A stretch of DNA of 35,636 nucleotides, from IMG/VR virus record IMGVR_UViG_3300005837_001107, positions 1 to 35,636 of that record; one strand, written 5' to 3'. Both the position numbers and the translations under genes were made by a program. A model generated the notes under the pieces. That model ran no database searches. It saw only the letters and a program-made list of their open reading frames with translations, and had not been told where the DNA came from. This DNA comes from a virus (Duplodnaviria; Caudoviricetes). Numbering within the stretch: the stretch's first letter is position 1; every line of letters starts with the position of its first letter. Positions 1-35,636 of the stretch are shown in pieces.

Positions 1-303
1 TTCGTAGAGTACAAGTACGTCAAATCCCTACCTAAGAAAGACACAACCGTGATTCGTCATTCGTTGTCCGCGCTTCAATGTGCGTGGCTCGAGCGCATGA
101 AGGTGAGTAGTCCGGTAGCACTAATATTAGGAGTTGAGGATTCCGCACTAATAATAGTTGACGACTTCTCAGCTAATATATATAAATCTAGGTATGTAGA
201 ACAAAGTATTCCACGGAAGCAGGTAGCTAAGTGGATCTACGACCAAACACACTCAGGAAGAGCACATGAAAAAACCTCACGAGTTGCCACAAGCAGTGAA
301 TAA
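1..303 (+). CDS. VRR-NUC / PD-(D/E)XK nuclease-like protein, 5'-truncated by the window edge
   Basis: Frame 1 is open from base 1 and reads FVEYK...LSALQCAWLERM...VALILGV, matching the ExK...LSxxQxxW pattern of phage VRR-NUC proteins. Confidence 0.65.
   Translation, partial: FVEYKYVKSLPKKDTTVIRHSLSALQCAWLERMKVSSPVALILGVEDSALIIVDDFSANIYKSRYVEQSIPRKQVAKWIYDQTHSGRAHEKTSRVATSSE
158..186 (+). promoter_or_regulatory. Putative sigma70 promoter for the repressor gene, embedded in the upstream CDS
   Basis: TTGACG (158-163), 17-nt spacer, TATAAA (181-186). A CTAATA half-site lies in the spacer, with two more at 121-126 and 148-153. Confidence 0.5.
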
Positions 304-877
304 CTTACGCGCTATTTGGGACCAAAAGAAAACAGAAATGAAGTTCACGCAGGTTGAAGCTGCAGCAAAACTTGGCTGGTCACAAGGCGCTATATCTCAT
401 TACCTAAACAACATCACCGATTTAGGTCCAGCAGCGGTTATTAAGTTCGCCAACTTCTTGGGTGTTGACCCCCTAGACATAGATCCAAACGTCATTTCTC
501 ACTTACCAAACACGCGCGCTCTTAAAATTACGCGCAACACCTCCAACTTCAACAAGCGTATTGAGGAAAACTATTACACCTCTAAACATAAAACGGATTT
601 CCGCGTGGTAGTAGACTCAAACGCTTTACTTTTCGAAGCGCCGGACCAGAACGATGGCCTAAAATTCACTAAGCCAGGTGAAACTTGCATCTGCACATTG
701 TGTGATGTGGAGGAAGCGCCCGATTCTTCATACTTCATGATTCAGAAAAAAGGCGAGAAAGCCGCGCATTATCATCACTACACATGTATGCCTGACAAAA
801 GCAAAATTAAGTCGATCTACGCCGTATGCGAAGTGATTTGGTCGAGTGATAAGGTATTAAAAGGGCCATACAAATAA
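266..877 (+). CDS. CI-like XRE-family HTH repressor
   Basis: The N-terminus LRAIWDQKK..FTQVEAAAKLGWSQGAISHYLN..FANFLGVDPLDIDP resembles the lambda CI HTH domain. RBS AGGA. Adjacent to xis/int. Confidence 0.85.
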   Translation: MKKPHELPQAVNNLRAIWDQKKTEMKFTQVEAAAKLGWSQGAISHYLNNITDLGPAAVIKFANFLGVDPLDIDPNVISHLPNTRALKITRNTSNFNKRIEENYYTSKHKTDFRVVVDSNALLFEAPDQNDGLKFTKPGETCICTLCDVEEAPDSSYFMIQKKGEKAAHYHHYTCMPDKSKIKSIYAVCEVIWSSDKVLKGPYK

Positions 878-880
878 TCC

Positions 881-922
881 TCGACTTGTAGTACTGGAGC
901 TAATATATTAGCCGAACTACTA
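881..922 (+). promoter_or_regulatory. Putative xis promoter with two tandem degenerate TATTAG-N5-CTAATA operators
   Basis: TCGACT-17-TATATT (881-909). Sites TAGTAC-tggag-CTAATA (889-905) and TATTAG-ccgaa-CTACTA (906-922). Confidence 0.5.
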
Positions 923-944
923 ACGAGTTGCAGGAGGCAACGGC

Positions 945-1157
945 GTGGAAATGATCTTACTAGAGAAGTACGGCCCTTTCATGGATCTGGAGGAACTGGC
1001 CGATCTATTAAGGATCAAGAAACAGTCGGTATATCAGCAAATATATCGCGGTCAACTAGACGTACCTCATGTACGTCGCGGCAAAAAGTATCTTTTTCCG
1101 ACACAAGAAGTAGCTAAATACTTCACATCCCAGCTAAATCTTCCGCACGAAGATTAA
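945..1157 (+). CDS. xis: Excisionase / recombination directionality factor (HTH_17-like)
   Basis: 70 aa: MDLEELADLLRIKKQSVYQQIYRGQLDVPHVRRGKKYLF. RBS AGGAGG before a GTG start. Convergent with the integrase. Confidence 0.85.
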   Translation: MEMILLEKYGPFMDLEELADLLRIKKQSVYQQIYRGQLDVPHVRRGKKYLFPTQEVAKYFTSQLNLPHED

Positions 1158-2118
1158 CGTACCTAGAGAGTTGCTCAAGTGTGCGGTGACCTGACACCAC
1201 CCGCACTTGCTCGACCCTCATCCCCCTCTCAAACATCCGACTTATCGCCTCGTGGCGCAGATCATGAAATCGTAAGTCTTCGATTCCCGCTTTTTTCCGC
1301 AACTTGGCAAATGTGTCTGAAATGCTCGCCGCACGCTTTACAGGAACAAGGTTTGGCCCTGTGCGAATCATATTCTGTGAGCGTAGGAGCACGTCTCTCA
1401 CGCCCTTTAACAGAGGTATTTCCTGCTTAGATTGCCCTGTTTCAGCGTGCTTGTCTTTGCGCATTAGCTGAATCACGCCGCGATTTTTATCTATATCTGA
1501 CCATTTTAAGCGGTGTATTTCGCTCTGGCGCATCGCGGATTCAAGTGCAATATCGATAGCAATACTTATCCAATGCCCACCAGCCTCCATCATCAATGCG
1601 TCGTACTCTCCTGGTTCCAGGCGACGGTCGCGTCTTACGCTCCCCATGATAATTTTCTTTTTCTTTAGCTCATCGATAGCCATATCCACAACAGAATGCT
1701 CAGTCTTAATCCTGCTGTTTACGACAGCCTGCTTCAGGTAATACATCTGTGTCTGCAGTGTGCTCGGTCCTACGGTCTTTCGACGCATAGCAGCAAAGTC
1801 GAGCACGTCATCAAAGGTCATATCGTGTATCGATACACCAGCAAAATAACTTTTGATTTGGTTTAGCTGTCCCAGTTTGGGACCCGCGACTTCGATGCCG
1901 AATCTCTCGAACGAGTAGATAAGGTCATCAACAACGTTTTCCATGAGCACGGACCGCGTTTCACGAGTATCGATCCACGACCCGTTGTCCATGCTCGCCT
2001 CAATGCGGCGACCCCATGCCGAAGCAGCGGCTTTAGTTTTAAAGGTTTTCTGTTGGGTAGGTCGGCCTTTTGATTTGACGATTGCTTGCCAACCGTTGCC
2101 GCGCGTCCGTACGTGCAT
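1123..2118 (-). CDS. int: Tyrosine recombinase / phage integrase
   Basis: Catalytic motifs AMRQSEI (R), FHDLRHEA (HxxR), SGH and LSRY (Y). N-terminal arm-binding-like domain. Next to the att core. Confidence 0.96.
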   Translation of the reverse strand: MHVRTRGNGWQAIVKSKGRPTQQKTFKTKAAASAWGRRIEASMDNGSWIDTRETRSVLMENVVDDLIYSFERFGIEVAGPKLGQLNQIKSYFAGVSIHDMTFDDVLDFAAMRRKTVGPSTLQTQMYYLKQAVVNSRIKTEHSVVDMAIDELKKKKIIMGSVRRDRRLEPGEYDALMMEAGGHWISIAIDIALESAMRQSEIHRLKWSDIDKNRGVIQLMRKDKHAETGQSKQEIPLLKGVRDVLLRSQNMIRTGPNLVPVKRAASISDTFAKLRKKAGIEDLRFHDLRHEAISRMFERGMRVEQVRVVSGHRTLEQLSRYVNLRAEDLAGM

Positions 2119-2190
2119 TCAGGGTGTCCTATGGGTGTCACAGGACTTTATCCTATCAAAAAGTGTACATAAATCATACACTTACATGTA

Positions 2191-2210
2191 TGGCGGAGAG
2201 AGAGGGATTC
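2191..2210 (-). other. attP core: 3'-terminal 20 nt of a tRNA, most likely tRNA-Ser
   Basis: The minus strand reads GAATCCCTCTCTCTCCGCCA (T-loop 3' half, T-stem, acceptor strand, discriminator G, CCA). tRNA similarity stops inside the T-loop. It lies 72 nt upstream of int. Confidence 0.88.
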
Positions 2211-2239
2211 TGTCCCCCGTAAAGCTAGTTTTACTTCTA

Positions 2240-2307
2240 TATCAATAACTTAGCTACTACTTACGTAGATCAGGACTTCAAATCCGGAATAACATAAGTT
2301 ACTGATA
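2240..2307. promoter_or_regulatory. IHF-binding boxes in attP
   Basis: TATCAA-TAAC-TTA (2240-2252) is an exact WATCAANNNNTTR match. An inverted TATCAG-TAAC-TTA (2295-2307) has 1 mismatch, as does a copy at 2172-2184. Confidence 0.7.
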
Positions 2308-2355
2308 ATACTACTTAATTTATTTTACCTTTTCTTTCAGGGTGTCACTGACACC

Positions 2356-2421
2356 CTACAAATCCTGCTTGGCTATAGCACCTAGTGCTACGAGAGTGAA
2401 CGCTATTACGTAAAGAATCAT
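2356..2421 (-). CDS. 21-aa hydrophobic micropeptide MILYVIAFTLVALGAIAKQDL (not in ORF track)
   Basis: ATG...TAG, RBS AGAGG 5 nt upstream, TATAAT at 2448-2453 (minus strand), composition of a single TM helix. Confidence 0.6.
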   Translation of the reverse strand: MILYVIAFTLVALGAIAKQDL

Positions 2422-2447
2422 ATGTGCCTCTGGTTAGTTGAGGCGCA

Positions 2448-2491
2448 ATTATACGTGGGCTAGCGATATGCGACTAATGCATTAGGTGCAT
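2448..2491 (-). promoter_or_regulatory. Promoter (-10 TATAAT) with a 24-bp palindrome over the -35 region
   Basis: ATGCGACTAATGCATTAGGTGCAT (2468-2491) is 20/24 self-complementary and contains two overlapping ATGC-N7-GCAT (T-N11-A, LysR-like) boxes. The -35 is poor. Confidence 0.5.
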
Positions 2492-2499
2492 CAAATATA

Positions 2500-2592
2500 T
2501 CAGTATCCGTAATTCCGCTTTTTCTTCTTGGTCTTCTTTTTCTTTTTGTCCGGTTGATTCAATTGGCACTGCTTGCCTTTACCTTGATGCAT
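2500..2592 (-). CDS. 30-aa lysine-rich peptide MHQGKGKQCQLNQPDKKKKKTKKKKRNYGY (not in ORF track)
   Basis: RBS AGGAG overlaps the stop of the upstream gene. Open frame ATG..TGA, in operon order. Confidence 0.7.
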   Translation of the reverse strand: MHQGKGKQCQLNQPDKKKKKTKKKKRNYGY

Positions 2593-2601
2593 GACTATCT
2601 C

Positions 2602-3096
2602 CTAGGTGGTTGCGTTAACGGTTTGAATAGCACCGAACAAGAGCATGTAACCTTTGTACGTGATGCCTGCTAAACAAAGAACTCCGATGCTTTGGATCGT
2701 CCCCCAAAACACCTGCTTACGGCGGCGTGCCTGGGCATAGATTGTTTTCTCGCGCTCATTCTTGATACGTCGACGAAGGTCCACGAGCTCCTTGTACCCG
2801 TCAGGTCCATAGGTGTACATGAGTAGTTCACGAAGCTCTTTTTCTTGCTGCACCGCTTTTTTCTTGGCGGCATAAACGTTCATCGCTTCTTCTTCGACAG
2901 ATTTACTGGCAACTATCTTTTTGAAAAGCGGTGGATTTTTAGCGTCGCGTTCAGCTTCATTCAGGTCGGAAATTGCACCGTACCATTTACCAACTTGACC
3001 GAGCGTGTCTTCCACGTCTCGTCCCATTTGGACCATCTTTTTTACGGTATTGAATGCGGCTGTAGCTGTCGCTATAGCTGTTACAGGATCGACCAC
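2602..3096 (-). CDS. Hypothetical coiled-coil protein with a C-terminal TM segment
   Basis: GTG start with GGAGG. MVDPVTAIATATAAF N-terminus, coiled coil, hydrophobic C-terminus. Confidence 0.75.
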   Translation of the reverse strand: MVDPVTAIATATAAFNTVKKMVQMGRDVEDTLGQVGKWYGAISDLNEAERDAKNPPLFKKIVASKSVEEEAMNVYAAKKKAVQQEKELRELLMYTYGPDGYKELVDLRRRIKNEREKTIYAQARRRKQVFWGTIQSIGVLCLAGITYKGYMLLFGAIQTVNATT

Positions 3097-3097
3097 G

Positions 3098-3517
3098 TTA
3101 GCCTCCGTCTGGGGGTGTCGGTAGTAGCTCCTCTACAAGTTCAATGGATGATACGTGTGCTGCCCGATCCTCGTCTGCAGCAACTTCAGCGATCTTCGCT
3201 GGGAAATCTCTTAATCCTTGCCGATAGTGTGCCCACGCAGTTTTTTGTTCTGCAGTTAACGGGCTGTCAGCAGTTTGTGTCCAATCGGACGCAGTCAATG
3301 AACCTTTACGCAATTCACGGGCGGTTAGCACTGGCTCAAATACAGGCAGCGCTTTTGGTACTATTTGACCATCGACTACTGCAAATCCATCGATATTTAT
3401 TTCATCTTCAGATGCCGCTAAGAACGCCTCGTCGTCTCCTAGGTTTGTTTCCGCCAAGTCCAACGAAGAAACCGTGATTCTAATTGCGCCTGTAGTGAGG
3501 TTATAAATTACGTACAT
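3098..3517 (-). CDS. Tail fibre assembly chaperone
   Basis: Motif RxLRxxxLxxSDWTQxxDxPL..AWxxYRQxLRDxP. Follows the fibre/tip gene. Confidence 0.85.
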   Translation of the reverse strand: MYVIYNLTTGAIRITVSSLDLAETNLGDDEAFLAASEDEINIDGFAVVDGQIVPKALPVFEPVLTARELRKGSLTASDWTQTADSPLTAEQKTAWAHYRQGLRDFPAKIAEVAADEDRAAHVSSIELVEELLPTPPDGG

Positions 3518-3520
3518 AAT

Positions 3521-5512
3521 CTAAGTCTTCGTATGTATTCGGAATATGCGGATATAGCTACCACTGTAACCAAAGCCCGTGGAGCCAGAGATACTGGAGT
3601 TACTAAAACCCTTTAGGTGGCCATAAAGTTTGAACTCATAGTCGTAGTAATTGTTCAAATATCGGGTATGCACGGCACTCTTTAGGCCCAAAACATGACT
3701 TCCATAATAGCTAGAACTAGTCGAGTGACTTGCATGGTAGGTATAGCTACTTGAGCTGGGAGCTTTCCGATTAACGATCATCACTACCTGAGCAGCCGCT
3801 AAGTCGGTATCCGAAATTTGCCCGAAAGCAGAAGACCCAAAGTCTACGAAATACGTACCTGATTCTTTAATCTTAGAAGCAGCTAAAGTTGCGGTCATCA
3901 AAACTGGAAGAGTGTAGGTAGTCGATGAGCCGTACTGACCTGGAATCGTAGCTTGGTGATACGGGGTAGAATTAGTAAACGAGTACGGCCAATAGATTTG
4001 GTTGGATACAGCCGTGGAGGAACCAACATATTGCGCTATAACGCCCACTGCGTCGTGAGATAGGTTTTCGTACTTAATACCCTTGGTAGCATTACCAGTG
4101 GCTAGAATCAGATCACCGTTCGCGGCTTGCGCTAAATAGTTGCTGTCGATCTTTAGCTTTGAAGCACTAATACTATCTGTGCCTATCCGCGCGGCGAGTA
4201 ACGTTCCAGAATTAATAGTATCTGCATTTACGGTGCCAATCTTTGCTGACGTTATAGACGCGTCTTCGATCATGGCGGTTTTGATGTAGGTATTACCACT
4301 ATCGATAAAAAATGGCACAGTACTAGCAGGCGGCGAGTTCGTAAGTCCGGTAGATGTATTGGCTGGGTCGATAATCGCAAACTTATCTGCGCGAATTATG
4401 AATGCAGATGTTGGTGTGCCATCTACAGCTGAGCTGCTTAAACCAAAACCAGATACGTGGTCGTTGTTATCGATCTTTACTGAGTACTGACCTTCGAGGC
4501 CATTAATTGAGGTTGCCTGTGTAGAGATGCTTGTCGAATGCCCACCAACCGTTGTGTTGAGACCTGAAATCGCGACAGCAGCCGCTGAGTTGCTACTCGA
4601 ATTTATGTAGTTAATGTCAGTAATACTACTCGTATTGCCCGCGACTGCTGATGCAAGCGATGAGTACGCACCAACATACGTCCAATACGTGTTATTGCTT
4701 GAAGATCCAGTAGGTTTGTTTGAGTTAGAAGCAGTGTGTGCTGTCGCGCACTCGTACAAGTTACCGCTATAAGTCACGAGATCTGTAAGTGAATACGCTG
4801 TCCCAGACGCCCAGGCGGCGACGCTAGATAACGAGTTGATCTGAGATTGCAGAGAAGTCAGTTCGCTACTCGTATTGCTGGGCAAATTACCGATCGGCGT
4901 TGCTAAAGACGTTGCTAACTCACTAGATGTAATAGCCCCTGCTAGAACAGATAACTGATGGGCAACATCTGTAGCGGTCGCGGCTAATGTGCCGCTACTC
5001 GCGTTCCACGGTCCTTCAATGTTCGACGTAGAAATGTGACGAATCCAGTAGTAACGAGAAACACCGCTACCAACTGGATCAGTAAAAACACGGCCTGAAT
5101 CGATGCCCGCTAGTGTGGCGTCACCCAATACGTCTTGATCGTGTGACCATATCTCAGTGTGAGAATGGTTTGCGTAGCGTGGAAAGTCCCAGTTCAAAAT
5201 CACCATCGAATACGCGCCCGACGCAGTAAAACTCGTTGGTTGCGGCGGCGTAGTCAGGACGGGATTAGGTTCGGGCCCAAAGCCAAGATTGCTTGAACCG
5301 AAGTTGTTCGGGTCCCATGCTGATGCTTTGAGATCTTTTGCTAAACCTGAATCGATCAGCTCACGAAGGGTAACAGCCCGATCTCGCGGATCACCTTTTC
5401 TACCTAGCCGTATTTCTACTGCTTCAGCTAGATTCTCGAGATAGATCTTAGTCTGCGGATCAACTGTCGCAGGCGGTTTTGGGATAGCTGGGACTTTAGT
5501 AGGTTTGGTCAT
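3521..5512 (-). CDS. Tail tip/fibre protein with a DUF1983 (gpJ C-terminal-like) region and a CBM5/12-like module
   Basis: GQYSVKID..VSGFGL..AFIIRADKFAI..PFFI..YIKTAMIEDASITSAKIG. AWASGTAYSLTDLVTYSGNLYEC module. FN3-like N-terminal part. Confidence 0.8.
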   Translation of the reverse strand: MTKPTKVPAIPKPPATVDPQTKIYLENLAEAVEIRLGRKGDPRDRAVTLRELIDSGLAKDLKASAWDPNNFGSSNLGFGPEPNPVLTTPPQPTSFTASGAYSMVILNWDFPRYANHSHTEIWSHDQDVLGDATLAGIDSGRVFTDPVGSGVSRYYWIRHISTSNIEGPWNASSGTLAATATDVAHQLSVLAGAITSSELATSLATPIGNLPSNTSSELTSLQSQINSLSSVAAWASGTAYSLTDLVTYSGNLYECATAHTASNSNKPTGSSSNNTYWTYVGAYSSLASAVAGNTSSITDINYINSSSNSAAAVAISGLNTTVGGHSTSISTQATSINGLEGQYSVKIDNNDHVSGFGLSSSAVDGTPTSAFIIRADKFAIIDPANTSTGLTNSPPASTVPFFIDSGNTYIKTAMIEDASITSAKIGTVNADTINSGTLLAARIGTDSISASKLKIDSNYLAQAANGDLILATGNATKGIKYENLSHDAVGVIAQYVGSSTAVSNQIYWPYSFTNSTPYHQATIPGQYGSSTTYTLPVLMTATLAASKIKESGTYFVDFGSSAFGQISDTDLAAAQVVMIVNRKAPSSSSYTYHASHSTSSSYYGSHVLGLKSAVHTRYLNNYYDYEFKLYGHLKGFSNSSISGSTGFGYSGSYIRIFRIHTKT

Positions 5513-7215
5513 GACAAACGAATCTCATCCATGCTTTGAGCTAGACAAAACTCGTTGATGTTTGTGCCTTCAACTTGTACCTCCCACTCTTGGGCGACAA
5601 CCGCTGGCATACGCATAATCGGCTCTACTAAAGTACCGCTACTAATACCGCTAGGCACAGTAGTAGTCTGCGTAAATGTTGCTCCTGATTTACTAAGTAC
5701 ATAATGAGAAACAAGTGAACCGTCTGCATAGACTTTGACGGTTACAGGATAGGTTTCTGCTTGGACTGATACCCAGCCCATAGATACGGGTGACGGAGTT
5801 ACAAACTTTTTGCTTTTGAACTTGAGTGTTTTGTCCGCTGTGCCGCCTCGGTATTTGCGAATCTTGTTACCGACAATGACGTATAGCTGACCATCTTTGG
5901 GATTGCGGTAACCGCCTTGCACATCAGTAGCTACAGTCAGCGTAGATAAACTTGCTTCACCACCTCTTGGGTCAAACACCCAGCCACCACCAGCATGGAA
6001 CGCAACATACGTACCCTCATGCCTAAAGGCGCGAATAGTGGTCGGATAAAAGTCATCATTCCATTGTTTTGCGGATATCTGACCTTCAGTGACCACGGAC
6101 CCCGAAGCGCTTTGCACGGAGCACAAACCATCTGGCCCTGCATAAAGAACATAGTCACCCATGTCTACGACACTTCGTTTGTTAACGCAGGCTTGCGCTA
6201 AATCTATCCGGATCGCGGTCATGGCGCTCGGATCGGTGCCCGTAACAAAATAAGGTTGTCCATCAGTCAACGCCGCAACGCCGTTAGCTGTAGACGCAAT
6301 CGCTACAATGTCTTCTTCCGTCGTTATCCGATAGTTAATTGGCCATGCGTGGGGTAAAAACGGTTCACTAAGACAGAATCGTTTGCCCGTAAATCCAGCC
6401 ATTACACCTTGTGCGAGTGGTATCAACCCCTGCAAAGGGCCGTCTGGATATAACGATGTGTCGTCATTTGGGGGAGCAATCCAAGTATCTGAAGGTAGCA
6501 CTTCGCCTAATGTTGCGGCGTCTTTGTTGTCAGTAGTCGATGTTGTAGAAATTGCTACTTCTTTTACAAACTGAAACTGTGTGTTTGTAGAGCCAGTGTT
6601 AGATCTATAAATGCGTTTCAGCGCACCATTACCAAAATTATAGTTACCAGATGGCAATGCGGATGCAGGCATACCAATGGTCATTGTTTGCCCGTCTGTC
6701 ATTTCAATAACAGTGCTTGGTGTACTCGGAGGCCCCTCTTCACCATAAGCAGTTACCAATGTATACACATAGCTTACGTCATTAGGGGTAGCGTCGGCAT
6801 TTGCCGTACCAGTCAAAGAAACGCTAGGTGCGGCACTAGGGGCTGGGACGCCCAACCGATATGACTGCGCAGGATAACCTGAAGAGCCCGATACAATACT
6901 CGTGTATGTACCCATTTGCGGATACGTGCCTGCTCCAGACCAATACAAGCGGTCGTTTGTGTCGCCAGCGATTGGGCCAGAAACTACAGAAACATCGTCT
7001 TCGTCCCACTCCAACCAATTTGTATCGCGGTAGTAGTAAATCGAATTGCGGTTTGTCGCTTGCAGTGTGTATGTATCAGTATCTTCAGTGGTTGCTACTA
7101 GTGAGCCTGACTCAAAGTCTACATTTTCGGCTATTTGGCCGAATTGATCCCCCAAGAGTCGTGCGTTGATTCCTGGTGCAATGCCTGCAAATCTGTCTCT
7201 TTTAAAATAAACCAT
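5509..7215 (-). CDS. Tail nozzle / stabilisation protein (beta-propeller-like)
   Basis: 568 aa, beta-rich. FAGIAPG N-terminus, FCLSEPFLPHAWP, and ACVNKRSVVDMG..VLYAGPDGL are typical of podoviral nozzle proteins. Confidence 0.7.
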   Translation of the reverse strand: MVYFKRDRFAGIAPGINARLLGDQFGQIAENVDFESGSLVATTEDTDTYTLQATNRNSIYYYRDTNWLEWDEDDVSVVSGPIAGDTNDRLYWSGAGTYPQMGTYTSIVSGSSGYPAQSYRLGVPAPSAAPSVSLTGTANADATPNDVSYVYTLVTAYGEEGPPSTPSTVIEMTDGQTMTIGMPASALPSGNYNFGNGALKRIYRSNTGSTNTQFQFVKEVAISTTSTTDNKDAATLGEVLPSDTWIAPPNDDTSLYPDGPLQGLIPLAQGVMAGFTGKRFCLSEPFLPHAWPINYRITTEEDIVAIASTANGVAALTDGQPYFVTGTDPSAMTAIRIDLAQACVNKRSVVDMGDYVLYAGPDGLCSVQSASGSVVTEGQISAKQWNDDFYPTTIRAFRHEGTYVAFHAGGGWVFDPRGGEASLSTLTVATDVQGGYRNPKDGQLYVIVGNKIRKYRGGTADKTLKFKSKKFVTPSPVSMGWVSVQAETYPVTVKVYADGSLVSHYVLSKSGATFTQTTTVPSGISSGTLVEPIMRMPAVVAQEWEVQVEGTNINEFCLAQSMDEIRLS

Positions 7216-7234
7216 TATTAGCCTCGGTATTATT

Positions 7235-7864
7235 CTACCACAACACTGTAGGCACTTTACATCGTGCGTATCCCTTCACAGGGCCGTACTCCAACGTGGT
7301 CTTGTTAAATACAAACCCCCAAAAAATAATCTCGTCGCAATCGTCAGGCGTAGTCGGGAGTAATGGGTACTGCAATCCTTTAGTGGTACAAAACTCTTGT
7401 ATCGCAGCGGGTGACGCTTGGACGTAAGCATCGATGTAGTCCGAACTTGTACCGTCTTGCGCATGTGTAATTGCAAAAAACGCAGAGTCCACTGGTAGCT
7501 CAGGTTTTTCACCGTCGTACTCGTTAACAACCACTTTTAGTTGTGCAGTTTTTGTTACCAGATCAAACTTCAGTCCATACCAGTTCTTTAGCTTTGATTG
7601 TTGGTAGCTCGTACCAAAAGCAAGTTGTAACGCTTCGCTGGGATACGCATCGTAGTCATACCAACTAATGCTCGGGTTCGTGTATGGCAGTCGGTATCCA
7701 TCAAATCTACCAATCAAGTTAAACCGAGAGCGACCAAACGGACCGTATTCAGGGAACTCTGCTTTAAGCTCATCCAGAACAGCGCCACCCTCGAGCGTAC
7801 CCAACGTGTAGTCTCGTCTAACGATTTCGCCATTAACATACATGTCGTCTCTGATTTGGTTCAT
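7235..7864 (-). CDS. Hypothetical protein, paralogue B of a tandem pair
   Basis: 209 aa with an ATGA overlap. Shares WYGLKFDL, PELP and WGFVFNKxTLEYGxVKGYxR with 7861..8553. Confidence 0.85.
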   Translation of the reverse strand: MNQIRDDMYVNGEIVRRDYTLGTLEGGAVLDELKAEFPEYGPFGRSRFNLIGRFDGYRLPYTNPSISWYDYDAYPSEALQLAFGTSYQQSKLKNWYGLKFDLVTKTAQLKVVVNEYDGEKPELPVDSAFFAITHAQDGTSSDYIDAYVQASPAAIQEFCTTKGLQYPLLPTTPDDCDEIIFWGFVFNKTTLEYGPVKGYARCKVPTVLW

Positions 7865-8553
7865 ATAAGCCGTCCCGTACCGACCCTGACGTAACCTTTA
7901 ACGGCTCCGTACTCCAATGTCGCTTTGTTAAAAACAAATCCCCAACACATTATGTTTCTCGTATCTGTCTCCGACAAATCGTCTGGGAATGGGTATCTCA
8001 GTCCTTTGACTTCGCAAAAATCCTTTATCTTTTGTATCTCAACACCTGACACATAGTAATCGACCCAGTCGGACATGCTTTTGTCAGGGCTGTGAGTAGT
8101 CGCAAAAAACTGATCAATACCCCTTGGCAACTCGGGCCTACCGCAATTAATGTTTTTAACGACGCATTTGAACATCACTTTATCTTTGGTGAGATCAAAC
8201 TTCAGGCCATACCAAGGCATCAAATTTCTTGCCTCTTCTGAGACACCGTATTGTTCACGTAAAGATGAAGCAGGTTTTGAAAACATGGCGTAAAAGCTGA
8301 CGCTTGAGTTTTCGTATGGCTCCCGATACGCATCGTATGAGCCTATTATGTTGGAGCGGCTAAAAGGTAAACCTGAGTAATCTGGATAAGCTGACGTTAC
8401 CTTTGAGCAAAGAGCTTCCCCCTCACTGGATTTCATGGGGTAGTCTTGTCGAACTAGTTTCTTATCGACATATATGTCATCTCTGCCGTCAGGATCTGTA
8501 TGCCAACTACCCTCTAAATGAGATTTCAGATTTCTTGGCCCAACCTTAATCAT
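7861..8553 (-). CDS. Hypothetical protein, paralogue A of a tandem pair
   Basis: Start moved to the ATG at 8553 (GGAG RBS, 1 nt after the upstream stop). 230 aa, colinear with 7235..7864. Confidence 0.85.
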   Translation of the reverse strand: MIKVGPRNLKSHLEGSWHTDPDGRDDIYVDKKLVRQDYPMKSSEGEALCSKVTSAYPDYSGLPFSRSNIIGSYDAYREPYENSSVSFYAMFSKPASSLREQYGVSEEARNLMPWYGLKFDLTKDKVMFKCVVKNINCGRPELPRGIDQFFATTHSPDKSMSDWVDYYVSGVEIQKIKDFCEVKGLRYPFPDDLSETDTRNIMCWGFVFNKATLEYGAVKGYVRVGTGRLI

Positions 8554-8554
8554 G

Positions 8555-8914
8555 CTATTGCTCCGGAATTGCAGTAACGTCTTTTTCTTCAACGTCTTTT
8601 AGCGCCATTTTTACTGCCAATTCAGCTTCGTGATGTGGTCTTAAAAACTCGTCAATAAATTCGTCGCCGCCCTGCTGATCAAAAGCCATCTGTAATATCT
8701 GCTGTTGCGTTAGATCAATAAACTCAACGAAATTGTCAGGCAGTGAGTCGGTATCTAATATTGTTTCAAGTCCTGCAACGCTCCAAACCTGTTCAGGATA
8801 AGTAGTGTCAAAAAAGTTGATCTCCCACTGAACAACTTTGCAGATATCAGTTTTTCCGTCTTGTTCTGTGATTGTTTTCAGTGCGACTAGAGTCGCGGCA
8901 TAATCAATGTTCAT
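8555..8914 (-). CDS. Fibre-associated acidic protein (probable chaperone)
   Basis: Start moved to the ATG at 8914 (TAATG coupling). 119 aa with DICKVVQW...NFVEFIDLTQQQIL, a pattern seen after fibre genes. Confidence 0.6.
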   Translation of the reverse strand: MNIDYAATLVALKTITEQDGKTDICKVVQWEINFFDTTYPEQVWSVAGLETILDTDSLPDNFVEFIDLTQQQILQMAFDQQGGDEFIDEFLRPHHEAELAVKMALKDVEEKDVTAIPEQ

Positions 8915-9375
8915 TAGTTTTGGCCTCCATAAAACTGACTCATGGAAATCGTGCCTGAGTTCGGGATGCCAGTGTTTATGTTCGTAGTAGTGGTTGAAGT
9001 AGACGTAGTTGATTGTTGGCGGTGTATACGATACTGAGAGATGCCGTAATTCGACGATACAAGCGCGCCTCTGTAGTACGTCCACCCACCTGCTGTTGTT
9101 GAAGTGAGAGTGTATGAACCGCCATTCACAACGTTAGTACCGTTCCACATAAGATATATACCACTCGTAGTTAACCAATAAGTGCTACCGGCGACGTAAG
9201 TAGTCCCTGAAGATGGTTGTCGGGTTGTAGTCGTGGTCGTGGTCGTTACCGTGTAAATACTCGGGACGTAGCTACCGTTACGATAGTACTCGTTGATACC
9301 GATCGGATTAGAACCCCCGAAATGACTTTGCAACTGGGCAAACGAGATCGAGCCTGACGTATGCAAGAAGGCCAT
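8914..9375 (-). CDS. Putative fibre-tip adhesin / small receptor-binding protein
   Basis: SGSISFAQLQSHFGGSNPIGINEYYR N-terminus and IPNSGTISMSQFYG C-terminus, with an aromatic/Gly-rich insert between two Thr tracts. Confidence 0.6.
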   Translation of the reverse strand: MAFLHTSGSISFAQLQSHFGGSNPIGINEYYRNGSYVPSIYTVTTTTTTTTRQPSSGTTYVAGSTYWLTTSGIYLMWNGTNVVNGGSYTLTSTTAGGWTYYRGALVSSNYGISQYRIHRQQSTTSTSTTTTNINTGIPNSGTISMSQFYGGQN

Positions 9376-9650
9376 TAGGCAAGGACACCGTTCGACATTT
9401 TGTTACCCACGCCCATCGCAACTTCACCAATGCGTACCGCAGTAGCGTCTGCGTCATAGTTACCGTCAGCGTCAAAGCAAACATTGACTGCTCTTTCGTA
9501 CGTCTTATCGGTTTCGCTACAGGTGAATCGCACTTTAATATCGCTCACAGACGCAGTTTCGGTAACGACTTGCCCTTCGTTTTCCATATCGGCCATTTCA
9601 TAGGTGCGTGAACCTGTAAATTCTTCTAAAAGTTTGTATGTTATTGGCAT
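9375..9650 (-). CDS. Hypothetical fibre-associated protein
   Basis: Start moved to the ATG at 9650 (AGGAG RBS). 91 aa, TAATG-coupled to the next gene. Confidence 0.7.
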   Translation of the reverse strand: MPITYKLLEEFTGSRTYEMADMENEGQVVTETASVSDIKVRFTCSETDKTYERAVNVCFDADGNYDADATAVRIGEVAMGVGNKMSNGVLA

Positions 9651-9687
9651 ATTATTGCTCCTAATATGCTTGCGGGTGCAATTCGCA

Positions 9688-9870
9688 TTATTGATTCGCG
9701 TCAAATACAGATTTAGATACTTCTTCGTAATCTTTAACAGGTTTTGAATACGCATCTAAAGCAACAGGCAAAAGTTCTGCTTCGTCTTCTGCTTGACAGT
9801 ATACGACCTCAGTATCCTCTAAGTTTATAGGGGGGCCTGGGTTAAACAGGGTAGCTTTAAAGTATTTCAT
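9688..9870 (-). CDS. Hypothetical 60-aa acidic protein
   Basis: ATGA overlap with the fibre gene and an AAGGA RBS. Fills the gap in the operon. Confidence 0.65.
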
Positions 9871-11642
9871 TCCTTGTCCTCTAAAAGTTTTTTCAAAGTA
9901 TCAATTTGTTCTTGCTGTTCTTTTATAGCTTCTACTAGCAAAGGAACCATTTTCTCATATTGCACTGTTAGAAATTCTTCTCCAGATTTACTTTGATTTG
10001 GCTTTGTTAAGTCGTGATCAAAAGGTGCTCTTTTAATTGCAGATGGCATTACTTTTTGTACTTCTTGAGCTATCAATCCTGCATCATCTTTTTCTTGATC
10101 TGGAATAAAATCATGCTTTTCCATCATGTCTTTTCGCCAATCAAATAGGAAACCGCCTATAGATTTTACTTTTTCAACCGCATTTTCTATGGGTCTAAAG
10201 TTCTCTTTTAGTCGCCTATCGGAAGTGTAAGCATAAATATTATTAGTTGCCCTTACATGACTGTCACCATTACCCACACTGAACAACATAGTATTTGTTC
10301 TGCTTGGGTGGTCTGCATAGAATCTAGTGCCTCCATAGGATGTATATCCTCCAATGCGTACACCTGTATGGAAGCCTAAGATTAAATCGGGGTATGGATG
10401 TGACCAAGCTCCTGCAATCTGATATCCAAAGCCATAGCTGATATACCCTGAGTTAGTATTCTGCCCTGACGTTCCTGTAGTGAAATATCCTTTTTGTGTA
10501 ATCCCAACATTATTACCAATAGTCGTACCGGTATCAGTTCTAACAAAACTTGATCCGTGTATACCATCAACAGTATCCGCATCTAGACCAGAGCCTGAGC
10601 CATCGTTGCCTGAATCCCACACGGTTCTCCAACCTTGCGGAGAATTATTGTGTATATGTTGAGTATAAATGGCCCCATCATTTGAGCCTGTCATCCTCAT
10701 TGCAATCGTGTTGCTGTAGTAGTTGTATGGATTACCGTGACCCATCCGAATGCTGTTATGCCAATCAGTGGAGGGGGCAAGTCTGGTGTCCGTCTGACTA
10801 GCCGCTTGCTGATATTCCAGAACGCTACTGGGCGACCCTGTAGTAGCAAAGGCAGACCCCGATACAGCGTTAGCGGTGTAAGACGTTGATCCCGCAGGAC
10901 CAGTTGCACCAGTAGCACCAGTAGCACCTGTAGCTCCCGTAGCACCTGTCGGACCTTGTGGGCCAGTTGCACCTTGTGGGCCAGTTGCACCTTGTGGCCC
11001 TGTCGCACCTTGTGGGCCAGTTGCGCCAGTGGCTCCATCGTTACCATCAGCACCTGCGGGGCCAGTAGGCCCTGCTGGACCTTGTGGGCCTGTAGCACCA
11101 TCTGCGCCATCTGCACCTGCCGCTCCCGTTGCACCTTGTGGCCCTGTCGCACCTTGTGGGCCAGTAGCTCCATCTGCTCCGTCAGCACCTGCCGCTCCGG
11201 TAGCACCTTGTGGCCCTTGCAAGGCGACGTTGGCAATAGTGCCTAGCTCCCATGTGCTTGAAGACTCATCGTAGTACGCGATCAGGTCAGTGCTAACCGC
11301 ATCTGTCCCCGTGGGAAACTCGCTTAAAGCCGCGCCAACGTCAGTTGCTTCGTTTAAGCCTGCGGCAGTCAGACGAAGCTCGCACTTATCACTAGCACTG
11401 AATGCCCGTGCAGAGGTTCCATCTTGAGCCCTGACAACTGTCAGTGTATTCCCGCTGACCGCAGTAACCTTGACGATCTCAAGTAGGTCAAGATCGCTGC
11501 TTACTACAAGCGTCGCGTAAAAGTATTCACTGCCAGAAATAGACGGGAATACAGAACCGTCCGCTACCGTGATTGATGTAGCGGAGCTGGTGGCAGCCGA
11601 CGACAACGTCGTCTTGGCGTTGTTCGAAAACTTAACGGACAT
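9867..11642 (-). CDS. Collagen-like tail fibre with a C-terminal intramolecular chaperone (peptidase S74)
   Basis: N-terminal [10 protein letters not shown] anchor, 36 Gly-X-Y triplets, [13 protein letters not shown] motif, and [10 protein letters not shown]...[26 protein letters not shown]. Confidence 0.92.
10893..11216 (-). repeat. Collagen (Gly-X-Y)36 coding repeat
   Basis: Uninterrupted [12 protein letters not shown] triplets with 9- and 18-bp periodicity such as ccttgtgggccagttgca. Confidence 0.95.
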
Positions 11643-11654
11643 CTAAAACCTCTC

Positions 11655-12080
11655 TTAGGAAGCGGTAATAGTCCAGGTAATGGTCATCGCATCAGATGCG
11701 CCTTTGTTAACCACGCTGAACACGGTACGGCACAACATAGTGCCGCTCGACGAAGCGTTTAATATTCCAGCTTCAGTCAAAGCACCTGTCCCAGTTCCTG
11801 ATGGGTAAGTAGCTACATAAGTAATTTCGTTGTTGTTGACAGTAGTACTAGTCAACGCAACTCGAGCTGCTTCAGAACCGAGAGCAGAGTCGCCAGCTGC
11901 AGCGGCGGTAGAGCCCGTACCAACAGCCATATGGCTCATTGCGCCTTCGGTAGTGTCTTTCATCCGAGATGCAACGTAGTTTTTTCCTGTGGTGACGACG
12001 AGGTTCGGGATTTCTTGAACCACTTCATCGTTAATAGCGACACTAACGTGGCCGACTAATTTGAATCCTGAGTTGAACAT
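11655..12080 (-). CDS. Virion structural protein (fibre/collar-associated)
   Basis: NLVVTTGK..MAVGTGSTAAAAGDSALGSE..ALTEAGILNA..MLCRTVF..VNK pattern, common before fibre genes. Confidence 0.65.
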   Translation of the reverse strand: MFNSGFKLVGHVSVAINDEVVQEIPNLVVTTGKNYVASRMKDTTEGAMSHMAVGTGSTAAAAGDSALGSEAARVALTSTTVNNNEITYVATYPSGTGTGALTEAGILNASSSGTMLCRTVFSVVNKGASDAMTITWTITAS

Positions 12081-12091
12081 GTCAAAAACCT

Positions 12092-12931
12092 CTAAGAGTT
12101 AAGTGTGAAAGTGTTAAGTGCCGAGCTGTTCAGCACGGCTTGGTTTGAACTAATTAAGTTAATTGCAACGCTGTCTGACAACGTTACTGAGTCACTCGCA
12201 GGTAAATCGACCGAAAACGAAAAACTGTCAGTAAGCGAGGTACTGTCAGCAAACGGCTTTTCGACTGCGAATGTCTGTGTATCCGTAAAGCCAAATACGT
12301 TCGTCTTGGCGGCGCTGGTGTCTTTAGTAAACGCATCGACAGTCGCTGCATCATCAAGCGTGAATGCATCTGTAAACGCTCTGCTAAAGGTAGCTACCCG
12401 ACTAAACGTATCGTTTATCGATAAGCTATCAGCCGCTGGTTTGCTCAGTGCCAGAGCGGCGGATTCCAGAATAGAAACTGAGTCGGCCTTGGCCACATCG
12501 AGCGCAAACGCTGTTAGTTCGCTGAACGACAACGTCTCTGCTACGCCTTTATCAACGGCCAGCACACTTACGTCTGCTAACGTGTATGCATCCGAGAAAT
12601 CCCGCTCAATAATCAGCAAAATGTCTACCACTTCGCTAAACGAAAGCTGATCTGCTATGCCTTTCGTGACATCAAATATCTGCTGATCACTAAACCCAAA
12701 TGAATCTAACGTCACCTTTTGAGGGTGTAGTGATGCCTGCTCAGAAAGAGAGAAAGCCTCATCACGGAAGTATCTGTTCTTCGTGTCAGGGTCTAAAACA
12801 ACTTCTGTAGCTTGCGCTTCTACCCAAGTGATCGACCCGTTTACAAGCTGGTATGCTGTTTCCGCTTCGATCTGTACGACAGAAACGTCGGCGCTAGGCT
12901 CGAGAAACGTAATGTCGACCTTGTTCGCCAT
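12092..12931 (-). CDS. Structural protein with about 11 tandem ~18-aa repeats
   Basis: Repeats of D-S-h-S-h-S-D-x-x-x-h-x-h-x-K-x-h-A, e.g. DSFGFSDQQIFDVTKGIA and DSTSLTDSFSFSVDLPAS. Confidence 0.75.
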   Translation of the reverse strand: MANKVDITFLEPSADVSVVQIEAETAYQLVNGSITWVEAQATEVVLDPDTKNRYFRDEAFSLSEQASLHPQKVTLDSFGFSDQQIFDVTKGIADQLSFSEVVDILLIIERDFSDAYTLADVSVLAVDKGVAETLSFSELTAFALDVAKADSVSILESAALALSKPAADSLSINDTFSRVATFSRAFTDAFTLDDAATVDAFTKDTSAAKTNVFGFTDTQTFAVEKPFADSTSLTDSFSFSVDLPASDSVTLSDSVAINLISSNQAVLNSSALNTFTLNS

Positions 12932-13305
12932 CAGTCAAAGTCACTCCGTACTTTGAACTTGATCAGGTCATACACGGTCTGAATGCCGCCGCTTGAAAAA
13001 GTGATCTCCAGTTCACCCTCGAATGTGCCAGCGGTGTCTAAAGTGCCAGCTGGGAAATCAGTAATAACTTTGCCATTTGTGCCATCAGATACGGTGCATG
13101 TAAGTGTTGATTTAACAGTAGTGCTACCTAATTCTCTGAGGCGTAATTTGACTGAGGCACCTGTAACATCGATAGGAGCCCAGGTTGTGCTGTCATTGCT
13201 ATCGAGCGTTTTGCCTGACGCGGCGGTTTGGCTGTCTCTCAACGTGAAAGTCAGCTCTGGTAGCGTGTCGCCTGTAACTAATTTTAGTGTCTGTAAATAC
13301 GCCAT
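12931..13305 (-). CDS. BppU N-terminal-like Ig-fold structural protein
   Basis: GDTLPELTFTLRD..PIDVTGASVKL..DGTNGKV..LDTAGTFEGELEITF..IQT. Confidence 0.65.
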   Translation of the reverse strand: MAYLQTLKLVTGDTLPELTFTLRDSQTAASGKTLDSNDSTTWAPIDVTGASVKLRLRELGSTTVKSTLTCTVSDGTNGKVITDFPAGTLDTAGTFEGELEITFSSGGIQTVYDLIKFKVRSDFD

Positions 13306-13328
13306 TTCGTCTACCTATAGGTTTGTTG

Positions 13329-13357
13329 ATTATATTAGCTACGCTAATACTTGTACA
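13329..13357 (-). promoter_or_regulatory. Internal promoter with perfect operator TATTAGC-TAC-GCTAATA (13333-13349)
   Basis: Minus strand TGTACA-17-TATAAT, with the palindrome filling the spacer and overlapping the -10. Intergenic, before the fibre module. Confidence 0.65.
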
Positions 13358-13360
13358 CCA

Positions 13361-13708
13361 TTAATAACACCAGAGGACCGGAGTAGTGTCTCTGATATCC
13401 ACATGAACAAAGCCTTTGGCTACGCCAACGCCTCCAAAGCCAAGCTCAAGTGCCTTCTCGGCCAGTAGTCTTCGCTGTACGCCGCCTTGTACAGCTATAT
13501 CTGCGGCCAGCCCAGTGGCGTGCATTCCTGGTTTTGACTTGGCTTTTTCAATACTGTGATCTTTACTTCTGTACCCACTCGTTATGTAGAAGGGAAAACC
13601 GCAAGCCTCTCTTAGCTCGTCTAAACGATGTATAAACGCCTCAGACATCTGGTTCTCACCAGTCTCTTGGCAGTCAAAGTCCGTAATTTTGAAATACTTA
13701 AACATCAC
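13361..13708 (-). CDS. Endolysin, peptidase M15A family
   Basis: Zinc-peptidase motifs ITSGYRS..H, MHATGLAADI and GFVHVDIR. Confidence 0.88.
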   Translation of the reverse strand: MMFKYFKITDFDCQETGENQMSEAFIHRLDELREACGFPFYITSGYRSKDHSIEKAKSKPGMHATGLAADIAVQGGVQRRLLAEKALELGFGGVGVAKGFVHVDIRDTTPVLWCY

Positions 13709-13989
13709 TAGTCCCTAAACATGTAAACAACTGCGCCCACCAAAGCAGCCCAAATTGATGCAACGATGCCTTGCCCGACCTTTACGACCTGACTGTTAGT
13801 CCTGACTTCGCCTTCAACCTCTTCGATCTTCTTCTCGTTCTCGTCGAGACGATGCTCGTGGCGCTTAAGGCGTGCGTCTGTACCTATCAGCTTTTCTTCG
13901 ACACGGGCGACGTTAGTCAGTACTTCAGTCAGCTTGTCGATCTTTACTTCAAGACGGTCGAACCGCCGGTTTGTTTCAGGGTCGGTCAT
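13708..13989 (-). CDS. Small coiled-coil protein with a C-terminal TM helix (holin/antiholin-like)
   Basis: 93 aa, RFDRLEVKIDKL coiled coil plus IVASIWAALVGAVVYMF. Lies in the lysis cassette. Confidence 0.55.
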   Translation of the reverse strand: MTDPETNRRFDRLEVKIDKLTEVLTNVARVEEKLIGTDARLKRHEHRLDENEKKIEEVEGEVRTNSQVVKVGQGIVASIWAALVGAVVYMFRD

Positions 13990-14363
13990 TTGCGCATTCC
14001 CATAAGTTTCGATGCGCCCTTAATTCCGAACGAACTAGAGATCGCGATAAATAGCAGGTACTGATACCACTCAGGCAGATCGTTAAGCGTTGAGAATGCT
14101 TGACGCACACGATCTACAACCGTCATGTCATTGGCTATGATTGCGTAGCCGACCATGAATATTGGCACAGCTAATATTATAGTCCAAAACTCGTCTTTCC
14201 ACGAGCTGCCAGAAGCGTCTGCCATCTTCGCTTCCCAGTCTGCGTCGTTCTGGATAACGTTCATTTTGGCTTCGTGTTTAGCCTGTTTTTCTGCGGCCTT
14301 GTTGCTTAGGTAGGTCTTACCTAAATCTGCAACAGGGCCAAGTAACGCTGTAAATATGCTCAT
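13986..14363 (-). CDS. Putative holin
   Basis: Start moved to the ATG at 14363 (ATGA overlap). 125 aa with SWKDEFWTIIL and LPEWYQYLLFIAISSSFGIK TM segments, upstream of the endolysin. Confidence 0.65.
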   Translation of the reverse strand: MSIFTALLGPVADLGKTYLSNKAAEKQAKHEAKMNVIQNDADWEAKMADASGSSWKDEFWTIILAVPIFMVGYAIIANDMTVVDRVRQAFSTLNDLPEWYQYLLFIAISSSFGIKGASKLMGMRK

Positions 14364-17300
14364 AGTACGGTCCTCGCGATCGCTCCAACGCCTAATATGA
14401 CGCCAGCTTGTTCTTGCGGAGAGTTCATACGAGACCATGCGCCATCTATCGGGCCGTCCCGCAACGTTTTATCTACAAGCTCAGCTGTTGGGCCGAGCAT
14501 TGTTGCTAGTGCTGAGCCGCCCCAATCACCAGAACGCTGAGCCATAGTCAGCATTCCAAGAGGGCCATCCAGACCAGCTCTGCTAAATAACTCTATAAAG
14601 TAGGTGCCATAATCCATTTGATCCGATCGTAAGTACCTAAAGCTGCCATCAATCCCTGGTAGCGCAAAAGAAAGTCCCACTTTTGCGTATTCACGTAGCT
14701 CTAATCCAAGAGCCGCAAGTGGCATAAACGCCGCCATTGTAAGAACCATTAGTGGGCCCATTGCCGCAACAAAGCCTTTCCCTTCAAAAGTTCTTGTATG
14801 TGCTTCGCGCAATACGCCGTCTAGAATTACTTTGTTGAATGCGTAGATAAATGACTTTAGCTGCCAAACTAGTGCAAACCGCGGGTCTGAAGCCCATATA
14901 GGGCGCTCACCTGCGTTGGGGCGTAATACAGAGCTTTCAACAAATCGTTGGAGCGCCGCTCTTACTGCCTCACCTTCTTCAGTAGTGAAAGATTGGTCGC
15001 CTTCATTCCAAGCGCGCACTTGTTCAGCTGTGACGCCCATTTGGTTTAGATATCTCTCTGATCGCTCGGTTGGGTGATAGGCGTGCTCAATTAAGAACTG
15101 CTTACCCATACCCGTCGAAAACTCTCGAGACAGCGTTGTTAAGAACTGTAGGCCCGTCCATTGGAAGAACTTGTCAGTAGCCTGACGAGCCGTCGGGTCA
15201 AGCATGTCGCTATCGGCTTGTGACATCCACGCATTAGCCGCTGCTTCTGGCATTACCACGCCAATGTCATTTGCGAGTCGTTTAGCTTGCTCCCTGTTTT
15301 GAATCTGGTTCACTATTTCTTTAGCGGCCATACCAAAACCTTTGAACTCTCTGGTCTGCACAATAGAGCCAGCAAAGTCAGGTATCGAGGCTAACGTGGC
15401 AAATGGCAGTAGAGTTACAAGGTTCATGGTTGCCAGATAACTATTCGTCTTTCGCCAGAACGGCGATAAGTGAGTAACGTTACCTACATAGGCATTTATC
15501 ACGGATTGGGCTACTTCCTTCTCGCGCGGCGTCATTTCTTCAAGTAAAGCCCCTAGCTTGTCCTCGCCGTTAGGGCCTTTCATTGCTCTGTTCCATTCAA
15601 CGCGCTTAGTAACGTTATCCACGTATTTCATTAACGCTACTTCTGGGTCCATCAGATATCCGGTATCGCGTAGTAACCCTCTATCTATGTTTTTAGTTAG
15701 CTCAATTGAAGCTTCAGCAACAGCCCCAGGGTCAAGTATGTCCTCGCTTTCCGGTGTGCCACCCTGATCAACAACGGCTTGGTATTTCACAAGGCGATTG
15801 ACTGACTTTTTCAATGCCTTCATGTCAGTTTCGACGCCAGCAGCATTGTTCGCTTCGACGACCATTTCTATAAATGTATCTGGGTCAGCGGCAATTTCCG
15901 CGAGCTCGAGGAGTACTGGGAAGTAGTTCTCGCGGAAGTCGATCTCTGAATTAGATGGAGCTATGTAGTCCTCATGCATACGTTGCAAATAATTTCTAAC
16001 CGCAACGGCTTTCGGATTTTTAAGTTCGCTAGTGGGAGTACTGCTTTGCGCTTCTTTCAGAGCATCTTGTACTTCGTCAGTAGTCCAATCTTTACCCAAA
16101 ACCTCAAATAAACCAGCACGCCACTTATCCCGCGCTAACTGTCTTGCTTGCGCAAAACCCAATCCGCTTCTGTCAAAAGATCTTACGTAGAAGAGGTCTG
16201 CTAACTCGTCACCACCTACCATCCGGAGCATGCCATCCGCAGTTCTTATAATTCCCAATATCTGAGTTGCCCAAGGATTATTGTTCGCGAACTCTCGACT
16301 AAAGTTTTCCAAGAACTTTCTAAACTCTGCCTCGAGCGCGGCGGCACCAGTCTCAATGTTAATCTGCTCTTTGATGGCTTTGACAAACGCTTTCTGCTCA
16401 AACGGAGGCTCGTCGGGCTCTGGCATGCCATCAATGTTAGGCGGGGGTGGGGGTGGTGTTCCGCCACCTTGACCACCACCTGTAGCTGCTTCGTATTGCT
16501 CTTGCATACGCTCCTCGAAACGCGGGTCGAGGTCAGCTTTCGGAGGTGTGTAGAAAGGGTTTTCTTGTCCTTGTTGTAGTGCGTCTACCAAGTCCGATAG
16601 CAAATCGTTCCCACCTTGCGTGTTTGGTGCGCCTTTAGGGTTCTGGTTATACCAACCAGCTTCTTGCAACGCGGTAAACATATCGTCAATAGACAAGCCA
16701 TTATTAGTAAAAACAAACTTACTACCGACGCGCTCTCGGTAATAATCTCTTAGGCCATCTCTTTCAACAGACTCACGGCTTATCCCACCTCGAGCGGCAA
16801 TAGCGGCTAACAGGCCATCTTCATCTCTAGGGGTAAAGTTTTTCTTAGCTTGCTTACGGCGGCGAACAGTTTGTGCGCCTTGTCTAGCAAGCTCATCCCT
16901 CTGTTCTTGGGCTTGTTCAGTAGTAGGCTGTGACGCTCCCATAGCCGACGCAGATCCGACCATATTTCCATCGTCGTCATAGATCGGGTTAGCAACTACC
17001 TCACGCGTACCCTCACGGGTTTCCATAACTGAGTCCATGTAAGTACTAAACTCAGGGGCCACCGTATTTGTTCGACGGAAGATCGCGCTGTTTTTCACAT
17101 CGCGCCATAACTGCTTAAAGCGATTGGCGATTCTTTTAAAGTGGCTATCGACAGCGTTCTTAGCACCACGCTTGTCTTTAGTCATATCTTTCTTGATCCA
17201 CGCAGCTATTTGGTCTGCGTACCACTCTTCGAAACCGAATTTACCTTTGTACTGTTTTGTCGAGCCTTTCTTGGCTCTGTCTCGAATAAACCGTTCTGAC

Positions 17301-20300
17301 AGTCGTCCTAGAATTGCTGGGTTTTGCAGTGTCCCATTTAACTCTTCGCGAAAGACTGCGTGGCCAATCTCATGAGCCGCGGCCATAGCTTGAGCTGCTT
17401 CGTTAGTAACGTGTAAGTCATTCACCATAACTACGCCACCACCTTCGAACCCTTTAAAGAAGCCTTTTCGGTTTGGCTTACCGAACGAGTCTACGAAGTG
17501 ATTAGCTAGTTTTTCAGCCACAAGTGTTGAGTTAGTAATCGGCGCGAGCGCTTCGTACGCCGCGCGTCTGACTGCAGAGTGGCCCAATACTGCGTCACTC
17601 TTTACTTTACGAACCTGTGCGGCATAACCCTTATCAAGCAGGCCGTCTTTTTCAGCCTTACGGATAAACGCGCCGACCGCTTTCTTATCTGTTAGATCAA
17701 GCGTTTCTAGGGCTTTCATCGCTATCTTGCCGTTCGCGGTCTTCTTTTGTTTAGCTGGTATCAGGGCCGCAATCTGATCGCGCGTAGCAGCTTGGAAGCC
17801 TTTGAGACCTATTACTGCAATAGGTGTCTGGAGTTTGATCTTGCGAGACAAACGCCTTGTTAAGGCACTAACTGTTTCGCTCACACCTTCAAATGGGAAA
17901 GTAACAGCCCCCACAAGGTTTAATTTAGGTTTCGGCTTTCTATCGCTCTCTGGGCCCGTAGTTGGAGCTCGACCCAGCGGCCTGTTTTGAGTGCTATTTA
18001 CATTGCGCTCATCTTCAATATTCAGTGTAGTGAGGGGGATACCATCTTCCGTGCGCGCGTTGTTCGCAGCCATGTCGTATGGCTCAAGCGGATCACCTTG
18101 CTCTTGTTCTAGCGTTTGAGCTTCTTCTCGCGTCACAAGACGTGGCTCTGGGAAGACATCAATAACCTGTATACGTCTAATGTTATCGCGGACACGTGTA
18201 GCCGTTTCTGGCTTAGTCAGTAACCTTGTTATCTGCTGAAAGTGCGCGCGAGCCAGCGGGCTATTTTCGGTCTCGGGGTCCTTTTCTAATTCAACATTAT
18301 CGAATGGCCCAGAACGACCTGCTTCTAGGGGTGTAGGGTTAGGGTTATCCTCGCGGTCTTGAAACGAATCAAATGGTCCTTGGTTAGGACTTACGTCGCG
18401 CCGTTCTGTTGGTCTCTCTACTTCTGGTAGCTCATACAAACCTTGCTCGACAAGGCTTTCACCAATTCTGACGATTTCGTCTTCGGGTAGAGACCGCAGT
18501 TTTTCTATCAGCTCGCTAGGTTTTTCGTCGCCGCTAATACCAGCTAAACCGCCTGACTCCTGTTGCTGCCCAAACGTTTCGACTACTCGTACGTCATTAC
18601 CGAAGTCATCTGTAACTAATCTTTGAGATTGCTGTACAGGCGAATTTGGAGTTACTTCGACAAGCTCTTCTTCGGTCAACTCGTTTACTTTTAGGTCAGC
18701 GCGCTCCTGTGGAGTCAGCTGGCCGATAATGAAATCTAAATCCTCTCTGGCGAGTTTCGTGATCTGTTTAATGTACGCCTCGTACAAAGCCTCTGTCTTT
18801 ACGCGCGGGGGGCGCAACTTCCGAATATCACTTTCATCGACTTCAATGACTTGAGCTCTACGCAACTTTCGTCCGAGTTTGATAACGAATGGTTGGCCTA
18901 GGAGTTTGAGATTTCGAATAAACTGCGTGGGTCGCTGGTCAGGTTTGCCAGGGACGTAGTTCTTTAAAAGCGACTTCAAACGAATTGGCTTACCACCGCC
19001 ATCAAATGCAAGGACAATGTTGCCGTACGCGTCATCTAGACCCTTGCCACTATTCAGAGCTTCCATGATGGTCTGAAGCGGTACACCCTGAATATCTACC
19101 TCGTAACCACGCATCTGTAACTCACCCAACATTGCAAGAATGCCTTGCTGAGAAGACTGAAATGCGCCGCCACCCATAAACCCGCTTGCTGGGTCGTTAG
19201 ACTCAACGATGCGACGGCCTGAGTTCATGAGGTCAACAGGGTTTACTGCTACTGCTTTCTCCCTGTCAGGGGCTTTAACATTAACTGTTCTGAATTTGGG
19301 TAGGCTTTGTGCCGCCTTGTTCAAAGAGCGGGTAAGGAACTGCGATATAGATAGTTCTTGTTCTTCGCCTTTACCGTCTCGAAATCTAACCATCTGGGTT
19401 TCAGGCGTGGTTTCAATTTCAATGCGGAACGTGCCATCTGCATTTGGGCGAACCGTTACTATTTGATCTGGATTGGCCTTTTGGAGCTTGGAAGCGGTGT
19501 TAAGCAGGCTCTTACTCATACGAGCATTTAGAGGATTACTGAAGTCTGTTTCACCGAACATACTCTTGTAGTTCTCGCGAGCTTCATCAATCCCTTCGAA
19601 AGTATTGTCACCATCTACTCCCTGATAGCTTTCAAATACCTTCCCGTTGTTTACGAAGGTATGAACGCGTACCTCGGGTTCAAACTCGTTGTCACCAACT
19701 TGCTCGTTTGTATCTTGATCCTGTTCCATGATGTCGGCATCTTCATCCTCCATGAAACGTATATCTGGGTCTGCTCGGCGTGCACGATCAGCCAACCCTT
19801 CTTCGATAGACATAAACTCAACGCGCCCACCGTCAGGCATAATGTTTTCAGCGGCAGCTTTGGCCGCTTTAACGGCGTCCGGATCGAGCGTCACTGCCTC
19901 TTCGGAAACAATTCCACCGTCTTCGTCATATACGCGATAAACGTGCGTCTCTTGTCCAGTTTTTGCGTTGCTGTACCCCAAGGCAGATGCAAGAACTGAA
20001 TCAGATGCTTGCCCTTTAACAACATTTCTAACGACATCTATGTCTTGAGAAATGATCGTTCCGCGCCCTGGTACAAAAGCTGCGTATGCCACTTCACCAT
20101 TAATCGTAATGGCCCTAGGGGTAGTGCGTGTTGCGTAACGAGAGTCAGGCTCAGCACCCGCAATCCATACCGCTTCTTTGGAGCTACTTTTATTGAGCAT
20201 GGCTCGTAGCTGCGCATTGATATCTTGTTCGGATTCTTGAGAGGTTTGATCTGGATCTACATCGGCAGTTTCTGCAGTTGTTTGCGCACGCGTCATCGTC

Positions 20301-22042
20301 TCCTTTATGGAGTCGACCATATTTAAGGCTTTCTCAGCGACCTGTGCTCCCGCACCAATGATATTACTGTCGCCAACTTCAGCTAGTGTCTGCCTTGCAA
20401 GGCCAGTACTGCCTGCTAAAGAACCAGCTCCAAAGAAACCGACAAAACCTGCGTTTAATCTACGGAGATTTGCGTCTGCGTCCGTAAACGTATCGTCCAT
20501 AGACATACGGTTTCGGATTGCTAGCTCTTCTTGTGCGAGTTCAGCAGTGCCCTCAAGAGCACCACCTTTTATAAACTGCCCACCGAATTGAGTAGCTAAT
20601 CGACCCATTACTGAATCTGGGCCAGTGGATTTTTTAGCAGCTTGCTTGCTTATAAGGCTAACTAAACCTGCTTCACCCAAAACACCGATAGCTGCTTGTG
20701 GAACTGCCACGCCCATTGCGCGCAATGCGTTTGCCCGATCAAGTTCGCGACCTGACTCCAAAGCCTCCCCAACGTTAGACCCCGTTAGAGGGGCAAATTC
20801 AGAGGCCCCAGCGCCGCCAAGCGCGCCACGTTTCATTAAACGATTGCGTAAAAACTTATCTCGTTGGATAACATGCGCTTCTTGCAACGCTTCGTACGCG
20901 GCTTGTGCAATCTTCTGTTGATCTGGTGTCGCCTGTTTCTTAGCGGCCGCTTCTACAGAGTCTTGGACGATGTTCTTTACGGCATGCTTGCTAGCGCCTT
21001 TAAGGGCCTCTTTACCAAACAACATCGCCAAAGAGCCAACGCCAGCACCAGATATTGAGCTGACTACGCTTGGAACTAGCTGACCTGTTCCAGCAGAAAC
21101 TTGATCTAGAAAGCCTCCAACTGTTGGTGCATCTAAGAACTCACCGAACGTTTCCATGCCAGCTAAAGGTATACCCGCAAACTCTTCTGAAATACGTGCA
21201 TTCTCAATAGAGTCAGCTAATTCAGCTTTATCACCTTGTAGTGCATCTATTGCCGCCCCGAAATATGCAAAGTCTGAAAGTGTTTGCTCAGCGCCTTGCG
21301 CCATACCCCGACGGAACGTAGTGATTAAGTCGGTGGTACCCGTTGGGCCGATCGGGGTAGATGCAACTTGGTCGACGTTATCAGCTGTAACGCCTCCTGT
21401 AGTCCCCATAGAGTAGACTTCACCCATCAAGGCAGCATCAGTAGATGTTGCACCTGAGTTGTACGCCGCTTCGTTAACAGCTTGTGTGGTAGGCACAGGG
21501 GCCTGTGATGCGGGGGCGTTTACAAATTGCGCCACCCAATCTTGTGCCGCTGTGTCTCCCGTGCTTTTAATCTGAGGACCAAAAAACTTAGATATAGCGT
21601 CTTCTTCGGTAGCCGGAGTATTAGTTTGGGTATTACTTAAACCCCTCGCTTGAGACAATAAGGTCGGCGTATACATGCTAGTAGCATCTGGAGTTTCAAA
21701 CTGCACCATCGCCGCGATCATTCTTTCGCGAGTATCGGGGTTACTTAGATCAATCTTGTCATCGGGGTTGATACCCATCTTGTCCGCTACGAACTTAGCG
21801 TAGGCGGGCGTGGGGTTGTTATCTTCTGGCGGAGCAAACCTAAATATTGCCTCATTTAGGTTATCGATACCGTGCTTGGCTCCGTAGTTCTTTAGAACTA
21901 TGTCAGCCGCACGCAAACCACTTACGGGATCATCAAAAATCGCATAGTTGTTATCGTCTCCACCAGTCTGACCTTGCCAATCATTAGCTGGGTTGTAGCG
22001 GATGTTTAGCCAGTTATTGTTACGGACTCCGAGATTCGACAC
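14360..22042 (-). CDS. Giant internal virion / DNA-ejection protein with an N-terminal lysozyme-like domain and a zincin HExxH motif
   Basis: 2560 aa. GVRNNNWLNIR..F..PVSGLRA..IFRFAPPEDNN..Y N-terminus. AHEIGH (17360-17374) followed by FEEWYAD. C-terminal LVWQLKSF region with hydrophobic helices. Confidence 0.8.
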   Translation of the reverse strand: MSNLGVRNNNWLNIRYNPANDWQGQTGGDDNNYAIFDDPVSGLRAADIVLKNYGAKHGIDNLNEAIFRFAPPEDNNPTPAYAKFVADKMGINPDDKIDLSNPDTRERMIAAMVQFETPDATSMYTPTLLSQARGLSNTQTNTPATEEDAISKFFGPQIKSTGDTAAQDWVAQFVNAPASQAPVPTTQAVNEAAYNSGATSTDAALMGEVYSMGTTGGVTADNVDQVASTPIGPTGTTDLITTFRRGMAQGAEQTLSDFAYFGAAIDALQGDKAELADSIENARISEEFAGIPLAGMETFGEFLDAPTVGGFLDQVSAGTGQLVPSVVSSISGAGVGSLAMLFGKEALKGASKHAVKNIVQDSVEAAAKKQATPDQQKIAQAAYEALQEAHVIQRDKFLRNRLMKRGALGGAGASEFAPLTGSNVGEALESGRELDRANALRAMGVAVPQAAIGVLGEAGLVSLISKQAAKKSTGPDSVMGRLATQFGGQFIKGGALEGTAELAQEELAIRNRMSMDDTFTDADANLRRLNAGFVGFFGAGSLAGSTGLARQTLAEVGDSNIIGAGAQVAEKALNMVDSIKETMTRAQTTAETADVDPDQTSQESEQDINAQLRAMLNKSSSKEAVWIAGAEPDSRYATRTTPRAITINGEVAYAAFVPGRGTIISQDIDVVRNVVKGQASDSVLASALGYSNAKTGQETHVYRVYDEDGGIVSEEAVTLDPDAVKAAKAAAENIMPDGGRVEFMSIEEGLADRARRADPDIRFMEDEDADIMEQDQDTNEQVGDNEFEPEVRVHTFVNNGKVFESYQGVDGDNTFEGIDEARENYKSMFGETDFSNPLNARMSKSLLNTASKLQKANPDQIVTVRPNADGTFRIEIETTPETQMVRFRDGKGEEQELSISQFLTRSLNKAAQSLPKFRTVNVKAPDREKAVAVNPVDLMNSGRRIVESNDPASGFMGGGAFQSSQQGILAMLGELQMRGYEVDIQGVPLQTIMEALNSGKGLDDAYGNIVLAFDGGGKPIRLKSLLKNYVPGKPDQRPTQFIRNLKLLGQPFVIKLGRKLRRAQVIEVDESDIRKLRPPRVKTEALYEAYIKQITKLAREDLDFIIGQLTPQERADLKVNELTEEELVEVTPNSPVQQSQRLVTDDFGNDVRVVETFGQQQESGGLAGISGDEKPSELIEKLRSLPEDEIVRIGESLVEQGLYELPEVERPTERRDVSPNQGPFDSFQDREDNPNPTPLEAGRSGPFDNVELEKDPETENSPLARAHFQQITRLLTKPETATRVRDNIRRIQVIDVFPEPRLVTREEAQTLEQEQGDPLEPYDMAANNARTEDGIPLTTLNIEDERNVNSTQNRPLGRAPTTGPESDRKPKPKLNLVGAVTFPFEGVSETVSALTRRLSRKIKLQTPIAVIGLKGFQAATRDQIAALIPAKQKKTANGKIAMKALETLDLTDKKAVGAFIRKAEKDGLLDKGYAAQVRKVKSDAVLGHSAVRRAAYEALAPITNSTLVAEKLANHFVDSFGKPNRKGFFKGFEGGGVVMVNDLHVTNEAAQAMAAAHEIGHAVFREELNGTLQNPAILGRLSERFIRDRAKKGSTKQYKGKFGFEEWYADQIAAWIKKDMTKDKRGAKNAVDSHFKRIANRFKQLWRDVKNSAIFRRTNTVAPEFSTYMDSVMETREGTREVVANPIYDDDGNMVGSASAMGASQPTTEQAQEQRDELARQGAQTVRRRKQAKKNFTPRDEDGLLAAIAARGGISRESVERDGLRDYYRERVGSKFVFTNNGLSIDDMFTALQEAGWYNQNPKGAPNTQGGNDLLSDLVDALQQGQENPFYTPPKADLDPRFEERMQEQYEAATGGGQGGGTPPPPPPNIDGMPEPDEPPFEQKAFVKAIKEQINIETGAAALEAEFRKFLENFSREFANNNPWATQILGIIRTADGMLRMVGGDELADLFYVRSFDRSGLGFAQARQLARDKWRAGLFEVLGKDWTTDEVQDALKEAQSSTPTSELKNPKAVAVRNYLQRMHEDYIAPSNSEIDFRENYFPVLLELAEIAADPDTFIEMVVEANNAAGVETDMKALKKSVNRLVKYQAVVDQGGTPESEDILDPGAVAEASIELTKNIDRGLLRDTGYLMDPEVALMKYVDNVTKRVEWNRAMKGPNGEDKLGALLEEMTPREKEVAQSVINAYVGNVTHLSPFWRKTNSYLATMNLVTLLPFATLASIPDFAGSIVQTREFKGFGMAAKEIVNQIQNREQAKRLANDIGVVMPEAAANAWMSQADSDMLDPTARQATDKFFQWTGLQFLTTLSREFSTGMGKQFLIEHAYHPTERSERYLNQMGVTAEQVRAWNEGDQSFTTEEGEAVRAALQRFVESSVLRPNAGERPIWASDPRFALVWQLKSFIYAFNKVILDGVLREAHTRTFEGKGFVAAMGPLMVLTMAAFMPLAALGLELREYAKVGLSFALPGIDGSFRYLRSDQMDYGTYFIELFSRAGLDGPLGMLTMAQRSGDWGGSALATMLGPTAELVDKTLRDGPIDGAWSRMNSPQEQAGVILGVGAIARTVL

Positions 22043-22053
22043 GCAGTTACCTT

Positions 22054-24273
22054 CTATTTAGTGGCTTGTTTAGATAACTCTTCGTTTGCCAACGCCGCCT
22101 TTACAAGCAAATTAGCAACGATCTTGGAGTCCGCTTGTAGATCTTCAATATTTACAGACTCGCTACGCACACCTTCCTGATCCACGTAAGAGATAACTGA
22201 GGGTTTGCCGTTTTTCACCTGACCAATTCGTACAGCAGAGAGGTCAAACGAGAACGATCCATCTGCGTCTTTTCGGAAAAAATCAGCGTATTTCTCACCA
22301 AATTGGCCTACGTCTGAGTTCACTTTGGCCTGTAGGTATTGGTCGAGCATCAAATTGAGGTACTGCATACCAGCCGCACCGGATGTACCGCCTTGTGCGA
22401 GCTTAATCTTAGGTATGAAAGCGGAGATCTCTCGGCCAATCTTCAGAGCGGCTTCGTCATAATTACCCTTAAACCCTTCGGCGCTCCACTCACCATCGAC
22501 TTTAGCGCCCATGATGGCGTAAACCTTATCGAGGGAAGCATCACCTGCTTTAAGAATTTCAGGCATCGCTTCTATATCAAACTTTTTCAACTTAAAGTTC
22601 AGTTCATCGCGCTTAACTTGTGCAGTTCGCAGCGCCGCAACACCTTGTGCTTTCGCAGAATCCAATTGAGCTTGTTGTAATGTGCCAACGTCTTGATCGC
22701 CGCGGAATGCTAAGTTTTCGATCTTCTGTGCTAACGCCGCCTTATCTTTGGTTGATCCTTCAGCTGTTGAACCTAAGACCCAAGCCATCATTTCCAGCTC
22801 GTCGCGATTAACTTCACCTTTTCTAACGGCTTCTTCCAACTGTGCCTCGGTATCTATGCCGCGATTCTGCAAGAACGTCTTGATACCTTGCTTCTGCTCT
22901 TCGGTCGGCTGGGTGGTTTGGCTAAGAATGGCCTCTTTAACGTTCCCAGCTGTGAGCTCGAATGGTGGTGGAGCAATTACAGGATCATTGTAGGTAACCT
23001 GTCGGCCACTAACGCCAGTCCCTTTCGGCACTTGGCCTCCCTGAGATGGTTCTTCAGGTGAACCTTCAAACATTTGAGTAACACGATCAGAGGTAACAGG
23101 TACGCGTTGCTGATCGATCTCAGCTTCGTTAGCCTCTTTAGCCTCATCATAGTTAGGTGAGTCTTTAGCAAACTCATCAATGTCAGACATTCCGAAGAAT
23201 CTGCCGACTCCACTTGTTTTGAAGCTGTCATAAGCGCTACCGATCGCTTTCCCAGGCATGCTCATGGCATCGCTGGTAGCCGCTGCTACGCGGCCAGCTG
23301 TAGCATCCCAGATTCTGCTCATGTCTTGACCGCTGTTTAAGCGTTCAACGACGGTGTCCTTTTCTTCTTGGCTCAGCTCATTCCAACGTTCTTTTGTAAG
23401 CCCTGAATCAGTAAGTCTCTGTGCCAATGATCCAGCAGGATATTGATCACCTTCTTCAGCGCCTTTTTGTGGGGGATTTGCTTTCTTCCACGCTTCAAGT
23501 GCATTAGCTTCTGAAGTCTCTCTTAACTCTTTCTCATCTCCACCGATAGCTTTGTAAGCACCCAACAAAGCCTCTAAAGCCCCTGGCTCCTCCACGTCGA
23601 TCTTGTCAATCTCTGACGCGAAAGCAGACAGATCACTCTGCTTACTAATCTGAACCGAAGCTGCGTCTAAGACTTTTTGTTTAGCTTCGAGCGCCTGTAC
23701 CGCCTCTCTGCTACTCATCATCGTCGCGGTGTTTTCATTTCCACCTAGGGCAACAGCTTCTTGGTAGCGTGAGGTAACGTGCTTTTTAAGATCATCTCTA
23801 TCAAACACTACAGCCATTGATGTGCCGTCTGCATTTCGGGATTCTGTTAGCGGGACCTCTTCTCGAGCGCCTTCCAACATAACCATAGCGCCGTACGTGC
23901 CGTTACCGTTGTCGATAAATCGAGTAATCTTTGAGGGGACTTTAGTGCCGTCATCAAGCTCACTTCTTAAAATAGATTGAGCCGTGGGCGAGTTGTTGAA
24001 CATATCGACAACAATATCCATACGCCCATCGATGAGTTTGTCAGAGTCGGTCTGGTTCCAAGCTGTTGTTCGCGCACCAAGGTAAGCATCAACCTTTCCG
24101 ATTGTTGATTGGGCATCAACAACTCTCTGCTTATTCAGATGCACCTCGTTCGCGTTGTCTTGTTGCTCACGAGCAATACCAAGAGAAACTCTCTGACGGT
24201 TTCTGTTGTACTGCTGATCAGTAACGTTTTTCGCCGTCGTTAGTGCTGCTAGTGTTCCGTCCCATACTGACAT
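22054..24273 (-). CDS. Internal virion / ejection protein
   Basis: 739 aa, helical, Ala/Gln/Glu-rich and Cys-free. Lies directly before the giant ejection protein. Confidence 0.6.
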   Translation of the reverse strand: MSVWDGTLAALTTAKNVTDQQYNRNRQRVSLGIAREQQDNANEVHLNKQRVVDAQSTIGKVDAYLGARTTAWNQTDSDKLIDGRMDIVVDMFNNSPTAQSILRSELDDGTKVPSKITRFIDNGNGTYGAMVMLEGAREEVPLTESRNADGTSMAVVFDRDDLKKHVTSRYQEAVALGGNENTATMMSSREAVQALEAKQKVLDAASVQISKQSDLSAFASEIDKIDVEEPGALEALLGAYKAIGGDEKELRETSEANALEAWKKANPPQKGAEEGDQYPAGSLAQRLTDSGLTKERWNELSQEEKDTVVERLNSGQDMSRIWDATAGRVAAATSDAMSMPGKAIGSAYDSFKTSGVGRFFGMSDIDEFAKDSPNYDEAKEANEAEIDQQRVPVTSDRVTQMFEGSPEEPSQGGQVPKGTGVSGRQVTYNDPVIAPPPFELTAGNVKEAILSQTTQPTEEQKQGIKTFLQNRGIDTEAQLEEAVRKGEVNRDELEMMAWVLGSTAEGSTKDKAALAQKIENLAFRGDQDVGTLQQAQLDSAKAQGVAALRTAQVKRDELNFKLKKFDIEAMPEILKAGDASLDKVYAIMGAKVDGEWSAEGFKGNYDEAALKIGREISAFIPKIKLAQGGTSGAAGMQYLNLMLDQYLQAKVNSDVGQFGEKYADFFRKDADGSFSFDLSAVRIGQVKNGKPSVISYVDQEGVRSESVNIEDLQADSKIVANLLVKAALANEELSKQATK

Positions 24274-24284
24274 ATTGAGTTACC

Positions 24285-24872
24285 TTAGAATGCGAACGCA
24301 AAGATCGCGGCAGATGCTAAGCCGCCGATCGTGCTGTAAGTTTGTGCCTTGGAAGCGGCCTTCGCTGAGTCGTACGCGTTCTTACGCTGGGTGGCCGATT
24401 GAGCCGCTCCCTGCATCTGGCTCAAGGAAGAGCGGTTGACTCCTTGTCCAATGTTTACAAGGTCAGCAATAGCCGCTTGGTTAGTTTCTGTCTGTGCAAT
24501 TCGCGCGTCGTTTATTGATTGAGCTGCACCAAGAGTATTTGCTCGCTCCAAGCTACGCGCCTGCTCTTGAAGCTGCGCGGGGGTTAGATTAGTTCCGTAA
24601 CGCTCAGCATTACGTGCTACGACTCCCGTCATTAAGCCTGACGCGATTTCCGAGTTTTCCCGTGCAGAATCTATAAGGGTAGTGTCAGTCTGCGCTTGCT
24701 TTAAGAGCTTCTCTTCAAACGGCCGGTAATCCTGTACATACCTGTTGTAGTCATCACGAGTCATCTGGGCATAAGTTGCATCGGGGTCCGATACGGTTTG
24801 CAGGGTATTAACATAGTCCCGACCACCGTAATTTCCGTAACCTCGATAACTTCCAAGCGCGTTATATGACAT
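24285..24872 (-). CDS. Internal virion / ejection protein
   Basis: 195 aa, Ala/Gln-rich, with hydrophobic C-terminus IGGLASAAIFAFAF. Confidence 0.6.
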   Translation of the reverse strand: MSYNALGSYRGYGNYGGRDYVNTLQTVSDPDATYAQMTRDDYNRYVQDYRPFEEKLLKQAQTDTTLIDSARENSEIASGLMTGVVARNAERYGTNLTPAQLQEQARSLERANTLGAAQSINDARIAQTETNQAAIADLVNIGQGVNRSSLSQMQGAAQSATQRKNAYDSAKAASKAQTYSTIGGLASAAIFAFAF

Positions 24873-24883
24873 ATCGATGCTCC

Positions 24884-25534
24884 TTACTCAGGTAGTGGGT
24901 TGGTACCGAAATAATCGGTGTGGCTTAAACGGTTACCGAAACCTTGGACTTTTGAACCGTCTTTATTAACCGGAGTAAAGAATGAGCCTTTTACCTCGTT
25001 ACCTTTGGCGTCTTTACCTTTGGTCTTCATGTTCTTCGCACCTTGTACGATTGCAGAAGTAGCAATCTGCCCAAGTGCCGCTGTTTTCGCAGCGCGTTCT
25101 GTTTGCTTAGCTTTGGCTTGGGTCAATACCCTTGATGCGCCCATGTTGGCCGCGGCACCCATGCCGCTTTGCGCGTCACCAGCTTGCCCTCGAGCAACGC
25201 CGAGTACGCCGAGCTGTTTCTTGTTTCGGATATCGATCGCAGCCTGATCGGCATCCGCTAACTGAGCTTGGTACGCTTGTGCTAAATCGCCGCCATCCGC
25301 TCCCGATGCCGCGAGGTCATAATCAGCTTTTGCCGCAAGAGTCTGGAACGTGTCGGCGTTCGCACGTGCACGTAGAGTTTTATCAACCCTTTCATTCAAA
25401 GACTCATCTCGCATCTTTTTCAACAGCGGGTCGTATTGAACGTTGAAGTAGTCCTTCTCAGCTTTGGCCACCGCCGCCGACGCGATTTCTGCGGCTGACG
25501 GTTTGTAGTCTTGCTTCTTAGGTTTGCTGCTCAT
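24884..25534 (-). CDS. Internal virion / ejection protein
   Basis: Start moved to the ATG at 25534 (TAATG coupling). 216 aa, MSSKPKK N-terminus, Ala/Gly-rich. Confidence 0.6.
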   Translation of the reverse strand: MSSKPKKQDYKPSAAEIASAAVAKAEKDYFNVQYDPLLKKMRDESLNERVDKTLRARANADTFQTLAAKADYDLAASGADGGDLAQAYQAQLADADQAAIDIRNKKQLGVLGVARGQAGDAQSGMGAAANMGASRVLTQAKAKQTERAAKTAALGQIATSAIVQGAKNMKTKGKDAKGNEVKGSFFTPVNKDGSKVQGFGNRLSHTDYFGTNPLPE

Positions 25535-25989
25535 TACAGTTCTCTCGTATAAACCACAGTGTCTTTTTTCCAACCTTCAGCTAAGAAGTAATCTTCTAAA
25601 GCTGTTACAGGCGTTCTGGTTTCGATGTTCTTGAAACCGTTTTCTCTGGCTAGCTCCGCAAAAAATGGGAGGTACTTAATCGCGCAACTTTGTCCGCGGT
25701 TCTTGGCCCATGCCAACCAAAGTAAAAATGTCTTTGCCCCTGTAAACTCATCCACCTCAGCGGTGGTGATTACAAAGCCCTCTGGTGCTATCCAAAGGTG
25801 GGCTTCCCCGTTTAGACAAGCCGCATATACGTCTTCTGGTCTAAACGTAAGCTGAGGTTGCTCAGCTAAAATCTCTTCAATACCGCGTTTAACCCAAACC
25901 CATTCTTCACGCACTTGGGCAAAAGTCGGCTTATCCTCCGTTACCGTAGCGTCGACGCCTTGTGCGCCAAGGTCCTGACATACCGCCAT
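25534..25989 (-). CDS. GNAT-fold acetyltransferase-like virion assembly protein
   Basis: EDVYAACLNGEAHLW..GFVI..LLWLAW..FAELARENGFKNIE..GW. Lies immediately before the ejection genes, as T7 gp13 and P22 gp14 do. AGGAG RBS at 25989. Confidence 0.65.
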   Translation of the reverse strand: MAVCQDLGAQGVDATVTEDKPTFAQVREEWVWVKRGIEEILAEQPQLTFRPEDVYAACLNGEAHLWIAPEGFVITTAEVDEFTGAKTFLLWLAWAKNRGQSCAIKYLPFFAELARENGFKNIETRTPVTALEDYFLAEGWKKDTVVYTREL

Positions 25990-26611
25990 ATTTCACGCTC
26001 CTGCGAACTGCGGTGTCTGCATTACGCGCTCTGCGTTCTGCATCGGTGACACCTTGATTGAATAACTGCCCATAAATTGACGCGCTCTGTAGGTCCGACC
26101 AGTCCTTGTTTGGGATTCTTAATAGCCGGAATAAAGCTCCGTTAACGATCGTGTCTCGATAGTCGTTCATAACATCGTTATCGCAGGCTGTGCTCGTGTG
26201 TGTTGGTCTGAGAACAGCTCTAACGATCGTGCTACCTACAAGGGTGTCAGCTGGGATAGGTGCTAACAAAAAAGTCTCGGAGGTTTTCTGTACGAAATAC
26301 TCAGGGACGCCCGACTCTTCACGCCATTTGGGCAGACGCTGCTCAAGCAGGGTCGTGGTTAGAGGCTCTAAATCTTTACCCTTGTGTGTGACCCAAAGAA
26401 TTCTTCGGACAGATGTCCCAGCTGGAGTCTCTAAATCGTATTCGTAGATACCAGAAACAGTGGTAACTGGATCGAGCTCTACTTGGTACACATTTGCGCG
26501 CTCGCAAAGCTCAACTACTGCTGACCGAATGTTGCTCTCTATTAAAGTGTCGGGACACCCAGGAACCATCGGTAGTATTTCGGGGAGTAGCGCCTCATAA
26601 GTGATCGCCAT
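25931..26611 (-). CDS. Head-tail adaptor / tail tubular protein A-like
   Basis: LLPEILPMVPGCPD..SAVVELCE..GVPEYF..LLAPIP..IVNGALFRLL..W. Confidence 0.65.
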   Translation of the reverse strand: MAITYEALLPEILPMVPGCPDTLIESNIRSAVVELCERANVYQVELDPVTTVSGIYEYDLETPAGTSVRRILWVTHKGKDLEPLTTTLLEQRLPKWREESGVPEYFVQKTSETFLLAPIPADTLVGSTIVRAVLRPTHTSTACDNDVMNDYRDTIVNGALFRLLRIPNKDWSDLQSASIYGQLFNQGVTDAERRARNADTAVRRSVKYGGMSGPWRTRRRRYGNGG

Positions 26612-26614
26612 ACT

Positions 26615-27301
26615 TTATGCTCCCATTTGCGCTCTGCGTTCAATGTTTGGGTTAGTAATCGCGTCTATTTGGCCTTTGCCCGTGACCGATGCAGTAAATA
26701 ACTGGTAGTGGCTTCCCGCGCGTTGTTGGTTACCTGCGAACTCAGCATCTTTCATGTAAGCCATGTATAAGACGTAGTTCATTACTGCATTAGCAAATAT
26801 GTCGGGGACGGACAGATTGTCCGATAACGCAACTGTCGCTGGGTTAGCCGAGTAAACTAACTCGACATACGCATTGCCACTGACCCCAGGATAGACGTAA
26901 AAATTTCTAGGGTTAGATTCTTCATACGAGTAGTGTTTAACGACATTTGTATGAGCCGCATCGCCTGATACAGATGGGTCGTGCCAATTAGGGCTCTGCG
27001 AATCCAAGACAGCAAGATCTACAAGCCTAATTGCACGTGCTCCTGTACCACCGCTAGCGGCAGACATGTTGCGAACAACCTTTAACAGCCTGTTACCCGC
27101 CGATGGGATCTCTTGTTTTGTGCCTGTGGCGAGCGTGACAGTGGTGTTTACAGCACTAGCATCAGGTTTTAGGAGTGCAATCTCACGTTGTGCGTCGTTG
27201 ATCCACAAAACAAGCTCGCCAGTAACGGGCCATCTGACGCCAGTAGTATCTTGTAAAACCGCTTGAACTCTATCGACAACGCTTTGGACTGTTACTGACA
27301 T
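26615..27301 (-). CDS. Head-tail adaptor (DUF6682-like)
   Basis: VVDRVQAVLQD..VRW..ELVLWINDAQREIA..FYVYP..AVMNYVLYMAYMKD. Confidence 0.7.
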   Translation of the reverse strand: MSVTVQSVVDRVQAVLQDTTGVRWPVTGELVLWINDAQREIALLKPDASAVNTTVTLATGTKQEIPSAGNRLLKVVRNMSAASGGTGARAIRLVDLAVLDSQSPNWHDPSVSGDAAHTNVVKHYSYEESNPRNFYVYPGVSGNAYVELVYSANPATVALSDNLSVPDIFANAVMNYVLYMAYMKDAEFAGNQQRAGSHYQLFTASVTGKGQIDAITNPNIERRAQMGA

Positions 27302-27310
27302 CTTGTATAC

Positions 27311-27691
27311 CTATGAGTTAAGTATTGATTCCCAAGCGGCTTCTCGGGCATCAGTATCAACCGTTCTACCAAGCGCTTTATTAACAGCCGCTGCTTTCGG
27401 ATAGCCATCGGTTTTAAAATTCTTTGGATCACCTTCATCCATCATCTTTTCGAGACAGGTAACGAGCTCTTCATCAAGTTGTACGGGTTCTTGTACAACG
27501 ATCTCTTCTTCGAACTCGACGACCTCAGCCGCCTCTTCTTCAACAACTTTAGCGTTGTATTCCTTTGCGCCCATTTGGATGGCTAGTAAGCCGATCTCTT
27601 CGGCGATTTCTCTGGGTACACCTGCTTCAAATAAAACTGCTGTACCGCCTAGGGTTGTGACTCGTAATGGTTCACTACTTACAATCTTCAT
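27311..27691 (-). CDS. Hypothetical protein downstream of the capsid gene
   Basis: 126 aa, AGGT RBS. C-terminal FKTDGYPKAAAVNKALG..REAAW small helical domain. Confidence 0.75.
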   Translation of the reverse strand: MKIVSSEPLRVTTLGGTAVLFEAGVPREIAEEIGLLAIQMGAKEYNAKVVEEEAAEVVEFEEEIVVQEPVQLDEELVTCLEKMMDEGDPKNFKTDGYPKAAAVNKALGRTVDTDAREAAWESILNS

Positions 27692-27706
27692 GATTAATAC
27701 CTATAT

Positions 27707-27734
27707 AAAAGAAAGCCCCCTCCGTAGAGGGGGC
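27707..27734 (-). terminator. Rho-independent terminator after the major capsid gene
   Basis: GCCCCCTC-TACG-GAGGGGGC-TTTCTTTT: 8-bp stem, cUACGg tetraloop and U-tract, 7 nt after the stop. Confidence 0.92.
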
Positions 27735-27741
27735 GATAGTC

Positions 27742-28890
27742 TTACTGGGCAGTATCGAGAGCGATAACACCGAAGTCCTGTACAGAGCCACTTACGTCGC
27801 TGTTGTACTTAGGCTTACGGAGACCGAAGATCTTGCCTACAGAGATACCTGACTGGTTGCCATAGTCGAAGGTGTCTTCAACCATTTCAGGCAGACCGAT
27901 GTCAGCCAGTGCCAGAGCCTGAGCACCACAGAACAGAGCACGTCCACCAACTACGTTAGCGTCAGCACCCCACTTGTAGCCAGCTGCGCCAGCGTTAGAG
28001 GAAGTACCAGTAGTTGCACCAGAAGTGTTAAACACGTGGCGGAACTCATGGATCATTACACCGTCAACCATCAACGAAGCAGAACCAGAGAACAGGCTGT
28101 TGCCAGTTCCTCGAACGCCAGCGTTGCGGACGTTAGCTAGGAAGTCAGAATCTAACTTCAGAGCAGCCATCTGCTGAGGAGTAACGAACATGTGGAAAGT
28201 TTCTTGGTTACCAGCACCACGGATACCACGGATGTAGTTGTCTTTGGCATAAGCCTTCAACTCTACGATTGTGCGGTAGCCGATCTTGTCAGCGTCAGCG
28301 ACAGCAGTAGTGTCACCAGCAACTAGACCGTTAGCATTGTCCCAACGACGGTGACGATCACCAGTTGGGGCAGAAACGTCTGATGCAAACTCCAGATCTG
28401 CTAACTCGTGGCCAGCAGAAGAAGAAGTAGTACGTAGAGCACCATTGTTTTTGTGAGTGAAAGCAACACCTGACAAGGTCAAGAACGCCAACTGGTCACA
28501 ACGGTCAGCCATTGCATAAGCAAGTGCGTCACGAGACTGCTCACGGAAGTTAACTACAGTCTTCTGGTCGGTCATACGGCCAGCGATGCGGTTAGCAAAA
28601 CGCAACTGATCCAGCTCAATGGTGATGTCATACGCGCGGAGGGCTTCTTCGTTGCCTTCCAGAGTATTGTCACCAGTGATGCCGTCGCCAGTCATGTCAG
28701 CGAGCAAAGTGATGTTAGCTTTTGTGCCTTTCTGGTTCTTAGTAAGTTCAGTAACTCGCTGAACCATTGCGTTAGAACCTGAACCAGCGAACTGGTTGAT
28801 GAAAGATTGGTTGCGAGCAACTTTCCAGAAGTCGCGGCTCCACGTTTGGAGCTGGTCGCCCGTAAGCGTACCGAAATTAGTTAAAGCCAT
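27742..28890 (-). CDS. Major capsid protein (N4-gp56 / DUF4043-type, HK97 fold)
   Basis: 382 aa with GDNTLEGNEEAL..I.LDQLRFA, LFCGAQAL and EDTFDYGNQ..DFGVIALDTA. AGGAGG RBS, strong codon bias, terminator downstream. Confidence 0.92.
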   Translation of the reverse strand: MALTNFGTLTGDQLQTWSRDFWKVARNQSFINQFAGSGSNAMVQRVTELTKNQKGTKANITLLADMTGDGITGDNTLEGNEEALRAYDITIELDQLRFANRIAGRMTDQKTVVNFREQSRDALAYAMADRCDQLAFLTLSGVAFTHKNNGALRTTSSSAGHELADLEFASDVSAPTGDRHRRWDNANGLVAGDTTAVADADKIGYRTIVELKAYAKDNYIRGIRGAGNQETFHMFVTPQQMAALKLDSDFLANVRNAGVRGTGNSLFSGSASLMVDGVMIHEFRHVFNTSGATTGTSSNAGAAGYKWGADANVVGGRALFCGAQALALADIGLPEMVEDTFDYGNQSGISVGKIFGLRKPKYNSDVSGSVQDFGVIALDTAQ

Positions 28891-29110
28891 GATGGCCTCC
28901 TGTTAAATAGACAAATAAATTCATGCGGCACACGCCGCCTTATCAGCCGACTTAAAGGAGCGGCTAATCCGTATTCCCGTATCGTGGGACAACGAACTAG
29001 CGCTTATTTACGAGGTGCGACCTCGGCAGGTTTTACGCCTTGTGCAGGCGAGGAATACGTTTTTAACGGCTACGGGCCGACCCCATATCGTAGGGATGGA
29101 CGTATAGAGC
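28891..29110 (-). ncRNA. Candidate structured 5' leader RNA of the capsid mRNA
   Basis: At least seven hairpins plus a long-range 8-bp stem in a 252-nt intergenic gap of an otherwise tightly packed operon. Confidence 0.6.
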
Positions 29111-29111
29111 A

Positions 29112-29128
29112 TATTAGTATAGCTAATA
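29112..29128. promoter_or_regulatory. Operator-like palindrome TATTAG-TATAG-CTAATA upstream of the capsid leader
   Basis: Perfect 6-5-6 inverted repeat. Minus-strand TATGCT overlaps it in the same register as TATAAT does at the 13333 site. Confidence 0.65.
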
Positions 29129-29142
29129 ATACAATGCAACCA

Positions 29143-29538
29143 CTATCGATAACGGGCAGTCTTCTTAGCAATCTTCTTTGGTTGCTTACTAAACTGTTTA
29201 CCTTTTCTAGTATCGGCGCGCTTCTTAGCACTAGTCTTTGCGTACTCTTTCTTGCTTAAAGACTCGCGAGCCTTCTTTGGTAAGTACCTTTCACCTGTAG
29301 CCTTCTTACCCTGAGTACTGTTTTTTCCGGATTTAGTGCCCCATTTCTCTTTAGTCCACTTAGAAAGAGACTTCTGAGCTTTGGTTTTACCTCCTCGATA
29401 GCCGCCACCAGCTTTTTTATAGCGTTGTGTCGCGAGCTGCGCTTTCCGAGCGCTCCACTGCCCAGCTTTACCGCCTTTCGAGCTCGCTTTTACATCGGCA
29501 ACAATGCGTTTCCACAGCTTTTCGTTGGTTCGGGCCAT
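29143..29538 (-). CDS. Highly basic protein (DUF5872-like)
   Basis: GGKAGQWSARKAQL..YKKAGGGY..SLSKWTKEKW..GERYLP. Very Lys/Arg-rich. Confidence 0.75.
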   Translation of the reverse strand: MARTNEKLWKRIVADVKASSKGGKAGQWSARKAQLATQRYKKAGGGYRGGKTKAQKSLSKWTKEKWGTKSGKNSTQGKKATGERYLPKKARESLSKKEYAKTSAKKRADTRKGKQFSKQPKKIAKKTARYR

Positions 29539-29542
29539 CAGA

Positions 29543-29833
29543 TCACCATTTAACTTTGTTAGCCCAATAGGCCGCGCTCATTTTGCCTTTCGAAATGTTG
29601 CGACGGTGCCTAGCTTTGAAGCTAGCTCGCTTCTTCTTCATCCGTTCGGACTCACCGGCCTTTGGTTTCCCCGCAGTTTTAGCTCCTTGCTCTCCAAAGC
29701 GTATGGTTTTGATCTTGTCTCCCTCTTTAGCCACAACAATGTGTGACTTTTTAGGGTGACTGGGCGTCCTTTTAGGTTTGTTGTAGCCCGAGACTCCAGC
29801 TCGGGCTAATCGTGGGTCTTTTTTCGCGGCCAT
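29543..29833 (-). CDS. Small basic protein, putative DNA-binding/core protein
   Basis: KKSHIVVAKEGDKIKTIRFG..RASFKARH..KMSAAYWA..W. GAGG RBS. Confidence 0.75.
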   Translation of the reverse strand: MAAKKDPRLARAGVSGYNKPKRTPSHPKKSHIVVAKEGDKIKTIRFGEQGAKTAGKPKAGESERMKKKRASFKARHRRNISKGKMSAAYWANKVKW

Positions 29834-29844
29834 TTGTTACCTCA

Positions 29845-30873
29845 CTATAAGATATCGCCTCGTAGACGTTTCAAAGTTGCTTCAGGTAGGGCGTCAAACT
29901 CCTCTTCGGTCATAGTTGAGAGATCAAGAGCTTTCTCACCGTGAGTTGAGGAGCTTTCGCCTGGGAGTTCTGGCGGTTGGGCGTCAGCGGCTTTCAATTT
30001 CTTACTGACTTGTGCTCGTTTTTTAGCCAATTCGTCAGTTTTCTGCGCCTTTCCAGCTAGACTTGGCACACTTTCTTGCGCTTGGTCTAAGTCGTGGTCT
30101 TTCACAACGTATTTGACAGCTTTTGATAGCGCATCTACTGCTTCGTAGCCCTTCATGATGAAAGCGTCACGTAACTCAACGACTTCGTTAGTCATATCTT
30201 CATTAAAATCATCTGAATTACGGTCAAAAACAGGGTACGCATCTTCCATAGCACTAGCGGCCTGTTGTAATGCAGTCATCTGGCGGTCTTGATTCACCGT
30301 CTGACTCATTTCTTGGCGCATTTCGTACTCTAACTGCTCGCGTTCGGCCTTTCGGATCTCTCTGCGGAGAGCAACTGCTTTCTCCGTTTCGCCATCAAGT
30401 ACCATATTTTGGTATTCGACTTCTTTCGCATCGAAATCGTAAGATTCGGGCGCTTCCTCTGCTTTTTCATTTGCTGCATTTATCTCATCAAGTTGCTTTT
30501 GTAATGCTTTTTGCTTTGCTAACACCTCATCGAGGCGAGCTTTTGGAACCATCGGCTTCTTAGCGGGCTTTTCCTTCGCTACTGGCTCCTCTTCGGCCTC
30601 TACTTCTGCGTCGTCCTGTTCAGTTCCCTCTTCGGGCTGTTCGACGCTTTCATCTTCGGCCACAGTTTCTTCGGATTCTTCGGCAACGGGTTCTTCCGTC
30701 TCGTCCTCTGCCACAACTTCTTCCTCTTCAGCAACTTTTTCTGGCTCCTCTTCAGGTGTTTCGAAACTCAAATCCAGCTGAGGGCCATCATCTTCTTCGG
30801 GCTTATCAGCCCCAGGCATTACGTCAAACTCAATTGGCTTATCTTCTGCTACTTCATCTTTTTGCTTACTCAT
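29845..30873 (-). CDS. Capsid scaffolding protein
   Basis: Very acidic N-terminus, MVPKARLDEV coiled coil, C-terminal MTEEEFDALPE. Lies between portal and capsid. Confidence 0.75.
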   Translation of the reverse strand: MSKQKDEVAEDKPIEFDVMPGADKPEEDDGPQLDLSFETPEEEPEKVAEEEEVVAEDETEEPVAEESEETVAEDESVEQPEEGTEQDDAEVEAEEEPVAKEKPAKKPMVPKARLDEVLAKQKALQKQLDEINAANEKAEEAPESYDFDAKEVEYQNMVLDGETEKAVALRREIRKAEREQLEYEMRQEMSQTVNQDRQMTALQQAASAMEDAYPVFDRNSDDFNEDMTNEVVELRDAFIMKGYEAVDALSKAVKYVVKDHDLDQAQESVPSLAGKAQKTDELAKKRAQVSKKLKAADAQPPELPGESSSTHGEKALDLSTMTEEEFDALPEATLKRLRGDIL

Positions 30874-32994
30874 TTAAGAACTCCTGTTAGTCCTGTTGGT
30901 GTTTTGAAACGCCGCCGTGGCCAACTTAGTCGCAGCGGAGGTTTGCGTTGCGTTTTCGCGCTGAGTATTCGTGGCAGAAGCCAGCTCGCGACGTAGTTGC
31001 AACTGTTCTTGGTTGATTTGAATCTTGGTTTGCAGCTCAGCCATGCGGATTTGCGGATCAATGTCAGCTTTATCCTGTGCCTTGGCGATGTTCATTGCGG
31101 CTTCGGACTGGAGCTTCTTAACTTCAGCTTCCAACTTCATAATTTCTAGCTGGATCTGTTGTTGCTGAATCGCCTGCTGTTGCTCCATTGCTGCCATTTG
31201 TTCTTCGGTCGGTGGCTCTTGACCTGTCATCTGGCGTATACGTTTCGCTAGCTGACCTTTCTTAGCTAAATGGCTGTATTCAATGATTGCGTCGTCAGGT
31301 ACTACGACGCCTGCTTGTCGTAATGCGATGGCTTCTGCGAACTGAACTTCATCGAAGCTGTCTCTTGCTGGCGCAGTTGCAACGATCACATCGTATTCAC
31401 CAATAGTCAGGTCATTAATGATTTGGCCTTCTGGAGTCTCTTCGTTAACCACCATTGGCTCGCGAGGCTTCAGCGGGTCTTCCTCATTAGTCACTTGGAT
31501 GACGCGCTGTTCTGTATAAAAAGTCTGTATGAGATTTAGTACAGATTCTGCGAGGTACTGCCGTGCCTTACGAAGATTATCGAGCGGTACTTGGATCATT
31601 ACCGCGCCGCGGTTCTGCTTAGCTTGGATCGCGACACCAGATACTTCTGCGCTATCAGAGCCCAACATGCTGTCGTTAACACCAGATATAGTTTTGATGT
31701 TTAACGCTGCTTTCTGAGCGATACGGTCTAGCCCAGTAGGTATCGTATTGGGTTGGATTTTATTTGGTGGTGTAGTGCCTCGAGCATATTCAAGAACCAG
31801 ACCAGTCTCAGCGCCATGCTCCTCGAGGTCGTCGGCAGTCATACCTACCAATGAACCGCTCTCTACCATCCAACCACTATTAGCTGTGGTATTAACTATA
31901 TGCAGCTCTTGGCTTGCAATCTTGTTCAACTGCTCCTGTGGTGAAAGGAGGTTACGAACAACACCAAATGGTCGGCCTCTGCGGAAGTAGCAGAAGAAAG
32001 GGATAATTGTGAACTGGTTATATGGCGACCAGTCGTCATGCAACACAACTTGGTCGCAAGTAACAGTCCAACGAATCTTGCGAATAACCTTACTAATCAA
32101 AGTCAGGTTGTACTGCTTTGCGAACTTTTTGTTCTTGTTTTCTGTCCACTCGTCGGGTGCTTGGCGTTGGTCACCTGTATCGGGGTCGACGAAGAAAAAC
32201 GCGCGGCTCAGCTTCTTGTGCTGGCGCTCCACGACGCGCAGTGCTTTTACATTGCGATACTCTTCGTCCCCAGGGACTCCCGCTCCGAAATAATCGTCGT
32301 TTGTTTCCGTATCTCCGAAGCGAGTCTCTTGGTACTCAACAGAATCTGGGCCAAAGCTCATCCCATTCTCAGCTACAAATAGTAGGCGGTCCGCACACTT
32401 CTTCCCGTACAACTCCTCGATCTCATCGAGAGTCATCCACTTAGTTTCGAAAACTTCGTTCCAAGTCTTGGGGTCAGCATCTTTCGCGTCCGGATCGATA
32501 AGTATGTCCAGCGGATCTTTAGCCGTGATTCGAATCTCACCTTCTACGTGATCGCTAAAGTCCATACGAACATCGAAGTACCCACGACCATCCATAATCA
32601 GACCGTCAGAGAAGACTTGTTGCTCAACCCAATCCAACTTGTTGTTGTCGGAAATTTGCATATACAACTTAGTCAGGGTGTGGGCTACGTCCTCGTCGCC
32701 GCCTCTTCGCGGTTTGAACTGTATGTCTGCTCTGCGGGTTGCTTGCTCACCAAGGATGCTATTAATAGTAGGAAGAATGGTATTGATGGTCAGGGCAGGG
32801 CGTCCTTCTTGTTCTAGTGCAGACTCATCATCTGGGTCCCACTGATCACCTTGATAGTACTCATCACATTTAAGTGCCATCTCTACATAATCTAAGTGCC
32901 CGTTGTCCCGTGCGCGCTCATATCGAGCCCACTGAGTACGAGTGATTTCTTCTTCCTTTGCAGGATCTACCTTCTTTGATTTTTTGTATGCCAT
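30874..32994 (-). CDS. Portal protein (P22-like)
   Basis: 706 aa with YYQGDQW..GRPALTINTI, GVVRNLLSPQEQLNK and SGVAIQAKQ, plus a Gln-rich C-terminal barrel. Follows terL. Confidence 0.92.
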   Translation of the reverse strand: MAYKKSKKVDPAKEEEITRTQWARYERARDNGHLDYVEMALKCDEYYQGDQWDPDDESALEQEGRPALTINTILPTINSILGEQATRRADIQFKPRRGGDEDVAHTLTKLYMQISDNNKLDWVEQQVFSDGLIMDGRGYFDVRMDFSDHVEGEIRITAKDPLDILIDPDAKDADPKTWNEVFETKWMTLDEIEELYGKKCADRLLFVAENGMSFGPDSVEYQETRFGDTETNDDYFGAGVPGDEEYRNVKALRVVERQHKKLSRAFFFVDPDTGDQRQAPDEWTENKNKKFAKQYNLTLISKVIRKIRWTVTCDQVVLHDDWSPYNQFTIIPFFCYFRRGRPFGVVRNLLSPQEQLNKIASQELHIVNTTANSGWMVESGSLVGMTADDLEEHGAETGLVLEYARGTTPPNKIQPNTIPTGLDRIAQKAALNIKTISGVNDSMLGSDSAEVSGVAIQAKQNRGAVMIQVPLDNLRKARQYLAESVLNLIQTFYTEQRVIQVTNEEDPLKPREPMVVNEETPEGQIINDLTIGEYDVIVATAPARDSFDEVQFAEAIALRQAGVVVPDDAIIEYSHLAKKGQLAKRIRQMTGQEPPTEEQMAAMEQQQAIQQQQIQLEIMKLEAEVKKLQSEAAMNIAKAQDKADIDPQIRMAELQTKIQINQEQLQLRRELASATNTQRENATQTSAATKLATAAFQNTNRTNRSS

Positions 32995-32996
32995 CG

Positions 32997-34640
32997 TTAT
33001 GCGCTCATAGCTGATTTAGTGCGTTCGCCTTTAAGTAAACCAGGGAGTCTGTCTCGCCAGCTTGGTATGTGTTCAACCTTCTCTACAAAGGTGCTGAACT
33101 CGGTCATCATCAAACCGATCCAAGCCAAGGCATCTACCTGATCGTCGTGTACGCCATTCGGGAAGCGCAATAACTCTGCTACCAAAGGGCCAGTAAATTC
33201 TTCATCTCTGGGCAGATAAACCATGCCCTGTTGCATCCGACCTTGGATCGCTCGTGCTCGTGCTTCTTTATCTCTGCGTCCTGTTTTGAGGTCCTTGAAA
33301 TACGCCTCATACAGTCCGCGTTCACGAACACGCTTCTCGAGGAACGGCCCGAGGGCCATCTCGATGTGTCCTTTCTCAATACCAATTATTGATGGCTTCC
33401 AAACTTCGTAGAGATCGAGGATCTGCTCAACCAATTCGAAACCATCAAAACGACCACGCACCATGTCCATCACAAACAGCTGGTCGTACTCATCAACACC
33501 TACAACGATGCCGACAGTGTAGTCGTTTCTATCGTTCTTACCGATCGCCAAGTCCCATGCGCAGTAGTAACGCATGCGGTCTTCATCTATCTCTTCGCGG
33601 TCGTAGTACTGCACCATCTCTCTGGTGAAGTAGTCACCGTCGTCCGCTACAGGATTCTGTTGATACAGCGCCGACCAGTCTCGAGGTCCAACGGCCTTCT
33701 CAATACGAGCAAGGGCTTCTTCGTCATATCGCTCGCGATGCAGAGCTTCTCCCTGATTTCTGAACTCTTCATCAACTTCAGCTCTTGCTGGGTAGTTAAC
33801 AACTTCCCACTGTTCTCCGTTATCTGCCGCTGCTTTAAGTAGTCGCCCCGCAAGATCGTCATCGTGCCAGCGAGTAAGGATGACCAGCACACCGCCACCA
33901 GGAGCAAGACGTGTGTACGCCGTAGACGTATACCAGTCCCAAGCAGAGTCACGTGCGTTCGAGGATTCGGCGTCGTCACGGTTCTTTACCGGATCGTCAA
34001 TGACAAGGATATGAGCGCCTTTACCAGTAATACCACCACCAACACCGGCAGCAACATAACCACCGCCAGAAGTTGTAAGCCATGCTTCAGCAGACTGCGA
34101 CTGTGGATCAAGACGGGTTTTAAAAGCTGACTTAAATCCTTCTTCTCGGAGGAGTCCACGAACCTTACGGCTGAACCCCATAGCGAGCGAACCCGAGTAG
34201 CTACAACTAATAAACTCATGCTCAGGATTTCGACCAAGGTGCCAAGCTGGGAATGCAACCGATGCAAGCGTGCTCTTACCGTGTCGAGGCGGCATAAAGA
34301 GCATAAGTCTTGGAGACTTTTTGTCTTTAACATCTCTAGAGAACTCCTCTAGTCGTTTACATATATCTTTATGCACCCATCCCGCTTGGTAGTCGGGGTT
34401 AAACCTCTCCACAAACGGGAGTAACCGTTTACGAGTCAGGAACCGCAGAGCGAGTTCCGCGCGCGCCTTCTCTTCAACCGACTCTTCCTTCGTGGGCTCC
34501 GGTTCGGGGCTCGCGGCTAGTGGTTCTTGCTCCGCGATGTCTGCCTTGCAATAGACACAGAGTCGGTCGTCTCCCGCGTACAGTGTTTCGGGGTGCGACG
34601 CTTTACAGCGTATGCATTCGACCTTGGCGACTTCTGTCAT
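32997..34640 (-). CDS. terL: Terminase large subunit
   Basis: Walker A MPPRHGKS, Walker B ILVIDDP, TRWH, nuclease motifs AWDLA and HDDQVDA. N-terminal CxxC..CxxC. Confidence 0.96.
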   Translation of the reverse strand: MTEVAKVECIRCKASHPETLYAGDDRLCVYCKADIAEQEPLAASPEPEPTKEESVEEKARAELALRFLTRKRLLPFVERFNPDYQAGWVHKDICKRLEEFSRDVKDKKSPRLMLFMPPRHGKSTLASVAFPAWHLGRNPEHEFISCSYSGSLAMGFSRKVRGLLREEGFKSAFKTRLDPQSQSAEAWLTTSGGGYVAAGVGGGITGKGAHILVIDDPVKNRDDAESSNARDSAWDWYTSTAYTRLAPGGGVLVILTRWHDDDLAGRLLKAAADNGEQWEVVNYPARAEVDEEFRNQGEALHRERYDEEALARIEKAVGPRDWSALYQQNPVADDGDYFTREMVQYYDREEIDEDRMRYYCAWDLAIGKNDRNDYTVGIVVGVDEYDQLFVMDMVRGRFDGFELVEQILDLYEVWKPSIIGIEKGHIEMALGPFLEKRVRERGLYEAYFKDLKTGRRDKEARARAIQGRMQQGMVYLPRDEEFTGPLVAELLRFPNGVHDDQVDALAWIGLMMTEFSTFVEKVEHIPSWRDRLPGLLKGERTKSAMSA

Positions 34641-35155
34641 TAATCACTCTTGGGTTCGAGGTAATCCAAATCCTTACCCGCGATCTTCAACAAGTCTTCG
34701 TCGCTCATTCTCTCGAGCTGTTTCGTTCCGTTAATGTTGATGTTCACTTGGGTAGCGTTTTCTGGTGCAGCAAGACCGTGTAGCTTCACCAGTGAATCGG
34801 TGGTGTTCTTCATCTCAGTGGCGTTCGCCGAGGTGTTGTACGCTTCCATGTACATCATGTGTGCGTGCTGATTGGTGAACTTCACCTCTTCGCGCATCTC
34901 TTGTCGGAAATAGTCGATCGCTTTCTGTACTTCAGGAACTTTCGCAGCGGCGTAGCTTGCTTGGGGGGACGAGTACCCTGCACCACGACCCGCGGCCGCG
35001 ATTGTCATACCCGAACTGATGAGCGAGACCAGCTTTTCTTGCTGCATGGTTAGCGATCCGCGGCTTATGCCCATATACGGCATATGCGACTGGAACTCTG
35101 TGTGCTCACTGACTAGGTCAGTGGATGGTTGCTCCTGGGGGTGCGCTTGATCCAT
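34640..35155 (-). CDS. terS: Terminase small subunit (putative)
   Basis: LTMQQEKLV..GMTIAAAGRGAGYS HTH-like region and C-terminal LERMSDEDLLKIA. TAATG-coupled to terL. Start reassigned to the ATG at 35155 (uncertain). Confidence 0.7.
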   Translation of the reverse strand: MDQAHPQEQPSTDLVSEHTEFQSHMPYMGISRGSLTMQQEKLVSLISSGMTIAAAGRGAGYSSPQASYAAAKVPEVQKAIDYFRQEMREEVKFTNQHAHMMYMEAYNTSANATEMKNTTDSLVKLHGLAAPENATQVNININGTKQLERMSDEDLLKIAGKDLDYLEPKSD

Positions 35156-35384
35156 AGAACTCTTGTTCGTCGTCAAAATATACAAACGCAGGCGCGCCAT
35201 CGAACTCTCTCGATGACACTTCTGCGATCCATTCTTCGGCGTACTCTTGCGAGAAGCCAGCGGCAACAATAATTGCGACAGCTTTGTCGTAGTTGTAAGC
35301 AAGTACTTCACGGCCATTTCTGACTGTGGAGCCGATAATTGCGGCATCTAAGCCATCAATCGCTACTACTTCAATGTCGCTCAT
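35118..35384 (-). CDS. Hypothetical acidic phage protein
   Basis: 88 aa, DGLDAAIIG..LAYNYDK..AEEW..PAFV. Starts 6 nt after a palindromic site. Confidence 0.7.
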   Translation of the reverse strand: MSDIEVVAIDGLDAAIIGSTVRNGREVLAYNYDKAVAIIVAAGFSQEYAEEWIAEVSSREFDGAPAFVYFDDEQEFYGSSAPPGATIH

Positions 35385-35390
35385 GTCGTA

Positions 35391-35407
35391 TATTAGCTCT
35401 ACTAATA
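35391..35407. promoter_or_regulatory. Operator-like palindrome TATTAG-CTCTA-CTAATA at the head of the packaging genes
   Basis: Perfect 6-5-6 inverted repeat occupying most of a 24-nt intergenic gap. Confidence 0.65.
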
Positions 35408-35408
35408 A

Positions 35409-35636
35409 TTAATCACAAGAAAAATCGTTAATTGTCTTGACCCACCAATAAAACATGTCCTCTGAGAGGGTGTGCTTCATGATGTTGATGCGGTAGGCAA
35501 CAAGTTGGACGTTATGAATCGTGTAACCTTTGTCTCCCGTGATTCTGTCGATGGAAGCGTTGTACTCTTTATAACCACTTCCGTCTTTGTGGTGTGTAAG
35601 GTACACACCGGATACGGCGCATTTGCCGTCTTGCTT
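35409..35636 (-). CDS. HNH / His-Me finger endonuclease-like protein, 5'-truncated
   Basis: The frame is open to the window end: KQDGKCAVSG..ASIDRI..KGY..NVQLV..INIMK. Confidence 0.8.
   Translation of the reverse strand, partial: KQDGKCAVSGVYLTHHKDGSGYKEYNASIDRITGDKGYTIHNVQLVAYRINIMKHTLSEDMFYWWVKTINDFSCD

Follow-up and report, generated by a model that had tools for sequence, protein, structure and literature searches.

The window analyzed here, that is, the whole stretch of DNA under study, is a 35.6-kb (35,636-nt) virus record of an uncultured marine phage that is estimated to be 61% complete. On its minus strand, genes for a terminase, a P22-like portal protein and an acidic scaffold-like protein are followed by two small genes for basic proteins, a 250-nt gap and an N4-gp56-type capsid gene. 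The capsid gene (27742..28890, minus strand) encodes a major capsid protein of 382 aa (PF13252, E-value 1.5e-44; phrog_334; TIGR04387, 66.1 bits with the cut-off at 60), and an intrinsic-terminator-like hairpin (27715..27734, minus strand) lies directly 3' of this gene. The acidic protein (29845..30873, minus strand), encoded between the portal and capsid genes, produced no family match in profile searches and is, by position only, likely to be a scaffold. The basic proteins consist of 96 aa (29543..29833, minus strand; phrog_7595, of unknown function) and 131 aa (29143..29538, minus strand; a weak DUF5872 match below the cut-off). Elsewhere in the window, a tyrosine recombinase/integrase gene (1123-2118, minus strand) and a convergent HTH gene (266-877, plus strand) are located at the end of the virion module, and a 2,560-aa protein without an NCBIfam match (14360-22042, minus strand) is possibly an ejection protein.

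A leader of 215 untranslated nt separates the capsid gene from a predicted sigma70-like promoter that consists, on the minus strand, of the -35 hexamer TTGCAT (29134..29139), where a promoter scanner made no call, and the -10 hexamer TAATAT (29111..29116), with a 17-nt spacer. The Shine-Dalgarno (SD) sequence AGGAGG (28896..28901, minus strand) precedes the start codon. We infer that transcription starts near 29105-29103, with the mRNA beginning at PK1, the first of the pseudoknots described below.

A search of the viral collection with the capsid protein as the query yielded 400 relatives, 80 of which were kept; 72 of the 80 had enough upstream DNA and, together with the window, gave 73 leaders. 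A 16-nt core motif was found in 72/73 leaders, GG[AG]G ahead of the start codon likewise in 72/73, and the pattern TTG, 19-21 nt, TA[AT]TAT in 73/73. The core 16-mer alone, when used as a query, gave 119 viral matches, of which 110 are directly upstream of an N4-gp56-type capsid gene; the remainder are six leaders cut by a contig end and three matches without the rest of the motif. A loose pattern of the 3' domain was rejected as a search query, given a capsid match in only 46 of 120 hits, the rest being unscored and those inspected appearing unrelated or truncated. The possibility that the leader is a coding sequence was dismissed as well because indels of 1-2 nt are common in the alignment.

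The extended set included 354 loci with capsid identity of at least 60%, corresponding to 161 distinct leaders and 94 clusters at 93%. The near-clade alignment consists of 87 of the 94 clusters and the window (88 leaders in total), with seven close relatives left out. Sites were re-anchored for each sequence on invariant bases, and in about 20 rows, the registers of the stems were assigned manually or with a pairing rule; the rule used nested stems and is therefore biased towards nested pairs and not towards knot pairs. In addition, we examined 60 distinct leaders from a distant clade (capsid identity of about 50%) with two-knot leaders. A -10-like hexamer with an upstream TTG, ending 5-13 nt 5' of PK1, is present in 81/88 near leaders. 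Seven divergent leaders (L494, L492, L512, L513, L521, L538 and L484) lack the usual promoter pattern and share GTGACTTTGG about 15 nt 5' of a TANNAT-like hexamer, possibly representing a different promoter class.

The genes upstream of the leader are less constant. The scaffold-like gene is found within 1,500 nt upstream in 76/95 near and 28/57 distant leaders, and the genes for the 96-aa and 131-aa basic proteins are upstream in 71/95 and 37/95 near leaders, respectively. Neither basic gene was found within 1,500 nt upstream in 20/95 near leaders, 57/57 distant leaders and 3/3 cultured phages; thus, the two basic proteins, which the first-pass annotation had proposed as sensors, cannot be the general partner of the RNA. 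In one relative (L333:372-2240), several small genes, some of which look lysis-like, separate the scaffold-like gene from the leader; what precedes the promoter is thus free to change, and the leader is retained. Two distant capsid relatives, Klebsiella phage LASTA and Burkholderia phage Bcep22, have a gene annotated as a CsrA-like regulator directly 5' of the capsid gene (L572:248-457 and L573:272-466); this gene for an RNA-binding translational regulator occupies the slot of the two basic genes here. The nearest cultured capsids are those of KPP25 and phiR18 (51% identity) followed by Acidovorax phage AP1 and Aeromonas phage phiA008 (44%), and no near-clade prophage was detected in the genome collection searched.

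Contigs of relatives from 7/7 RNA-library runs in five studies, which were picked because they contain the stretch and in which DNA may be present, extend from the capsid coding region into the leader, of which they include at least the 3' part. These data, consisting of contigs only, give a weak hint of a leader-capsid transcript, and the contig ends within the leader (28966-29082) are uninformative on the start site.

The seven hairpins that had been read from the single sequence, along with their A-rich tails, the two ACGAUA loops, the AU-rich stretch and the AGGAGG, were all found in place on the minus strand. The 251-nt region folds with an energy of -82.1 kcal/mol (z-score of -3.02), and only one of 200 dinucleotide shuffles was as good. 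Strong covariation is seen in the nested stems across the 88 leaders: a tree-aware, all-against-all comparison of 10,052 column pairs gave E<0.05 for eight stem pairs, and 20 of the top 22 pairs belong to the knot model described below, the other two being cross-terms of one stem. In the resulting 47-pair structure, 93.5% of the cells are paired, compared to 28-45% with the partners slid; a count made by the tool itself from the alignment before editing is consistent with this, with double changes at 35 of the 47 pairs, and the RNAalifold consensus contains five of the six nested stems. Across 25 stem pairs, there are 67 G-U against nine A-C combinations, an excess which points to the minus strand functioning as RNA. 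A variable hairpin located between the last pseudoknot and the SD (28925..28938, minus strand) is absent in some relatives. The search of the Rfam 15 covariance models gave no match at the gathering threshold in the window or in nine related loci (the best loose match scored 17.2 bits against a threshold of 42, E-value of 0.54), and ARAGORN detected no tRNA or tmRNA genes in the window. On the basis of these sequence comparisons, we regard the leader as a genuine and so far uncatalogued cis-regulatory RNA that belongs to an abundant lineage of aquatic phages.

According to the predicted fold, the leader is a tandem array of six compact H-type pseudoknots (PK1-PK6). For five of them, pairing of the hairpin loop with a short adjacent strand is indicated by matched changes (PK1, PK3, PK4 and PK6) or by the distant clade (PK5); these five share the H-type layout, in which the loop pairs outside the hairpin, L1 and L2 are short, and L3 crosses the stem. 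Thus, the repeated hairpin-UAAA units of the first-pass annotation exist as hairpins but not as free ones: the units are predicted to be pseudoknots in which UAAA is the stem-crossing loop. None of the knot pairs is significant alone in the all-against-all scan of 10,052 pairs (the best E-value is about 1).

Two types of units can be distinguished. In type 1, represented by PK1 (29080..29102, minus strand), the ACGAUA loop on a 5-6-bp stem contributes an ACG that pairs with a 5' CGU. The variable pair is canonical in 88/88 leaders, with approximately four independent double changes (rank 38 of 10,052, not significant alone). The pairing with the 5' AUACGU that had been put forward earlier can be drawn in the window, but its variable pair is intact in 63/88 leaders, with no double change and about 15 breaks; in PK1, the pair made by the same base is canonical in 88/88. 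The 8-bp downstream pairing proposed as its competitor fared no better, being drawable here but reduced to 3 bp or less in 67/88 leaders and extending to at least 7 bp in 4/88. The three hairpin-UAAA units belong to type 2, a mirror image of type 1 in which the strand 3' of the A-rich tail pairs back with the loop. In PK3 (29026..29050, minus strand), the knot pairs are canonical in 83/88, 77/88 and 71/88 leaders, with about six, two and four double changes; they rank 13, 16 and 26 of 10,052, with E-values of about 1, 2-4 and 11-42, respectively. PK4 (29001..29025, minus strand) abuts PK3 without a spacer, and its knot pairs, canonical in 88/88, 88/88 and 78/88 leaders, show matched changes, with the third pair at rank 17. 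In PK2 (29058..29079, minus strand), which is read as a hairpin, UUAAAA and a loop-pairing strand by analogy with the other type 2 units, the stem covaries, the knot consists only of an invariant CG/CG, and the third pair is canonical in 52/88 leaders without covariation, so that we can only infer this knot by analogy.

PK5 (28975..28994, minus strand) is a type 1 unit built on the second ACGAUA loop; all three knot pairs are canonical in 88/88 leaders, the near-clade changes are one-sided only, and the module covaries in the distant clade. In PK6 (28945..28970, minus strand), the loop on an AGCCG/CGGCU stem contains a UCC that is paired with a GGA further upstream, thereby holding the anti-SD. 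The variable pair (GGN with NCC of the next loop) is canonical in 84/88 leaders and represented by four pair types, and all three pairs form in some register in 87/88 leaders (rank 121). Kissing between this loop and the SD was considered as the main partnership of the PK6 loop and rejected: the varying base follows the upstream strand (84/88) rather than the SD (74/88), and the flanking pair shows no covariation.

The distant clade offers a further view of the type 1 module. There, CG-N precedes each RCGAHA-loop hairpin, and N follows the base before the loop CG, a rule that predicted PK1 and PK5 in the near clade and was then found to hold for PK1 in 88/88 leaders. In the SD-proximal modules, the variable knot pair is Watson-Crick in 50/59 cases, compared to a mean of 19.8 and a maximum of 32 in 5,000 permutations, and in the distal modules, in 42/57 cases with about 19 expected; the rule used for this count was blind to the third pair. 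On the capsid tree, about 13-14 double changes map to this pair. With the scanner that was written after seeing the leader, the leader is also the densest spot of the window for compact knots (four in 220 nt, at most two elsewhere). PK2-PK4 are predicted to be compact knots of about eight pairs with a conserved A-rich L3; such knots of about 22 nt are very small natural H-type folds, of which the lineage offers many natural variants for structural work.

The second predicted fold of the leader, denoted OFF, consists of two parts. The first is helix P6 (28963..29001, minus strand), in which 29001-28992 pairs with 28972-28963 over 10 bp and which cannot coexist with PK5 and PK6. The outer 5 bp of P6 are intact in every one of the 75 core leaders, and all 18 inferred substitutions keep the pairing; all eight pairs (8/8) form in 55/88 leaders, and the helix is weak in the 13 most divergent ones. 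The linker 3' of PK4, which is unpaired in the six-knot model, is almost frozen in the 75 core leaders, compared to 11-30 substitutions at each of the other unpaired sites. Formation of P6 would free the PK6 loop and 3' strand, which are able to pair with the SD and the preceding bases, yielding the second part, a long helix over the SD (28897..28960, minus strand; 28960-28946 with 28912-28897).

In the 41 near leaders closest to the window, the 16 nt 5' of the SD pair with the PK6 3' strand better than shuffles in 41/41 cases, reaching p<=0.05 in 31 with the SD part and in 20 without it, and the PK6 3' strand is the best of ten segments. Because this strand is nearly invariant in the near clade, support there comes from one-sided changes only; after thinning for kinship, 22/26 leaders still go in the right direction, with 6/26 at p<=0.05. 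The distant clade is the stronger test given that both sides vary. Among its 52 leaders (of the 60) with two parsed modules, pairing of the 14 nt 5' of the SD with the proximal knot outperformed shuffles in 47/52 (29 at p<=0.05), compared to 28/52 (three at p<=0.05) for the distal knot; in swaps between sister leaders, the own partner was better in 35/39, and after thinning for kinship, 5/12 were at p<=0.05. In the nested ensemble, the SD is mostly paired in 54/58 distant leaders and in the window.

This complementarity is not universal. It is missing from 18 near leaders with ACGCA before the SD, of which 5/18 pair better than shuffles, and the 13 most divergent leaders lend it no support (9/13 better than shuffles, one at p<=0.05), amounting to 31/88 leaders in total where the PK6 complement is unsupported; a swap within an eight-member divergent group showed no specificity; burial of the SD is predicted in one of the two folds. 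In the 18 leaders (for example, L087, L124, L159 and L243), a conserved ACGCA replaces the usual pre-SD sequence, and its best match among the ten segments is the PK3 3' strand (16/18 better than shuffles, 11 at p<=0.05), with both sides nearly invariant; the OFF helix may thus be rewired towards PK3 in these phages.

The nested energies favor OFF with a median gap of -16 kcal/mol, a value that omits pseudoknot energies and uses forced constraints and hence overstates OFF; under the ON constraints, the program leaves the SD fully open in only 3/75 leaders. Taken together, the comparative data show the stems, five of the six pseudoknots and a pair of mutually exclusive folds, with good support for the structure and moderate support for a two-state switch. 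The initial description of a switch-like, structured capsid leader is thus borne out to the extent that the leader is conserved, covaries and has two mutually exclusive folds, even as the particular rival pairings named at that time did not hold up.

The interpretation that we tentatively prefer, while considering it slightly less than an even bet, is a protein-triggered translational switch. Under this scenario, folded PK5 and PK6 would leave the ribosome-binding site open and capsid translation ON, and replacement of these knots by the alternative helices would bury the SD and turn translation OFF. Because the nested energies favor OFF, some factor would have to hold the knots for high capsid output. 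As the trigger, we propose a protein with affinity for the RCGAHA-loop knot, which occurs twice (PK1 and PK5); the most plausible candidates are an assembly protein of the phage, for example the scaffold, and the S1 protein of the host, located on the 30S subunit. Such binding would stabilize PK5, whereupon PK6 would lock the anti-SD loop onto the upstream GGA, such that capsid synthesis would be licensed only while the binding partner is present; the knots further upstream could provide more binding sites and protect the 5' end against decay. Scaffold-linked control has a reported precedent in the autoregulation of the P22 scaffold. The mostly acidic character of the scaffold-like protein counts against this protein as the knot binder.

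The knots could, alternatively, remain folded at all times, blocking RNase E scanning from the 5' end and keeping the SD open as a constitutive stabilizer or enhancer, with the OFF fold being incidental. The knot array begins at the predicted mRNA 5' end, the number and type of knots differ among lineages (2 to 6), which fits a shape-based role, and the named hosts of the relatives are mainly Proteobacteria, which have RNase E. H-type pseudoknots have been described to impede RNase E scanning to an extent proportional to their size, with a plateau above about 50 A (PMC9943677). However, such a role leaves unexplained the frozen linker and P6 (75/75) as well as the coordinated evolution of the last knot and the bases preceding the SD, and we regard it as unlikely as a full explanation of the leader. 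A stabilizer role of PK1-PK4 may exist alongside the switch, with which RNase E protection is compatible.

A ligand-free kinetic gate or an S1 standby site would rest on the same two-fold evidence as the protein-triggered switch: the nascent knots would allow a burst of initiation or catch the 30S subunit via S1, after which OFF would form. There are parallels for both elements, in that tisB standby requires a 5' pseudoknot binding S1 and 30S (PMC7708055), and timP switches slowly without processing (PMC11295053). We nevertheless consider this reading rather improbable: judging by the order of the parts, P6 would be complete before the PK6 3' strand is transcribed, so that OFF could form first, and a timer would limit the output of the most-needed protein.

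Small conserved tandem knots combined with an SD-sequestering platform would also suit a small-molecule riboswitch with the RCGAHA knots as tandem aptamers, and the loop begins with ACGA, resembling the ACGR loops of guanidine-II (PMC9094411). The absence of Rfam matches, the location of the element, among the core 16-mer matches, only before capsid genes and never before metabolic or transport genes, and the covariation of the first loop base with the 5' strand make this possibility very unlikely. The put RNA is a nascent-RNA antiterminator, and the position of the element directly 3' of the predicted promoter, with a terminator after the capsid gene, is compatible with such activity, but the conserved alternative pairing targets the SD rather than a terminator, and the stand-alone phage ncRNA suggested at the outset is at odds with the 110/119 core matches that precede a capsid gene, with the lack of any terminator-like site called on the minus strand between the knots and the start codon to close the element and, weakly, with the RNA-library contigs that join it to the coding region, so that we place hardly any weight on either.

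Beyond the window, a generic knot scanner was applied to capsid leaders with 40 shuffles each; having been written after seeing the leader, it is circular for the window, where it reported four knots (0/40 shuffles), compared to one on the reverse strand (11/40). Two knots each (0/40 shuffles) were reported for AP1, for the Paracoccus phage KLEP18-1 (32% capsid identity), L555 and L513, two for L400 and one for phiA008 (1/40 each). The single knots in KPP25 (6/40; modules readable by eye), Bcep22 and RHph_Y1_10 did not exceed chance, and no knots were called in LASTA, Pan3, the Manatee Spring phage and three leaders of the P0123 clade. The latter clade keeps the CG and an ACG-starting loop, with the third knot pair mismatched. 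Its members (L557-L570) have a differently arranged, conserved multi-hairpin capsid leader with one ACG-starting loop (ACGAUAC in L562) and longer-range pairings. Candidate CG-N and matching-loop motifs also precede related capsid genes in Herminiimonas and Allochromatium contigs.

It is conceivable, if on balance doubtful, that these leaders represent a lineage-wide class of phage translational ON-switches made of interchangeable mini-pseudoknots, in which binding of a phage assembly protein or a small molecule to the RCGAHA knot blocks the SD-burying helix. If so, phages ranging from marine ones to the cultured ones that infect Acidovorax, Aeromonas, Paracoccus and Pseudomonas would make capsid synthesis dependent on readiness for assembly. 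The matching of capsid to scaffold and portal supply in tailed phages is usually ascribed to promoter strength and terminators; an RNA switch on the capsid message would constitute a post-transcriptional checkpoint.

A literature search for the leader element, with most subscription journals outside its scope, found only the study by Fremin et al. 2023 with the uncharacterized candidate structured RNAs DNAVirus_3698 and DNAVirus_865 (85 and 62 nt), which are listed within 25 nt upstream of capsid_maj_N4 genes in 37 and four cases, respectively; DNAVirus_3698 includes 180 sequences, 90 of them marine (PMC10690425). The table rows for the two candidates give no pseudoknot or function. Both candidates may overlap the leader in part, and a portion of the leader may be DNAVirus_3698 itself; either would be at most a fragment of the 215-nt element.

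Several known RNAs share individual features with the leader. The upstream pseudoknot domain of TMV and hordeiviruses likewise consists of consecutive small pseudoknots, binds a protein and enhances translation, but is located in the 3' UTR of plant RNA viruses, comprises three knots and binds eEF1A, with no SD control in that description (PMC10870377). PK2-PK4 match the BWYV-type frameshift pseudoknot, a compact H-type knot of about eight pairs with an S1-L3 minor-groove triplex, in size and in the A-rich L3, so that a similar triplex could be surmised, by analogy only; the BWYV-type element is a single knot inside the coding region that acts on elongating ribosomes (PMC7618472, PMC9943677). 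Guanidine-II (mini-ykkC) comprises two hairpins with ACGR-starting loops that kiss via C-G pairs, is located before sugE and frees the SD in a ligand-dependent manner (PMC9094411). Both leader loops begin with ACGA and are 6-7 nt long; unlike guanidine-II, they pair with a 5' strand, with the first loop base covarying with that strand and the invariant CG alone compatible with kissing, there is no Rfam match, and the downstream gene in 110/119 cases encodes the capsid protein rather than a guanidine exporter.

Closer in setting is the gene 32 operator of T4, T2 and RB69, also located in a phage mRNA, where a 5' pseudoknot lies upstream of an A+U-rich stretch at the ribosome-binding site, an arrangement found in the leader as well; the pseudoknot is the protein-binding site, and the message is very stable (PMC3014915). 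Gene 32 has one knot, its own product represses by coating the unstructured stretch, and no alternative helix is part of the operator as described there (PMC3014915). Activation of bacterial translation by a pseudoknot is considered a rare phenomenon (PMC11295053). In tisB and timP, a 5'-UTR pseudoknot turns on translation of an mRNA with a buried SD (PMC7708055, PMC11295053), and the capsid leader resembles these in the predicted combination of a leader pseudoknot with an otherwise buried SD. The tisB and timP leaders contain a single knot, which does not itself free the SD, and are controlled by antisense RNA; by contrast, the leaders described here carry 2-6 knots, the last of which is predicted to be directly exclusive with the SD helix, upstream of a phage structural gene.
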